Of a stretch of 64,000 nucleotides of DNA, positions 1-64,000 are shown in pieces. Source of the stretch: Candidatus Shapirobacteria bacterium. Its GTDB lineage: Bacteria > Patescibacteriota > Microgenomatia > UBA12405. Positions within the stretch are counted from its first letter, which is position 1, and every line of letters starts with the position of its first letter. The stretch lies in assembly GCA_028704635.1 (NCBI GenBank), contig JAQWFB010000001.1, forward strand, positions 133,541 through 197,540. The letters are read 5' to 3'. A program made the translations under genes and the position numbers. The notes beneath the pieces are model-generated. The model did no database searches. It saw nothing but the letters and a program-made list of their open reading frames with translations, and was not told the origin of the DNA.

Positions 1-161
1 TCCTTTAATAATTCTTCATCCGTATCAACTTTAGTATCAGTAATAGCAGTTTTTGAAGCAGAAAGACCAAGAGTCAAAATAATTGCTGATGCTAAAAGAA
101 TAATAATAGCAATCTGTCCTTGACTATTTTTTATTAATTTTTCATTTTTAATTTTATTCAT
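1..161 (-). CDS. N-terminal fragment of a membrane-anchored hypothetical protein. The gene continues beyond the window start.
   Basis: Reverse-strand ATG at 161-159. Translation MNKIKNEKLIKNSQGQIAIIILLASAIILTLGLS... has a hydrophobic TM/signal-like segment. It lies directly downstream of the Cys-rich giant gene on the same strand. Confidence 0.35.
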   Translation of the reverse strand, partial: MNKIKNEKLIKNSQGQIAIIILLASAIILTLGLSASKTAITDTKVDTDEELLK

Positions 162-166
162 CATAA

Positions 167-3100
167 TTAATTTCCCCACTGCCAATTAGTTAAAACTTTA
201 GCAATATCACTAGGCATATTAAAAATTAATTCTGGATTGTAATTAACCACTACCGTTGGAGTTGAGTTATTGTTTATTCTATTATTAGTATCATGATCAC
301 GAAAAAAATTAACACTATCAGCGGCATAAAGACTACCATTAAAAATTAACTGATCAGGACTAGAACCCCCAACATTAATTTTATTGGCTACTAAAATTCC
401 ATCAACTGTATTAACAGTTTGATTAACAGTAATGTTTCCTTTGGCAATAATCATTAAAAATTTATTAATACCTTTTAATATGTCTCCGTTAATAATTAAA
501 TCACCGTCAACAAAGTAAGTATTATTAGTATCAGAACCAAGATCACTAATATTATTTATAGTTTTACCTGCTAAAGTAGTTCCAACTCCTTTCTTAACAA
601 AATATTGGCTGTAGAAATAATCATAGTTAGTATTGTAATCAGCTAGTTTAGCCAAGGCATCAGAATAATACCAATTCTGATAAGAAGATGCACCTTTATT
701 ATTAAGAGTAGGGGCAGCAACTAAACCACCAATACTGATTTGGCAATTATTAGTGCAAGTCGCTGGAATTCCCCCTACAACTTTATTATTACTAATAACT
801 CCACCTCCACTGGCTTGCCACCAAGGATCTTGTATTAAAATTCCAGAGAAGTCAGCTTTTAAGGTTGGGTTACTATCATATGCATTGGCCTCACTAGTGT
901 AAAGAGCGTTTATACATTGCCAATTAGACGCTGATTGATCTTTAAACCTTAAAGTCGGATGTGACATTGTAAAACCATTATTAAATACAAAGTTCTGGTA
1001 GATTGAACCCCAAATTAATTTATTAGATCCACTAGAATAATTTGGAGAACTAACAGACATACTAACGTTGACACTATTATTAGTATCAAAAAAACTAAAA
1101 TCAGTAAGATTAAGAATATACTGATCAGCTGGATTATCAAAACCAATTCCATTAGTGGAGGTACTACAAGTGGCACCACTAGTATCAGTAGAATCATAAA
1201 AAGTGCCATTAATAGAAACTCCACAATCCCAGATCTTAATACTACGGCCTGTATCGAGAATATTAGAACTGATATTGTAATTATCTGTCACAATAGTGTA
1301 AATAGGATAAGTTCCGAGTGACACTCCAGCAGTATTAAAGTCAATATCGAAGGTAGCGACGGCTGTTTCTCCAACTCCAGCAGTGATTAGTGTTGTTGGA
1401 GAAGATTTAGTGTAGACATCACCCAACTTTAATTGAACGTTACTGATTGTGCCATCACTGTCGGTGGCAGTAACTATAAAACGGACTTTCCTTTTAGTGG
1501 AACCAATATCAAAACCAGTGTCACAGACTTGATTTTTATCACCCAATTCTGACGGAACTATTAATCCTGTCGAAACGTTGGCTAAAACGAGACCGTTGGC
1601 AAAAGGGGGGGCGTCGACAATAAAATAACCCAAGGTTGACGACCAACCACTTTCATAAATAGGGTTGATTCCAATACCAACACAAGTATTGTTTTTAACA
1701 TTTACACCCCAACGATAAACAACACCCTTAGTTAAATTATTACTAATAATAGTAGTATCGTTAATATTGGTAATATCAACATCTTTATCTCTAATTCCTA
1801 GTGTACCACCCTCATCATGCCACACTCCAATATTGTAGTAATCTGCCTTAGGATCGGTGCTTTTATTCCAACTCAAATCTATATTAGTAACGTCAGTATA
1901 AACACTAGGAGCACTAGGTGTGCCATTAGGAGTTTTTATTGTTGTTTTAGTTGGATCACCAGCATCTGAAGTTCCACAAGAAGCATCACAACCAGTACAC
2001 GAGATACTTCCGCAATTATTTCCTCCAGTACAAGAACTCCCATCAGTTTGACCACAACTAGGTCCACTACAACTACCACCAGTACAAGAAGCATATAGGA
2101 CAGGTTTAGTTCCAGTACAAGTTCCACATTCGTTTGAACTTGCGTAAGGAACACCATCACAATAATCGCCTCTATCACCACACTCTGGTAGTTTAGTTCC
2201 ATAACAAGTTCCACATCCGTTTGAACTTGCGTAAGGAACATTATCACAATAATTATTTGTATTACCACAATCTGGTAGTTTAGTTCCTTCGCATGTTGTA
2301 TTCGGCCTACAGACTCCAACCTGTTCAGGTTCTGTAAAACCACTACTTTTACAAAGTCCAGCCGCAGTCGTAGTGTTGCAAGAACATGGGTCTGCTTTTT
2401 TACACTTACAACAAGTATAAGGATAACAACCACTAAAGCCAGCATTACGATCAACGCAATTAGCTTCTATTTCATATGAGCTCCACGAACAAGTAGAACC
2501 ACTCTCTGGTTTTTTTGTATAACCACTACCAAGACCATCACAAGTACCAATACAATTTCCACATTTATAACAAAGTGCTGTATTGTCACACTTGTCATCT
2601 TTTATATAACACCTACCATCATTTATCTCAATGGTATATTGAGAACCATCAGTAGCACAGGCACTACCATCCCAACCATCAGCAGTATTACAACTTGCAG
2701 TACAATAAGGTTGAGAGGCACTATGATAAGTGCAATCAGTACCTTCATCAAAACCGTAGCTTTGACCTTCAGTTGTTGGACCTTTCACACAATCATCATT
2801 CTCGTTTGTACAACCACTTTGGCTAAGATAACAATTATAATCATTACCGCTGGCACAGCCCTTACAATTTGTAATATCATATTCTCTACAAGCATAAGCA
2901 CTATTTAATAGTGCGTACATCCATCTAGAATAGCAATGTGAATCATCATTTCCAGTCATTGGACAGTTACAATCATCACTATAACTCAATGACGACTCGA
3001 CCGGTTGACTACAGTCAGAACTGTAACTTAAATAATCACTTGTCCTCTGACATCCATAAGTCGAACTACATTTAGATGGACAAGAATAGTATTCTTTTGT

Positions 3101-3544
3101 TCCTGTACAATAATCATCACAACCATTCCAGCACGATTCGTTCGGATAAATATTGTCAGCACAAGAACAATCTGGACGACATTTTCTTCCGTCACAATAA
3201 TCATCACAACCATTCCAGCACGAATCGCCCACATAAATATTATCAGCACAAGAACAATCTGGAACACATGTATAACAAGATCCATATCTACATTCTCCAC
3301 TATCACACAAATCTGTACAAGAATTATCTGTACTGTAAACAGCCGAGCTCGTATCTGGAGATTGACAATAGTCATCATCACTACAGAAAGCAACCCTCTC
3401 GCACTCGTTATTATAGCTACACCTTGAACATCCACAACGATATCCCTCTGCAACTGGTGCTACATTAAAAGCTAAGATTAGACTTAAAATTCCAAAATAT
3501 AAAATATGTTTTAAACATTTTTTCATTTTATTAATTCTTTTCAA
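167..3544 (-). CDS. Large (1125 aa) secreted cysteine-rich repeat protein. Candidate surface or adhesin protein; function unknown.
   Basis: Long ORF with an N-terminal signal-peptide-like segment (MKRINKMKKCLKHILYFGILSLILAFNVAPVAEG). The N-terminal half is very Cys-rich with duplicated modules (PDCSCADNIY..SCWNGCDDYC x2; GTKLPxCG..YCDxVPYASSNxCGTCxGTK x2). The C-terminal half is Cys-poor, Asn/Thr/Ser/Gly-rich and beta-like. Confidence 0.7.
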   Translation of the reverse strand: MKRINKMKKCLKHILYFGILSLILAFNVAPVAEGYRCGCSRCSYNNECERVAFCSDDDYCQSPDTSSAVYSTDNSCTDLCDSGECRYGSCYTCVPDCSCADNIYVGDSCWNGCDDYCDGRKCRPDCSCADNIYPNESCWNGCDDYCTGTKEYYSCPSKCSSTYGCQRTSDYLSYSSDCSQPVESSLSYSDDCNCPMTGNDDSHCYSRWMYALLNSAYACREYDITNCKGCASGNDYNCYLSQSGCTNENDDCVKGPTTEGQSYGFDEGTDCTYHSASQPYCTASCNTADGWDGSACATDGSQYTIEINDGRCYIKDDKCDNTALCYKCGNCIGTCDGLGSGYTKKPESGSTCSWSSYEIEANCVDRNAGFSGCYPYTCCKCKKADPCSCNTTTAAGLCKSSGFTEPEQVGVCRPNTTCEGTKLPDCGNTNNYCDNVPYASSNGCGTCYGTKLPECGDRGDYCDGVPYASSNECGTCTGTKPVLYASCTGGSCSGPSCGQTDGSSCTGGNNCGSISCTGCDASCGTSDAGDPTKTTIKTPNGTPSAPSVYTDVTNIDLSWNKSTDPKADYYNIGVWHDEGGTLGIRDKDVDITNINDTTIISNNLTKGVVYRWGVNVKNNTCVGIGINPIYESGWSSTLGYFIVDAPPFANGLVLANVSTGLIVPSELGDKNQVCDTGFDIGSTKRKVRFIVTATDSDGTISNVQLKLGDVYTKSSPTTLITAGVGETAVATFDIDFNTAGVSLGTYPIYTIVTDNYNISSNILDTGRSIKIWDCGVSINGTFYDSTDTSGATCSTSTNGIGFDNPADQYILNLTDFSFFDTNNSVNVSMSVSSPNYSSGSNKLIWGSIYQNFVFNNGFTMSHPTLRFKDQSASNWQCINALYTSEANAYDSNPTLKADFSGILIQDPWWQASGGGVISNNKVVGGIPATCTNNCQISIGGLVAAPTLNNKGASSYQNWYYSDALAKLADYNTNYDYFYSQYFVKKGVGTTLAGKTINNISDLGSDTNNTYFVDGDLIINGDILKGINKFLMIIAKGNITVNQTVNTVDGILVANKINVGGSSPDQLIFNGSLYAADSVNFFRDHDTNNRINNNSTPTVVVNYNPELIFNMPSDIAKVLTNWQWGN
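2105..2276 (-). repeat. Two tandem ~86-nt direct repeats inside the Cys-rich giant gene. They encode the duplicated GTKLPxCG...CGTCxGTK module.
   Basis: Near-identical units gtttagttcc..caagttccacat(t/c)cgtttgaacttgcgtaaggaaca..atcacaataat..tctggta, read directly from the sequence. Confidence 0.7.
3105..3275 (-). repeat. Two tandem ~84-nt direct repeats inside the Cys-rich giant gene. They encode the DCSCADNIY..SCWNGCDDYC module.
   Basis: Units acaataatcatcacaaccattccagcacga(t/a)tcg....ataaatatt(g/a)tcagcacaagaacaatctgga are repeated back-to-back. Confidence 0.7.
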
Positions 3545-3675
3545 GACTACTTAATAAAATTAAAAACATACCATTATTTTTAACATCATAAACTTTAATA
3601 TTAGATTCCTGATTTTGCTCACTAATCATACCCTTATCTTGATTATAAAAAGTAGTAAAAATTTTACTTACCAAC

Positions 3676-4590
3676 CTAGTTACTGTTTTTTTTATCATTC
3701 AGTTTATCAGCTAATAAACCACAAGTAAGCATGTGTCTTACAGTCATTTTATTTATATCTTTTTCATCAACTTCTCTGTAATAAATCAGTTGTCCATATT
3801 TTTTTAATTCTGGCATTTGTTTATATTCTCCCATGTCTATTAATCCCCAAGCCAAACCACATCCTTCTCCATCATTAAATTTATTATTTTTATCACCATA
3901 TAAATCCAAAAATCTATCCAAAGAAACTAAAAAACCTCTATAATCTTCATTGTTGTTTTTCCACTTATACCGAATTGCAAATTCACTTACAAAGTAGCCA
4001 TATTTTTTCAATATGTCAAAATCGTTGCCAGTGATATTGTTAATTTTAATTTTATTCTTAATCAAAATCATCTCAAGTTTTTGTAAATCTTTATCTAATA
4101 AATTAGTTGTATTGCTTTCATCTTTTGCGTCGTAAACCAGAGAATAATCTTCAACCTTTAAAAACTCATACCGAACATCAAAACAAATCTTTTCTGTTAA
4201 GCTTTTAACTTCTTCACTTGCGTTCGGATAATGATATAAATCATATAAAAAATTACAAAGCAAATAATTACTTTGAATCACTTTGACCACCTTTTTGTCA
4301 GTATATTTTTTTAAATCTTCGACAATATTTTTATCAAAATTTTTTTTATATTTTACTTCTCCATCCATAACACTAAAACCACTTCTATTACTTGAAGAAC
4401 CACCAATACAAGCATCACCAGTACAGACTTCGTTTTCACTAAAAACTCCTCTTTTATCCCTTTGTTTTTCTAAAACGTCAACTAATTTTTTTGGTATTTC
4501 TGGATTACTTAAATCAGTCACCATAGTTTTACTAACATAAGAATTAATCGTTGAGGTCTTATTGATACTAATTTTTTTTAAATTTTTCAA
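3676..4590 (-). CDS. Hypothetical protein (304 aa).
   Basis: Intact ORF with an AT-rich promoter region upstream (4591-5129). No recognisable motif. Confidence 0.5.
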   Translation of the reverse strand: MKNLKKISINKTSTINSYVSKTMVTDLSNPEIPKKLVDVLEKQRDKRGVFSENEVCTGDACIGGSSSNRSGFSVMDGEVKYKKNFDKNIVEDLKKYTDKKVVKVIQSNYLLCNFLYDLYHYPNASEEVKSLTEKICFDVRYEFLKVEDYSLVYDAKDESNTTNLLDKDLQKLEMILIKNKIKINNITGNDFDILKKYGYFVSEFAIRYKWKNNNEDYRGFLVSLDRFLDLYGDKNNKFNDGEGCGLAWGLIDMGEYKQMPELKKYGQLIYYREVDEKDINKMTVRHMLTCGLLADKLNDKKNSN

Positions 4591-5129
4591 AAAAAAATAA
4601 AATCCGCCGATAACTAAAATTAAAATCGCTAGAACAATTAATATAAAATATAAAATTTAAGGGTCTTAATTTTATCTACAGGTAAGGCTAATCTTTGATA
4701 TTTTTTTTCACTTAAATTATCCGCCATTTATATAGAAAATATAAACTATTTTTATGGAACAAACAATATGTTATTTAATAATTATTTAATTTTTTTATAT
4801 TCTAGTTTTAATCAATTATTAAAGTAAAAGTTTTTTAATCCTCCTTTTTTGTATTATTCTTCATTTTTATTACTAGATTTAAAAATAACCTATAGCCTGA
4901 AGGGGAGGGATTATATTAAATACAAACATAAAAATCAGGTATTCCAAATCCTATAGTAAAAATACATACACATTCAATACACATCAAATTTAAGTTTAAT
5001 TAGCCGATTTTTATTTAATTTATTGGTCAATTTAATTGAATAATATTTATGTTATAATATTGCAATTTCTAATAAAATAGAAGGGGATCTTTAACATATC
5101 GGATTAATTTAAAAAGGAGAGGATTAGAA

Positions 5130-6185
5130 ATGAAAAAAACAGCAATGTCATTGACTCTGATTTTTTTAATATTTTCAGCTATCTTCTCAACACCAATCGC
5201 AGCAAGAGTAAACAACACAAGTAACGAGGAAGTTATTGTTAACAATATGAAACCTCAGGTTTCAATAAGTTCAACCGTTTCCGGAACCAGCACTACTATT
5301 AGTCTTATTGGTTCCATTGACCACGCTGCTATTTTTAATAACAACAACAATTGGATCGGAAATTTTAAAAAGACAGACAACCAAAAATATGAATTCTTTG
5401 CTTATCCCTTATCAATCGGAGAACACACTTTTATTGTAAAAGCCTCCAATATTAAAGGAGAACAAACACCGGAATCAAATCTAACCACCCAGCAAATAAC
5501 CATAACTATTAAATCTCCCAAAGTAACCAGCAGTATCTATGGTTACAGTGGAGAAGGTAGGCCATTAACTGTTTTTGCCATCGAACCAGAAGTAATCAAA
5601 CACAAAGTTTTAGTAACTTTCGAAATTCACGGTTTCGAAGATTGCTATGCCCGAGACGGTCAAGTTCTTGTCAATATCGCCAACGAGGCAATTTACTATT
5701 TTTCGGTTAATCCTCAACAATTAGGTAACACTGCTCTCTACATTGTTGAATCAGCTAACCCAGACGGTTTAGCCGATGGCTGGACCAATAATGGGCCGGG
5801 CAGATGTACTCTTGGTGGAGTAGACATTAATAGAGACTTTGATTATTGTTGGAACTATCGATCTAATAATCGAAATAAAACCTTGTATCAATTCTCAGCT
5901 CCAGAGTCACAAGCATTACGTAATTTAGTTGTTTCAATCCAACCAAATGATGTAATAGATATCCACGGTTGGATGAATACCACTTATGGAACATCCAGTT
6001 TATGTCAATATTTTGAAAATTCACTAGGAATTGGAAGAAGTAGTGGATTAGGTGGATGTTCTGGTTATTTCGCCGGCTGGTCAATAAATTATGCCCAAAG
6101 AACGGCATTAATTGAGTTACCAAGCCCAAACACTAACCCACAGGAGGTGATCAATGCTGTCGCAAATTTATGTACCAGTATCTAG
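5130..6185 (+). CDS. Secreted zinc carboxypeptidase-like protein (M14-like, tentative).
   Basis: Strong SD (aaaaggagagg) 8 nt upstream. Signal peptide present. HxxE-like motif (EIHGFED) and a downstream His (IDIHGW) resemble the M14 zinc ligands. Confidence 0.4.
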   Translation: MKKTAMSLTLIFLIFSAIFSTPIAARVNNTSNEEVIVNNMKPQVSISSTVSGTSTTISLIGSIDHAAIFNNNNNWIGNFKKTDNQKYEFFAYPLSIGEHTFIVKASNIKGEQTPESNLTTQQITITIKSPKVTSSIYGYSGEGRPLTVFAIEPEVIKHKVLVTFEIHGFEDCYARDGQVLVNIANEAIYYFSVNPQQLGNTALYIVESANPDGLADGWTNNGPGRCTLGGVDINRDFDYCWNYRSNNRNKTLYQFSAPESQALRNLVVSIQPNDVIDIHGWMNTTYGTSSLCQYFENSLGIGRSSGLGGCSGYFAGWSINYAQRTALIELPSPNTNPQEVINAVANLCTSI

Positions 6186-6207
6186 TATTAAGTAAAGGAG
6201 TGTCGAA

Positions 6208-6870
6208 ATGAAAAAGTTTTTAATTGCCCTACTTATAATTTTTATAGCTGCAGGTTTCAGTTTTTTCATTTGTATGAGAACTGAAACAAATAAAATAATG
6301 AACAATGCAGCGCAAAAACAAGAAACACCCTCCGTGGCAGTAGTAACAACCCCAAAAGTTGAACCAGCACCTAAACCAAAAATTCCTACTGATAAAAAGG
6401 AAATTACATCCACTAAAATACAATTGCCTAATCAACCAGGAACCGTCAATGCCAAAGTCGCTGCTAAAATATTAAATAGACATATTGTCAAATCTGGTGA
6501 AATATTTTCTTACAATAAAGTTGTAGGGGAAAGAACTCGTGACAAAGGTTTCATCCCAGGCACCATGCCCGAAACCGATGCTAATGGCAATCAAATAATG
6601 GTTACAGAAGTTGGAAGTGGTGTTTGTCGCGTAGCAGTTTGGACAGCCACTCAGGCCAAAAAATGCGGTCTTGAAACCATAGAAATTACACACCACAAAT
6701 ATACTCCACAATATATATTAGACAATCCAGGTCTTGTCGACGCTACTGTTTATTGGGATTCTGGAACAGATTATAAGTTCAAAAATACCAAACCTTATGA
6801 CATTTTAATAGAATGTGAAGTAACAGATGGTTGCGTTTTACAAGGCTCTTTTTATCAACTAATTTATTAA
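6208..6870 (+). CDS. VanW-family-like protein with an N-terminal membrane anchor.
   Basis: SD taaaggag upstream. N-terminal TM segment. Motifs FSYNKVVGERTRDKGF and GSGVCRVAVWTATQA resemble the VanW signature (FSFNEvvGpRT..., GGGvCQvSTTLY). Confidence 0.4.
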   Translation: MKKFLIALLIIFIAAGFSFFICMRTETNKIMNNAAQKQETPSVAVVTTPKVEPAPKPKIPTDKKEITSTKIQLPNQPGTVNAKVAAKILNRHIVKSGEIFSYNKVVGERTRDKGFIPGTMPETDANGNQIMVTEVGSGVCRVAVWTATQAKKCGLETIEITHHKYTPQYILDNPGLVDATVYWDSGTDYKFKNTKPYDILIECEVTDGCVLQGSFYQLIY

Positions 6871-6886
6871 TCCGATTTTTAAAATT

Positions 6887-6930
6887 GGGAAGGCAATAAT
6901 CCTTTTTTGGATTAAAACCTTCCCTTTTTC
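6887..6930. terminator. Bidirectional intrinsic terminator between convergent genes (VanW-like on + and the last pilin on -).
   Basis: GGGAAGG...CCTTCCC stem with an inner aatcc/ggatt pair, flanked by T-runs on both strands. Confidence 0.5.
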
Positions 6931-6944
6931 TTGTTTAAAAAACT

Positions 6945-7484
6945 TTAATTCCTTAAAGTTAAGTCAATTGAAAATGATTTAGTTGTCCCACTCGACAAAC
7001 CAAATACTCCCGCTCCTAAACCAAAATTAAATTTAACTTTAGATAATTGCAAAGAGGGAAGGGTTGAGCAAGTTACAAACTCATCACAATTTTTTAAAAA
7101 TAAATCATTATTTCCTTGAAATAAATAAGTCGTCGTTCCTACTGCTGAAATTGAAGCAATTTTATAACCAGCACTCACATTACCTAAACAAGAAATTGTT
7201 ATTTTTTCTCCGTCTTTAACATTTGTTATTGTGATCGAGTTACCACTAACACCCATCGGACAACTAAAATTTTCACCTCCATTAACACCATTACTTTTAG
7301 CATTTAAAATAGTTTTTTTAAGTTCATTTAAAATCCAACTACCATTCTGATTTATTTTGTCAGTTGCTTTATTTTTACTTTGTGAACTAAAAACTCCTGA
7401 CATTATTCCACTTATTGATCCAATAATAACCATAATTAAACTAGTTACTATTAAAATTTCAATTAAAGTAAAACCTTTTTTCAT
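6945..7484 (-). CDS. Type IV pilin-like / pseudopilin protein.
   Basis: N-terminus MKKGFTLIEILIVTSLIMVI: class III signal peptide (G|FTLIE with Glu+5) plus a hydrophobic helix. Confidence 0.75.
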   Translation of the reverse strand: MKKGFTLIEILIVTSLIMVIIGSISGIMSGVFSSQSKNKATDKINQNGSWILNELKKTILNAKSNGVNGGENFSCPMGVSGNSITITNVKDGEKITISCLGNVSAGYKIASISAVGTTTYLFQGNNDLFLKNCDEFVTCSTLPSLQLSKVKFNFGLGAGVFGLSSGTTKSFSIDLTLRN

Positions 7485-7897
7485 AACCCCTCCCTTGAAA
7501 AAAGTCTCTCAACTGATAATATTTGAGAATCTCCCCAACGCACCTTAAAAATTAACTTACATTGTGTATCATTACAACTAGCATCACAATAAGTATAACA
7601 CCTATAACCACCACCATTACCCTGACAACCTAAGTTTAAATCAAAATACCAAGGAAGAATTAAAGTACCCGCATAATTATTTACTGTTTGCCAAAAAGCA
7701 AGTGTATTATTTTTACTGTAAAGAACAGTATTTTCAATCATTTGTTGCGACAGCTCTATTGCTTTTTGTCTCTCTGAAGCTATTCTTTTAGCCTTGGCCG
7801 TAACCACCATCAACATCACTACTCCCACTAATACCAAAATTACAATTCCCATCGAAAAAATTATTTCAATTAAACTTTGTCCTTTTTTATTCTTCAT
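7481..7897 (-). CDS. Type IV pilin-like protein.
   Basis: MKNKKGQSLIEIIFSMGIVILVL: G|QSLIE prepilin motif with Glu+5. Start overlaps the next gene (operon). Confidence 0.65.
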   Translation of the reverse strand: MKNKKGQSLIEIIFSMGIVILVLVGVVMLMVVTAKAKRIASERQKAIELSQQMIENTVLYSKNNTLAFWQTVNNYAGTLILPWYFDLNLGCQGNGGGYRCYTYCDASCNDTQCKLIFKVRWGDSQILSVERLFSREGL

Positions 7898-8342
7898 AAA
7901 TTAATCCCGATTCATCAATTTTAATTTTTTTAGTCATACCACTACTTCCAGTAATAGTTACTACTACCACTCCATTAATAGACCTACCATCAGTCACACT
8001 AAATTTAATACTTTTATCCACTGCAATCGAAACACCCTTCTGTCCAATATTTTTTGTAGATACTATTCCAATTAAAGTACCATCCTTTTTATAAGATTTT
8101 GACGTCATCAATCCATCATTATTAATTATTACCAATAAACTGTTCCCATTACTCGCAAATTGATTAGTAGCTGCATAATTTCTAGCAAATCTTAAATTAG
8201 ACATTAATTCTTGTTTAATCGATTCTACTTTTTGATTTTCAAAAAAATTATTCAAAGACACTGAACCAAAACCCACTACCAACATCCCAATCGTTATTGC
8301 CACAATCAATTCAATCAAAGTAAAACCAAAATTGTTTTTCAT
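7887..8342 (-). CDS. Type IV pilin-like protein.
   Basis: MKNNFGFTLIELIVAITIGMLVV prepilin motif. Confidence 0.75.
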   Translation of the reverse strand: MKNNFGFTLIELIVAITIGMLVVGFGSVSLNNFFENQKVESIKQELMSNLRFARNYAATNQFASNGNSLLVIINNDGLMTSKSYKKDGTLIGIVSTKNIGQKGVSIAVDKSIKFSVTDGRSINGVVVVTITGSSGMTKKIKIDESGLIYEE

Positions 8343-8711
8343 TTACGGATTAGTCACACTATAACCAACACCAGTTTCTTCTAAAGTTGTAGTAATAATA
8401 TAAGTATAACCAGTTCCAGTTTGATCATAACTACCTGCATAATTTTCTCCTTTAGGGCCAATTGGCAGCGCTTGAAGATAATTTGGCACCAATTTTGTAC
8501 TTAAGGTTCCATCAGCCGGATAACTACTTCCAGTTCCTTGTCGGTATAATTCCAAAGCTATTCTTATTTTTTCTAAATCAGCCATTCTTCGATTATCTCT
8601 AGCTTTTTTAGTAGTGCCACTATAACTAATCATTCCCATCACAGTTAATATTGCAATTATTGTCACTGTCACAATCAATTCAATTAAAGTAAAACCATTT
8701 TTTTTATTCAT
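8343..8711 (-). CDS. Type IV pilin / GspG-like pseudopilin.
   Basis: MNKKNGFTLIELIVTVTIIAIL plus a GspG-like ARDNRRMADL motif. Confidence 0.75.
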   Translation of the reverse strand: MNKKNGFTLIELIVTVTIIAILTVMGMISYSGTTKKARDNRRMADLEKIRIALELYRQGTGSSYPADGTLSTKLVPNYLQALPIGPKGENYAGSYDQTGTGYTYIITTTLEETGVGYSVTNP

Positions 8712-8724
8712 CTTTATTTTTTAA

Positions 8725-9165
8725 TTATTGTTGATTTTTCACACAAAAATGACTACCAGAATTACCAATATCAAAAGTACAAGAATTATTATCTGCATTA
8801 CCATTTTTTACATTTTCAACAACAGCACAAGCACAATAACTAGCTCCAACACCACCGCTATAAGTATATTTATAAGTACTATCGTTTTTAGGATCCACCG
8901 GAAAAGCATTTAAAATCGCCACTCCGCCAGTGCCAGTCCATCCAGTTGCTAATGTACTAGATGGATAAATATAATTATTTTGAGAATAAAATTGTTCTGC
9001 CGCTGTCTGGATTAATCTAATATCTTCCACCCTTCGTGTATCTCTAGCTTTCTTTTGAGCTCCAGAATAAGCCACTGACGCCACTGCAGTCAAAACTCCA
9101 ATAATCGAAATCACTATTAATAATTCAAATAAGGAAAACCCTCCTTTTTTTTTAATTTTCACCAT
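8725..9165 (-). CDS. Type IV pilin / GspG-like pseudopilin.
   Basis: KKKGGFSLFELLIVISIIGVL...ARDTRRVEDI. C-terminal Cys pair. Confidence 0.75.
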   Translation of the reverse strand: MVKIKKKGGFSLFELLIVISIIGVLTAVASVAYSGAQKKARDTRRVEDIRLIQTAAEQFYSQNNYIYPSSTLATGWTGTGGVAILNAFPVDPKNDSTYKYTYSGGVGASYCACAVVENVKNGNADNNSCTFDIGNSGSHFCVKNQQ

Positions 9166-9177
9166 AATTAATTCTAA

Positions 9178-9669
9178 TTAAAACCAACTTTTAACACTAA
9201 TATTAGGACTAGAGATACCATAGCAAAAAGAAGTACCAACAGAATAAGCCGGACTAACACATTGAGCATCACTTTTATTTTCTAAATTAGCAAAAAGATT
9301 AAATTCTTTTGGTTTAACATCAGGGCTATATTTATAAACATATTTATATTCACCTGTATCTTTTGGATCTATTGGCTTTTCTCTCATATAAATAATTCCT
9401 TTATCTCCAGTAAAACCCACATCTGTTGCAAAAAGTTGATCAAACGTCAAAGCCGGAAAAAACCCTGTGTCATTGTAATACATCATTAACGCTTTCGACA
9501 ACGCATCTAAATTAGATTTTCTTTCAACATCTCTGGCTTTTTTTTGAACTCCAGAATAAGCCACCGCTCCAATCATCGTCAAAATTCCAATAATCGAAAT
9601 TACGACTAATAACTCTACTAAAGTAAAACCAAAAATATTTTTATTTTTTTTCATTTTTTTAGTTTGCAC
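9178..9669 (-). CDS. Type IV pilin-like protein.
   Basis: KNIFGFTLVELLVVISIIGILT...ARDVERKSNL. Confidence 0.75.
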   Translation of the reverse strand: MQTKKMKKNKNIFGFTLVELLVVISIIGILTMIGAVAYSGVQKKARDVERKSNLDALSKALMMYYNDTGFFPALTFDQLFATDVGFTGDKGIIYMREKPIDPKDTGEYKYVYKYSPDVKPKEFNLFANLENKSDAQCVSPAYSVGTSFCYGISSPNISVKSWF

Positions 9670-10177
9670 AAACCATAAAAATACTATCTACTGTAGCACC
9701 AACACCAACACCACATTTCAATTGAGAATCAGTATCATCATTCCCAGCACCAACCTCCAAACCAACCTCTAACCTAAAAGTATCAACATTATCATCCATA
9801 AAAGCATAACTATAACCAATACTTTTAATCGACGGCATATAAGTAGCACCTGTTGCTAAAACATCCAAACAAGGTGAAGCATCAGAACTAGAAGACCACT
9901 CTCCCGCGCTTTTACCTGGACATTTTGGATAAGATTGATTATCATTGTAATACATCCTTAATGCTGTTTTAATCGAATTCAAATCCTGCATCTTTTGAGA
10001 ATCTCTCGCCCTCTCTCTCATTCCCATAAAATTTGCTATCAATACTGCCGACAGTACTCCAATAATAGAAATCACCACCAACAACTCGATCAAACTAAAA
10101 CCAAACCTACATTCCTTTTCTTTAAGGGGAGAAACGGCAAAGCCGAAAGTGGTTTTATTTATTCGTCTCATTAACAT
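9659..10177 (-). CDS. Type IV pilin-like protein. True start is probably Met at 10177 or 10171, not the upstream extension shown in the ORF track.
   Basis: The prepilin motif RFGFSLIELLVVISIIGVLSAV..ARDSQKMQDL lies about 30 aa after MLMRRINK. The upstream part of the ORF-track reading frame overlaps the next pilin gene. Confidence 0.6.
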   Translation of the reverse strand: MLMRRINKTTFGFAVSPLKEKECRFGFSLIELLVVISIIGVLSAVLIANFMGMRERARDSQKMQDLNSIKTALRMYYNDNQSYPKCPGKSAGEWSSSSDASPCLDVLATGATYMPSIKSIGYSYAFMDDNVDTFRLEVGLEVGAGNDDTDSQLKCGVGVGATVDSIFMVCAN

Positions 10178-10594
10178 ATACAATATCAGTATAACAATAT
10201 TTAATTCCATTACACAAGAATTTATTTTCTTTACAATCAATATCGTTTTTATTTTCAAATTCAGCAGACATTTTAAAAGAAACACCATCACTTCCAACCT
10301 CATAACAATATTCTTTGTCCCCATATTTTTCTTTTGGTACCGAATTGATATATATATAACCATTATCAATAAAACTTTTTCCCCAAAGGCTATTAATTAA
10401 TTCATTGCTTGGCAACTTTCCATAATCAGCAAAATAAAACTTAATCACTTTAGAAAACTCATTTAAATCAGACCTCCTTTGTAAATCCCTTGATTTTGCC
10501 TGTGCCAAAACAAATTGTTTATAAGTTACAAAAAATAAAATTCCAATCACTAGAAATATTATTAATATTTCTACTCTTAAGACTTTTTTTTTCA
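10155..10594 (-). CDS. Atypical GspG-like pseudopilin lacking the canonical Gly at -1.
   Basis: MKKKVLRVEILIIFLVIGILF..AQAKSRDLQRRSDL. Glu sits at +5 if cleaved after KKK. GspG-like RDxxRxxDL motif. Start taken at MKKK rather than the ORF-track MVMG. Confidence 0.5.
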
Positions 10595-10611
10595 TAAACA
10601 ATTCTACTATT

Positions 10612-11262
10612 TTAGTTACACCCATCACCACAACAACTAATCTGGCATTTACTTAAACAATCACCACCAGCTAAACCACCTGGTAAAAGTTCTGGATAAA
10701 AACAACCACCACCAGCACAACCATCAACAGTACCACAACTACCACCCACACTACCTGCTAAACAATAACTAGTGTTACAACTTGGGTCTATATACTCATC
10801 ATACCATACAATATCTGAACTCGACACACCAAAATTAACACTGTTTGCAGTAAAACCAGTTAAAAGTATATCTGTTCTGGTATACCAATTTGTTGGGATA
10901 TCCTTATCCTTTTTATTTTTCAGATTAGTCAATACTCTAAATCTATCCTTTTTTTCCACAATTATCATATAAGGTTTTCCGTCCGGATCGCACGGCCATG
11001 GAGATAAATATGGCGAAAAAACAGCACTACCACAATTTGACATTTTATTCCAAGTACCAACATCCATTGGATAAGATCCCTTATCGTTTAAATATTCTTC
11101 AAACGCAACTTTAATTCTTTTTAAATCTTTTTTTCTCTGTGTATCCCTACCTTTATCTACTGTTCCAGTTGCATTAAAAATCCCAACCATAGCCATTACT
11201 AAAAAAATAACAATCGTCATCGCTATTAATATCTCTACTAAAGTAAAACCATTTCTTTTCAT
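10612..11262 (-). CDS. Type IV pilin-like protein with a Cys-rich C-terminus.
   Basis: Internal start MKRNGFTLVEILIAMTIVIFL. The C-terminal region is rich in Cys and Gly (..CAGGGCFYPE..CLSKCQISCCGDGCN). Confidence 0.65.
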   Translation of the reverse strand: MKRNGFTLVEILIAMTIVIFLVMAMVGIFNATGTVDKGRDTQRKKDLKRIKVAFEEYLNDKGSYPMDVGTWNKMSNCGSAVFSPYLSPWPCDPDGKPYMIIVEKKDRFRVLTNLKNKKDKDIPTNWYTRTDILLTGFTANSVNFGVSSSDIVWYDEYIDPSCNTSYCLAGSVGGSCGTVDGCAGGGCFYPELLPGGLAGGDCLSKCQISCCGDGCN

Positions 11263-12041
11263 AATTTTATTAATTCTACAACTTTTTCTCCCCACCACCA
11301 AGCCACCAAAATTCCTAAAATCATAAACGGACCGAAAGGAACTTGACTTTTTTTAGTAGCCTTTTTAAAAATCATTAATATTAATCCAACAATAGCTCCA
11401 ACAATAAAAGCCACATAAAAAGCTAAAATTGTTTTTGGACCACCCAAAAACAATCCCATAAATATAGCTAATTTTACATCACCCATCCCCATTCCATTAC
11501 CTTTAGTAATTAAATTTAAAATTAATAAAAATCCTGATGCTCCCAACGCAACAATTATATTCTGTAGGTACGCGCCATGGCGCGTACCTACCAACAAAAC
11601 CAAACCACACATTATTAATATCACCGTCGAAAAATCAGGCAAAATCATATACTTCAAATCAAACACTGCACTAAATACCAAAAATACAATAATCAAAAAA
11701 CCCAATCCAAATTGTAAGGGTGACTCTTGTGGTCGCCCTATAAAAACAGATATTAAAAATAAAAAACCCATCACTAATTCCACAACAGGGTAGGAGAGTG
11801 GTAATTTTTTATGACAGCATTTTGTTTTGCCTTTTAAAATTAACCAAGAAAAAACTGGAATATTTTCATACCATTTTAATTGCCTACCACAATAATCACA
11901 AAAACTTCTCTTTTCACCTTTTACTTTAAATTTCTTATTTTCCAATTTGTAATCCACAGCGGTTCGATACACCAACATGTTTACAAAACTCCCAAAACAC
12001 AACCCCAAAACAAAAACAATAACTCCAATTAAAATTTCCAT
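11259..12041 (-). CDS. pilD: Prepilin peptidase (A24 family, PilD-like).
   Basis: N-terminal TM, then CDYCGRQL...KCCHKKL tetra-Cys Zn motif. Multiple TM segments with GMGDVKL (Asp in a TM loop). Confidence 0.8.
   Translation of the reverse strand: MEILIGVIVFVLGLCFGSFVNMLVYRTAVDYKLENKKFKVKGEKRSFCDYCGRQLKWYENIPVFSWLILKGKTKCCHKKLPLSYPVVELVMGFLFLISVFIGRPQESPLQFGLGFLIIVFLVFSAVFDLKYMILPDFSTVILIMCGLVLLVGTRHGAYLQNIIVALGASGFLLILNLITKGNGMGMGDVKLAIFMGLFLGGPKTILAFYVAFIVGAIVGLILMIFKKATKKSQVPFGPFMILGILVAWWWGEKVVELIKL
11564..11591. repeat. 28-bp GC-rich perfect palindrome inserted in-frame in pilD (variant member of the GTAG..ACG-N10-CGT..CTAC family).
   Basis: GTAGGTACGCGCCATGGCGCGTACCTAC equals its own reverse complement. 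It encodes VGTRHGAYLQ inside a TM-rich region of PilD. Confidence 0.8.
11717..11739. repeat. REP-like hairpin (stem AGGGTGAC/GTCGCCCT, loop TCTTGTG) inside the pilD coding sequence.
   Basis: A near-identical 20-mer GACTCTTGTGGTCGCCCTAT recurs at 56680-56699 inside the transposase-like gene. Here it encodes IGRPQESPLQ. Confidence 0.7.
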
Positions 12042-12124
12042 AAATTATTCTAACAAAAAATTAAAGACTTCTCCTTTTTTTAAGGGGAGATGTCCCGATT
12101 CATCGGGACAGAGAGTTTTTTCGT

Positions 12125-12152
12125 CAATTAAAAACCCCGCCATCAAGCGGGG
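12125..12152 (-). terminator. Intrinsic terminator downstream of the major pilin gene. A second hairpin lies at 12092-12109.
   Basis: CCCCGC-catcaa-GCGGGG stem-loop followed by a T-run on the minus strand. An additional gtcccgat-tca-tcgggac hairpin precedes it. Confidence 0.6.
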
Positions 12153-12176
12153 TTTAATTAATCTTTTTCAAAAACT

Positions 12177-12827
12177 TTATTCAATTCTACCTTCAGGCAC
12201 ACAAAGTAAATTCGCTTTACCGGTACCCATATCAGATGCAGTACTAGCAGTCCAAACGTTAGTATTAGAACAACCTGTATCACCAGCATTCTTTAAAGAC
12301 GCCGTCCCACTCTCACTCAACGTCATACATTTTAAATTAGGGTTAACACTCCCACCAGTTGTTCTATTTGCTGTTGCCTTTGGAATATAACAAACATAAT
12401 TAGAATCTGTACCATTATGGTAAACATACATTTTATCTATTGCATCACCTGTAGCTACAAAAGGTTTTTTACCCATAAACGAAGATTTTAACTCTGAAGT
12501 TGCTATTAAAACACCACCACTAGAACCCGCACCTATAACACCAAACAAAGGACTACTACTACCAATAGCCACCACAGTTCCTTGTGCCACTGTTGTACCT
12601 ATAGAACTGTTATTCCACGGATAACCATTTTGTGAAGTATAATATCTTTCCAAAGCCCCTAAAACTTCTGCCGCATCATTTTTTTGAGCTGCGTCACGAG
12701 CTTTATTTGATTGTTCAATAGGATTAATAGTTGCCAACACAGCCACCGACAAAATTGCAATTAAAGCGATAACAATTAAAAGCTCCACTAAGGTAAAACC
12801 CCTCATCTTACTTATCTTATTTTTCAT
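12177..12827 (-). CDS. Major type IV pilin (PilA-like).
   Basis: MKNKISKMRGFTLVELLIVIALIAILSVAVLATINPIEQ. It is the first pilin after pilC and is followed by strong terminators. Confidence 0.75.
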   Translation of the reverse strand: MKNKISKMRGFTLVELLIVIALIAILSVAVLATINPIEQSNKARDAAQKNDAAEVLGALERYYTSQNGYPWNNSSIGTTVAQGTVVAIGSSSPLFGVIGAGSSGGVLIATSELKSSFMGKKPFVATGDAIDKMYVYHNGTDSNYVCYIPKATANRTTGGSVNPNLKCMTLSESGTASLKNAGDTGCSNTNVWTASTASDMGTGKANLLCVPEGRIE

Positions 12828-12905
12828 TTATTTTAATAAATATTTAATTCTAGTTAATTCATTATTCACCACTAAAATTATGATGTCAAGTTGTTGTTTT
12901 TTAAG

Positions 12906-14117
12906 TTACATACTCGATGTCAAATTGTAGATTGGCATTAAAACCGCCACTACTAAAAAAGCCACACCTATTCCCAATAAAATCATAATTATTGGCTCAA
13001 TTGCCGAAGTTAATGATTTAACTGATTGTTCTGCCTCAATCGAAAAATAATCTGATACTTTTAAAAGCACACTATCTAGCTTTCCTGTTGCTTCTCCTGT
13101 TGCCACCATCTGATTTACAATCACTGGAAAAACCCCTGTTTCTTCAAAAGAGTTGGCAATTGAAAAACCTTTTTGAACTCTTTCTGAGATTTTCAAATAC
13201 GCTCCTCTAAAAAGTTCATTTGCTGACACACTCGAAACAATCCTTAAAGCATCAACGAGTGGAATTCCTGCCGATAAAAGCATCGATAAAGTTCTAATAG
13301 TATCTGCTAAAATTGTCTTTTGGCTCATTGGCCCAAGAATTGGAATTTTTAATTTCAAAATATCTTTTTTAAATCTAAAATTAGAATTTTGATTCCCAAT
13401 TTTAAAAAACATAAAAAACCCAACAATTAAAACTGGGATTAAAAACCAAAACTTAACCATAAAATCAGATATCGCCATTAAAGCCTGGGTTGATGCTGGC
13501 ATTGTTGCATCAAAATCCTCATATAGTGTCATCATTTTAGGAATCACAAAAATCATCATTATAATAACCACTATCACCATACCTATAACAACAATTACTG
13601 GATAAATCATTGCTCCTTTGACTTTACCAGAAAACTCACTTTGTTTTTCCAAATTATCTGCTAATTTTGTCAATACTTCTTCCAAAACTCCACCTTCCTC
13701 ACCAGCCTCAATTGAAGCAATATATGCTTCACCAAAATTTTTTTTATACCTTCCTAAACCATCAGCCAAAGTATGTCCTCCTTGAACTGTTGCTAATGTA
13801 TATTCTAAAATTTCAAACATCAAACTTTTTCTATCAGATTGATTTTTTAAAAGAGATAACGCATCATTCAAAACTAGTCCAGAATTCATCATCGTCGATA
13901 ATTGCCTAGTAAAATTAGTAATTTGTTTTAAATTAATTTTTGAAAAAATCTTTTTGTATATATCATTTATAATAGAAGTACTTTCAGCAACTATCGACAA
14001 TGGTACCAATCCTCCATTTTTAATCGATTCCACAGCTGAATTTTTATCCTGCGATTCCAAAGCTCCTTTAATTGTTTTTCCACCCCAATCCTTAGCCTTA
14101 TAAAAAAATTTTGTCAT
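12906..14117 (-). CDS. pilC: Type IV pilus assembly platform protein PilC (GspF family).
   Basis: 403 aa with two GspF-like repeats and three TM segments. Sits in the pilB-pilT-pilC context. Confidence 0.85.
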   Translation of the reverse strand: MTKFFYKAKDWGGKTIKGALESQDKNSAVESIKNGGLVPLSIVAESTSIINDIYKKIFSKINLKQITNFTRQLSTMMNSGLVLNDALSLLKNQSDRKSLMFEILEYTLATVQGGHTLADGLGRYKKNFGEAYIASIEAGEEGGVLEEVLTKLADNLEKQSEFSGKVKGAMIYPVIVVIGMVIVVIIMMIFVIPKMMTLYEDFDATMPASTQALMAISDFMVKFWFLIPVLIVGFFMFFKIGNQNSNFRFKKDILKLKIPILGPMSQKTILADTIRTLSMLLSAGIPLVDALRIVSSVSANELFRGAYLKISERVQKGFSIANSFEETGVFPVIVNQMVATGEATGKLDSVLLKVSDYFSIEAEQSVKSLTSAIEPIIMILLGIGVAFLVVAVLMPIYNLTSSM

Positions 14118-15181
14118 AATTTTTGACGTCTTAATTTACTTTGTAATTCAATCGCATTAGCTGCATAAGTCATCGCTACTTCTTCCGTAACTTTTCCTTC
14201 CAAAACCAATTTTGTCATATAAGTGTCAAAACTTATCATCCCTGCATCGGAACTTGTTTGGATAATATTATCAATCATAAAAGTTTTTCCTTCTCTAATA
14301 ACATTCCTCACTGCCGGTGTGGCAATTAAAATTTCAAAAACTGGAATTCTACTGCCATCAATCGCTGGTACTAACCTCTGTGACACAATTGCTGTAATTA
14401 CTGTTGCTAATTGAACCCTAATCTGATCTTTAGATCCAGATGGAAATTGATCTACAATTCGGTCAACTGTTTGCGCCGCTGAATTTGTATGTAAGACCGA
14501 AAAAACTAAATGTCCAGTTTCTGCAATTGTCAAAGCCGAAGACGTTGATTCCAGATCTCTCATCTCACCCAAAAATACCACATTTGGATCCTGTCTTAAG
14601 CAAGACCTCAATGCCAAACTGAAACTATTAGTATCTCCACCCATTTCTCGTTGTGAAATTATTGCTTTTTCTGGTTTAATTAAATATTCTACCGGATCTT
14701 CAATTGTCACAATATGTCCACCTATACTTCTATTAATTTCTTCAAGTAGTGCTGCCACTGTGGTTGATTTTCCATGACCAGTCGGACCTGTTACCAACAC
14801 AAATCCTTGTTTATATTTAGTAAAATCTCTTAAAATATTTGGAATATTCAATTCCTCAAAAGTCGGTATTTCTGAAGAAATTAATCTCAAAGCACAAGAT
14901 GGAGTATCTTTTTGTAAATAAACATTTGCTCTAAAACGAATATCAACTGCCTCAAAGGAAAAATCTAATTCCTTTTCTTTCTTAAAAATTTCTAATTGCT
15001 TCTCAGTCAAAAGAGATAAAACCATTTCGCTTATTATTTCATTACCAACTTTTTCAAAACCAAACACATCCAAAAGTTCACCATTAACCCTAATCTTTGG
15101 CGATACATCTGAAATTAAATGAACATCTGAAGCTTTATGTTCAACTGCATACCTTAAAATTTCTTCCATTTTTGTATTCAT
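14114..15181 (-). CDS. pilT: Twitching-motility retraction ATPase PilT.
   Basis: Walker A GPTGHGKSTT, Asp box and His box. ~355 aa PilT-like size. Confidence 0.85.
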   Translation of the reverse strand: MNTKMEEILRYAVEHKASDVHLISDVSPKIRVNGELLDVFGFEKVGNEIISEMVLSLLTEKQLEIFKKEKELDFSFEAVDIRFRANVYLQKDTPSCALRLISSEIPTFEELNIPNILRDFTKYKQGFVLVTGPTGHGKSTTVAALLEEINRSIGGHIVTIEDPVEYLIKPEKAIISQREMGGDTNSFSLALRSCLRQDPNVVFLGEMRDLESTSSALTIAETGHLVFSVLHTNSAAQTVDRIVDQFPSGSKDQIRVQLATVITAIVSQRLVPAIDGSRIPVFEILIATPAVRNVIREGKTFMIDNIIQTSSDAGMISFDTYMTKLVLEGKVTEEVAMTYAANAIELQSKLRRQKL

Positions 15182-15203
15182 ATTTTTATTTTAATTTATA
15201 TTT

Positions 15204-16943
15204 TTAATATTGAGCCACTCTAATAACCTCATCCATACTTGTTACTCCCTCCAAAACTTTTACATATCCATCTTGCTTCATTGATAACATTCCTTCTTCC
15301 ATCGCCAATTTTTGGATGTCTGAAGCCGATGCCTTACTAACTATTAGTTTACTTAATTTTTCTGTAACCGGCATTACTTCATAAATAGCAATTCTTCCTA
15401 AATATCCAGTATTATTACATTTTTCACAACCCACAATTTTGGGCAACATCATTTTCTTCCCTTCCTTTTTAAATTTATCCTCAATCATGCCGTAAATTGG
15501 ACCCAAAGTTTTTTTAAGTTCTTCTAATTTATCTGGTGGTATTTCCATTTCAGTTACACAATCTTTACAAACCTTTCTTAAAACTCTTTGTCCCACCACA
15601 CAATTTAAAGACGACACTAATAAAAACGGCTCCGCTCCCATATCCAAAAGTCGCGGAGGTACACCTGAAGCATCATTCGTATGCAAGGTTGAAAATACTA
15701 AATGACCAGTCAAGGCCGCATTAATAGCCAAATCTGCCGTTTCCGAATCACGAATTTCTCCCACCATAATTATATTAGGATCTTGACGTAAAAACGATCT
15801 CAATGCCGAAGCAAAAGTCAAACCAGCTTGCACATTCACCTGAACTTGATTCACCCCTTTCATTTGATATTCCACTGGATCCTCAACTGTCACTACATTA
15901 ACCTTCGTTGTTGCCACAATATCCAAAATCGAATACAAAGTTGTTGTTTTACCTGATCCAGTTGGACCACAAATAATAATAATCCCATGAGGTCTTTGAA
16001 TCGCATCCATTAAATTTTTTAAAGCCAATCCTCTCAATCCTAAATCTGGTAAAGTTGGTACTTTTTGGGATTTTTTAAGTAAACGCATAACCACTTTTTC
16101 ACCATAAGTTGTTGGTAAAGTCGATATACGCAAATCAACATCATTGCCATCAGTTGTGAAAAAAAATCGTCCATCTTGAGGTATTCTTTTTTCATCAATT
16201 TTTAAACCAGCTAGAATTTTGATTCTTGATACCACTGCATCGTGAACATTTCTCGGTAATAAATATTTTTCCTGTAAAATTCCATCAATTCTATATCTAA
16301 TTCTCACACTGTCTTCTTGTGGTTCAATATGAACATCGGAAGCTCTTGATTTAACGGCGTATTCCAAAATTGTTGTTACTATTTTAGCCACTGGTGCTTC
16401 TACTGCCACTTTTTCTTCAGCCAATTTCATTATTTTTTCTTCATCTTTTCTTTCATCCAAAGCTCTTGTTACCTCTGAAGTAATATTTTTCTCTCTGATA
16501 TATTTTTCCTTAACAAAAGAAACAATCTGTTTTTCTAAAGCAATTGCTACACCTATTTTTAAATTTGTCTTTTTTTCTAAAAATTCAATCGTCTCCAAAT
16601 CCAAAGGATTAACCATAGCCACCGACAAAATCTTATTTTTTGTATCCAGATTGTAAGGAACTATCTTATATTTTCGAGCCACACTTTCCGGCACTAAAGT
16701 TAATGCCTCAGGCGAAAACCCGATTGTTTCCAAGTCCACAAACGGCACTCTTAAAAAATCCGCCTTTGCCTTAACAAAATCAATATCTGAAACCAATCTT
16801 AAGACCTTAATCACTTCTTCCTCTGTTTCCCCGGTTTTTAACTGTCTCAATTCGATCTCTTCTACTTTTTTCTGATCAATCAAGCCTTTTTTCAAAAGGA
16901 TTTCTCTTAAGTTCTTGTATATTTTTGAGGCAGAATCATTCAT
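15204..16943 (-). CDS. pilB: Type IV pilus assembly ATPase PilB/GspE.
   Basis: N1/N2 domains, Walker A GPTGSGKTTTLY, tetra-Cys CKDC...CEKC. Confidence 0.85.
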   Translation of the reverse strand: MNDSASKIYKNLREILLKKGLIDQKKVEEIELRQLKTGETEEEVIKVLRLVSDIDFVKAKADFLRVPFVDLETIGFSPEALTLVPESVARKYKIVPYNLDTKNKILSVAMVNPLDLETIEFLEKKTNLKIGVAIALEKQIVSFVKEKYIREKNITSEVTRALDERKDEEKIMKLAEEKVAVEAPVAKIVTTILEYAVKSRASDVHIEPQEDSVRIRYRIDGILQEKYLLPRNVHDAVVSRIKILAGLKIDEKRIPQDGRFFFTTDGNDVDLRISTLPTTYGEKVVMRLLKKSQKVPTLPDLGLRGLALKNLMDAIQRPHGIIIICGPTGSGKTTTLYSILDIVATTKVNVVTVEDPVEYQMKGVNQVQVNVQAGLTFASALRSFLRQDPNIIMVGEIRDSETADLAINAALTGHLVFSTLHTNDASGVPPRLLDMGAEPFLLVSSLNCVVGQRVLRKVCKDCVTEMEIPPDKLEELKKTLGPIYGMIEDKFKKEGKKMMLPKIVGCEKCNNTGYLGRIAIYEVMPVTEKLSKLIVSKASASDIQKLAMEEGMLSMKQDGYVKVLEGVTSMDEVIRVAQY

Positions 16944-16964
16944 AGTATATAATCATAATACGCT

Positions 16965-17603
16965 ATGAGCACCTTTCCATCAACTCTAATCATCGCTAAA
17001 AATAAAGAAACCATCGACAAAAAAATTTGTCAAATTTGTTCTAAATTAAACCATAAATTTAATCAAAATAATCCTGACATTTTATTAATTGATCAAAGTT
17101 CAGGATGGGGGATTGACCAAATCAGAAAAATTAACAATTTTCTTTCCCAAAAACCTTTTTCTCATCAAAGCAAAATTATTATTATTTTGGAAACTCAAAA
17201 TCTCAACACTGAATCCCAAAATGCCTTATTAAAAATTTTAGAAGAACCAGGTAAAGACAATTATATAATTCTCACCACTAATAAAATCAAAAGTATTTTG
17301 CCCACCATTATTTCTCGATGTTCTACTATTAAAATTTCTGAAAAATCTGATATTAAAATCAAAAAAGAAATCGACATCACCGGCAATTTAATTAAAGACT
17401 TAGCTCTTTCCGAAAAATTAGGTAAAAATAAGGAAGATATTTTACCTCTACTCGAAAATCAACTCTATTTTTACCAACAAGAATTAATTAAAAATCCAAA
17501 TCAAAAAAATATCTATCTTGTCGAAAAAATTATCAAGGCTATTCAAATGATTAACGCCAATGTCGATCCTAAAAATGCCCTTGATTACGTTTTTATAGTT
17601 TAA
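16965..17603 (+). CDS. holB: DNA polymerase III delta' subunit-like (HolB-like, short).
   Basis: Clamp-loader sensor motif IISRCSTIKI (SRC). Delta'-like length and layout, no Walker A. Confidence 0.45.
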   Translation: MSTFPSTLIIAKNKETIDKKICQICSKLNHKFNQNNPDILLIDQSSGWGIDQIRKINNFLSQKPFSHQSKIIIILETQNLNTESQNALLKILEEPGKDNYIILTTNKIKSILPTIISRCSTIKISEKSDIKIKKEIDITGNLIKDLALSEKLGKNKEDILPLLENQLYFYQQELIKNPNQKNIYLVEKIIKAIQMINANVDPKNALDYVFIV

Positions 17604-17660
17604 TCAATTTCCGCATTTTCCCCTTAATAATTTTTTTAAAAGTGTTATAATTTTAATCAG

Positions 17661-18794
17661 ATGTTTTACCCCATCTTTTCAATCAATAATCAAATTCTAA
17701 AAAATATTGGTACTATCGAAGGTGCCAAGGCTATTATTGATGAAGCCCCTCTAATTCCTGCATACGAAAAACAATTTCAACAAGAAGCCATTGTCCGCAC
17801 TGTCCATTTCGGTACTCGTATCGAAGGCAATGATTTAACTTATCAAGAGGTGGCCAAATTAGTTGAAGGTCAAAAAATTACCGCTACCGAACGCGACATC
17901 CAAGAGGTCATCAATTATCGTAACGTAGTTTCTTACTTAGAAGAACTCTGGTCGCTCTACGATGCCAACATGCCACTTCCAGAAGAAAAAACTGTTCCGG
18001 CTTTTTCCGATGGCAAAAACCGACCATTTTTTTACAGCGAAGCCATTGTCAAAAGAATTCACCAATTAACCACCGCTAAAGTTATTCCTGAAATCGATTG
18101 TGGTAAATATCGCCATCAACAAGTCGTTTTAAAAAACACTCGCACTGGCGAAATTGCTCATCGACCACCTCCAGCCATTGAAGTTCCTTACTTGATTGCC
18201 GATTTTATTGATTGGTTGAATAATCAATCTTCCCGAGAAATCCATCCCGCCATTCGCGCCGCCATTACTCAATATATTTTAGTCGCTATTCATCCATTTA
18301 TTGAAGGTAATGGTCGTGTCAGTCGTGCTTTCGCCATGTTACCTCTTTATGTTGAAGGTTACGACATTCGTCGTCTTTTTTCTCTTGAAGAATATTTCGA
18401 TCGCAATGCCGAAATTTATTACAACACTCTTCAAAGTACTCATGAACTTTCTTCTGACATTTTCAAAAGAGATTTAACTAATTGGATTAGTTATTTTACT
18501 GAAGCAGTTGCTATTGAATTATCCCGTGTTAAGACAAAAGTTCAATCACTTTCCAGAGACATCAAATTAAAACAAAAACTTGGCGGTAAACAAATTCATC
18601 TAACCGAACGACAAATTAAATTAGTCGAATATATGCAGCAATTCGGTGGGCTTCGCATGCCTGATGCTCAACAACTTCTTCCTATGGTTTCTGACGACAC
18701 CATTTGGCGTGATCTCAAAAAATTAGTCGACAGTGGAGCAGTTGAAAAACGCGGTTCCACCAAAGGCGCCTACTACTGCCTCGCCAACGCCTAA
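17661..18794 (+). CDS. Fic/DOC family protein (probable AMPylase) with C-terminal winged-HTH.
   Basis: Fic motif HPFIEGNGRVSRA, and N-terminal TRIEGNDLT resembling the auto-inhibitory (S/T)xxxE(G/N) helix. The C-terminal DDTIWRDLKKLVDSGAVEKRG is HTH-like. Confidence 0.8.
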   Translation: MFYPIFSINNQILKNIGTIEGAKAIIDEAPLIPAYEKQFQQEAIVRTVHFGTRIEGNDLTYQEVAKLVEGQKITATERDIQEVINYRNVVSYLEELWSLYDANMPLPEEKTVPAFSDGKNRPFFYSEAIVKRIHQLTTAKVIPEIDCGKYRHQQVVLKNTRTGEIAHRPPPAIEVPYLIADFIDWLNNQSSREIHPAIRAAITQYILVAIHPFIEGNGRVSRAFAMLPLYVEGYDIRRLFSLEEYFDRNAEIYYNTLQSTHELSSDIFKRDLTNWISYFTEAVAIELSRVKTKVQSLSRDIKLKQKLGGKQIHLTERQIKLVEYMQQFGGLRMPDAQQLLPMVSDDTIWRDLKKLVDSGAVEKRGSTKGAYYCLANA

Positions 18795-18854
18795 ATTTAA
18801 AACCCTTTCTTGGTACAGTTAAATTATTTTTAACTTTGAATTATAATTATATCA

Positions 18855-19313
18855 ATGATAACTATTAAAAGAATAATTGTTTCTGCTTTAATTTTTTCTA
18901 AAGAAAATAAATTATTTATGGGTCAAAAAGATCCAACCGGTGGAGGAGTTTACTCTGATTGTTGGCATATTCCTGGTGGTGGAGTTGACGAAGGAGAAAC
19001 TAAAAAAATTGCTTTGATTAGAGAAATAAAAGAAGAAGTTGGAATAGATATTTCTCAAAAAAAAATTGAATTAATCGATGATCAAGGTATTGGAACGACC
19101 GAAAAAATAATTAAAAATACTGGAGAGAAAGTTTTATGTGAAATGGAATTCAATGTTTATAAAATCAAGTTAAATCAAAACGCCGATAATATTCAAATAA
19201 ATTTATCCGATGATTTAGTTAAATATAAATGGTTTGAAATTTCAGAATTAACTAATACTAGATTAACCCCACCGTCAGAAAAATTATTTAAAAAACTAGG
19301 ATTTATTTTTTAA
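18855..19313 (+). CDS. NUDIX hydrolase.
   Basis: Nudix box GGGVDEGETKKIALIREIKEEVGI (Gx5Ex7REUxEExGU). Confidence 0.75.
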   Translation: MITIKRIIVSALIFSKENKLFMGQKDPTGGGVYSDCWHIPGGGVDEGETKKIALIREIKEEVGIDISQKKIELIDDQGIGTTEKIIKNTGEKVLCEMEFNVYKIKLNQNADNIQINLSDDLVKYKWFEISELTNTRLTPPSEKLFKKLGFIF

Positions 19314-19351
19314 TAAAAAGATTTAAAAAAATTATAAAGTTATAATAAATC

Positions 19352-21325
19352 ATGATCACTCTTGATTCTCCTGAATTAAAAAATATTTCTCCCCAAAAAT
19401 TAGGCGAACTTCTAATCGAAGCCAAAAAGGCTTACTACACCGACAGTAAACCCATTATGGATGATCACACCTTCGATACTCTCGAGGATATATTGCGAAA
19501 AATTAATCCTTATCATCGAATATTTACCAAAGTTGGTACTTCCCGCTTCAACACCGGTTTTGACAAAAAAAAGCATTCCATGCCTATGGGCTCCCAAAAC
19601 AAAGTCAATAAAATCGACGATCTCATTCATTATTTTGAATTAAAAAAAATTCCCTCCGACACCGATTTTGTCGTTCAACCAAAATGTGACGGCATTTCTT
19701 TGGAAATCGAATATAAAAATGGCAAATTAGTTGATGCTATCACTCGCGGCAACGGCGAAATAGGGGATGTTATTACCCAAAATGTGGTAAAAATGAAAAA
19801 TTTTGTCAAAGAATTTAAAGATAATTTTTCCGGCTCAGTCCGCTGTGAAATCGTCATGCTTGAAAAAGATTTTCAAAAAATAATAAAAAACCGCCCTGTC
19901 AAGGGAGGTGGCCCCGCCACAGTGGGGACGGAGGGTTTTTATAGTAACTCACGCAACGCCACTTCCGGCATATCTCAAAGACTCGACGGCAAATTTTCCG
20001 AACTCTGCAGTCTCTACGCTGTCGATATTTTTTCCCACCAAAAACAATTTGTCACCGAAGTTGAAAAAATCGATTTTTTAAAACACCACGGTTTCACCCC
20101 GGTCGAAGATCTTCATTGTCAAACCTTCGATCAAATCGAAAAAATCTATCAAGAATTTTTATTTGAAAAAAGAAAAAATTATCCTTTTGAAATCGACGGC
20201 CTCGTTATTAAAATTAACGACACTCAATTAGAGCATCGTCTCGGTTCCAAAAATAATCGTCCCAAAGGTCAAGTGGCCTACAAATTTCCATCCCGCTCCA
20301 GTCAAACTAGAATTATAAATATCAATTGGCAAGTTGGTCCCATGGGAACCATTACTCCTGTCGCTGAAGTCGATCCTATTGAAATTTCCGGCGCTATCAT
20401 TACTTTTGCCTCATTGGCCAATTATGATTTGATCAAAGAAAAAAATATTAATATTGACGACATCGTTGAAATTCAAAGAAGAGGGGATGTCATCCCTCAT
20501 ATTGAAAATGTCATTACTAAAATTAAATCAGGCCACATCATTGCCCCAGAAATTTGTCCTTCTTGTGGCACCAAATTAATCATCGACAATAAATTTCTCC
20601 GCTGTCCCAATCTTAAAAATTGTCCCACTCAAATTCTAGGTTCCCTTAAATTATTTTGTAGCACTTTGGAAATCAAAGGTATTTCCGAAAAAACCATCGA
20701 CAAACTTTATCAAGTAAAATTACTTCGCCTTCCTGGTGATTTTTATGATCTAAAAGTTTCCGATTTTGAAAAACTTTTCGGTCTCGGTCATAAGTCTGGA
20801 ACCAATATTATTAATGAAATTCAAAATAAAAGAAAACTATCATTAAAACAAATTTTTGACGCCGCAATTATTCCCAATTTTAGTTCCCAACGAATTATTC
20901 AACTGATTAACGCTGGTTTCGACACTCCTGAAAAAATTTTAAATATCACCATCGATCAGCTCGAAGCACTTCCCGGAATTCAAATTACTTTGGCTCAAAA
21001 AATTTATCAGGGTATTCAGAATCGCAAGGATTTTATTCAGTCTATTCTTGTCCATGTAGAAACGCCAGATCTGGCGTCTCTACAAAAAATACCAAAAAAA
21101 TTATTTGGCTTGTCTTTCGCAATAACAGGTTCTTTAGAAAAACCCAGAAAAGAAATTGAGGATCAAATCATTTCTCTCGGTGGTCAGTTAGCCTCCTCAG
21201 TTTCCAAAAACACTGATTATTTAATCACTAACGAAACTGAAGCCAATTCCAATAAATTTTTAAACGCCAAAAAATTTGGGATCAAAATAATTTCTGAAGC
21301 CGAGTTTGAATCATTAGCAGTCTAA
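19352..21325 (+). CDS. ligA: NAD-dependent DNA ligase LigA.
   Basis: Adenylation motif KCDGISLEI (KxDG), Zn finger CPSCGTKL..CPNLKNC, HhH region, C-terminal BRCT. Confidence 0.9.
   Translation: MITLDSPELKNISPQKLGELLIEAKKAYYTDSKPIMDDHTFDTLEDILRKINPYHRIFTKVGTSRFNTGFDKKKHSMPMGSQNKVNKIDDLIHYFELKKIPSDTDFVVQPKCDGISLEIEYKNGKLVDAITRGNGEIGDVITQNVVKMKNFVKEFKDNFSGSVRCEIVMLEKDFQKIIKNRPVKGGGPATVGTEGFYSNSRNATSGISQRLDGKFSELCSLYAVDIFSHQKQFVTEVEKIDFLKHHGFTPVEDLHCQTFDQIEKIYQEFLFEKRKNYPFEIDGLVIKINDTQLEHRLGSKNNRPKGQVAYKFPSRSSQTRIININWQVGPMGTITPVAEVDPIEISGAIITFASLANYDLIKEKNINIDDIVEIQRRGDVIPHIENVITKIKSGHIIAPEICPSCGTKLIIDNKFLRCPNLKNCPTQILGSLKLFCSTLEIKGISEKTIDKLYQVKLLRLPGDFYDLKVSDFEKLFGLGHKSGTNIINEIQNKRKLSLKQIFDAAIIPNFSSQRIIQLINAGFDTPEKILNITIDQLEALPGIQITLAQKIYQGIQNRKDFIQSILVHVETPDLASLQKIPKKLFGLSFAITGSLEKPRKEIEDQIISLGGQLASSVSKNTDYLITNETEANSNKFLNAKKFGIKIISEAEFESLAV
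19891..19936 (+). repeat. GC-rich insert-like patch inside ligA. It shares the 11-mer TGTCAAGGGAG with a patch in cysS (58707-58740).
   Basis: ccgccctgtcaagggaggtggccccgccacagtggggacggaggg, in an ~33% GC gene. It encodes PVKGGGPATVGTEGF where LigA homologues are shorter. Confidence 0.4.
21055..21084. repeat. 30-bp palindrome (one mismatch) inserted in-frame in ligA; family member.
   Basis: tGTAGAAACGCCAGATCTGGCGTCTCTACa encodes VETPDLASLQ. Confidence 0.8.
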
Positions 21326-21454
21326 TACTTAGACTGCTAATTAAACATCAAAATCTACTTTTTCCTATCTTTAGGTATAAATACATATCAATATATATCT
21401 AAATACTATATATATACTATTATATATATCAAATTCTAAATGCTAAAATAAACC

Positions 21455-21646
21455 ATGGAATGTAAACAATTAATTAATAAAAAAGATTGTCCTTGTACTT
21501 ATGACTGTGAGATAAAAGGTAGGTGTTGTGAATGTATAAAATCCCATTTAAAAGATAAAGAATTGCCAGCTTGTTGTTTTAACCAAGAAACTGAAAAAAC
21601 TTACGACAGATCATTTAAAAAATTTATTGAAGAAAATTCAAAATAA
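21455..21646 (+). CDS. Small Cys-rich hypothetical protein (63 aa).
   Basis: CPCTYDCEIKGRCCECIKSH..PACC. Preceded by a TA-rich low-complexity promoter region (21330-21450). Confidence 0.4.
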   Translation: MECKQLINKKDCPCTYDCEIKGRCCECIKSHLKDKELPACCFNQETEKTYDRSFKKFIEENSK

Positions 21647-21654
21647 TAAACTAT

Positions 21655-22188
21655 ATGAAACTAATCGTCGGTCTCGGCAATCCAGATAAACAATATCAAA
21701 ATACTCGCCATAATTTAGGTCAAAATATTGTTAAAGAATATGTAGAGACGTTTTGCAAAACGTCTCTACATATCAAACAAAACCTTTCTGCCCAAATTTT
21801 TGAAATCGGGCAAGGGAGTGATAAAACAATTTTTGCCATCCCCACTGAATATATGAACAATTCAGGAATCACTGTTCAAAAAATTTCTCAATTTTACAAA
21901 ATTTCTCCTTTAAACATTTATATTATTCATGACGACCTTGATTTAGAGGTAGGAGATTATAAAATTCAATTTGATCGTGGCCCAGCTGGACACAATGGTA
22001 TTAAATCTATCATTGAAAACCTAGGTACTCAACAATTTAATCGCATTAGAATTGGCATCGGTAAATCTCAAAATAATATCCCTGTTGAAGATTATGTCCT
22101 CCAACCATTTTCCTCCCAAGAAAAAGATATAATCAACATTTTAACCCCTGAAATATTTGAAGAAATAAAAAATATTTTGGGCCCATAG
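21655..22188 (+). CDS. pth: Peptidyl-tRNA hydrolase.
   Basis: MKLIVGLGNPDKQY..TRHNLG at the N-terminus (catalytic His), Pth length. Confidence 0.85.
   Translation: MKLIVGLGNPDKQYQNTRHNLGQNIVKEYVETFCKTSLHIKQNLSAQIFEIGQGSDKTIFAIPTEYMNNSGITVQKISQFYKISPLNIYIIHDDLDLEVGDYKIQFDRGPAGHNGIKSIIENLGTQQFNRIRIGIGKSQNNIPVEDYVLQPFSSQEKDIINILTPEIFEEIKNILGP
21738..21773. repeat. 36-bp perfect GC-rich palindrome inserted in-frame in pth; archetype of the family.
   Basis: ATATGTAGAGACGTTTTGCAAAACGTCTCTACATAT equals its own reverse complement. It encodes (Y)VETFCKTSLH(I). Confidence 0.85.
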
Positions 22189-22252
22189 TCTAGTGGTAAA
22201 ACATCTCAGTCGCACTGAGTCATCGGCGGTTCAAATCCGCCTGGGTCCACCA
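22179..22252 (+). tRNA. tRNA-Ala (anticodon CGC, tentative), CCA encoded.
   Basis: Acceptor stem GGGCCCA/TGGGTCC with a G3:U70 pair (Ala identity element). T-arm GGCGG-TTCAAAT-CCGCC. Anticodon loop GTCGCAC (U33, A37). 3' end ACCA. It overlaps the pth stop and the ATG of the next ORF. Confidence 0.7.
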
Positions 22253-23781
22253 TGGTAAAAATCGTTTTAAAATCAGTCGTAAAATCAGTTGGTCACGGAA
22301 TTAAAAATGACCCTGAAATTAAACGCATCTATAATAGATATCCAAAAACTTTTAGATTTATCAAAAACCGACTTACCCCCAATGAAAAATATGGTCTCTA
22401 TTTAACCATTGGTAGCCTGATTACTTTATTTTTCATTTATCTTTTTTTTGAAGTTATTCAAAGTTACGTCGGACAAGAAGCTCTCATCCGCGCCGATCTA
22501 AGAATCATAAATCTCATCAGTCATTTTCGCACCTCAAAACTAAACCAATTCATGCTTTTTATCACTTATTTAGCTCAAGGAGAAATCATTGCCGTTGCTG
22601 TTATTTTTTCCTTAATAATTTTATATTTGCTTCGCAAATGGTCATATATTCGCAGCCTTTTAGTTTTTGTGGTCGGAGGAGAATTATTTGTTTGGATCAT
22701 TAAAAATATTATTGATAGACCACGACCTCCATTAACAGAAGCTCTTGTCACTGAAACCAGTTATAGTTTTCCCAGCGGCCACAGTTTCATTGCGGTTGCC
22801 TTTTATGGTCTTATTGTTTTTTTTCTTTTCGACAGTCTCAAAAAAAAATATTTAAAAATTATCAGTCTAATTTTGGGGATTATTTTAGTAATTTTAATCG
22901 GTGCGTCTAGAATCTATCTTGGTGCTCATTGGCCATCAGATGTCCTGGCCAGTTATACTTCCGGACTCGCCTGGCTTACTATTATTATTACTATCACTCA
23001 TATTAAGAAAAAATTTAATTCCAAAATAATCCAAGCACCTCATTTACCACATAAAACCATAACTAAAATTAGCATTCTATTAATAATAATCTTTTCTTTT
23101 ATTGTTTATCTATTTTATAAAAGTCATCCACTTAAAAATATAACCATCGCTCCAATTTCTAAAACGATTATCCAAACCAACGAAATTGATACCAAATTAT
23201 TTACAACCTTACCTAAAATCAGCGAAACCATCACTGCCGCCCTAGCCGAACCAATTAACATCATTATTGTTGCTAATAAAGAAATTTTAAATAAAGCCCT
23301 CATTGATTCTGGTTGGTTTTTATTAGATCAAATTAGCCCAAAAACCAGCCTAAAAATTATTAGTTCCATTACCAAAAATAAATCGTATCCTCAAACACCT
23401 GGTCTTCCAGTTTTTTGGGATACTCGTTCCAACGACATCGGCTTTGGTAAACCAACCCAAGAAAATCTGGCCTCCTCTCGTCATCATATTCATTTTTGGG
23501 AAACTAATTTTATTACTTCTGACAACCAACTAATTTGGGTTGGCACTGCTCATTTCGACCAAGAGATAAAAACTATTGGTAAAATAATTTTACCTATCCA
23601 CACCACCGATCAAATGGTCGATAAAGAAAGGGAAGACATTAAAAATACTTTAGAACAAAATGGTTTTGTGAAATCATTTGAAAAAATTAATCTCACTGGT
23701 TTAACCTATGGATCCAAAAAAAGTGGCAACAATTTCCTTACCGACGGCCAAGCTTACATTTTATATCTTCAAGACAAATGA
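22252..23781 (+). CDS. PAP2-family membrane phosphatase with an extra C-terminal domain. The annotated ATG overlaps the tRNA, so the real start is probably downstream.
   Basis: PAP2 motifs IDRPRPP, PSGHS, SRIYLGAHWPSDV. Multiple TM segments. Confidence 0.7.
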   Translation: MVKIVLKSVVKSVGHGIKNDPEIKRIYNRYPKTFRFIKNRLTPNEKYGLYLTIGSLITLFFIYLFFEVIQSYVGQEALIRADLRIINLISHFRTSKLNQFMLFITYLAQGEIIAVAVIFSLIILYLLRKWSYIRSLLVFVVGGELFVWIIKNIIDRPRPPLTEALVTETSYSFPSGHSFIAVAFYGLIVFFLFDSLKKKYLKIISLILGIILVILIGASRIYLGAHWPSDVLASYTSGLAWLTIIITITHIKKKFNSKIIQAPHLPHKTITKISILLIIIFSFIVYLFYKSHPLKNITIAPISKTIIQTNEIDTKLFTTLPKISETITAALAEPINIIIVANKEILNKALIDSGWFLLDQISPKTSLKIISSITKNKSYPQTPGLPVFWDTRSNDIGFGKPTQENLASSRHHIHFWETNFITSDNQLIWVGTAHFDQEIKTIGKIILPIHTTDQMVDKEREDIKNTLEQNGFVKSFEKINLTGLTYGSKKSGNNFLTDGQAYILYLQDK

Positions 23782-24089
23782 CCAAAAACCAACCAACTGC
23801 AATTGGAGATCAACTATTTAAATTTAAAGAAACTTTAGATCAGCGTAAAAAATATGTCAAAAATGAATTCCAAGCTTATGGTCTTGAATTAGCCAAAGAA
23901 TTAGGTGATTGGAAAAACAAATCTCTTTATCTTAGATTGGCCAAAACTGTCGATCGTCAAATTTTAGAAAGAGCCAGATATTTTGTTAAAGATCAAAACC
24001 CCGGTGCCATTAAAACTCCTTATAAGCTTTTTATGTGGAAACTAAAAGAATTAAAAAAATCTAAGACCGATTTGACAAACGCAACTTAG
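23778..24089 (+). CDS. Hypothetical protein (103 aa).
   Basis: Intact ORF, start overlaps the upstream stop. No motif recognised. Confidence 0.4.
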   Translation: MTKNQPTAIGDQLFKFKETLDQRKKYVKNEFQAYGLELAKELGDWKNKSLYLRLAKTVDRQILERARYFVKDQNPGAIKTPYKLFMWKLKELKKSKTDLTNAT

Positions 24090-24106
24090 TTGCATATAAT
24101 CACTCT

Positions 24107-24541
24107 ATGTTCGATTCTGATCCTACTAAAATTTGTTCCACCCTTAAATGCCGTCATACCAAACTTCGTATGGCGCTAGGTCATATTTTTCATAACACTA
24201 AAACACCAATCTCTGTTGCCGATATTCAACAAATTTTTAAATCTCAAAATTTCAAAATTAACAAAACCAGTATTTATCGCGAACTAAAATTTCTTACCAA
24301 AAATTATATGCTTAACGAAATTCAACTTGATGGAATTTCCACTAGATATGAATTTAATAAAACTAATCCAAAATCATATCTAATATGTACTAAATGCGAC
24401 CAAATTATTCCCATTGAAATTGATAATCAAATTTTCGAAACTGAATCACAAAAAATATCTAAAAAAAATAACTTTATTATCAATCGTCATTCATTAATAT
24501 TTTTTGGACATTGTCATAAATGTCAGCAAAATCATTTATAA
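24107..24541 (+). CDS. Fur-family metal-responsive transcriptional regulator.
   Basis: wHTH-like N-terminus (SIYRELKFL), metal site ICTKCDQ....GHCHKCQQ (CxxC...HxHxxC) typical of Fur/Zur/PerR. Confidence 0.65.
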   Translation: MFDSDPTKICSTLKCRHTKLRMALGHIFHNTKTPISVADIQQIFKSQNFKINKTSIYRELKFLTKNYMLNEIQLDGISTRYEFNKTNPKSYLICTKCDQIIPIEIDNQIFETESQKISKKNNFIINRHSLIFFGHCHKCQQNHL

Positions 24542-24558
24542 TATAAATATAAAAATCT

Positions 24559-25596
24559 ATGAAAAAATTTTTTTCCATTAAAAAAATTATTACTATTGCT
24601 GTAATTTTACTTATAGCTATAGGGGTAACCATTAAAGTTAGATCGGATGGAAACAAAGCTCAAACTTTCGATATTAAAACTGAGTCCACTGTTTCTCCAA
24701 CTAGACAAAATATAAAAGAGGAAATTACTCTAACGGGATCTATCGATGCCACCTCAAAAGCCAACCTTCAATTTCAAACCAGTGGACAACTCGCTTGGGT
24801 TGGGGTTAAAGTCGGTGACAAGGTTAAAAAATATCAAGCCATCGCTAGTCTAAATAAAGAAATTTTAAAAAAACAACTTCAATCCGATTTTAATAATTAC
24901 AAAACAGCTGCTTCTAATTTTTACGATAAAGCCGATGAATACAAAGATTCTGTTCTCACCACTGAAGTTAGAAGAATTCTTGAACGTAATCAAAATACTT
25001 TAGATAATTCTGTTATCAATTATGAACTTCAAGATTTGGCCATTAAATACTCCACATTAATTTCACCTATTACTGGTGTAGTTGTCGATATCGAACAACC
25101 CAACAGTGGTGTTAACGTCACTCCTAGTAGCGCTTCTTTTGTCATTATTGATCCAAACAGTATTTATTTTAGGTCAAAAATTGATCAAGAAGATGTTCCA
25201 AAAATAAAAGTTGGAGACAAAACAACTATCAAACTGGATAGTTTTCCAGAAAAAACATTTGAATCAGAAATAGAATACATTGCTTTTACCCCAATTACCG
25301 GAGAATCAAATACTATATACGAACTTAGATTTAAATTTCCAAAAGAAAATGACAACCTTCAATATCGTCTTGGTATGGATGGGGATGCTGTTATCTCTCT
25401 AAAAGAAGTTGAAAATGCTTTAACTGTTCCAGTAGAATCACTTCATCAAGAAAACGGTCAGATTTATGTCTTTGTAAAAGAAAATGATAATACTAATATG
25501 TCTAAAAAATATATTAAAACTGGCATTGAAACTGATACTTTTGTTGAAATTTTAGAAGGACTTTCCGAAAATGACCAAATCGTCATCACTAAATAA
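24559..25596 (+). CDS. Efflux transporter periplasmic adaptor (HlyD/MacA-like membrane fusion protein).
   Basis: N-terminal TM, coiled-coil middle and beta-barrel/lipoyl-like layout. Located upstream of the ABC ATPase and FtsX-type permease. Confidence 0.65.
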   Translation: MKKFFSIKKIITIAVILLIAIGVTIKVRSDGNKAQTFDIKTESTVSPTRQNIKEEITLTGSIDATSKANLQFQTSGQLAWVGVKVGDKVKKYQAIASLNKEILKKQLQSDFNNYKTAASNFYDKADEYKDSVLTTEVRRILERNQNTLDNSVINYELQDLAIKYSTLISPITGVVVDIEQPNSGVNVTPSSASFVIIDPNSIYFRSKIDQEDVPKIKVGDKTTIKLDSFPEKTFESEIEYIAFTPITGESNTIYELRFKFPKENDNLQYRLGMDGDAVISLKEVENALTVPVESLHQENGQIYVFVKENDNTNMSKKYIKTGIETDTFVEILEGLSENDQIVITK

Positions 25597-26266
25597 TTCT
25601 AAAACCATTTTAGAATTAAAAAATGTTTCCAAAACTTATTTTTCTAATGAAGATCTTTTTTATGCCCTTAAAAATGTTTCTTTAAAAATTAACGAAGGTG
25701 ATTTTATTTCTATTACCGGTCCGTCTGGATCCGGAAAATCAACCCTAATGCACATTATCGGTTTATTAGACAATCCCACTTCCGGTGAAGTTCTTTTAAA
25801 CAGAAAAAATATTTCTCAGCTTCCTGAAAAACAATTAGCTAAAATCAGAAATGTTACTCTTGGTTTTGTTTTTCAACAATTTAATTTATTAGCCAAGACG
25901 TCATCGTTAGAAAATGTTATTTTACCTTTGATTTATTCTGATGTTCCCCAAAAAGACAGAAATCAAATGGGTATAAAAATGCTGACCAAAGTTGGTCTTC
26001 AAGACAAATTTAAAAACACTCCAAGTCAGCTCTCTGGTGGTCAACAACAACGTGTGGCTATTGCTAGAGCACTAATAAATAATCCTCAAATAATTTTAGC
26101 CGACGAACCAACTGGAAATCTCGATAGTAAATCTGGTGCCGCCGTTATGGAATTTCTTCATCAATTAAACAAAGAGGGGAGAACTATTGTTTTTGTTACT
26201 CACGACGCAGATCTTGCCAAACAAGCTAAAAAAATTATTGTTATTAAAGACGGTCAAATAATTTAA
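25571..26266 (+). CDS. ABC transporter ATP-binding protein (MacB/LolD-like).
   Basis: Walker A GPSGSGKST, Q-loop, signature LSGGQQQRVAIARAL, Walker B ILADEPTGNLD, H-loop. Confidence 0.9.
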   Translation: MTKSSSLNNSKTILELKNVSKTYFSNEDLFYALKNVSLKINEGDFISITGPSGSGKSTLMHIIGLLDNPTSGEVLLNRKNISQLPEKQLAKIRNVTLGFVFQQFNLLAKTSSLENVILPLIYSDVPQKDRNQMGIKMLTKVGLQDKFKNTPSQLSGGQQQRVAIARALINNPQIILADEPTGNLDSKSGAAVMEFLHQLNKEGRTIVFVTHDADLAKQAKKIIVIKDGQII

Positions 26267-26268
26267 TT

Positions 26269-27486
26269 ATGCTCAAACCTTCATTTAACGAATTGCTTCG
26301 CTCCAGTATCCGCGCTATTTTAAAAAATAAAAGTCGAACTATTTTAACCTCCCTTGGAATTATTATTGGTGTTACCTCAGTGATCCTGCTAACCTCAATT
26401 GGTAATGGTCTTAAAAGTTATATCACTCAACAATTTGATTCTTTAGGAGCAAACTCTATTTATGTTATGCCTGGAAAAGTTTTTAATGAAAATGGTGGAT
26501 TCAGTAATAGCGGGGGAATGATGACTACCAGTTTCGTTCAAAAAGATATCAGTTCTCTAAAAAAAGAAATAAAAGATGTTGAAATTATTCCTGTTAATGC
26601 TGTATTTACTGATATCAGCTCATCCCAAGCCACTAAAAAATCAATCGAGATAGATGGTGCTACTGTAGGTTTTGGCAAAGCCACTAATCTTATTCCATCT
26701 AATAATAATGGTCGCTGGTTTACAAAAGAAGAAGAAGAAAAAAATACCTCCGTTATTGTTTTAGGCTACAAATTAGCCCAAGATCTTTTTCCTAAATCCG
26801 ATGCTCTTGGTAAAAAAGTAATAGTTAAAGGTAAAAATCTTAAGGTTATTGGTGTTGTCGACAAAAAGGGTGCATCAATGGGTGGACCAAGTATAGACGA
26901 CCAAGCATATGTTCCCTTATCTGTTGCTTTTAATTTTTCTGGAAATGAAAATATAAATACCATTTTAATTAAAACAGCCAGCAAAGAGGTAATTGAAAAA
27001 ACAAAAAAAGATATTACTAAAGCTATGTTGAAAAAATATGACTCAGATGCTTTTTCGGTTTTTGATAGTTCTCAGCTTTTAAATTCAATTAATTCAATTA
27101 TCAATGTTCTTACTATCGGTCTTAGTGGCATTGCTGCTATTTCCCTTGTTGTTGGCGGTATTGGCATTATGAACATTATGTTAGTTTCTGTCACCGAACG
27201 TACCAGAGAAATTGGTCTTAGAAAAGCTATCGGCGCTTCCCCAAACGCCATTTTAATTCAGTTTTTAATTGAAGCTGTTATTTTATCTTGTTTTGGTGGA
27301 ATAATAGGCATTATTCTTGGATTTTTAGGTACATTAGCTATTAATCCATTTTTTCCCGCTAAAATCACCCTATCTTCTGTCTTATTAGCTTTTGGTGTTT
27401 CTTCAGCTGTCGGTATTATCTTTGGAGTTGCTCCAGCCAGAAAAGCCTCCAAACTTTCACCAATCGAGGCCCTCAGATACGAGTAG
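26269..27486 (+). CDS. ABC transporter permease, MacB/FtsX family.
   Basis: N-terminal TM, large periplasmic domain, C-terminal FtsX-type 3-TM bundle. Confidence 0.8.
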   Translation: MLKPSFNELLRSSIRAILKNKSRTILTSLGIIIGVTSVILLTSIGNGLKSYITQQFDSLGANSIYVMPGKVFNENGGFSNSGGMMTTSFVQKDISSLKKEIKDVEIIPVNAVFTDISSSQATKKSIEIDGATVGFGKATNLIPSNNNGRWFTKEEEEKNTSVIVLGYKLAQDLFPKSDALGKKVIVKGKNLKVIGVVDKKGASMGGPSIDDQAYVPLSVAFNFSGNENINTILIKTASKEVIEKTKKDITKAMLKKYDSDAFSVFDSSQLLNSINSIINVLTIGLSGIAAISLVVGGIGIMNIMLVSVTERTREIGLRKAIGASPNAILIQFLIEAVILSCFGGIIGIILGFLGTLAINPFFPAKITLSSVLLAFGVSSAVGIIFGVAPARKASKLSPIEALRYE

Positions 27487-27510
27487 TTTTATTTTGCTAT
27501 TATTAATGTA

Positions 27511-28074
27511 GTGAAACAAAATTTACTATTTGATTTATTACCAACAATCATTGTCTTTTTTATAGTTTCCATTTTTTGGGTTATCTTTGGCGTTTCCAAT
27601 AGTGAAATAATTTATCTATTAATTGGCCTAATTTTAGGTCATATTTTTCTCGATCTCGATCATATTATTTATTGGTTTTACAGAAAACCCAATACTGAAG
27701 AAAGCAGAATTATTAAAAACACTTTCGAAAAAAAAGACTTTAAGTCGTTTTTTAAATTAATAAAAGCTGCCAGAACTAGTCATGATAATTTAATTTTCCA
27801 TCATTATTTTTTCCAAGTTAGCATTAATTTGATTTCCTTTTTTATTTTTATTTCTTCATCAAACACCTTCTGCCTTTCCTTTCTTTTATCTATCAATTTA
27901 CATCTTTTAACTGACGAAATTCGAGATTATTTAAGTAATCCCAAATTTCTTCAAAATTGGCTTTTTGCTCGAGAAGAAAAACAATTGTCAATCGAATCTC
28001 TTAAAAATTATTTAATAATTTTTAATATTCTCTTCTTTATTTTCTTGTTCCTTCTTGTAAAATCTAAAACATGA
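27511..28074 (+). CDS. Hypothetical membrane protein.
   Basis: Several TM segments. Its stop overlaps the start of the next ORF (ATGA). Confidence 0.45.
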   Translation: MKQNLLFDLLPTIIVFFIVSIFWVIFGVSNSEIIYLLIGLILGHIFLDLDHIIYWFYRKPNTEESRIIKNTFEKKDFKSFFKLIKAARTSHDNLIFHHYFFQVSINLISFFIFISSSNTFCLSFLLSINLHLLTDEIRDYLSNPKFLQNWLFAREEKQLSIESLKNYLIIFNILFFIFLFLLVKSKT

Positions 28075-28592
28075 TTATGTCGTCACCTCAACTTTTCGAT
28101 GATGCTAAAAAATTTTTGTCTCAACATCAACAAAATTTGTTGAGTGATGTTGAAATCGTTCTCCAAAGAATTGATTCTGTTAACAATATCCACGATTATT
28201 CTTTTTTTGTTGCTCCAATTTCCAAAGCCTACGAAGGATTTTTGAAAGATTTTTTCCTTAAAATAGGCATAATTTCTGAAAACGACTATGAAAGTGATCG
28301 TTTCAGAGTCGGTAAGACTTTAAATCCCTCCCTTCGCTATAAAAGATTTTCCGTTTTTCAAAAACTGGCTGATATTCACAACGATGGAGAGGAATTGGCT
28401 GAAAATCTTTGGACTGCTTGGAAATTTGGTCGAAATGAAATTTTTCATTATTTTCCAAATACCTCCCAAGATTTAACCTTAAGTCAAGCCCAAGAAAGAA
28501 TCGCCCTATTATTAAAAACGATTATTAGTGCAGGGGAATTTTTAGTCAAAAACAAAGAAATTATTCGCCAATCTCAATCAACTTATTATTAA
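28071..28592 (+). CDS. Hypothetical protein (173 aa).
   Basis: Translationally coupled to the upstream membrane protein. Confidence 0.45.
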   Translation: MIMSSPQLFDDAKKFLSQHQQNLLSDVEIVLQRIDSVNNIHDYSFFVAPISKAYEGFLKDFFLKIGIISENDYESDRFRVGKTLNPSLRYKRFSVFQKLADIHNDGEELAENLWTAWKFGRNEIFHYFPNTSQDLTLSQAQERIALLLKTIISAGEFLVKNKEIIRQSQSTYY

Positions 28593-29388
28593 AGTCAAAA
28601 AAACTTTTATCATTCTTCCAAAAATTTAAAGGCACTGGTATTTTTCCACACCCCATCGGGGCATCAATCACATAAGTTGGATAGGCCAACCCAGAAATTC
28701 TTTTTCTAAGTTCTGTCATAATTTCTTTTTCTTTTTCGAAAGGCACTACAAATTTTTCCGCTCCAATCACTGGATCACATCGGTAAATATAGTAAGGCCT
28801 CACCCCTAATTCCAATAATTTTTCAAATAATTTTTCCAATTCCTCCACTGAATCATTGATTCCTTTTAAAAAGACTGACTGTGAATACAAAATTACCCCC
28901 GCTCTTCTAAATCTTTTTAAAACTTCAACACTCTCATCACTAATCTCTTGCGCTAAATTACAATGAATCGATAAATAAATATTTTTCTTACAATCATTTA
29001 AAAAATCAAAAATATCATTACTTATTTTTTCCGGCGCTGTTATCGGCATTCGAGTGTGAATTCTAATAACCTTTATATTTTCTAGTCTTTCCATTTTTTT
29101 TAATAAAAAAATTAATTCCTTCGGTGACATTAGTGGATCTCCGCCAGAAATTACTACTTCTCTAATTTCCTTATTTTCTCCTAAAAAAATCAAAATATCT
29201 TTCAATTCCTTTTTATTCAATTGCCATTTTTTTTTCAAAAAAGTTTTCCTTTTTCTAGTGCAAAATTCACAGTAAATAGGACAAATATTGTTTAGTTCTA
29301 CCAAAACTCTTTTGGGGTATTTATAAATCAAACCTTTAATTTTAGCAAATTGTTCTTCCATTAATGGATCATTTAAAAAGTTTGTCAT
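28561..29388 (-). CDS. Radical SAM protein, KamA family-like (lysine 2,3-aminomutase / EpmB-like).
   Basis: CPIYCEFC (Cx3Cx2C), SGGDPL, HTR motif. KamA-like layout. Confidence 0.6.
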   Translation of the reverse strand: MTNFLNDPLMEEQFAKIKGLIYKYPKRVLVELNNICPIYCEFCTRKRKTFLKKKWQLNKKELKDILIFLGENKEIREVVISGGDPLMSPKELIFLLKKMERLENIKVIRIHTRMPITAPEKISNDIFDFLNDCKKNIYLSIHCNLAQEISDESVEVLKRFRRAGVILYSQSVFLKGINDSVEELEKLFEKLLELGVRPYYIYRCDPVIGAEKFVVPFEKEKEIMTELRKRISGLAYPTYVIDAPMGCGKIPVPLNFWKNDKSFFDFNNKLIEIGE

Positions 29389-29423
29389 AGAATTTTTTCT
29401 TTTAATCTGTTATTTTAATACAT

Positions 29424-29615
29424 ATGACAAAAATTAATCTCGACCAAAACAAATGCATTGGTTGTAATACCTGTGTTCTAATGGATCCAGAAACTTTTGA
29501 AATGGATACCACTATCTACAAGGCCAAAGTTAAAAAACAACCAGAAGTAATCACTGATATTATCAAATCCGCCGTTGAGGCTTGTCCTGTCGGTGCCATT
29601 ACTATTGAACAATAA
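29424..29615 (+). CDS. 4Fe-4S ferredoxin (63 aa).
   Basis: CIGCNTCV ... ACPVGAI cluster-binding motifs. Confidence 0.7.
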   Translation: MTKINLDQNKCIGCNTCVLMDPETFEMDTTIYKAKVKKQPEVITDIIKSAVEACPVGAITIEQ

Positions 29616-29634
29616 TTAATAATTAAAAATTAAT

Positions 29635-30699
29635 ATGATCAAAACTAAAAAAACAATTAAAAAAAATAGTTCTCCAAAAACTATAAAAGAATTAAATAAA
29701 ATTTACATAAAAGTCCCTCTAGTCGGGGTTATTCTTTTCTTACTACTATTAGTTGCTGCTTCTTTCGCTGCTGGTTTCTCTTTAGTCAAAATTAAAAGTG
29801 GTGATAGCTCAACAACATCTACTGATACCAAATTAACCTCTGATAATATCTTTGACGCCGACGACACAGAAAAACCAGAATTAGATTTTTATGTTATGAG
29901 TTTCTGTCCATACGGTAATCAAATGGAAACTACTCTTCGCCCTGTCTTTGATCTTCTTGGCGACAAAGTTACCATTAAACCTCGTTATATTTTTGAAAAA
30001 ATTGAGGGAGACTTAGCCACCTACTGTAAAAACAGCAGTCCAGACGCAACCAACTGTGCTACTTATGTTAAAAACAGTAACGGTCAACTTAAAGATGTTA
30101 CTGATTGCAAAGACCAAATAGCCGCCATGGTTAAAAAATGTAACAATGAGAGTCAATATTTAAAAATCGGTAACAATTTGTATACCTCTCTTCACGGACG
30201 AATCGAAGCCAATCAAGACGTTCGAGAACTTTGTGCCTACAACGTAGCTGACAATAAAAAACTTTGGTGGGATTTCGTCAAAAACGTCAACGATAACTGC
30301 ACTGTCCAAAACGCTGACACTTGCTGGGAAGAACAAGCCACCAAAGCTGGTCTTGACACCAATAAAATCACTGAGTGTTTTAACAAAGACGCAGCTACTT
30401 TAATTGAAGCAGAAATTGCTGATACTACCAAAAATAAAATTTCTGGATCTCCAACTTTAATGATCGGAAGCAAAAATTTTCCACCTGAAATTAGTAAAAC
30501 TTCCACCGATCAAAACATTAAAATTGGAAAAGAAGTCTTTACTTTGGCCAGTGCTCGCACCTCAAACGTAATTAAAACCGCTCTTTGTACTGGTTTTAAG
30601 AATCAACCGAAAGAGTGTAATACTAAAATAGAAGAAGCAGTTGCTGCCACTAATGGCCAACCTGCTGCTGCAGTCGCTGCTGGTGGTGGTTGTCAATAA
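29635..30699 (+). CDS. Membrane-anchored / secreted hypothetical protein with 10 Cys.
   Basis: N-terminal TM, Cys pairs, C-terminal AAAVAAGGGCQ. Followed by a strong terminator. Confidence 0.5.
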   Translation: MIKTKKTIKKNSSPKTIKELNKIYIKVPLVGVILFLLLLVAASFAAGFSLVKIKSGDSSTTSTDTKLTSDNIFDADDTEKPELDFYVMSFCPYGNQMETTLRPVFDLLGDKVTIKPRYIFEKIEGDLATYCKNSSPDATNCATYVKNSNGQLKDVTDCKDQIAAMVKKCNNESQYLKIGNNLYTSLHGRIEANQDVRELCAYNVADNKKLWWDFVKNVNDNCTVQNADTCWEEQATKAGLDTNKITECFNKDAATLIEAEIADTTKNKISGSPTLMIGSKNFPPEISKTSTDQNIKIGKEVFTLASARTSNVIKTALCTGFKNQPKECNTKIEEAVAATNGQPAAAVAAGGGCQ

Positions 30700-30717
30700 T
30701 TTGTTAAAAATTAAAAA

Positions 30718-30739
30718 CCCCGCACCTGCGGGGTTTTTT
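30718..30739 (+). terminator. Rho-independent terminator.
   Basis: CCCCGC-acct-GCGGGG followed by TTTTTT. Confidence 0.75.
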
Positions 30740-30753
30740 GTTATAATTTATTT

Positions 30754-31296
30754 ATGAAACTTAACTCGCATCAAATTAGAAAATCCAAAATAGAGGAGTC
30801 AGAAAAACTTCAAAAACAAATCAAAAGAAACCCTATTGTTTTAGTTTTAGACAATGTCCTCGACACTTATAACATCGGTTCTTTTTTTCGCTTGGCTGAT
30901 GCCTTAGCAGTTGAAAAAATCTGTCTTTGTGGCCCTGTTGTTACTCCCCCAAATATAAAAATTCACCGCGCCTCGATTGGTACTTGGAAATGGGTTCCTT
31001 GGGAGCAATATCAAAACACCAAAGAATGTATTGAACAACTCAAAAAATATGGTTATCAAATAATTGCTTGTGAACAAACCAAAGATAGTGTTAATTATTT
31101 AGATGCCAAATATAAATTTCCAGTCGCCATAATCGCTGGCAGTGAATCTTTTGGAATTTCTAAAGATGTTTTAAAATTAGTTGATAAAGTAGTAGAAATA
31201 CCTATGTTTGGGATAAATATCTCTCTAAATGTTTTAGTTGCCACCTCGGTCATTAGTTTTAATGTTGTATCTAAACTTACACATAAAAAAGCCTAA
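30754..31296 (+). CDS. SpoU/TrmH-family RNA 2'-O-methyltransferase.
   Basis: VLVLDNVLDTYNIGSFFRLADA, IAGSESFGIS, NISLNVLVATSVI: the SPOUT motifs. Confidence 0.65.
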   Translation: MKLNSHQIRKSKIEESEKLQKQIKRNPIVLVLDNVLDTYNIGSFFRLADALAVEKICLCGPVVTPPNIKIHRASIGTWKWVPWEQYQNTKECIEQLKKYGYQIIACEQTKDSVNYLDAKYKFPVAIIAGSESFGISKDVLKLVDKVVEIPMFGINISLNVLVATSVISFNVVSKLTHKKA

Positions 31297-31399
31297 GGTT
31301 AGGCATTTTTTTAAAATCTTTTTTAGATAATTTTTAATAAAAATTTATCCTAAAGATAGGAATATTTTGCTTATTGTAAAGCTAATTTTGCCCTGTTAA

Positions 31400-33352
<1,953 letters not shown>

Positions 33353-33363
33353 AAAACAAAAAT

Positions 33364-36003
33364 ATGGCCGCAACAATCCAAGATCCAAACAGAACCAACC
33401 CTATTGGCAAAATTCTCGAAGTTGATATCGTTCCAGAAATGGAAACCTCTTATCTTGACTATGCCATGTCAGTTATCGTTTCACGAGCCTTACCTGATGT
33501 CAGAGATGGTCTTAAACCAGTTCATCGTCGCATAATTTACGACATGGATAAAATGGGTCTCGGCAGTGGCGGAAAAACTTGTAAATCTGCTAAAGTTGTC
33601 GGTGATGTTTTAGGTAAATACCATCCACATGGTGATATGTCTGTCTATGGTGCTCTTGTCCGTTTAGCTCAAGATTTCTCCATGCGCTACACTCTCGTCA
33701 AAGGTCAAGGAAACTTCGGTTCAATCGATGGTGATCCTCCAGCCGCTATGCGTTATACCGAAGTTAAAATGGATAAAATCAGCACTGAAATAGTGGCTGA
33801 TATGAATAAAGAAACCGTTGATATGGTCGACAATTTCGATGCCACTGAAAAAGAGCCGTCTGTCCTTCCTACTAAAATTCCAACTTTGCTTTTAAATGGT
33901 GCCGATGGTATCGCTGTTGGTATGGCTACCCGTATTCCTCCTCATAATTTAAAAGAATTATGTCAAGCTATCGATTTTGTTTTAGATCATAGTCGATTAG
34001 AAAAAATTGAAGCCAAAGAAGAATTAAATAATCTTCTAGCCCCACCTAAAAATACCCAAGAAATGGTTTTGAGACCAGCTTTTGAGTTAGCTAAAGAACA
34101 TTTTAATTTTGAAACCAATGCCAATGTCGAAGATTTAGTCAAGTTTGTCCAAGGACCAGATTTTCCCACTGCTGGAGAAATTTATGGAAAAACTGGCATT
34201 ATTGAAATGTATAATACTGGTCGAGGTAAATTTATAGTTCGCGGAAAAACCAATATTGAAGAAACAAAATCTGGAAAAGTCAGAATTGTTATCACCGAAT
34301 TACCTTACCAAGTTAACAAGGCTGAATTAGTCAAAAAAATTGCTGATTTAGTCCGTGATAAAAAAATCATTGGTATCTCTGATCTTCGTGACGAATCTGA
34401 TCGTCATGGTATTCGTGTTGTTATTGAAATCAAAAAAATTGGCAGACCAAAATCTGTTTTAAACAAACTCTTCAAATATACCGCTCTTCAATCATCATAT
34501 TCTGCCAATATGTTGGCATTAGTTGATAATGTTCCTCAAACCTTAAATTTACGCCAAATGCTACTTCTTTTCCTTCGTCATCGAGAAAACGTCGTTCGTC
34601 GTCGCACTATTTTTGACCTTAAAGGTGATTTAATGCGTGCCCATATTTTGGAAGGTCTCAAAAAAGCTCTCGATGTTATTGATGAAGTCATTAAGACTAT
34701 TCGTGGCACCAAACCAGATGAAGATCCAAAAGCTAAATTAATGGAAAAATTCGGATTTACCGATCTTCAGGCCCAAGCCATTCTTGAAATGCAGCTTAAA
34801 AAACTCTCTGGACTTGAAAGGCAAAAGCTTGACGATGAATATAATGAAATTGAAAAAACCATTGCTTATTTAACCTCCATCATTACCAAACCAGAAGTTA
34901 TGGTCGGTGTTCTTAAGCAAGAAAATAATGAAATCATGGAGAAATATGGTGATGTCAGAAGAACTAAAATTTATGCCCGTGGTTTGGAAGAATTTAGTGA
35001 AGAAGATTTAATTCCTAACGAAGCCGTTCTTGTCGCCCTCACCAAAACTGGCTACATTAAACGAGTCACCAAAGAAACTTACCATACTCAAAAACGCGGC
35101 GGTGTCGGTGTTGTCGGTATGACCACTAAAAACGAAGACGAAATTGAATGCATGCTTTCCGTTGATACTCATGATGATCTTTTATTTTTCACCAATCGTG
35201 GTCGAGTTTTCAAAACCAAGGTCTGGGATGTCCAAGAAGGAACTAGACAAGCCAAAGGTCAAGCTGTTGTTAATTTAATTAACACCATCCAAGGTGAAAC
35301 TGTTCAAACAATTCTTCCTATAGGCAAAAACACCAAAGCCAAATTCATTTTACTTGCCACTAAAAATGGTGTTGTCAAAAAGACTTCTATTGATAAATTT
35401 AAGAATATTCGTCAAACCGGTTTAGCCGCTATCAAACTAGATACTAATGATCAACTTATTTGGGCCAAACTAACTGAAGGTGACAATCAAATCTTCTTAG
35501 TTACTAAAAATGGTAAATGTATCCGTTTCGATGAAAAAGATTGTCGACCAATGGGCCGTCAAACTCGTGGTGTCCGAGGTATTCTTCTTAAAGAAGGTGA
35601 TACTCTAGTTGGTATGGATGTAGTTCCAAGTGGTCTTGATAAAAAAGATAAAAGTACTTTTAGGCATCTTCTAGTCGTCACTGAAAATGGCGTCGGTAAA
35701 AGAACTGATGTTTATCTTTACCCCTCCCAAAAACGAGGTGGTATTGGTATTAAAGTAGCCAATCTTAGTGTTAAATCTGGTAAAATCGCTGCTGCCCAAG
35801 TCGTTTCTGAAATTGATGAATTAGTAGTCTTGGTTTCTAAAAAAGCCATCACTATTAAACTTCCTTTAAAAAATATTCCGACACTAAGCCGTAATACCAA
35901 AGGCGTAATCCTTATGCGTTTCAAATCAACTGATGATAAATTAAGTGCTATGACCATCATCGATAAAAACGATTCCGCTGTGGAAGATGAAAAAATAAAA
36001 TAA
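33364..36003 (+). CDS. gyrA: DNA gyrase subunit A.
   Basis: Active-site region [10 protein letters not shown] (catalytic Tyr), GyrA box-containing C-terminal beta-pinwheel, 879 aa. Confidence 0.95.
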
Positions 36004-36015
36004 ATTTGTTTTATT

Positions 36016-36043
36016 GTATCGGTCAGGTATGCCTGCCCGATAC
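36016..36043 (+). terminator. Nested GC-rich hairpin immediately after the gyrA stop (terminator-like; the T-run is weak).
   Basis: GTATCGG-t-CAGG-tatg-CCTG-c-CCGATAC. Confidence 0.4.
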
Positions 36044-36243
36044 ATATTTTCTGATACTATAAGACATACACATTTAATAAGTACATATTAGCAATCAATT
36101 GTATTGATTGCTAATATACCCCATATTTTTACTTTTACCCTAATTTAGGGATAAATTTGCCATTGATTAAATCAAAAAATATCAAAACGGTGCAGGGGAG
36201 TCAAATTCCGAAATTTTGCCCTACTATAGGGTAGAGGATAATT

Positions 36244-37188
36244 CTATTTTTCCGCCCGATTACCACTATGAAATTTTTCATGAACTTCTCGTAATCTAGC
36301 GTCTGTCACATGGGTGTAAATTTGAGTCGTAGCAATATTTTTATGACCCAAAAGTTCTTGGACCGATCTCAAGTCCGCCCCAGATCGAAGCAAATCAGTT
36401 GCCATTGAATGTCTTAACGTATGAGGGGTAGCATCTACTGGCAAATTTGCTGCTTTGACATAATGTTTCACTAATCTTTGCACCGACCTAGCTGTTAATC
36501 TAACTTTTTCCTCACTCGCCGGAATTTCATTTGGCCTCAAGACTCTACTAAACAGGGGTTTATATTTATCTTCTCGACTCATTAAATATTTTGCGACATA
36601 GTCGGCGGCTTGTTTAGAAATAAAAACCACTCTCGCTCTTCCACCTTTTCCAATCACTCCAAATTCTCTAGTTTTTAAATTAATTTGATCACGATTTAAA
36701 TGAACCAATTCAGAAACCCGCAATCCCGTTGAAAATAAAAGTTCCAAAATAGCTCTGTCTCTAAAACCATTTTTACTAGAGGGGAGTGGTTGGACTAAAA
36801 GTCTCCCCATTTGTTGGGCATCTAAAAACTTTAATGAATGATCCTTGACTTTAGGTACATCTAATTTTTCCGGCTGTAAAACTTTATAATCATTTTTAAT
36901 CAGCCATTTTAAAAACGATCGCAGTGCAATCACATAATACCCTTGGGTTACCAATTTCATTTCACCAGCAGTTCCTTTCTGTCGAGCTAAAAACAATCTA
37001 AATCTTCTTACCACATCACTAGTTATATTATTAGTTGTTATCTTTTTATCTTTATTCTCTTCAGATAAAAATTTCACTAAAACTTCTAAATAATGTTGAT
37101 AATTTCTAATCGTCAATCTCGAACAATTTTTTTCAATTTCCAAGTGCTCCAAAAACCGCCTTATCAAAATATTCAAATCATTTTCCAT
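36244..37188 (-). CDS. Tyrosine site-specific recombinase (XerC/XerD/integrase family).
   Basis: C-terminal catalytic region [39 protein letters not shown] (R..HxxR..Y). N-terminal SAM-like domain. Confidence 0.85.
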
Positions 37189-37206
37189 ATAACCTATCTT
37201 AACACT

Positions 37207-38082
37207 TTATTTAGAAAAACTTACTGCCACTGCCGTTAAATCATCGTGTGGCTTAAATCTGGGATATTTAACAAAATCCAAATCAGCATTTTCTGTTTCT
37301 CTTACATATTTTTTCACCGCTTCCAAACCTCCTTGTAAAAATAATTCTGTCCATTTTTCAAAATCATCATCTTTTTCTGGAGCAGGGTTGGGGATTAGTA
37401 TTCCATCAGTTAGACAAATAATGTGTTTAATTCCATTCAAACTCTCTCTCCCCGACTTTAAAAAATTAATCATTCCCTCATCACCATCAATTTTTCCGTA
37501 AAAACCGGGTTTATTCATATATCTTCTTACTCTTATTTTATCTGCCTCAAATAATTCATTTTTTTGAGGATTATCTTCTTCATTAAGTTTTTTCCATAAA
37601 ACTAAGGACTCTTTATCATGATCATAATCATTTACTAAAAGTTTATGTTTACCATCCTCATAAATTACCAAAATAAGACTGTCATCAACTTGAACCCAAT
37701 CAAAGTTATTTTCTTCTAAATTCAATTTAATTACTGCTGCTGTAGTACAAAATACATTTAATTTATCAGACATATCAATATTCAATTCTTCCATTTTAGC
37801 TTTTACCGCTTCATTAGCTTTTTTAGCCAATTTAATTAAATTTACATCATCTTCCAAAAATATTTTTTTACTTATTTGAGCTGCTATCGCTCCACCAGAA
37901 TTTCCATTTTCATCAAAGTATTTCACTAAACCAGTTGCTCCATCAAAAACACCAAAAATATTATCTCCTATTAAAAAATCATCTTCATTAATAGAACCAC
38001 TTCCTTTGTCATTTATATACTCTACAATAATTTCCCTCTCATTTAATTTTTCATCAAAATAATTCTCCGTCTCTTTTTTCAT
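37207..38082 (-). CDS. PP2C/SpoIIE-like serine/threonine phosphatase domain protein (tentative).
   Basis: FGVFDGATGLVKY, IICLTDGILIPN, Asp-rich motifs resembling PPM metal ligands. Low similarity. Confidence 0.35.
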   Translation of the reverse strand: MKKETENYFDEKLNEREIIVEYINDKGSGSINEDDFLIGDNIFGVFDGATGLVKYFDENGNSGGAIAAQISKKIFLEDDVNLIKLAKKANEAVKAKMEELNIDMSDKLNVFCTTAAVIKLNLEENNFDWVQVDDSLILVIYEDGKHKLLVNDYDHDKESLVLWKKLNEEDNPQKNELFEADKIRVRRYMNKPGFYGKIDGDEGMINFLKSGRESLNGIKHIICLTDGILIPNPAPEKDDDFEKWTELFLQGGLEAVKKYVRETENADLDFVKYPRFKPHDDLTAVAVSFSK

Positions 38083-38946
38083 TCAATATAAATTATAACA
38101 AACATTTAACAGTTTCTGTCGACAGATCCATTTAATTTATTAAATAAGACGTAAAAGTAATCGGATATTTTTTAATCTTCATTTCTAGGGGCTCTAATGA
38201 CGTCTTAGGTTCATTTTGCCTAATTTTAGGCATAATCATTAAAATTCCCTCTCCAAAACCGCACAGGGGAGTCAAGTATTAAATTTTAAACCAAGAAGCC
38301 ATTTATAAGGCAGGCCAGCCAAACAGGGAATTTATTTATTAATTAATTATTAAAAATAAATAAATAAAGATCTGGCCAAATTAAAAGAAAAAATAAAATT
38401 TTAAAAAAGACAAAAACAGTACTCCCCCTACCTAACTCTTTAGTTAGTGTCGCAAAAGATACATTGTGCGACATAGCAAATTTAACCACCTTCTGCTAGG
38501 AGATAGGTATTAAAACTCTTCTCTCTCCCTCAGCATTTTTCGGTTAATTAATTAATTGCCATTAATTATATTTCCATTAATTAACTCTTACTCCTCCCTC
38601 TTGGGCAGTCCTCTTTGATACATTCGGTAAAAAATAGGTTTTCCACATAGACTATATCACACTATATCACCTGCTCCGTGAAAACTATAGGATATTTCGT
38701 GAAAATATTATAGGATGTTGTATATTATAGGACTCCCCTCCACCCTACCTATTTGGCCTTAAAAAAAATTAAAAAATCATTAACTTTAAATTAAAATACC
38801 CGCTTTTGAACCTAAATCCGTTTTTTTATATATAAAAAATAATCCACGATCTATCATCTACGACCTAAATCCTAATCAATCCCCAATTCCCCTATTTTAA
38901 GAACAAAAATCATCAAATTTAGCCTATTTTTCCAGTAAATTTATAT

Positions 38947-40707
38947 TTACTTAATAAATCCGCCAACCTGTATCTCCCAAAGTTTTCTATAAACACCATT
39001 CTCCTTCCTAATCAATTTTTCATGAGTTCCATCTTCAACAATTTTCTTATTTTTTATCACCACAATTCTATCAACCTTTTTAATCGTCGATAGTCTATGA
39101 GCAATCACAATCACTGTTTTATTTTTCATTAACTCATTTAATGAATCCTGGATAAATTTCTCTGATTCAGAATCTAAACTAGAAGTTGCCTCATCCATTA
39201 CCAAAATCGGCGCATTCCTTAAAATTGCCCTAGCAATCGCCACTCTTTGACGTTCCCCACCAGAAAGCTTTATTCCCCTTTCTCCTACAAAAGTTTCATA
39301 ACCTTTTTCCAATTTTGAAATAAATTCATCACAATGGGCCAGCTTTGCCGCTCTAAAAACCTCTTCATTAGTTGCGTCGAATTTACCATATCTTATATTT
39401 TCCATTAAACTTCTATGAAATAAAATCGGATCTTGTGGTACTAAACTTACTTTATCTCTAAGACTCTCTTGAGTAACTTTAGAAATATCTTGTCCATCAA
39501 TCAATATTTTGCCTTCTTGAACATCAAACATTCTCAATAATAATTTAGTCAAAGTAGTTTTGCCGGCTCCTGAAATTCCCACCAAAGCCACGGTCTCTTT
39601 CGGCTGTATTTCTAAATTAAAATTATCAATCACCTTAATTTCATTTTCATAACCAAATCCAACTTCCTCAAATTTTACTCCTCCACTGCTTACCACCAAA
39701 TCGGCCGCATTTTTAACATCAGTAATTTCATAAGGTGTATCTAAAATAATTATCATTTCTTCTGCTTCCGCCAATCGTTCATATATTCTACTAATCACCT
39801 TTCCAAAATTCCAAACCATTCCCATCACTAAAATAATATACGACTGAATTAAAACAAAATCACCCACAGTTAAAATATTTTTATTCCACAATTTAATTGC
39901 AAAATAAAAAATTCCCACTTCTAAAAATACAGACAAAAGCGACTGTAATCCATAAAACTTAGCACTTAAATTCCAACAAAATTTTCTTATTTTATGTAAT
40001 TTTTCTGCTAAGTCAGAAAAACCTTTATTTTCTTTTTTATGTCCATTAAATAATTTAATATTTATATTATTAGTCACCGTATCCGCTAAAAAACTACTTG
40101 TCGCCGTCTCCGTCTCACTTCTTTCAATATCATACTTCAATTTAATCTTAATAAAAATCCAATTAATAACTAAAAACAAAATTATCCAAGCCAACATGCC
40201 TAATCCTAAAAAGATATTTATTTTTGTTAAAATCACAGTAATTAGTAATATTTTCGTAAAAGAAGGCAGTAATTCATAAAAAAATTGATCTGCCAAGACT
40301 TCAAAAGCAGCCACAAACCCTTTAGTTTTTTTAACCACCGAACCAGTAAAAGTATTGGAAAAATACGCAAAAGAATGTTTATGTAAATAATTAAAACATT
40401 TTTTACTCAAATCAGTCATCACTCTCGATTCCAAAAAATTCAAAGTGAAAAAAGCCACCCTCCAAAACAACCATTCCATCAATTTTAATAATCCCATCAT
40501 CATTAAAACCGACAACAACATTTTAGCCACCAAAGTCTTATCTTCACCACTAGTTAAAACATTAAAAAAATTCTTGTAATACAAAGGAATAATTGAATTC
40601 AAAACAGAGCCAATAATTATCGATCCCATCAACAAAAACATCCACCATTTATAATTACTCATGGTTTCCAAATAATATTTCAATATTTTTTTAGTGTTTT
40701 CTTTCAT
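38947..40707 (-). CDS. ABC exporter, fused permease-ATPase (MsbA-like).
   Basis: Six N-terminal TMs, Walker A GISGAGKTT, signature LSGGERQRVAIARAI, Walker B LVMDEATSSLD. Confidence 0.85.
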   Translation of the reverse strand: MKENTKKILKYYLETMSNYKWWMFLLMGSIIIGSVLNSIIPLYYKNFFNVLTSGEDKTLVAKMLLSVLMMMGLLKLMEWLFWRVAFFTLNFLESRVMTDLSKKCFNYLHKHSFAYFSNTFTGSVVKKTKGFVAAFEVLADQFFYELLPSFTKILLITVILTKINIFLGLGMLAWIILFLVINWIFIKIKLKYDIERSETETATSSFLADTVTNNINIKLFNGHKKENKGFSDLAEKLHKIRKFCWNLSAKFYGLQSLLSVFLEVGIFYFAIKLWNKNILTVGDFVLIQSYIILVMGMVWNFGKVISRIYERLAEAEEMIIILDTPYEITDVKNAADLVVSSGGVKFEEVGFGYENEIKVIDNFNLEIQPKETVALVGISGAGKTTLTKLLLRMFDVQEGKILIDGQDISKVTQESLRDKVSLVPQDPILFHRSLMENIRYGKFDATNEEVFRAAKLAHCDEFISKLEKGYETFVGERGIKLSGGERQRVAIARAILRNAPILVMDEATSSLDSESEKFIQDSLNELMKNKTVIVIAHRLSTIKKVDRIVVIKNKKIVEDGTHEKLIRKENGVYRKLWEIQVGGFIK

Positions 40708-40764
40708 TTTTGTGGAACCTTATTATATCCTATTCCATACTTATTTTTAATATATAATACTCGA

Positions 40765-41706
40765 ATGAATCCAATTATTGAAAACATTTATAATCAATCC
40801 AAACTAAACTATAAAAAAATAGTTCTTACTGAAGGTGACGATAATAGAATCATCGAAGCAGTCAAGATTATTCGAGATCAAAAAATCGCTGATGTTATAG
40901 TTTTAGGTAAAAATTGCGACATTGATCCTGAATCTTCCCCTCTTCTTGATCAATTCACTCAAACTCTTTTTGATCTTCGAAAAGAAAAAGGCTTAACTAT
41001 AGATGAAGCCAATAAACTAGCCAAAAATCCTCTTTATTTTGGTACTTTAATGGTCCACCTCGGTCTAGCCGATGGTATGGTTTCCGGAGCCAAAAGTACT
41101 ACCGCTGAAACTTTTAAACCAGCCCTTCAAATTATTAAGGCTTCATCAACTTCAAAAATGATTTCCAGTTTTTTTATTATGGAAACCAATAATTCCAACC
41201 TTGGCGAACAAGGAATTTTATTTTTTTCCGATTGTGGTTTAAACATTAATCCTTCAGCAGAAGAACTATCAGAAATAGCCATAGAAACGGCTAAATCTTT
41301 CAACAACCTTGCTCAAAAAACTCCTCGCATTGCTATGCTTTCTTTTTCCACCAATGGCAGTGCCAAAGGCGAAATGGTCGATAAAGTAAAATTAGCCACC
41401 GATTTAGTCAAACAAAAAAATCCCAATTTAATTGTCGAAGGAGAAATGCAAGGTGATGCCGCCCTAGTTCCCGATATTTGTGACAGTAAGTTTTCTGGAA
41501 ATAATCTTCATGGTCAAGCCAATATTTTAATTTTCCCCGACCTAAATTCTGGCAACATTGCCTACAAATTAGTCCAAAGAATTGCTAATGCCAAAGCTTA
41601 TGGACCTCTATCTCAGGGTATTAAAAAACCAATCAACGATCTTTCTCGTGGATGTAGCATTGAAGATATTGTTACTACTGTCGCTATCACTTCAGTTCAA
41701 AACTAA
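40765..41706 (+). CDS. pta: Phosphate acetyl/butyryltransferase (Pta-like).
   Basis: N-terminus KKIVLTEGDDNRIIEAVKIIRDQKIADVIVLG and a ~313 aa Pta catalytic-domain layout. Confidence 0.6.
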   Translation: MNPIIENIYNQSKLNYKKIVLTEGDDNRIIEAVKIIRDQKIADVIVLGKNCDIDPESSPLLDQFTQTLFDLRKEKGLTIDEANKLAKNPLYFGTLMVHLGLADGMVSGAKSTTAETFKPALQIIKASSTSKMISSFFIMETNNSNLGEQGILFFSDCGLNINPSAEELSEIAIETAKSFNNLAQKTPRIAMLSFSTNGSAKGEMVDKVKLATDLVKQKNPNLIVEGEMQGDAALVPDICDSKFSGNNLHGQANILIFPDLNSGNIAYKLVQRIANAKAYGPLSQGIKKPINDLSRGCSIEDIVTTVAITSVQN

Positions 41707-42533
41707 CTTCCCGAAATTCCAGTCAATATTATTCCCAAAATTGTCGCCACCCCCACCCACACAAAAACCAACCACGTCCTTTTAAATAACCTTCCTCTTA
41801 ATTCAGCATGCAGTAAACCGTTAATTATATAAACTATCATCACCAAATAAATTGACCCTTTAAAAATACCAACCGGCCAAAAACTTAAAATTAACGCTAT
41901 TTCTGAGACTAAAAGCGATGGCATTAAAATGTAGTACCAAATATTTTTATCTTTTCCATCATTTGCCAACTCTATTGTCACACTAAAATATATATATAAA
42001 AAAATTATTGTCGATATTGCAAAAACAAAAAGTATATTCAACCAATACGCCAATTTAAAAGAAAATAAGCTATCAAACAAAAAAAATGAAGTCAATAATA
42101 ATAAAATTAACCCAACCGTATAAGCCGCCCTATAAAGTGGTGGTGTTCTAAATCCAATAGCTACTAAAAATACATTTTCCACCAAAAACATGGCATAACA
42201 AATAAATCCAAAAAATAAACTATACATTAAACTTAGTAGTAAACTTTGAGGTAATAAAATTGCAAACAAAGCAAAACCAATAAAAAAAGCTGTCGGCATC
42301 ACCATGGACATCAAACGAATATATACACTCTTATCAAACACAATTCCTAGCCCAAACCAAAAACAAAAAACTATCAAAACAATACCTATCAATAATCCAT
42401 AATAATGAGATTCATAAGGCAGACTTAAAAAGAAATAAAAACCAATCGCTGCTAATAAAGATGAAATAAAATATTTAAATCTTTTTGACATTAATAGATT
42501 ATACCTTCTTATAATCGAATCCCGCAAAAACAT
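41703..42533 (-). CDS. Hypothetical polytopic membrane protein.
   Basis: Eight or more hydrophobic segments. No motif recognised. Confidence 0.45.
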   Translation of the reverse strand: MFLRDSIIRRYNLLMSKRFKYFISSLLAAIGFYFFLSLPYESHYYGLLIGIVLIVFCFWFGLGIVFDKSVYIRLMSMVMPTAFFIGFALFAILLPQSLLLSLMYSLFFGFICYAMFLVENVFLVAIGFRTPPLYRAAYTVGLILLLLTSFFLFDSLFSFKLAYWLNILFVFAISTIIFLYIYFSVTIELANDGKDKNIWYYILMPSLLVSEIALILSFWPVGIFKGSIYLVMIVYIINGLLHAELRGRLFKRTWLVFVWVGVATILGIILTGISGS

Positions 42534-43212
42534 TTATTACATCATCATTTTCTTCCAATTCTTCCACCATATCCATAATTTTTCCTACTTCCTCTTCTGA
42601 ATTAAGCATAGTTGGATTATTTGATTTTAAAACTAATTCTGATCTAATTACTTTTAAACCCATATCTTCTATTTTTTTTACTAAACCATTTAAATCATTT
42701 GCTTCAACCAAAATAATATTTTCATCAAAATCAATCGCTCGAGCATCAATCAAATCCAATTCTTTATCTTCTGGGATATTATTTTCCAACTCTATTTCCC
42801 CTACCCTTTTAAATTGAAACATCACTGAATTACTTTCCCCTAAATTTCCACCATAATTTCTAAAAACCAATTTAACTTCACCCAGAGTTCTATTTTTGTT
42901 ATCTGTTTCTAATTCAATTACTATTGGCACTCCAAAAGGACCATAACCTTCCATTGTCATCGCCACTAAATTTGCCTTTCTTGCTTCAAATTTAGCAATC
43001 AATCTATCAATATTTTCTTTTGGCATATTAACTTCCCTCGCCTTTTCAACCGCTATTTTTAAACCCAAATTACCTTCAATATTAGTAATTCCACCACCAA
43101 CTCGAATCGCTGTTAAAATATTTTTTGATATCTTAGTAAAGGCTTCACTCCTTTTTTTATCTTGAGCCCCCTTTCGGTTTTTAATATTTGACCATTTAGA
43201 ATGACCTGACAT
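42499..43212 (-). CDS. yebC: YebC/PmpR-family transcriptional regulatory protein.
   Basis: MSGHSKWSNIKNRKGAQDKKRS at the N-terminus is diagnostic. Confidence 0.85.
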   Translation of the reverse strand: MSGHSKWSNIKNRKGAQDKKRSEAFTKISKNILTAIRVGGGITNIEGNLGLKIAVEKAREVNMPKENIDRLIAKFEARKANLVAMTMEGYGPFGVPIVIELETDNKNRTLGEVKLVFRNYGGNLGESNSVMFQFKRVGEIELENNIPEDKELDLIDARAIDFDENIILVEANDLNGLVKKIEDMGLKVIRSELVLKSNNPTMLNSEEEVGKIMDMVEELEENDDVINVFAGFDYKKV

Positions 43213-43215
43213 AAA

Positions 43216-44079
43216 TTAATTCTTTTTTAAATAACTAGAGTATTTTATCATTGAAGCTAAGTTATCGCCAAAATATAATTCCAATTCATTTTCATTCAAA
43301 GTTTGATCGTATTTTTTATCGCAATCAAAGATTTTATTAATCATTTTCCATCCATAATTTAAGTCAACTTTATCCCCATAAATAATTAAACATTTATCTA
43401 TTTTTCCTTCATTATTATCGGCTGAAACTACCGAAAATCCCGACCACTCCAATCTTTTTGTCATAAAACTAGCCAGACCACTTTCACTAGTATTATTAAA
43501 AATCGATAATCTTAAATCCTCATTATTTAACTTGCTTTCCGAAAAATCTCTAACCATAATTTCACTTAAAAATAATTCATTTTGATCTAAACCTCCATCT
43601 ATTTTTTCCTCTTTCAAAAGCATTTTATCGTAATTGATTTTATATTTTAACCAATCAAAAAATCCCAAATTATCAATCAGCACTGAATCTTTTTTCCAAT
43701 CATTAACCGAATCCAAAACCAAAATCTTATCTGTCAAAAATCCGAAATTATACCAAAAAATATCCTTTATTAAATCTGTTTTTTTCTCCTGTTCTAAAAT
43801 ATTCCCAACCTTTGTGTTGTTATACCAAGACATTCCATCTGGAATCCAAACATCAACCTCTGGCCCCAAATTCAATACATTAATCATTTTTCTCTCATTA
43901 GAAATCGATACTAAAGCAATTCCATTATGTGCAATTATTCCCAATTTATAGTCCAAATTTTCATTTTTATCTCTCTTTTTTAAAAAACCAACTAAAATTA
44001 AAATTGCCAAAAATAATAACAGCGCCAATCCTAAAGATAATTTTAAATTCAGTATTTTTTTTGTTTTAACATTCTTCAT
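43216..44079 (-). CDS. Membrane-anchored hypothetical protein (possibly LytR-CpsA-Psr-like).
   Basis: N-terminal TM, extracytoplasmic domain. Only a weak resemblance to the LCP family. Confidence 0.3.
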   Translation of the reverse strand: MKNVKTKKILNLKLSLGLALLLFLAILILVGFLKKRDKNENLDYKLGIIAHNGIALVSISNERKMINVLNLGPEVDVWIPDGMSWYNNTKVGNILEQEKKTDLIKDIFWYNFGFLTDKILVLDSVNDWKKDSVLIDNLGFFDWLKYKINYDKMLLKEEKIDGGLDQNELFLSEIMVRDFSESKLNNEDLRLSIFNNTSESGLASFMTKRLEWSGFSVVSADNNEGKIDKCLIIYGDKVDLNYGWKMINKIFDCDKKYDQTLNENELELYFGDNLASMIKYSSYLKKN

Positions 44080-44740
44080 ATTTCTTTAAAATTTCAACCA
44101 AATCTTCAGACAAATCTATTTCCACTTTCATTTCCTGATTATTAATTGGATGTTTAAAAACTATTTTATAGGCATGTAAAAATGGTCTTTTTAAACCATC
44201 GACTATTTCTCCTCCGTAAACCCTGTCGCCCACCAATGGCCATCTTAAATGACTCAAATGAACCCTAATTTGATGCGTTCTTCCAGTACTTAAATCAATA
44301 TCCAGTAAACTATAGATTTTTCCATTATTTTTATATTTTTTAATTAATTTAAATTTTGTTAATGCTCTTTTCCCTTCCTCATTAACTCCAAATTTAGCAA
44401 AAGCATATTTTGACCTGGCAATTGGCATATCTACTACCCCCTCAAAAGAGACATCTCCTCCTACTAAACAATAGTATTTTTTAGTTAAACTTCTTTCTTT
44501 AAATTGCTTTTTTAAACCCAAAAAAGCCTCTTCAGTTTTAGCTACCAAAATTAACCCTGAAGTTCCCTTATCTAACCGATGAATTATCCCATTTCTTGGT
44601 AAATCATTTGGCCTAATATCTCGTAAATAATCCTCGAGTGTTCCCTTTTCCTCTTTTTTTTCCTTAGTTGTCGTCATTAATGACGGTTTTTCCATCACCA
44701 TCATATCTTTATCTTCAAAAATTATTTTGACTTTTTCCAT
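44066..44740 (-). CDS. RluA-family pseudouridine synthase (no S4 domain).
   Basis: Catalytic motif GIIHRLDKGTSGLILVAKT (HRLD). Confidence 0.8.
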   Translation of the reverse strand: MEKVKIIFEDKDMMVMEKPSLMTTTKEKKEEKGTLEDYLRDIRPNDLPRNGIIHRLDKGTSGLILVAKTEEAFLGLKKQFKERSLTKKYYCLVGGDVSFEGVVDMPIARSKYAFAKFGVNEEGKRALTKFKLIKKYKNNGKIYSLLDIDLSTGRTHQIRVHLSHLRWPLVGDRVYGGEIVDGLKRPFLHAYKIVFKHPINNQEMKVEIDLSEDLVEILKKYEEC

Positions 44741-45009
44741 AATAAATCAACTAAACAAAATAAAACTCCTATTCCAATTATCCAATCATTAACATTATTG
44801 TAAAGCCCTATTCCTAAAAAATTCCAATAATCTCTCACATAGCCAAACATTATTCTTTCAATTAAATTTAAAAAACCACCAATAAAAATTAACCAATACC
44901 ATTTACCCTTCTTAATACTCAAAATCAAAAAAACAAAAACAAAAACCACACTTAAGGCAATAAAAAAAGTTCCACCGATGCCAAAACTTATTCCATAATT
45001 TTTAACCAT
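44722..45009 (-). CDS. lspA: Lipoprotein signal peptidase II, unusually short (95 aa).
   Basis: NYGISFGI (NxGaAFG), GGFLNLIERIMFGYVRDYW (catalytic Asp region), NNVNDW (FNxAD-like). Canonical lspA-rluA family gene order. Confidence 0.55.
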   Translation of the reverse strand: MVKNYGISFGIGGTFFIALSVVFVFVFLILSIKKGKWYWLIFIGGFLNLIERIMFGYVRDYWNFLGIGLYNNVNDWIIGIGVLFCLVDLLWKKSK

Positions 45010-45021
45010 AAACCCAAAAAA

Positions 45022-45411
45022 TTAGCTTTCGCTTTCTTTACTACACTTAATGCAAGTTGTTGCTTCTGCTCTTGCCGCCAATCTATCAGTGTCTATCATT
45101 TTTCCACATTTTTCACAAATTCCATATTTACCTATTTTAATTCTAGTTAATGCAGTTCTAAACTGGGCGATCTGTCTGCTCAAAAATTTAGATTTTATTT
45201 CATTATCAAAATGACCAATTTGTTCATCTACATCCTCTTCCAAAGAATTATCGATAGTTCTATTCTCATCTAAAAAAGGATCGTCTTTTTTTAATTGTTT
45301 CTTAGTTCTCTTAAGCTTAACTAATTCTTTTTCCAAAAATAATTTAATCGGCGACAACAACCGACTAGGAAAATTTAAAATTACATTATCATTTTCTTTT
45401 TTCATATACAT
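45022..45411 (-). CDS. DksA/TraR-family C4 zinc-finger protein.
   Basis: C-terminal CEKCGKMIDTDRLAARAEATTCIKC with an N-terminal coiled-coil. Confidence 0.6.
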   Translation of the reverse strand: MYMKKENDNVILNFPSRLLSPIKLFLEKELVKLKRTKKQLKKDDPFLDENRTIDNSLEEDVDEQIGHFDNEIKSKFLSRQIAQFRTALTRIKIGKYGICEKCGKMIDTDRLAARAEATTCIKCSKESES

Positions 45412-46039
45412 CTCCTAAGATACACAATTCCACTAAAGAAATCAAACTAATAATCCAATATAGAACAGAATATATTATATTAACTTTAAAAAACATTCCT
45501 AAAAAACCTAGTATTAAAAAGGATAAAAAAGCAGTTGATAAAAAAGCAAAACCTTTTTTTCCACTCTTATACCAAACAAAAGACCTGTATTTCTTCTTGG
45601 CAAATTTCACAAAAAATATCATTACTATTAATAATAGTAAATATATACCAATTTTAATGTCAAATTTTGTTCTTAAAAATTCATCTGTCATTAAAAAAAT
45701 CAATAATACCAAATTATTAATTAATCCATCTTCGCAAAAAGGTATAATTTTCCAGTTATTCATTTTAGAAAAAACAACACCGGTCGCTATTAAAGTTAAA
45801 AATCCGCCGATATAATCCATCCCAGGTTTATTCCAAACCGAAAACCAACTCGTCCAATTATCGTTCCAAATACCAAAATTAACCAAACCATAAATAATTC
45901 TTCCACCAATAAAAAAACTTAACAAAGCTACCCAAGAATACGTTACAATTTTATCTTCCTCATAATTTTCTCTTAAATTTCTCCAAGTTAAATAGGCAAA
46001 AAGTATTATTCCCAAAACTCTTACAATTCCTAAACTCAT
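45389..46039 (-). CDS. Polytopic membrane protein, possibly Lgt-like (prolipoprotein diacylglyceryl transferase). Tentative.
   Basis: Gly-rich TM helices ([13 protein letters not shown]). Located next to lspA. Weak similarity. Confidence 0.3.
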
Positions 46040-46066
46040 ACTCTATTTTACCATTACCATTCCTAG

Positions 46067-46149
46067 TACCGAAGGAGGGACTTGAACCCCCATGGCATTG
46101 CTGCCACACGATTTTGAGTCGTGCGTGTCTACCATTCCACCACTCCGGC
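46067..46149 (-). tRNA. tRNA-Leu (anticodon CAA), long variable arm.
   Basis: Reverse complement reads GCCGGAGTGGTGGAATGGTAGACACGCACGACTCAAAATCGTGTGGCAGCAATGCCATGGGGGTTCAAGTCCCTCCTTCGGTA: D-arm, anticodon loop CTCAAAA, T-arm GGGGG-TTCAAGT-CCCTC. Confidence 0.8.
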
Positions 46150-46176
46150 TTGAAAGTAAGTCAATTATAACCTAAT

Positions 46177-47487
46177 TTATTGTTTTTTCTCTACATCAAA
46201 GAAGCTTACCTGTTTACCATTAAAGTACAAATTAAAACTACCAGTCGGACCATTTCGATGTTTCTCTACATTACAAGTCACCATTTCTCTAATTTCTTCA
46301 TCTTCTCGATATAAAAAAAACACCACATCAGCATCTTGCTCAATACTTCCTGATTCTCTTAAATCAGACAATCTTGGACGTCCTCCTCTCGCTTCCATAG
46401 CTCTTGATAACTGAGCTAATGCTAAAACCGGAACTTTCAACTCCCTGGCTAAATTTTTTAACCCCTGAGAAATCTCTGAAACTTCCTGTACTCGATTATC
46501 TCTAGTATTTCCATGCATCAATTGTAAATAATCCACCACAATCAGTTTAATTCCTTTATCTACTTGGAGTCTTCTGGCCTTAGTTCTTAACTCTGTCACT
46601 GTTAATCCAGGCGTATCGTCAATATAAAGAGGTGCCTCAGCCAACACACCCATTGCTTCCGATAAAGAATCAAAATCATTGACTGACAATTGCCCTGTTT
46701 TTAATTTCCACGCATCAATTAATCCCTGCCTTACCAATAATCTGTCAACTAGTTCTTCTTTACTCATTTCCAAAGAAAACACACAGACTGGCAATTTCTT
46801 TTCTACTGCTACATACCGGGCAATATTTAAACCAAAAGCTGTTTTACCTACACCTGGTCTAGCTGCCAAAATCAATAAATTACTGTCCTGCATTCCCGCT
46901 AAAATATTATCTAGTCCATTAAAACCACTCGGAACCCCCCTTAATCCTGTCCCCATTTTTTGTAATTCATCCAATCGATCAAAACTCGCCGTTAATACCT
47001 CTCTTAATGAAGTCGGAATCGATTTTAAATGTTTTTGTGATAAAGAAAAAATTTCTTGCTCAGCAATGTCCAGCAATTGATCCGCTGGTAAACCAGGATC
47101 AAAAGCCTTTTCACTAATTCTTCCCGCTGCCGAAATTAATTCTCTTTTGGCCGACAATGATTTAATAATATGTCCGTAACTTTCCACATTTGCGGCCGTC
47201 GGCACCTCACTTGCCAATCTGGTTAAAAATCCCTTACCCCCAATTTTTTTTAAAATTTTAAACTCTTTTAATTTTTCCGCTACCGTCACAATATCAATCG
47301 GCATTCTTTCCTCATAAAGCTTCATCATTGCCTCATAAATTTTGCCATAATTTGAATTATAAAAATGTTCCGATCTCAAAAATTCCGACACCGCCAAAAC
47401 CGCATCATTGTCAATTAAAATTGATCCCAATACGCAAACTTCAGCCTCTTCCGAACTTGGCGGTAATCTGATTAGGTCTGTTGTCAT
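46177..47487 (-). CDS. dnaB: Replicative DNA helicase DnaB (no intein).
   Basis: N-terminal DnaB domain, Walker A ARPGVGKTAF, RecA-like fold motifs. 436 aa. Confidence 0.9.
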   Translation of the reverse strand: MTTDLIRLPPSSEEAEVCVLGSILIDNDAVLAVSEFLRSEHFYNSNYGKIYEAMMKLYEERMPIDIVTVAEKLKEFKILKKIGGKGFLTRLASEVPTAANVESYGHIIKSLSAKRELISAAGRISEKAFDPGLPADQLLDIAEQEIFSLSQKHLKSIPTSLREVLTASFDRLDELQKMGTGLRGVPSGFNGLDNILAGMQDSNLLILAARPGVGKTAFGLNIARYVAVEKKLPVCVFSLEMSKEELVDRLLVRQGLIDAWKLKTGQLSVNDFDSLSEAMGVLAEAPLYIDDTPGLTVTELRTKARRLQVDKGIKLIVVDYLQLMHGNTRDNRVQEVSEISQGLKNLARELKVPVLALAQLSRAMEARGGRPRLSDLRESGSIEQDADVVFFLYREDEEIREMVTCNVEKHRNGPTGSFNLYFNGKQVSFFDVEKKQ

Positions 47488-47494
47488 AACCGTA

Positions 47495-48097
47495 TTATAC
47501 CTTTTTTAATACCTTCAACTCCAAACCGTCCGGTAAATCATTTTTATCAACTTTCAAAGATTCAGCTGGCTCTAAGCCCTCTTGATCAGCCTGATCTAAA
47601 AATTTATCCAAATTATTTTTATCCTCATCACTATAACCCATCGGAATTAAATAATTCACTCCCCACTTTTTAGCCCAATCCAAAACCAACTTTCCACCCA
47701 AACTATCCTTAATTAAAACTGGAGCCAACAACACATCAGCCGAATCAACTTTTTCAATTCTTTTATCACTCAACGCTTCATCCAAATCTCCTAAAAATAT
47801 TACTTTAATTCCATCAATATTAATAATAAAAAAAGTATTTTCTCCACCAGCAGGATAACCATTTATTTCCACCCCACCAACTTCATATTCTCCCGGAGCT
47901 CGAATCAAAATTTTATCACTATCAAAACCCATTCCATCATACTTCTCCGATGTAAATAAAAAAATTCTTGACGGATATTTAGAGTCGTCTCTTTTTTTTT
48001 CACTCGGATTAATTAAAACATTTTCTTTTTTGCCTTTTAAATAAACCGAATTGTTTTCTAAAACTTTTATTTCCATATGGTTCAATTCTATCACCAA
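47495..48097 (-). CDS. Hypothetical protein, possibly an MBL-fold/UPF0173-like hydrolase.
   Basis: Weak resemblance only. Co-directional and nearly abutting dnaB. Confidence 0.3.
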   Translation of the reverse strand: MVIELNHMEIKVLENNSVYLKGKKENVLINPSEKKRDDSKYPSRIFLFTSEKYDGMGFDSDKILIRAPGEYEVGGVEINGYPAGGENTFFIINIDGIKVIFLGDLDEALSDKRIEKVDSADVLLAPVLIKDSLGGKLVLDWAKKWGVNYLIPMGYSDEDKNNLDKFLDQADQEGLEPAESLKVDKNDLPDGLELKVLKKV

Positions 48098-48133
48098 AGC
48101 TAAACTTTTTGTGATATCATCTATATTACTCAG

Positions 48134-48583
48134 ATGATAAAAGAATATTTTATTGCCACTATTCTCGGCGCAATTTTAGGTTTAGGCATTACCGGAGCTT
48201 TTTTTGCCCTTCGCCAAAATAATGCAAAACAAAATACCACTGCGATTTCTCCTATTCCCACCGACGCACAAATGTCTACTCAAATTTCTATTACCCCATC
48301 CATTTCTGAAAAAAAATCCCCTATTGATATTATTTCTCCAGAAAACGATACTGTTCTTTTCACAGCCAAAACTAGCATCAAAGGTAATACTAAACCAAAC
48401 AGCCTAATAATAATTACTACTCCCTCTAAAACTTTCAGCGATAAAAGTAATTCCAATGGTGTTTTTAATATTAGTATTGAACTTGACAGTGGTGTCAATT
48501 TAATTAAAATTAGCAGCATCGATCCAGATGATAATCAAGACGAAACCGAGATAACCCTTACTTATTCAAGTACTAAAATCTAA
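48134..48583 (+). CDS. Membrane-anchored hypothetical protein.
   Basis: N-terminal TM, Ser/Thr/Pro-rich. Confidence 0.45.
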   Translation: MIKEYFIATILGAILGLGITGAFFALRQNNAKQNTTAISPIPTDAQMSTQISITPSISEKKSPIDIISPENDTVLFTAKTSIKGNTKPNSLIIITTPSKTFSDKSNSNGVFNISIELDSGVNLIKISSIDPDDNQDETEITLTYSSTKI

Positions 48584-48585
48584 TT

Positions 48586-49308
48586 ATGTGTTTATTTCTA
48601 TCCTTTATTTTCTCTTTATTTTCCCCTAATCAAATATTTGCTAAAGAAGCCACTATCGCCGCATCAACTTCAGATAAAAATTTAACTGAAGAAGTTCGAC
48701 AAATGGTCTCTAAAAAAGTAAAAGAGATTCAACAAAACGACACTGGTAGTTCTTCTGTTTCCACTAACACTCCAAAAGCTATTGTCGGCACAATATCTAA
48801 AATTGAAAATAATCAAATCACTATTACTAACAAAAATAATTCCAAAATAATCACCACTACAGATAATACTGTTTTTATTGATGCTAAAAAAAATAAAATC
48901 AAAATTGACAACCTAAAATCCGGACAAGTAATTTTATCCATGGGCTATTACGACCAATACAACAGTTTTGAAGCCAAAAGAATTATTATTACTGCCTCAA
49001 ATGCCATTGAAAATAAAAATGAAATAGTTTTTGGGAAAATTGCCGACATTTCCCAAACTTCAAATGTTTTGGTTTTAATTCCCATAAAAAACAAAAATAT
49101 ACAATATCAAATCAAAACCGATTCAAAAACCAAAATCATTGATAAAAACGAAAATATTTTAACTATCAATAAATTAAAATCTGGACAAAAAGTCATCGCC
49201 ATAATTCAACCAGACACTAAAACTGCCAATACTTTCAACGTTTTTCAAATTATTACTCTTGACTCAAGCTCCGATTCAACTTCTCCCACTCCAACTCCGA
49301 AGAAATAA
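48586..49308 (+). CDS. Secreted hypothetical protein.
   Basis: Signal peptide, Thr/Asn/Lys-rich, C-terminal STSPTPTPKK. Confidence 0.45.
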   Translation: MCLFLSFIFSLFSPNQIFAKEATIAASTSDKNLTEEVRQMVSKKVKEIQQNDTGSSSVSTNTPKAIVGTISKIENNQITITNKNNSKIITTTDNTVFIDAKKNKIKIDNLKSGQVILSMGYYDQYNSFEAKRIIITASNAIENKNEIVFGKIADISQTSNVLVLIPIKNKNIQYQIKTDSKTKIIDKNENILTINKLKSGQKVIAIIQPDTKTANTFNVFQIITLDSSSDSTSPTPTPKK

Positions 49309-49361
49309 ATACTTTTTTTAAAAATCCCTAAAGCTTGGTATAATAACCAAGCAATCCTCAT

Positions 49362-49436
49362 GGTGGTATTAGCTCAATTGGTTAGAGCGCAGCTCTGTGA
49401 AAGCTGAGGTTGCCGGTTCAAGTCCGGTATACCACC
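49362..49436 (+). tRNA. tRNA-His (anticodon GTG) with an encoded G-1.
   Basis: g-GTGGTAT...ATACCAC-C: extra 5' G opposite discriminator C73. Anticodon loop CTGTGAA. T-arm GCCGG-TTCAAGT-CCGGT. Confidence 0.85.
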
Positions 49437-49458
49437 CAAAAATATTTTAAAATAAATA

Positions 49459-50283
49459 ATGAAAGAAAATACTTCACCTGAAATCAATTCCGATTCTTTT
49501 AAAATTGAAACAATTAAATTTAACAATAATGAAGTTTCTGTTTGTCCCGAGCGCGGTGGTATTATTACCTCCCTTAAATTAAACAATAATGAAATTCTTT
49601 ATTTAGATGAATCAACCTTCAAAGATACTAGTGTCAGTGTCAAAGGTGGAATACCTATCCTTTTCCCTCAAGCCGGACCTATTACCATAGAATCTCAATT
49701 TTCAGATTTAAAACAACACGGTTTTGCTAGAAATTCAAATGAATGGATTTTTACAAAAACTGAAAACGGCTTCATCGAAACATTAAAATCTAATCCAGAA
49801 ACTCTGAAAAAATACCCTTACAAATTTGAATTTTCTATTATTGGAAAATTCGAAGAAGACAATTCTTTTACCTTAACCCAAAAAGTAAAAAATGAGGGCG
49901 ATAAAGAAATGCCAATTTCCATTGGTATTCATCCATATTTTAAAGTTCCATCCAATGAAAAAGAAAATATTGATTTTAATTTTCCTGGTGGTGAAATAAT
50001 TAAAAATGAAACCGAAAAATGGTCTAATGATGGCACCACTTCTATTAATAACCCAAAAATAGCCGACCAATCGGCCAATTTAGAAGTTAACATTCCATCT
50101 TTGGGTACACTCATTATTGTTCCCTGTGTTGAATATCAAAAAATCTGGGTTTGGTCGATGTCCGATAAAAATTTTATTTGTATCGAACCAGTTATGCGAG
50201 ATGTAAATGGTCTCATCGAAAATCCAGAAAAAATCCAACCTCAAAATACCTTTTCCGCCAGTGTCAATTTCAAACTAAAATAA
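49459..50283 (+). CDS. Aldose 1-epimerase / glucose-6-phosphate 1-epimerase family protein (tentative).
   Basis: GGIPILFPQAG, HGFARN, IHPYF: mutarotase-fold-like motifs. Confidence 0.45.
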   Translation: MKENTSPEINSDSFKIETIKFNNNEVSVCPERGGIITSLKLNNNEILYLDESTFKDTSVSVKGGIPILFPQAGPITIESQFSDLKQHGFARNSNEWIFTKTENGFIETLKSNPETLKKYPYKFEFSIIGKFEEDNSFTLTQKVKNEGDKEMPISIGIHPYFKVPSNEKENIDFNFPGGEIIKNETEKWSNDGTTSINNPKIADQSANLEVNIPSLGTLIIVPCVEYQKIWVWSMSDKNFICIEPVMRDVNGLIENPEKIQPQNTFSASVNFKLK

Positions 50284-50410
50284 TTATTTTATTATTTGAC
50301 TTATTCAAAATTAACAGTAAAATACACTCAAATGACAAATTTTTGTTTAACCAAAAACCATCGACATACTAACTTTTAAGTTGGTGGTTTTAAACGTGTC
50401 AAAATTTAAT

Positions 50411-50431
50411 CCCGCCAACGGCGGGTTTTTT
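50411..50431 (+). terminator. Rho-independent terminator.
   Basis: CCCGCC-aac-GGCGGG followed by TTTTTT. Confidence 0.7.
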
Positions 50432-50441
50432 AATCAAAAAA

Positions 50442-50480
50442 CTTGACAAACTTTATAACTTTATAAACTTGATAAACTAA
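50442..50480 (+). promoter_or_regulatory. 39-bp leader/promoter motif copy 1 (upstream of hisS).
   Basis: CTTGACAAACTTTATAACTTTATAAACTTGATAAACTAA matches 52071-52109 at 38 of 39 positions. Contains a TTGACA-like hexamer and internal AACTTGAyAAACT half-repeats. Confidence 0.5.
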
Positions 50481-50484
50481 TACT

Positions 50485-51735
50485 ATGAATCAATCAAAAA
50501 TTAAACCACAAACATTAAAAGGATTTCGTGATTTCCTTCCCAAGGAAATGGCAATCCGTAATTATGTCAAAAATACTTTAATTGAAATTTTTGAAAATTA
50601 TGGTTTTTTACCTCTCGAAACTCCAGCCCTAGAATATGCCTCTGTCTTAAAAGGTAAATACAGTAATGAGACTGATGATAAATTAGGCTATTTTTTTAAA
50701 GACAATGGGGATCGTGATATTGGTCTTCGTTACGATTTAACTGTTCCCACTGCCAAAGTTTTAGCCATCTACAACAATGAAATTCAGCTCCCATTTAAAC
50801 GATATCAAATCCAACCAGTCTGGCGCGCCGAAAATACTCAACGAGGTCGTTACCGAGAATTTGTTCAGTGTGATATAGATATTTTTGGGACCACCTCTGC
50901 CATCGCCGATGCTGAAATTATTTCCATTATCTATATCGGCACCCAAAAATTAAATTTCAAAAACGCCATTATTAAAATCAACAGCCGACCAATTCTTTTC
51001 GACATTTTAACTAAAAGTAACGTCAAAAACAACCAAAGTTCAGTACTTCAATCTATCGATAAGTTAGACAAAATTGGTCAAGATGGAGTAAAAAAAGAAC
51101 TCATTACTAAAGGCCTATCTAATACTCAGATTGATGACATTTTCAAATACATCAAACTGGCTCAGCCAGACGACAATTTAAAACAAATTTTTAACAATTT
51201 AAAAGCCTTAAACATCCCCGACAATGCTTATATTTTTGACCCCACTCTTGTCCGCGGTTGTGATTATTACACTGGTACTATTTTTGAAATCTGTGTCACT
51301 GAGCCAAAAATGGGTGCCATTGGTGGCGGTGGTCGTTATGATAATTTAATTTCCACACTTGGTGGACCTCAAATTCCCGCCGTCGGTTTTGCTTTTGGTT
51401 TTGAAAGAGTAGTTGACGTTATTCAAGAACTAAATCTCCTCCCCCAAATTAACGAATCAAAAATTAAAATTTTAGTCGCTAATTTTGGACCAGAAACTGA
51501 AACTAATATTTTAAATTTAATTTCTAAACTTCGCAACCAAAATATTCCTTCTATTATTTATCCCGAAGCTGAAAAACTCGGTAAACAAATAAAATATGCC
51601 GATAATATGGGTATTACTTATGTCGCCATCATTGGCACCGACGAAGCTAAAAACAATCAAATCATGCTCAAAAATTTAAAAACCACCGAGCAAAAATTGG
51701 TCAATTTTGATGAATTAATCAAAATGCTGAAATAA
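50485..51735 (+). CDS. hisS: Histidyl-tRNA synthetase.
   Basis: Class II motifs. LRYDLTVPTAK (HisRS signature), GGGGRYDNL, C-terminal anticodon-binding domain. Confidence 0.9.
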   Translation: MNQSKIKPQTLKGFRDFLPKEMAIRNYVKNTLIEIFENYGFLPLETPALEYASVLKGKYSNETDDKLGYFFKDNGDRDIGLRYDLTVPTAKVLAIYNNEIQLPFKRYQIQPVWRAENTQRGRYREFVQCDIDIFGTTSAIADAEIISIIYIGTQKLNFKNAIIKINSRPILFDILTKSNVKNNQSSVLQSIDKLDKIGQDGVKKELITKGLSNTQIDDIFKYIKLAQPDDNLKQIFNNLKALNIPDNAYIFDPTLVRGCDYYTGTIFEICVTEPKMGAIGGGGRYDNLISTLGGPQIPAVGFAFGFERVVDVIQELNLLPQINESKIKILVANFGPETETNILNLISKLRNQNIPSIIYPEAEKLGKQIKYADNMGITYVAIIGTDEAKNNQIMLKNLKTTEQKLVNFDELIKMLK

Positions 51736-51762
51736 GTTTGTGCCTCTGCTATAATAAGCCTT

Positions 51763-52020
51763 ATGAAACAAGGAATTCATCCTAAATATTTTGACGATTG
51801 CCAAGTCAACTGTGCTTGTGGCAACAAATTTACTACTGGTTCAACTTTAGAAAAAATTGACGTTGAAGTTTGTTCAAAATGTCATCCTTTCTTTACTGGT
51901 CAACAAAAATTCGTTGATATTAAAGGAAGAATTGATAAATTCAACGAAAAAGTTAGCCAAGGTAAAAAATATGCTGCTGCTAAAGCTGCTGTTAAAAAAG
52001 AAGTCAAAAAATCAAACTAG
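51763..52020 (+). CDS. rpmE: 50S ribosomal protein L31.
   Basis: [11 protein letters not shown]..CxCG...[13 protein letters not shown]. Confidence 0.85.
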
Positions 52021-52070
52021 TTACCTCAAGGCCGTCAGAATTTCTTGTAAATCTGCCGGCTTTTTGTTTA

Positions 52071-52110
52071 CTTGATAAACTTTATAACTTTATAAACTTG
52101 ATAAACTAAC
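52071..52110 (+). promoter_or_regulatory. 39-bp leader/promoter motif copy 2 (upstream of the release-factor gene). A third partial copy, TTGATAAACTAA, lies at 52850-52861 upstream of the fdx-trx gene.
   Basis: CTTGATAAACTTTATAACTTTATAAACTTGATAAACTAAC. An imperfect hairpin with a T-run (52030-52070) precedes it. Confidence 0.5.
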
Positions 52111-52113
52111 TTT

Positions 52114-52836
52114 ATGCCTACAATTAATCCAAACATTGCCATTATGGAATTTCATTCAGGTCCCGGTGGCCAAGAAGCCACTCTTTGGGCTCAGGACTTA
52201 ATGAATATGTACATTCGTTATGCCAATAAAGTTGGTTGGAAAGTTAGTCAACTTGATGGTTTTATCATTCAAATTTCCGGTTTCGATGCCTATAATCAAT
52301 TAAAATATGAGGCCGGAACTCATCGAGTTCAAAGAATTCCAATTACTGAAAAACGTGGTCGTCTTCAAACATCAACCGCTTCGATTGCCATCATGCCTAA
52401 AATTGATTCAAAAGAAGTTAATTTTAGAATGGAAGACGTTACTATAACTGCTTGTCGGGCTGGTGGTAATGGTGGTCAAAACGTCAATAAAGTATCTACA
52501 GCAGTCCATTTAGTTCACAAACCTACCGGTTTAATGTTTGATGTCCGAACCGAACGTTATCAACAACAAAATCGAGAAATCGCTCTTGAGCTTCTTAAGA
52601 ATAAACTTTGGCAGATAGAAGAAGAAAAAAGACAAGCCGAAGTGTCCGCTGGCCGTTCTGGTATCAGTCAATCAACTAGAGCTGATAAAATCAGAACATA
52701 TAATTACCCCAGAAATCAAGTAAAAGACCATAGAATCGACAAATCTTTCAACAACTTAGATTCCATTATGCAAGGTAATTTAGACGACCTGTTACTCGAG
52801 CTCACCGTCCTCGACCAACCAGTTGAAGAAAAATAA
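52114..52836 (+). CDS. prfA: Class I peptide chain release factor, RF1-like, lacking N-terminal domain 1 (240 aa).
   Basis: GGQ motif ([18 protein letters not shown]). Codon-recognition tripeptide P-I-T in [23 protein letters not shown] (RF1 PxT type, not the RF2 SPF type). The gene starts directly after the leader motif. Confidence 0.6.
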
Positions 52837-52864
52837 ATATTTTTTTATTTTGATAAACTAAGTA

Positions 52865-53464
52865 ATGCCAGCCATAATTAATTTTAAAATCTGTGATAAT
52901 TCTGATGAATGTAGCGGTTTATCTATTTGCCCAACTCAAGCTCTAATTTGGAATAATAATAAAAAAACTTTAGAAATCGATGAATTAAAATGTATTAATT
53001 GTGGTTCATGTGCCAAAGCCTGTCCAGTTAGAGCTATAAAAGTCGCCACTGATAAAGATTTTGAATTTATTAAAAAAGAATACGAAAAAGATAAAAGAAA
53101 AACCTCAGATTTGTTTATCGAAAGATTTGGTTCTCAATCCACCGACAAAAGTTCTTTGATTTCTTATGCTTATTTTCAATCGATAACCAACAAAAAAGAA
53201 CCCATGGTTATTGAATTATTTAATAATGATTCAATCATGTGTTTAATCAAATCAATACCCATTCGAGAATTATTTAAAAAAGGAGTTTTATATAATAAGA
53301 TTGACACTGAATCCGACCAAACTTTAATTAATCAATATAAAGTAAAAGAGTTACCTTGTTTATTATTTTTCGAAAATGGCCAATTTAAGGACAAAATTGA
53401 AGGTTATTTTGACACCACTCAGAAAGAAAAACTGTTAGAAAAAGTTAAAAAAATCGGTTTTTAA
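52865..53464 (+). CDS. Ferredoxin (4Fe-4S) - thioredoxin-like fusion protein.
   Basis: CINCGSCAKACP plus an upstream Cys cluster. The C-terminal half is thioredoxin-fold-like (LPCLLFFENGQFKDKIEG). Confidence 0.45.
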   Translation: MPAIINFKICDNSDECSGLSICPTQALIWNNNKKTLEIDELKCINCGSCAKACPVRAIKVATDKDFEFIKKEYEKDKRKTSDLFIERFGSQSTDKSSLISYAYFQSITNKKEPMVIELFNNDSIMCLIKSIPIRELFKKGVLYNKIDTESDQTLINQYKVKELPCLLFFENGQFKDKIEGYFDTTQKEKLLEKVKKIGF

Positions 53465-54495
53465 CTTTCTTTTTTCTCCAACGTCACATTTATTATTTGC
53501 TCGGTTTTGTCTCGATAAATTTTTACCTTAATTACATCTCCAATTTTTTTATTATTAATTGTTTTTACTAAATCTCCATTATCACTATCGGTTAATTTTT
53601 CTCCATCAATTTCAGTAATAATATCCCCGATTTTAATCCCTGCTTTTTTCGCCGGACTGTTTTCAGAAATTCCTTGAACCCATGCTCCCGCCACTATTTT
53701 ATTTTTTGTCGCCAGTTCCTGATTTACCATTTTATAACCCACCCCTAAATATGGTCTATCAAACTCACCTGTCGTTCTAAAATATTCAACCGATTCTTTA
53801 GTCAAATTTATTGGCAAAGCAAAACCAATATTTTGACCACTCGCCGACACCGCCACATTCACTCCAATCACTTGTCCACCAGAATTAAACAATGGACCAC
53901 CAGAATTTCCCAGATTAATTGCCGCATCGGTTTGAATCACGTTGTCCAGTTTCTCTGTATTTTCAGCTGATCCAGCCACAATTCCCCTTCCTAATCCAGA
54001 AACTACCCCTGTCGTTACTGTCGACCTAAACTCTCCTAAAGCTGTCCCAATCGCAATTACTGACTGTCCTACTTTTAATTTATCTGAATCACCTAAATCA
54101 ACAGCGTTTAAACCAGTCTTTTTCACCCTAAGAATGGCTAAATCGTTTAATGGATCTCTATAAATATTCTCAACTTCCACCACTTCATCTTTTCCAATCA
54201 CCACTTTATATTTAAGCGTCGTATCCGCCACCACATGTTTATTTGTCACAATCAAACCATCATTACTAATAATAAAACCACTCCCCACATCCTGATTACC
54301 ACTACCACCTACCTTTACCATTGAAATTGTCACTACACTTGGAGTTGCTTTTTCGACCACCCTTGTCACCACCGATTCTTCATCCACAATTTCATTTTTA
54401 GTTATATTAACAATTTCCTTTCCAAATCCAAATTTAAAAACCAAAAACATCACCACCACTCCTATAATTAATCCCATTAATATCCCTTTTTTCAT
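53461..54495 (-). CDS. htrA: HtrA/DegP-family serine protease with PDZ domain.
   Basis: N-terminal TM. Catalytic triad region GNSGGPLFN. C-terminal PDZ. Confidence 0.85.
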   Translation of the reverse strand: MKKGILMGLIIGVVVMFLVFKFGFGKEIVNITKNEIVDEESVVTRVVEKATPSVVTISMVKVGGSGNQDVGSGFIISNDGLIVTNKHVVADTTLKYKVVIGKDEVVEVENIYRDPLNDLAILRVKKTGLNAVDLGDSDKLKVGQSVIAIGTALGEFRSTVTTGVVSGLGRGIVAGSAENTEKLDNVIQTDAAINLGNSGGPLFNSGGQVIGVNVAVSASGQNIGFALPINLTKESVEYFRTTGEFDRPYLGVGYKMVNQELATKNKIVAGAWVQGISENSPAKKAGIKIGDIITEIDGEKLTDSDNGDLVKTINNKKIGDVIKVKIYRDKTEQIINVTLEKKES

Positions 54496-54499
54496 AAAA

Positions 54500-55708
54500 C
54501 TATTTTAAGAGTGTTTCAATTGCCTTCTCTAGTTGTACATCTGTTTTAGCATCATCAGGAATATTTACTTCCACATCGGGCATTATTCCTTCTTTGTGAA
54601 TATTTTTTCCACTTGGCAATAACCACTTAGCAATTGTCACATGTAAACCACTGCCGTCAGAAAAATCTTCCGGTTGTTGAACCGTTCCTTTGCCAAAACT
54701 TTTTACTCCCACTAATTTTGCCCTATTAAAATCCTTAAGTGCTCCAGCTAAAATTTCCGATGCCGAAGCCGACCCTCCATTTATTAAAACTACTAACTTA
54801 TCATTCAACAAATTCCCTCTACCTGTCTCAACATTATATTTTTCCTCAGTACCATCATAAGATTTTTGTGTAACAATCGTTCCTTCTTTTATAAAATCAG
54901 AAGCCACTAAAACACTAGCCTGTAAATAACCTCCTGGGTTATTTCTCAAATCCAACACAATTCCACCAAAATTGTCCTTAGCCTTTTCCGCGTTAATCTC
55001 TTCCACTTTCTTTGGCCAATCAGTAAATAATGTTTCTGTAAATTGGCTTATTCGTACCAAAGCCACTTTCTTACCATTTTGTTCTTTCCATTCCAAAGTT
55101 ACATTTGGCACCACAATATTATCTCTTTTCAAAATCACATCAAAATAATCACTTTTACCTTCTCGATACATTTTTAAAGTCACTTCAGTCCCAATTTTTC
55201 CTCTAATCAAACTCACCGCTTCGTCTAAAGCGATATCTGTTGTATCTTTATCAACATTATTTACCTTATCGGTTATATGTAAAATTAAATCCCCCGCCTT
55301 TACCCCCGCTTTTTCTGCTGGAGTACCTGCTAATGGTGACATCACTGCCAATGTTTTATCTTTATACCCCAAAGAAATTCCCACCCCACCAAATTCCCCA
55401 GCTAAAGTCTCATTTGTACTTTTATTTTCATCCGGAGTTAAAAATACCGTATATGGATCATCCAATGCCGCTACCATTCCCTTAACTGCCCCATATTCCA
55501 TATTCGTATCAACTAATTTATCTTTTTCTAAAAATGTTTGACTTAATTTATCTTTCACCTTCCACATTAAAGTCAAATTCAACTTATCGCCATTACTGCT
55601 CGTTACCACTCCAGATGTTTCTCTTCCGATTTTAAAACTAACCAAAGAAACCACCGATAATAAGGCCAAAATTACAAAAAGATTTCTTACATTTCTAAAT
55701 TTCATCAT
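54500..55708 (-). CDS. ctpA: Carboxyl-terminal processing protease (S41, CtpA/Prc-like) with PDZ.
   Basis: PDZ followed by GGSASASEILAGAL (S41 catalytic Ser) and a Lys dyad region. Confidence 0.8.
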   Translation of the reverse strand: MMKFRNVRNLFVILALLSVVSLVSFKIGRETSGVVTSSNGDKLNLTLMWKVKDKLSQTFLEKDKLVDTNMEYGAVKGMVAALDDPYTVFLTPDENKSTNETLAGEFGGVGISLGYKDKTLAVMSPLAGTPAEKAGVKAGDLILHITDKVNNVDKDTTDIALDEAVSLIRGKIGTEVTLKMYREGKSDYFDVILKRDNIVVPNVTLEWKEQNGKKVALVRISQFTETLFTDWPKKVEEINAEKAKDNFGGIVLDLRNNPGGYLQASVLVASDFIKEGTIVTQKSYDGTEEKYNVETGRGNLLNDKLVVLINGGSASASEILAGALKDFNRAKLVGVKSFGKGTVQQPEDFSDGSGLHVTIAKWLLPSGKNIHKEGIMPDVEVNIPDDAKTDVQLEKAIETLLK

Positions 55709-56455
55709 CTATTCTAACACTAATAATAGCTTGTCCATCTTAGCATTTACTAATATCTTTTTTTTCTTTCCCAAATTTTCTTTCATAAATTCATCCCATA
55801 TCTGTTTTTCTAATCTCAAAACTGGAATTTCTAAATCAACTTCTTTAATTTCTTCATTATCTTTTGTCACCACCGCATTAGCTCCCACCACTAAAGCTTT
55901 TAATAAAAAGGCTTTATCTAAATTTTCGGTAAACAAAATTGCTTCACCCATTTCATAATCCAACATTTTTATTTCATTAATAATTTTAACTTCACCTTCC
56001 CCCCAAGCTTTTAATCCATTTAGTCCTTGACCTTCATACTCTTTCGCTTTAAATTCCAAAACCAACTTTCCATCTTCTATTTTCCCAACTTTAGCCTCAA
56101 TTGGCGAAAAAATTTCCCTTTCTTCATCCTCAACTTTTTCTATTTTCAAATTTTTAAATTCATCAAATCCTAAACAAACACCTGTTAATGGAAAACAAAT
56201 TTTGTTTTTAAAAAATCCTATTTCATAAAAAATCTCCCCTTCCTGAACCATTTTTTCTTTAAAAAAATTATCTAGTTCTTCTCTTTTTTTCTCACTCATT
56301 TTCGCCAAATCTCCACTATAACTAAAAGTCTCCACCACATGACTGTTAAAAACAGCCAGTTTCTGGCCCACATCAACTTTATCTCCAACTTCAACTAAAA
56401 GCTTTGCCTTAGCCGGCAATTTAATAACCCATGTTCCTTTATCTTTTATACTCAT
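55709..56455 (-). CDS. Hypothetical protein (248 aa), possibly with a lipoyl/hybrid-barrel domain.
   Basis: Intact ORF abutting ctpA. No motif recognised. Confidence 0.4.
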   Translation of the reverse strand: MSIKDKGTWVIKLPAKAKLLVEVGDKVDVGQKLAVFNSHVVETFSYSGDLAKMSEKKREELDNFFKEKMVQEGEIFYEIGFFKNKICFPLTGVCLGFDEFKNLKIEKVEDEEREIFSPIEAKVGKIEDGKLVLEFKAKEYEGQGLNGLKAWGEGEVKIINEIKMLDYEMGEAILFTENLDKAFLLKALVVGANAVVTKDNEEIKEVDLEIPVLRLEKQIWDEFMKENLGKKKKILVNAKMDKLLLVLE

Positions 56456-56480
56456 TGTTTAATTATAACCAAAAAATCTC

Positions 56481-57092
56481 TTAAATATTTATTGGATTAT
56501 CTTTTATATATTTTTTATATATTAAATACTCTTTTTCATTTCTAATAATTCGTTCGTAATAATTTCGTTGCCACAATCGTTTATCAAATCTCGGCCAATT
56601 ATTTTGTTTTATATTTTTAATATATTCATTGGTTATTAATGATTTCAATTCACCAACAATTGTTCCTAACGTAGGGGCGACTCTTGTGGTCGCCCTATTA
56701 TTTGTTGTGCCTGCCCTTGTTTTGATTTCATCACCCACAATCATTTTGATTTCCACCCCATTATTGATTTTGTTATTCATTTCATTATTAATTTTATTAC
56801 CCATCTCATTGTTAAATTGTTTTTTAATCACCACAATCATATGAATATGATCCGGCATAATAATAAATTCATCCAATTCAATCAATTCATTTTTATTAAA
56901 ATATTCCAAAATAATTTCATTAATTAATTTTCCAATATCATTTTTTATCATTTGGGCGGGCACAAGACCCGCCCCTACATCAATTTCGCCAAAAATATTT
57001 TTTCGATTTTGACAACACACTGTTACGAAATAAAATCCATCTTTTGAATAATCAAAATTATCCATTCTAATTGATCTTCTGTGATATTTCAC
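56481..57092 (-). CDS. IS200-like / REP-associated tyrosine (Y1, HUH) transposase family protein.
   Basis: FYFVTVC...R..IF N-terminal region, HUH motif IMPDHIHMIV, C-terminal WQRNYYERIIRN (catalytic Tyr region). Low-complexity Asn-rich insert. The gene carries two GC hairpins in-frame. Confidence 0.7.
   Translation of the reverse strand: MKYHRRSIRMDNFDYSKDGFYFVTVCCQNRKNIFGEIDVGAGLVPAQMIKNDIGKLINEIILEYFNKNELIELDEFIIMPDHIHMIVVIKKQFNNEMGNKINNEMNNKINNGVEIKMIVGDEIKTRAGTTNNRATTRVAPTLGTIVGELKSLITNEYIKNIKQNNWPRFDKRLWQRNYYERIIRNEKEYLIYKKYIKDNPINI
56672..56697. repeat. REP-like hairpin (GGGCGAC/GTCGCCC stem, loop TCTTGTG) inside the transposase-like gene.
   Basis: Shares the 20-mer GACTCTTGTGGTCGCCCTAT with the pilD copy (11722-11741). 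Encodes RATTRVAP. Confidence 0.75.
56942..56962. repeat. REP-like hairpin (GGGCGGG/CCCGCCC stem, loop CACAAGA) inside the transposase-like gene, inverted relative to 56672-56697.
   Basis: Perfect 7-bp stem. Same loop as the other family members on the opposite strand. Encodes GAGLVPAQ. Confidence 0.7.
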
Positions 57093-57142
57093 ACATTAAT
57101 ATTACCATGTGTACGGGAGGGTCTTATGCCCGGCCCTTATAT

Positions 57143-57170
57143 CATCAAAAAACCCCGCCAATGCGGGGTT
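57143..57170 (-). terminator. Intrinsic terminator of the rpsF-ssb-rpsR operon (hairpin flanked by T-runs on both sides).
   Basis: CCCCGC-caat-GCGGGG with an A-run and T-run on both sides. Confidence 0.7.
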
Positions 57171-57222
57171 TAATTTTTTTAAAAACCAAGTCCCTCTTGT
57201 CAAAGAGGGATTTAGGGAGATT

Positions 57223-57477
57223 TTATTGAGTTGTAAAAGGTAACAAAGCTAAATGTCTTGCTTGCTTAATTGCTTTCACCAATTTTCTTTGGTGCTTGGC
57301 ACAAGTTCCACTAAATTGAGATCCAACAATTCTCGATCTAGCTGACAAAAATTCTCTCATTTTTTCATAATCCTGCCAAACAGGAAGAGTATTAGTTTTA
57401 CAATAAGAACAGCCCTTTTCTCGACCTCTTCTTTTTGCTGCTAATAGATTATCTTTTTTACTTTTCTTTTTTATCAT
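57223..57477 (-). CDS. rpsR: 30S ribosomal protein S18.
   Basis: ..RGREKGCSYCK..LPVWQDYEKMREFLSARSRIVGSQFSGTCAKHQRKLVKAIKQARHLALLPF. Confidence 0.9.
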   Translation of the reverse strand: MIKKKSKKDNLLAAKRRGREKGCSYCKTNTLPVWQDYEKMREFLSARSRIVGSQFSGTCAKHQRKLVKAIKQARHLALLPFTTQ

Positions 57478-57486
57478 ATCTTCTCC

Positions 57487-58014
57487 TTAAAAAGGCATTT
57501 CATCAGCCTTCTTTTCTTCAGTAAGTGGAATTTCTCCTTCTTTTTTAGTTTCATCGACAATCGGAATTTCTCCTAAATCATCTGGAATAACAATATCTTC
57601 AATTGGAGCTTCTTGAGTTTCAATTGCTAAATCTGCATCACCCAAATCACCAGCGACATCACGATCACTATTACCACCTTTATTATCAAGGATGATCATA
57701 TCATCAATAATAATTTCAGCAATTTGTTTTTTGTTGTTTTCCTGATCCATAAAATCTCGATATTGGATTCTACCGTCAACATAAACTCTTCGACCTTTAG
57801 ATAAAAGTTGTGAACAAAGTTCAGCTAACTTATTCCAGGCTACAATTCGATGAAACTGAGCATCTTCTTTTCGCTCACCTTGTTTGGTTATCCAAACTCT
57901 ATTGGTGGCTAAACCAAAAGAAACCACAGCCATACCAGCTGGCGTATATCTTAACTCTGGGTCACGAGTTAAATTACCTATTAACATTACCCTATTGAGA
58001 CATCTACTTGGCAT
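57487..58014 (-). CDS. ssb: Single-stranded DNA-binding protein.
   Basis: OB fold NRVMLIGNLTRDPELRYTPAGMAVVSFGLATN, acidic C-terminal tail ending DEMPF. Confidence 0.9.
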   Translation of the reverse strand: MPSRCLNRVMLIGNLTRDPELRYTPAGMAVVSFGLATNRVWITKQGERKEDAQFHRIVAWNKLAELCSQLLSKGRRVYVDGRIQYRDFMDQENNKKQIAEIIIDDMIILDNKGGNSDRDVAGDLGDADLAIETQEAPIEDIVIPDDLGEIPIVDETKKEGEIPLTEEKKADEMPF

Positions 58015-58027
58015 AAGTTTTCTCCTA

Positions 58028-58318
58028 TTACTTTTTCAAAATTAAATAACGAATAATATTTATTTCTCTGTCTAATAAAAGATTAAATTCTTTTATTTTT
58101 AAAGTTTCTTCAGATTCCACATCTAAAACCCAAAAATCACCCTTATTATGATCTTGAATTTCATAAGCCAAATCCTTAAGACCCATATGATCTTTGTTCG
58201 AGATTTCTGCTTTTTTACTTTCTAACCAAGAATAAGCTTTATTCAAAACTTTTTCCTTGTCTTCGGTTTTTGGACTTAAAACCAAAATGATTTGGTATTG
58301 ATATTTATTTCCTTTCAT
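58028..58318 (-). CDS. rpsF: 30S ribosomal protein S6.
   Basis: YQIILVLSPKTED... S6-like. Located in the rpsF-ssb-rpsR order. Confidence 0.8.
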   Translation of the reverse strand: MKGNKYQYQIILVLSPKTEDKEKVLNKAYSWLESKKAEISNKDHMGLKDLAYEIQDHNKGDFWVLDVESEETLKIKEFNLLLDREINIIRYLILKK

Positions 58319-58356
58319 GAACTAACTAGATTAACATATTAAGCGTAATTTGACAA

Positions 58357-59739
58357 TTACGTTATTGGTCTTATTTTACAGGTATTTCCTAAATCTTCAA
58401 CTAGATAACCTTTATTTTTAATAATTTCCCTTAATCTATCAGACTCCGCCCAATTTTTGTTTTCCCTCGCCTTTTGCCTTTCTCCTGCTAAATTTAAAAT
58501 TTCTTCTGGAATCTTTTCTTCAATCATCCCTTTGTCCAAATCTAAACCTAAAACTTTATCAAAATCCAAAATAGTCCCCCATTTTTCCTCCGGACTTAAA
58601 TCAGACTTCGCCACTTTCCATACCAAAGCCAAAGCTTCCGACATCGCCAAATCATTAGAAATCAATTCGATAAATTCTTTTTTGTATTCTAAATTAACTG
58701 AGTAATTCCCCTCCTTGTCAAGGGAGAGGTTAGGGGTGGGTTTCAAATTTCTTAATTTATTAAGAGCCACTTGGCTCGATTTAAGAGAATCCAAAGAGAA
58801 CACTAAACCGTTTCGATAATGCGAAGTTAAAGTTAAATATCTAAATGCTAACTGATCGTATCCCATTTTTACTAAATCCTGAATCGTATAAACATTTCCT
58901 AATGATTTACTCATTTTCCCATCTTTTAAAGTTAACCAGGCATTATGCATCCAATAATGAGCTGTATTATGACCAAAAGCACCGAACCCTTGGGCAATTT
59001 CATTAGTGTGATGGACTCCAATATGTTCAATTCCGCCGGTATGAATGTCAAAAGTTTCTCCTAACTTAGCTGTCGACATGGCCGTACATTCCAAATGCCA
59101 TCCGGGAAATCCTTCACCCCAAGGACTGTTCCATTTCATAATATGATTTGGTTGATTTGTCACCCACAACAAAAAATCCCATGGGTTTTTTTTATCTTCA
59201 TCCACCTCCACCCTGGCCCCGGATTCCATTTCGTTTAATTTTAAATTAGCAAATTTTGCATAATCAGGAAATTTTGATGTATCAAACACCAAACCTGTTT
59301 TTGTTTTGTAAGTGAAGCCGTTTTTCTCTATTTGTTGGGCTAACTTTATTTGCTCATCAATATGATCAGTTGCTCTCCATATAACATCCGGTCTTTTTAT
59401 ATTTAATAAATCCAAACTATCCAAAAATTGAACCTCATATTTTTTAGCAATTTCCCATGGAGTTAACCCTTCTCTTTTTGCTCCTTTTTCCATCTTATCT
59501 TCTCCAGTATCTTCGTCTGATGTGTTATGCCCTACATCAGTGATATTCATCATCCAAACTACCTTATAATCCATATATTTCAATGCCCGTGTAAGAATAT
59601 CCCAATTCAAAAAGGCATACATGTTCCCAATATGTTGATTCCAATAAACTGTCGGCCCACAGGAATAAATCCCCACCTTATTTTCTTTAATCGATTTAAA
59701 TTCTTCTTTTTGTCTGGTTAATGTATTATAAATTTTCAT
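58357..59739 (-). CDS. cysS: Cysteinyl-tRNA synthetase.
   Basis: YSCGPTVYWNQHIGN (HIGH), KMSKSLGN, Zn-ligand Cys/His positions. Confidence 0.9.
   Translation of the reverse strand: MKIYNTLTRQKEEFKSIKENKVGIYSCGPTVYWNQHIGNMYAFLNWDILTRALKYMDYKVVWMMNITDVGHNTSDEDTGEDKMEKGAKREGLTPWEIAKKYEVQFLDSLDLLNIKRPDVIWRATDHIDEQIKLAQQIEKNGFTYKTKTGLVFDTSKFPDYAKFANLKLNEMESGARVEVDEDKKNPWDFLLWVTNQPNHIMKWNSPWGEGFPGWHLECTAMSTAKLGETFDIHTGGIEHIGVHHTNEIAQGFGAFGHNTAHYWMHNAWLTLKDGKMSKSLGNVYTIQDLVKMGYDQLAFRYLTLTSHYRNGLVFSLDSLKSSQVALNKLRNLKPTPNLSLDKEGNYSVNLEYKKEFIELISNDLAMSEALALVWKVAKSDLSPEEKWGTILDFDKVLGLDLDKGMIEEKIPEEILNLAGERQKARENKNWAESDRLREIIKNKGYLVEDLGNTCKIRPIT
58707..58740 (-). repeat. GC-rich insert-like patch inside cysS, sharing TGTCAAGGGAG with the ligA patch.
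   Basis: tccccTCCTTGTCAAGGGAGAGGttaggggtggg encodes KPTPNLSLDKEGN. Confidence 0.4.
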
Positions 59740-60118
59740 TGTATAATTTTAATCCCTTAATATTTTTAAAGTGTTTAATATTTAATGTTGCTAATTCAGC
59801 CTTGTAAACAATAGCCGTCGCCGCAATTAAAGCATCAAAACCAGTCGCCTGTTTTTTCCTAATTAATTCTCCCGCCTTTTTCCCTATTTCTCCATCAACC
59901 ATCATTACTGTTATTGGTCTTAAAATTTTTTCTACATCATTCACTGATTGTTGATAATTCATACTTTCACCCATCCATAATTCTGTCAACACTATTGATG
60001 ATGTTCTTAATTCACATTTCCCCTCTTCAAAATTATCAACCAACCCATCAAAAAGACCTATTTTAAGCCTAATTTTTTCTATCAAAATTGAAGTATCTAT
60101 TATTACTAATTTCACCAT
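59726..60118 (-). CDS. vapC: PIN-domain ribonuclease toxin (VapC-like).
   Basis: MVKLVIIDTSILIE... PIN acidic residues. Overlaps the upstream antitoxin gene and the cysS 3' end. Confidence 0.7.
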   Translation of the reverse strand: MVKLVIIDTSILIEKIRLKIGLFDGLVDNFEEGKCELRTSSIVLTELWMGESMNYQQSVNDVEKILRPITVMMVDGEIGKKAGELIRKKQATGFDALIAATAIVYKAELATLNIKHFKNIKGLKLYNENL

Positions 60119-60381
60119 CCTTTATATTTCCTCGCTTTTGATTTTTTTCTAACTTCTAATACATCTGACCAATCAAATTTCGACAAATGTTTTACCGCCT
60201 CTTCCACCTCCAATCTATATTGGCCCCAATCAAACTTCTTTTCTTCATCCGGAACTAATTTAGCCACTACCACTCCATTTAATTTAACCTTTGTTATTTG
60301 TTTTTTATCTCTAGTCGCTGCCAATAAATCAAAAAAATTTTGCCTAGCTTTAGTAGCATTGATTATGACTGTCATAATCAA
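60112..60381 (-). CDS. Phd/YefM-family antitoxin.
   Basis: MIMTVIINATKARQNFFDLL.. YefM-like N-terminus. Translationally coupled to the PIN gene. Confidence 0.6.
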   Translation of the reverse strand: MIMTVIINATKARQNFFDLLAATRDKKQITKVKLNGVVVAKLVPDEEKKFDWGQYRLEVEEAVKHLSKFDWSDVLEVRKKSKARKYKGW

Positions 60382-60409
60382 GTGTACATTATGTACATAT
60401 AGTTGTCAA

Positions 60410-60895
60410 CTAAGTGATTTTACCCTTATATTCAGAAGTTTGCGACATTTGAGTATGGTCCGGTTGTTGTGTTTTTCTTTTATTTCCACCTTTATCTTTA
60501 TGATGTTTCGATGGTTGCATTAATTCAAGATTAACCATTTGATCTTGTCTTTCCATCTCCTTTTGTCTTTTTAAATTTTCCAATTCAATATTTCCTTTTT
60601 CTTCATCTTCTTTTTCTTTTTGGTGTCTTATTTTTTCCATTTCATTTTCCACCGATCTACCCGCTTGCCCGCCGAAGCCTTGGCGTAGGCGGGACATTTC
60701 TTCTTGTTTTTTCTTTTCATCTTCTCCTTTTTTTTGGGCTAATTCTTCATCACTCAATGGTTTAATATCTCCCAAAAGCTCTTTTGCTGTAATTACTGAT
60801 TCAGCGATTTTACCTGTTTCTTCCACTAACTTTTCCACCGTTTCCTGTCCTAATTGTTTAAACCCTTTTTTAAAATCATTTATAACCTGATTCAT
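60410..60895 (-). CDS. Hypothetical charged/coiled-coil protein.
   Basis: Lys/Glu-rich low-complexity protein. Contains a GC-rich hairpin patch (60668-60693). Confidence 0.4.
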   Translation of the reverse strand: MNQVINDFKKGFKQLGQETVEKLVEETGKIAESVITAKELLGDIKPLSDEELAQKKGEDEKKKQEEMSRLRQGFGGQAGRSVENEMEKIRHQKEKEDEEKGNIELENLKRQKEMERQDQMVNLELMQPSKHHKDKGGNKRKTQQPDHTQMSQTSEYKGKIT

Positions 60896-60901
60896 AATTT
60901 A

Positions 60902-61507
60902 TTATATCTCCCTTCGTCCTTCCATGGCTCGACTCAAAGTTGCCTGATCAGCATATTCCAAATCCGCTCCCATTGGTAAACCACTGCCAATTCGAGAAAT
61001 TTTAATATTATTTTTTCCTAAATTATCAATTTTTTTCTTAATATAAAGTGCCGTTGCTTCCCCTTCCATCGTCGGATTCGTCGCCAAAATAATTTCCATT
61101 TCGGCTTCGACCCTTTTTATTAATTCATCTATTTTTAAATCATCCGGACTCACATGTTCCAATGGATTCACTACTCCACCCAACACATGGTAAACACCTT
61201 TATATCCACCAATATTTTCAATTGCCATCACATCAATTGCTCTTTCCACCACACAAATTATTTTTTTATTTCTTTCTTTATCTTCACAAATCGAACAAAT
61301 TTCTCCTTCACAAACTGAAAAACATTCTTTACAGACTTTTACCTCTTTTTTAATTGCCAAAAGCGATCTAGCTATTTCCATTACATAAGATTCCGGTGTA
61401 TTAATTAAATAAAACACCAATCTACTGGCACTCTTTGGCCCAATTCCCGGTAATCTTTCAAACGCCGCAATTAAATTTTTAATACTCTTTGGTAATTCTG
61501 CTGCCAT
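60902..61507 (-). CDS. recR: Recombination protein RecR.
   Basis: HhH N-terminus, C4 zinc finger CKEC..C..C, Toprim domain. Confidence 0.9.
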   Translation of the reverse strand: MAAELPKSIKNLIAAFERLPGIGPKSASRLVFYLINTPESYVMEIARSLLAIKKEVKVCKECFSVCEGEICSICEDKERNKKIICVVERAIDVMAIENIGGYKGVYHVLGGVVNPLEHVSPDDLKIDELIKRVEAEMEIILATNPTMEGEATALYIKKKIDNLGKNNIKISRIGSGLPMGADLEYADQATLSRAMEGRREI

Positions 61508-61515
61508 TAGAAAAT

Positions 61516-61764
61516 TTAAAATAATCCTTCAAGTCCGCCCATATCTTTCATTCTCTTAGCTGCCATTTCTTGCGATTTTTTTAAAGCCTTATTGATAGTG
61601 TCCACTAAAATTTTATTTTCCACTCCATTCACCGATAAAAATTTAATTTTTTGGTCTCCAGTTACCGTCACTTTAATTCCACTTTCTTCAATTTCAATCG
61701 ACTCAGCCTCGATAGCTTTTTTTAATTTATAAGCCTGGGCTAACATTTTTGTTTTATCAAACAT
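61516..61764 (-). CDS. ybaB: YbaB/EbfC nucleoid-associated protein.
   Basis: ~82 aa. Conserved dnaX-ybaB-recR gene order. Confidence 0.7.
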   Translation of the reverse strand: MFDKTKMLAQAYKLKKAIEAESIEIEESGIKVTVTGDQKIKFLSVNGVENKILVDTINKALKKSQEMAAKRMKDMGGLEGLF

Positions 61765-61798
61765 AATTTAAATTAATTTTTAATAAACCTATTATAAC

Positions 61799-63367
61799 TT
61801 ATCCAAATATTTCTTTTGCTACATCATAAATATCTCCACCACCCGCCTTATCATCTTTATTTTCCGACAACTGATCACTCACATGTTCCATCGGCGTATC
61901 ATTTTTAATTACCAACGGTTGTTTTTTATTTTTTGCTAAAACACATTCAAACCCTAAATTCACTCCAAAAACCTTCGAAATTCCCTCTTCCACTATTTTT
62001 CTATTTTTACTTTCTTCTAATCGATCTTTGTGAAACGGATAAAAAACTTCCAATAATAAAATATTTCCTTTGACAGATTTGGGTCTAGTTGCTCTCAAAA
62101 ATGCTTCAACCGCATAATTAAAAGGCTTTACTGCGGTCAACAAATTCCCCCATTTCCCCTCAATCGTTTCTATTTCTAAAGAACAAATGTTTTGTGAATC
62201 TTGTAGAGACGCATCATGATGCGTCTCTACCTTAGTAATAATAATTTTTTCCTCAATTTTTGTTTCATTTACAATCTGCTCCGCAGATTCTTCTATTTCC
62301 TCATTTTTTTTTACCCCACTTCTTTTAGTCTCTCCAAACTCCACCACTGCCAATTCCATTGGTAATTGATCAATTTCTACATCTTTCTCAATTTTTGATG
62401 CCTTTATTAAAAGATTCATAAAAAACTCAGATTCTTCTAGATTTAACCCATTCTTCTTTGCAGAATTTGTAGAAATGCCATAAAATGCCAAAATTTTCTT
62501 TTGGAAAAAATTCATTAATTTCAACCTAAAACTGGAAAAATCCACTCCATCATCTGCCATCTTTTCCAACTTTTCCAAAATTAATTTTATTTCCCCATTA
62601 TTTAAATCCTTATCAAAATCTTCCTCATTATAATTACCACTTTTATCCAAATAAAATTTAAAAACATCCTCTGTTTTCAACTTCTTCCCCAATTGTAAAT
62701 ATAATTCATTAAAGTTTCTTTGCAGATTTCTAAAACTTCCGTCACTTTTTTCCACAATAAAATCAATTGCCTCTTTAGCAATTTCAATCCCCTCACCCTC
62801 AATTATTTTTTTAAGTGAACTTATTAATTCATTTCTTCCACCCTTTCTAAAATCAACTCTCACTAATCTCGATAAAACCGTATCTGGAATTTTTTCAGCA
62901 TCAGTCGTACATAAAACAAAAATTGTGTGTTTTGGTGGTTCTTCAATCAATTTTAGCAAGGCATTAAACGCATCTTTAGTTAACATATGCACTTCATCAA
63001 TAATAAAAACTTTTTTATTCAATTTACTTGGTAGTAAATACGCTTTATCTTTTAGACTTCTTATATCTTCAATTCCCCTGTTTGATGCCGCATCCATTTC
63101 AATCACATCCATTGCTCCGCCCTTAATTATTTCTTTACAATTATCACATTCTTCACAAGGTTCACCATTTTTTAAGTCAGTACAATTAACCGCCCTGGCT
63201 AAAATCCTAGCTGCTGACGTTTTTCCTGCCCCTTTAGGCCCAGAAAATAAAAACGATTGAGGAACATCTTTTGCCGACAAATATTTTTTCAAGCTCTCAG
63301 CCACATCAGCCAAATCCAAATCAGAAAATTTAACTGGTCTATATTTTAAGTGAAAAACTGACATCAA
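61799..63367 (-). CDS. dnaX: DNA polymerase III subunit gamma/tau.
   Basis: Walker A GPKGAGKTSAARILA, Zn module CxxC..C..C, SRC-type sensor, divergent C-terminal domain. Confidence 0.9.
   Translation of the reverse strand: MMSVFHLKYRPVKFSDLDLADVAESLKKYLSAKDVPQSFLFSGPKGAGKTSAARILARAVNCTDLKNGEPCEECDNCKEIIKGGAMDVIEMDAASNRGIEDIRSLKDKAYLLPSKLNKKVFIIDEVHMLTKDAFNALLKLIEEPPKHTIFVLCTTDAEKIPDTVLSRLVRVDFRKGGRNELISSLKKIIEGEGIEIAKEAIDFIVEKSDGSFRNLQRNFNELYLQLGKKLKTEDVFKFYLDKSGNYNEEDFDKDLNNGEIKLILEKLEKMADDGVDFSSFRLKLMNFFQKKILAFYGISTNSAKKNGLNLEESEFFMNLLIKASKIEKDVEIDQLPMELAVVEFGETKRSGVKKNEEIEESAEQIVNETKIEEKIIITKVETHHDASLQDSQNICSLEIETIEGKWGNLLTAVKPFNYAVEAFLRATRPKSVKGNILLLEVFYPFHKDRLEESKNRKIVEEGISKVFGVNLGFECVLAKNKKQPLVIKNDTPMEHVSDQLSENKDDKAGGGDIYDVAKEIFG
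62203..62230. repeat. 28-bp perfect palindrome inserted in-frame in dnaX; family member.
   Basis: GTAGAGACGCATCATGATGCGTCTCTAC encodes VETHHDASL(Q). Confidence 0.85.
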
Positions 63368-63413
63368 GAGATTAAACCAAAATAGCTAGCCTTTTACAAT
63401 AATCGCAAATGTA

Positions 63414-63776
63414 TCATTTCAACAAATTCTCAACCCCATGAACCAACCAACTATATAAAACAGTCTCTAAATCCGAATTTTGAAACTTCACTTCATACTT
63501 CAATTTTTGAGTACAAATCACAATATCTCCTAATCTAATTTTTCCATCCACATCTTTTTTCTTCGACATTGGAAATCCTAAAACCTGGGGAATATAAGAC
63601 ATGTTTCGATAATTAACATTCAAATCCTTTGCTTTTTTTCGTCCCACAAAATAAACACTCAATTCCACATCTTTTTTATAACCTTTCTCTTCAAGTGCCT
63701 TATTTGCCAACTCCTCTACTAGTCTGCTTTGTAGACCCCAATTCTTATTATGATTTATTAAAACCAAATTATCCAT
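63414..63776 (-). CDS. ybeY: YbeY-like protein (rRNA maturation endoribonuclease family) with a degenerate or truncated His triad.
   Basis: ..LNVNYRNMSYIPQVLGFP..LGDIVIC..LVHGVENLLK* matches the YbeY blocks but ends after the first His of HGxLHLxGYDH. Stop is TGA at 63411-63413. Confidence 0.5.
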   Translation of the reverse strand: MDNLVLINHNKNWGLQSRLVEELANKALEEKGYKKDVELSVYFVGRKKAKDLNVNYRNMSYIPQVLGFPMSKKKDVDGKIRLGDIVICTQKLKYEVKFQNSDLETVLYSWLVHGVENLLK

Positions 63777-64000
63777 TAATCTTTTCTTTTACTATTCTTG
63801 AAATAACTCCACCATCCACTGTTCCCCCTGTTTTAATCATCACTTCCTTCATAATCATTCCAAAATTATTACCCTTTTCAGCCACAACTTGTTCTACAAT
63901 TTCGGAAATTTTGTCTTCACTCATTTCCGCCGGCAAATATTCCTTGACCACTGAAATTTCATAATCTAATTGATCAACCAAATCCTGTCGTGAAGCTTTT
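63769..64000 (-). CDS. GatB/YqeY-domain protein, C-terminal part. The gene likely continues beyond the window end.
   Basis: ..EMSEDKISEIVEQVVAEKGNNFGMIMKEVMIKTGGTVDGGVISRIVKEKING matches the YqeY C-terminal region. Confidence 0.6.
   Translation of the reverse strand, partial: KASRQDLVDQLDYEISVVKEYLPAEMSEDKISEIVEQVVAEKGNNFGMIMKEVMIKTGGTVDGGVISRIVKEKING

What the first reader, a model, noticed from the sequence alone, without database searches (positions are those of the whole stretch)
21738..21773. Family of GC-rich perfect palindromes inserted in-frame, in the same frame, into four unrelated essential genes
Four copies of a 28-36 bp perfect (or one-mismatch) palindrome share the same arms but have different palindromic cores. 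The copies are pth 21738-21773 (ATATGTAGAGACG-TTTTGCAAAA-CGTCTCTACATAT), ligA 21055-21084 (GTAGAAACG-CCAGATCTGG-CGTCTCTAC), dnaX 62203-62230 (GTAGAGACG-CATCATGATG-CGTCTCTAC) and pilD 11564-11591 (GTAGGTACG-CGCCATGGCG-CGTACCTAC).

All lie inside coding sequence in an ~33% GC genome, and all are read in the same frame, starting at the G of GTAG. They give peptides V-E/G-T-x4-S/Y-L-Q/H: VETFCKTSLH, VETPDLASLQ, VETHHDASLQ, VGTRHGAYLQ. These peptides fall where homologues of Pth, LigA, DnaX and PilD have no corresponding residues.

Conserved arms with covarying, still-palindromic centres point to selection for a hairpin or cruciform rather than for the peptide. This is the signature of a small structured mobile or recombinogenic element that lands in-frame, analogous to the in-frame Rickettsia palindromic elements. 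The +1 frame is excluded because GTAG carries a TAG stop. Three of the four copies contain GAGACG/CGTCTC, a type IIS restriction recognition sequence, which may be coincidental. Four copies in 64 kb implies hundreds genome-wide if this window is typical.
Basis: partly seen in the sequence, partly recalled or inferred. Interest (0 to 1): 0.88.

Follow-up and report, generated by a model that had tools for sequence, protein, structure and literature searches.

The report
REP hairpins inside essential genes
The four GC-rich palindromes are copies of an already described kind of tiny bacterial repeat (a "double-foot" REP hairpin) whose dedicated transposase gene lies in the same window; here they are tolerated in frame inside genes of a gene-dense CPR bacterium, which makes this a clear example but not a new kind of element.

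Summary
In detail: four 28-bp GC-rich palindromes (GTAG-5nt-palindromic 10-mer-5nt-CTAC) lie in frame in pilD, ligA, pth and dnaX of a Candidatus Shapirobacteria (CPR) genome, with 0 expected by chance. They are not a new element class. They match the "double-foot" REP sequences (5' GT[AG]G, 3' C[TC]AC) described for TnpA_REP/RAYT subclass 2.4 (Bertels group 4) by Quentin et al. 2018. Intragenic in-frame REPs, many of them in replication and repair genes, were reported by Di Nocera et al. 2013. It carries two in-frame "canonical long" REPs and has a degraded one at its 5' flank, and a near-identical canonical REP sits in pilD. The same arms occur in at least 120 loci across many phyla. The exact dnaX 28-mer occurs at 47 distinct sites in metagenomes, often inside or flanking RAYT genes. 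Stem positions covary, and loop positions vary freely. The claim that homologues have no corresponding residues holds only for dnaX (+9 codons); pth is length-neutral, pilD +1 aa and ligA +2 to +4 aa. The shared reading frame is not significant. Verdict: new member of a known kind, of modest interest.

The parts
21738..21773 (.). Double-foot REP in pth. The 28-bp core unit is 21742-21769 (GTAGAGACG-TTTTGCAAAA-CGTCTCTAC), and the perfect palindrome extends to 36 bp. It is read as VETFCKTSLH.
   Evidence: The orthologous slot in relatives holds intact, compensated or decayed copies.
21056..21083 (.). Double-foot REP in the ligA HhH-BRCT linker (site C), with one arm mismatch. It is read as VETPDLASLQ.
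   Evidence: The identical perfect 28-mer is at the same slot in L121 and L180, and at a different LigA site in L123.
62203..62230 (.). Double-foot REP in the variable linker of dnaX, read as VETHHDASLQ. It is a net +27 nt insertion relative to hairpin-free relatives.
   Evidence: The exact 28-mer occurs at 47 distinct sites in metagenomes.
11564..11591 (.). Double-foot REP with variant arms (GTAGGTACG...CGTACCTAC) in pilD, read as VGTRHGAYLQ.
   Evidence: The L121 orthologue has compensated arms GTAGGCACG...CGTGCCTAC.
11714..11739 (+). Slightly degraded 'canonical long' REP (GTAAGGGTGACTCTTGTGGTCGCCCT) in pilD, read on the gene strand as GRPQESPLQ. It matches the RAYT-internal REP at 24 of 26 positions.
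56481..57092 (-). RAYT / TnpA_REP gene (203 aa, HUH-Y1 transposase, subclass 2.4-like). Motifs: PDHIH, LWQRNYYE, YIKDNP.
   Evidence: Pfam Y1_Tnp 30.5 bits against a cutoff of 23; NCBIfam REP_Tyr_transpos E=1e-17. (1341 homologues, some named RayT). (the only PDB hit is 4ER8 TnpA_REP).
56954..56978 (-). Canonical long REP (gtagGGGCGGGtcttgtgCCCGCCC) in frame inside the RAYT gene, sense orientation, read as VGAGLVPAQ.
56671..56695 (+). [quoted passage not shown]
57111..57136 (+). Degraded canonical REP (GTACGGGAGGGTCTTATGCCCGGCCC) immediately upstream of the RAYT start codon.
56470..57152 (-). 676-bp RAYT cassette bounded by a 7-nt direct repeat (CAAAAAA on the + strand at 56470-56476 and 57146-57152). 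It is absent from the same rpsR-downstream intergenic site in relatives L126 and L127.
19890..19937 (+). Possible REP-derived GC-rich in-frame insert in ligA (site A). It is absent in L122 and L124, and L123 holds a double-foot REP at this site. The assignment is uncertain.

Best explanation
The palindromes are 'double-foot' REP sequences, that is, GC-rich hairpins with a 5' GT[AG]G foot and its complement C[TC]AC at the 3' end. They belong to the REP family that travels with subclass 2.4 (Bertels group 4) REP-associated tyrosine transposases (RAYT / TnpA_REP). A RAYT of this clade is encoded in the window and carries REPs in frame inside its own gene. By analogy with characterised TnpA_REP and IS200/IS605 enzymes, the hairpin forms on single-stranded DNA. 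The HUH-Y1 enzyme recognises the GTAG foot and the stem, then cleaves and strand-transfers at the foot, which gives rise to new copies. In this gene-dense, AT-rich CPR genome the copies that persist are those that landed in an open frame (frames 1 and 3 have no stop) in tolerant loops or linkers, so they are translated as 9-10 residue peptides. The stem is kept paired by compensated changes and the 4-nt loop drifts. Shown here: the sequence family, its wide distribution, its physical association with RAYT genes, presence/absence and decay between relatives, identical units at non-orthologous sites, and covariation. Inferred: catalysis by this RAYT, the single-stranded DNA intermediate, and retention of the peptide in the proteins.
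For: Four copies against 0 expected. The same arms occur in at least 120 loci from Bacteroidota, Nostocales, Anaerolineae, Acidobacteria and other phyla, against about 9 chance matches (my estimate from collection size and pattern length). Across 128 copies there are 73 distinct cores, and each core pair is Watson-Crick in 84-97% with 3-4 pair types. A RAYT is in the window, with two in-frame canonical REPs, one flanking REP, and a near-identical copy in pilD. Clade-HMM RAYT genes lie at 0-44 bp from the hairpin in 6 of 120 genome loci. They occur in 6-7 of 50 metagenome loci, including loci where the identical 28-mer flanks the RAYT ORF on both sides (L177, L140). The exact dnaX 28-mer is found in 47 distinct flank contexts, in hosts of 27-60% GC. 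The same 28-mers occur at different LigA sites in related genomes. Empty and filled sites exist: dnaX +27 nt, LigA site A +39-45 nt and site B +21 nt. Orthologous copies differ by compensated stem changes, while the two central bases vary freely. [quoted passage not shown] Di Nocera 2013 documents intragenic REPs, many in DNA synthesis and repair genes. Bertels 2017 describes group 4 as low copy and scattered over many classes.
Against: There is no biochemical or expression evidence. In this window the REPs inside and beside the RAYT are the GGGCG canonical type, whereas the four reported copies have AGACG or GTACG arms, so the cognate relation in this genome is indirect. It rests on other genomes where the same RAYT clade contains or is flanked by AGACG double-foot REPs. 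NCBIfam REP_Tyr_transpos scores 64 bits, below its cutoff of 80, because the match is split by the insert. Simple insertion does not explain the length-neutral pth slot or the near-neutral pilD and ligA slots. L121 carries hairpins, and L127, which shares a 127,739-bp contig with it and is probably the same genome, lacks the RAYT at the rpsR locus. Whether a RAYT lies elsewhere in that genome is unknown.
Confidence: 0.82

Rival explanations
1. The hairpins are host cis-elements selected in place, for example mRNA structures that pause ribosomes or stabilise transcripts, or DNA structures acting in replication. They would arise by point mutation at fixed slots rather than by transposition.
For: The pth slot is length-neutral against all homologues and is occupied in many Shapirobacteria. 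The stem is maintained by compensated changes in an AT-rich genome. The pilD and ligA slots are nearly length-neutral.
Against: Identical 28-mers occur at 47 unrelated sites and in hosts of 27-60% GC. There is a clean +27 nt insertion in dnaX. Close relatives show presence, absence or decay at the same slots. Copies in other phyla are mostly intergenic. There is a tight physical link to RAYT genes.
Confidence: 0.08
2. They are binding or recognition sites for a dimeric DNA-binding protein or a restriction-modification system (a Type IIS CGTCTC site, a parS-like site, or a DNA-uptake signal).
For: They are perfect dyad symmetries with conserved outer arms. Three of the four contain GAGACG/CGTCTC. 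The window encodes type IV pilus genes.
Against: The inner 10-mer covaries to stay paired, which a two-half-site protein would not require. The central two bases vary freely, like a loop. CGTCTC is neither avoided nor enriched outside the hairpins. The pilD and GGGCG-arm copies lack the site. Single arms are not enriched.
Confidence: 0.03
3. They are intervening sequences removed from RNA or protein (intron-like or intein-like), so the host proteins are not altered.
For: They lie in essential genes, and the hairpin structure could mark a processing site.
Against: In Pth the encoded residues occupy positions present in all homologues, so removal would delete part of the fold. A unit of 28-30 nt is far below the size of any known self-splicing element. 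28 is not a multiple of 3. Copies are always in an open frame. Decayed copies remain in frame.
Confidence: 0.02
4. It is a chance occurrence, or an assembly or chimera artefact.
For: None beyond the metagenomic origin of the sequence.
Against: Zero copies are expected in shuffles. The same copies appear at orthologous slots in independent assemblies from ENA, JGI, NCBI and Logan.
Confidence: 0.005

Closest known systems
Double-foot and canonical long REP sequences of TnpA_REP subclass 2.4 (Quentin, Siguier, Chandler, Fichant 2018, PMC6006769), equivalent to RAYT group 4 of Bertels et al. 2017 (PMC5581495)
   Same: 5' GT[AG]G with 3' C[TC]AC at the ends of a long GC-rich stem. A second REP type has three G-C pairs at the stem base. 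REPs are inserted in frame inside the tnpA_REP gene between HuH and Y. The transposase has WQ and YIxNNP-type motifs and is about 200 aa. It is scattered over many phyla at low copy number (searches compared).
   Different: The host is a CPR (Patescibacteria) bacterium, a phylum whose name does not occur in the text of that paper. The window enzyme has DHIH and YIKDNP where the subclass consensus has N. Here most copies in the window lie inside unrelated housekeeping genes rather than in intergenic DNA.
Intragenic GTAG- and CGTC-tagged REPs (Di Nocera, De Gregorio, Rocco 2013, PMC3733652)
   Same: Short tagged palindromes lie inside known genes without breaking the frame, and many are in DNA synthesis and repair genes. 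They are thought to be tolerated in linkers and loops. ligA and dnaX fit that pattern.
   Different: The arm sequence GTAGAG does not occur in the text of that paper. Its families have an unpaired tag at one end, whereas here the tag is mirrored at both ends.
E. coli REP/BIME with TnpA_REP (structure 4ER8; Ton-Hoang 2012, Messing 2012, Corneloup 2021)
   Same: A HUH-Y1 enzyme recognises a GTAG foot plus a hairpin on single-stranded DNA. The window RAYT aligns to 4ER8 at the HuH and WQ...YxxxNP motifs. Corneloup 2021 describes a second group of enzymes that act on perfect palindromes.
   Different: The sequence relationship is distant (E = 0.0036). E. coli REPs are imperfect, bulged, extragenic and number in the hundreds. 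No activity has been shown for subclass 2.4 enzymes in what I read.
Rickettsia palindromic elements (RPE)
   Same: Palindromic repeats inserted in frame into unrelated genes of a reduced genome. Di Nocera 2013 equates RPE-4 and RPE-6 with CGTC REPs.
   Different: Classical RPE-1 elements are about 100-150 bp (from my own knowledge) and have no associated transposase. The copies here are 28-36 bp, GTAG-footed and RAYT-associated.
IS200/IS605 family (IS608, ISDra2) subterminal hairpins
   Same: A Y1 HUH transposase acts on hairpins in single-stranded DNA, with a guide tetranucleotide 5' of the hairpin foot (background).
   Different: Those hairpins are the ends of a roughly 1-2 kb element that carries its own transposase. 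Here the hairpin alone is the repeated unit.

Membership tests
REP sequences, double-foot type (subclass 2.4) | 5' GT[AG]G tetranucleotide at the foot of the hairpin | tested here: met
   All four copies start with GTAG.
REP sequences, double-foot type (subclass 2.4) | Reverse complement C[TC]AC at the 3' end | tested here: met
   All four copies end in CTAC. The definition is quoted.
REP sequences, double-foot type (subclass 2.4) | GC-rich stem-loop of about 20-40 nt that is stable as a single strand | tested here: met
   The stem is 12-16 bp with a 4-nt loop, at -10 to -15 kcal/mol and z <= -6.5. Stem pairs covary and loop bases vary freely.
REP sequences, double-foot type (subclass 2.4) | Repeated and dispersed in the genome | tested here: inconclusive
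   There are 4 double-foot and 4 canonical copies in 64 kb against 0 expected. The rest of the genome could not be scanned.
REP sequences, double-foot type (subclass 2.4) | Physical association with a RAYT/TnpA_REP gene (flanking it or inside it) | tested here: met
   The window RAYT carries 2 internal and 1 flanking canonical REP. AGACG double-foot copies lie inside or flanking RAYT genes of the same clade in L012, L013, L035, L054, L071, L078 and in L137, L140, L154, L168, L177.
REP sequences (classical definition) | Extragenic location | tested here: not met
   All copies in the window are inside ORFs, except the degraded one at 57111-57136. Intragenic exceptions are documented.
RAYT / TnpA_REP subclass 2.4 | HuH motif (consensus NH[IFV]H) | tested here: met
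   The window protein has MPDHIHMIV. The HuH is intact with D in place of N, and most clade members have MPNH[IFV]H.
RAYT / TnpA_REP subclass 2.4 | WQ motif and catalytic Y motif YIxNNP | tested here: met
   The window protein has LWQRNYYERIIRN and YIKDNP, with D in place of N at one position. These align to 4ER8 WQPRFWEHAIRN...YIYINP.
RAYT / TnpA_REP subclass 2.4 | Variable insert between HuH and Y made of in-frame REP sequences | tested here: met
   The REP at 56671-56695 is read as RATTRVAPT. Homologues carry VGAGLVPA...RATTRVAPT, VGVDRCVDP and VETHGRASLQ at the same place.
RAYT / TnpA_REP subclass 2.4 | Curated profile thresholds | tested here: inconclusive
   Pfam Y1_Tnp scores 30.5 bits, above its gathering cutoff of 23. 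NCBIfam REP_Tyr_transpos has E=1e-17 but scores 64 bits, below its cutoff of 80, with the match split in two by the insert.
RAYT / TnpA_REP subclass 2.4 | Cleavage and strand transfer of the cognate REP single-stranded DNA | not testable with these tools
   This needs an in vitro assay.
Rickettsia palindromic elements | Element of about 100-150 bp with conserved RPE consensus, in Rickettsia, with no transposase | tested here: not met
   The units are 28-36 bp, in a CPR host, with a RAYT present.
Type IIS restriction-modification target | Recognition site avoided or otherwise anomalous elsewhere in the genome, and the site present in all copies | tested here: not met
   CGTCTC occurs 9 times outside the hairpins against about 7 expected. 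It is absent from the pilD copy.
Self-splicing intron / intein | Size and conserved catalytic features; host sequence complete without the insert | tested here: not met
   The unit is 28-30 nt. There is no Rfam match in the window apart from three tRNAs. The Pth residues encoded by the hairpin align to residues present in all homologues.

The most novel reading that the evidence does not exclude
At fixed in-frame slots of essential proteins (Pth, LigA, PilD) the resident REP is repeatedly overwritten or homogenised, either by RAYT-mediated hairpin-for-hairpin exchange at the GTAG/CTAC feet or by hairpin-templated correction. This would explain the length-neutral slots, the switches between AGACG-arm and GGGCG-arm units at one slot, and the recurrence of identical 28-mers at different slots. 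It would be a replacement mode not described for Y1 transposases, and a source of rapidly changing 9-10 residue cassettes in core CPR proteins.
Probability: 0.15. Interest if true: 0.6.

Novelty: new member of a known kind. Interest (0 to 1): 0.3.

Why it matters
It extends the subclass 2.4 RAYT / double-foot REP system to the Candidate Phyla Radiation, for which I found no report in the searchable library. It shows what happens when a REP family lives in a genome with almost no intergenic space: the surviving copies are in-frame peptides in the loops and linkers of housekeeping proteins. The set of filled, empty, compensated and decayed orthologous slots (dnaX, three ligA sites, pilD, pth), together with a RAYT cassette that is itself present or absent between relatives, is usable material for studying REP gain, maintenance and loss, which are still poorly understood. 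Practically, it warns annotators that VET....SLQ, RDA....VST, VGAGLVPA and RATTRVAPT-type segments in proteins are repeat-derived.

Tried and rejected
- A literature search for the arm strings GTAGAGACG and CGTCTCTAC returned only primers and cloning sites.
- Rfam at gathering thresholds found only three tRNAs in the window.
- PilD had no usable solved homologue.
- The Type IIS idea was rejected.
- A search for 2-bp or other target duplications at the hairpins found none. The dnaX empty site already contains GT[AG]G, so the insertion boundaries are ambiguous. Flanks show only a preference for T at position -1 and A at +1, about 50% each.
- The palindrome at 36016-36043 was considered as a degraded copy and rejected. 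It is intergenic, 13 bp after the gyrA stop and followed by a T-rich run, so it is probably a terminator.
- The GC island at 60649-60695 was considered and rejected as ordinary conserved coding sequence.
- Selection on the peptide itself was rejected. Both open frames are used, and most copies in other phyla are intergenic.
Full report
**Observation.** The four sequences are in the window exactly as described. A degenerate search for GTAGRKACG-N10-CGTMYCTAC with up to two mismatches returns only these four sites and none in 100 dinucleotide-preserving shuffles. The pth copy is a perfect 36-bp palindrome. Each lies inside a long ORF: PilD 11259-12041 (-), LigA 19352-21325 (+), Pth 21655-22188 (+), DnaX 61799-63367 (-). 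They are translated as VGTRHGAYLQ, VETPDLASLQ, VETFCKTSLH and VETHHDASLQ. As single-stranded DNA each folds into a 12-16 bp stem with a 4-nt loop, at -10 to -15 kcal/mol with z-scores of -6.5 to -9.5. The arm GTAGAGACG is not enriched on its own. The host DNA is 30-37% GC. The closest proteins are named Candidatus Shapirobacteria, a CPR lineage.

**The family is very widespread.** I estimate about 9 chance matches from the size of the collection and an 18-base pattern. The loci come from Bacteroidota, Nostocales and other cyanobacteria, Anaerolineae, Acidobacteria, Ignavibacteria, Planctomycetes, Zixibacteria and others. The scan did not constrain the inner 10-mer. Even so, 88 of 128 copies have a perfectly palindromic core and 118 have at least 4 of 5 core pairs. 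There are 73 different cores, and each pair position is Watson-Crick in 84-97% of copies with three or four pair types. That is strong covariation for a hairpin. In those phyla most copies are intergenic or at ORF edges. Twenty-three copies lie deep inside long ORFs, 13 in frame 1 (VET...SL) and 10 in frame 3 (RDA...VST).

**A transposase is in the window.** A motif search for HUH...Y-x3-NP found an ORF at 56481-57092 (-).
- It passes Pfam Y1_Tnp (30.5 bits against 23).
- It matches NCBIfam 'REP-associated tyrosine transposase' at E=1e-17, although at 64 bits it is below the curated 80 because an insert splits the match.
- Its only PDB relative is E. coli TnpA_REP, 4ER8, aligned at the HuH and WQ...YxxxNP motifs.
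- It has 1341 database relatives in CPR, Omnitrophota, Chloroflexi, Zixibacteria and Bipolaricaulota, some of them named RayT.

The gene itself contains two more GTAG-footed hairpins of a second type: gtagGGGCGGGtcttgtgCCCGCCC on the sense strand and gtagGGGCGACtcttgtgGTCGCCC on the antisense strand. They have the same foot and loop, and their stems covary. A degraded third copy abuts the start codon, and a 24/26-identical copy lies in pilD, read as GRPQESPLQ. Across homologues, the region after the HuH motif is a hypervariable string of in-frame hairpin translations such as VGAGLVPA...RATTRVAPT, VGVDRCVDP and VGAPLVGAQ.

**Association between hairpin and transposase.** An HMM built from this RAYT clade finds six RAYT genes in the 120 genome loci (852 kb). 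In all six the AGACG double-foot hairpin is inside the gene or within 44 bp of it. The exact dnaX 28-mer occurs 54 times in metagenome contigs, in 47 distinct flank contexts and in hosts of 27-60% GC. Six or seven of the 50 loci carry a RAYT of the clade. These include L177 and L140, where the identical 28-mer flanks the RAYT ORF on both sides, and L137 and L168, where it sits after the HuH motif. I estimate that well under one RAYT gene would be expected in this much DNA if the two were unlinked. That estimate rests on the published roughly single-copy state of RAYTs (abstracts).

**Identification with the literature.** Quentin et al. 2018 describe TnpA_REP subclass 2.4 (Bertels group 4). [quoted passage not shown] It has two REP types. 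The 'canonical long' type has three G-C pairs at the stem base. [quoted passage not shown] The paper notes that REPs are inserted within the tnpA_REP genes between HuH and Y without disrupting the frame. Every one of these features is seen here. Di Nocera et al. [quoted passage not shown] Bertels et al. 2017 report group 4 in 17 bacterial classes, associated with only low-copy 16-mers. The finding is therefore a member of a known system. I found no paper linking RAYT or REPIN to Patescibacteria or CPR, and the word Patescibacteria does not occur in the text of Quentin et al..

**Insertion or replacement.**
- **Pth.** It aligns to solved structures with at most a one-residue gap across the slot. 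The top 120 relatives listed are 170-192 aa, with no length variation at the slot apart from one 4-residue extension just after it (P0028) and two small gaps (P0030, P0101).
- **LigA.** The slot aligns gap-free to E. coli LigA and is +2 to +4 aa relative to hairpin-free relatives.
- **PilD.** It is +1 aa overall. An alignment anchored on a shared GAATATAAT instead gives +5 aa at the hairpin and a 4-aa deletion just downstream. This suggests insertion followed by compensating deletion, which is inference.
- **DnaX.** This is a genuine insertion. The empty sites read AAG GTA GAT TCA (L125) or AAG GTG GAT TCA (L127). The filled site reads AAG GTA GAG ACG CAT CAT GAT GCG TCT CTA CAA GAT TCA, a net +27 nt. 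The empty site already contains GT[AG]G, and there is no clean duplication.
- **Other true insertions in relatives.** LigA site A is +39-45 nt in three genomes, each with a different GC-rich unit. LigA site B is +21 nt in L123 and is read in frame 3. Site B is hit again by the dnaX 28-mer in four metagenome loci.

**Turnover and maintenance.** At the pth slot, 36 of 120 relatives encode VETxxxxSL and 16 encode V[RGQ]AxxxxP[LF], the GGGCG-arm units. The rest look decayed. Residue 4 and residue 7 covary as base pairing predicts, 16/17 and 9/11. At DNA level, genes 87-89% identical carry GTAGAGACG-TTTTGCAAAA-, -CATTGTAATG-, -CATTATAATG- or -TTTTACAAAA-CGTCTCTA(C/A). The two outer core pairs change together (TT..AA to CA..TG), while the two central bases take GC, GT, AT or AC, as expected for a loop. 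More distant relatives show progressive decay toward AT (L121, L124, L122) or a GGGCG-arm unit (L123). The pilD copy has compensated arm changes between orthologues (GGTACG/CGTACC against GGCACG/CGTGCC). The same 28-mers recur at different slots in related genomes. The CCAGATCTGG unit is at LigA site C in the window, L121 and L180, but at site A in L123. The CATCATGATG unit is in dnaX here and at LigA site C in L123. L122 and L124 have no copies in the same 20-kb syntenic block.

**The RAYT gene is itself variable.** In L126 and L127 the rpsR terminator is followed directly by the next gene (GGGGTTTTTTG|GTTATAAT). The window has a 676-bp cassette at exactly that point, consisting of a degraded REP, the RAYT ORF and a short tail, bounded by a 7-nt direct repeat.

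**Frame and restriction-site claims.** Frame 2 of every unit starts with TAG. Frame 3 is open for the pth, ligA and pilD units but closed by TGA in the dnaX unit. Four out of four in frame 1 therefore has a probability of about 1/8. The RAYT-internal antisense REP in this window uses the other register (RATTRVAPT). CGTCTC occurs 14 times in the window, 5 of them in hairpins, against 7.1 expected overall. The site is therefore not avoided, and the pilD unit lacks it.

**Mechanism, with its status.**
- *Shown:* this is a covarying single-strand hairpin family with a GTAG/CTAC double foot. It is physically linked to one RAYT clade, polymorphic between relatives, and present as identical units at many unrelated sites.
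- *From established knowledge:* TnpA_REP and IS200/IS605 Y1 enzymes act on hairpins in single-stranded DNA. They use the tetranucleotide at the foot and cleave and join at the hairpin base (background).
- *Inferred:* the window RAYT, or a recent relative, generated these copies. Only in-frame copies in tolerant segments survive in a genome with little intergenic space. Stems are kept paired through enzyme recognition, through hairpin-templated correction, or both.
- *Unexplained:* how the length-neutral slots arose (pth exactly, ligA-C and pilD nearly), and whether unit switches at one slot are replacements or compensated drift.

**Verdict.** The element is a new member, in a new host phylum, of a known kind.

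Noticed in passing
window 12132-12155, 30713-30738, 57150-57171; also L121 1179-1200 and 18610-18635, L122 1052-1073 and 19075-19100, L124 1182-1207: A recurring intergenic hairpin AAACCCCGC-loop-GCGGGGTTT(T) sits at gene ends. It looks like a lineage-typical intrinsic terminator with a nearly fixed stem sequence.
   Followed up: partly
window 36016-36043 and 36085-36117: Downstream of the gyrA stop (36003) there is a 28-bp imperfect palindrome GTATCGGTCAGGTATGCCTGCCCGATAC followed by a T-rich run, probably a terminator. About 40 bp further on there is a perfect 15-nt AT-rich inverted repeat ATATTAGCAATCAAT/ATTGATTGCTAATAT, which looks like an operator.
   Followed up: partly
window 19890-19937 (ligA site A); window 57188-57213; L123 7238-7258, 7285-7305, 7794-7814: There may be a second family of small hairpins built on CCCT(C)TT-loop-AAG(A)GGG. 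One lies inside the ligA GC-rich insert (CCCTGTCAAGGG). One lies after rpsR (present in the window and L126, absent in L127). Identical copies TCTCCCCTTGTTAAGGGGAGA flank a DUF559 gene in L123.
   Followed up: no
Pth relatives P0056, P0067, P0098, P0106, P0045: Extra length-increasing GC-rich inserts occur in a later loop of Pth (NSRDAIHGVS, GAGLPAGR, CRGEP). These look like further REP-derived in-frame insertions at a second pth site.
   Followed up: no
L140 1-1027: Three copies of the dnaX 28-mer lie within 1 kb around and inside a RAYT ORF. Nearby are tandem partial duplications of REP halves (HAGVETHAGVETHVGVETHHDASL and QQHASLPQQHASLPQQHASLP), which suggests local slippage or nested insertion at REPs.
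   Followed up: no
window 22179-22249: A tRNA gene begins inside the last codons of pth (pth ends at 22188), so the pth stop and the tRNA overlap by about 10 nt. This illustrates how little intergenic space the genome has.
   Followed up: no
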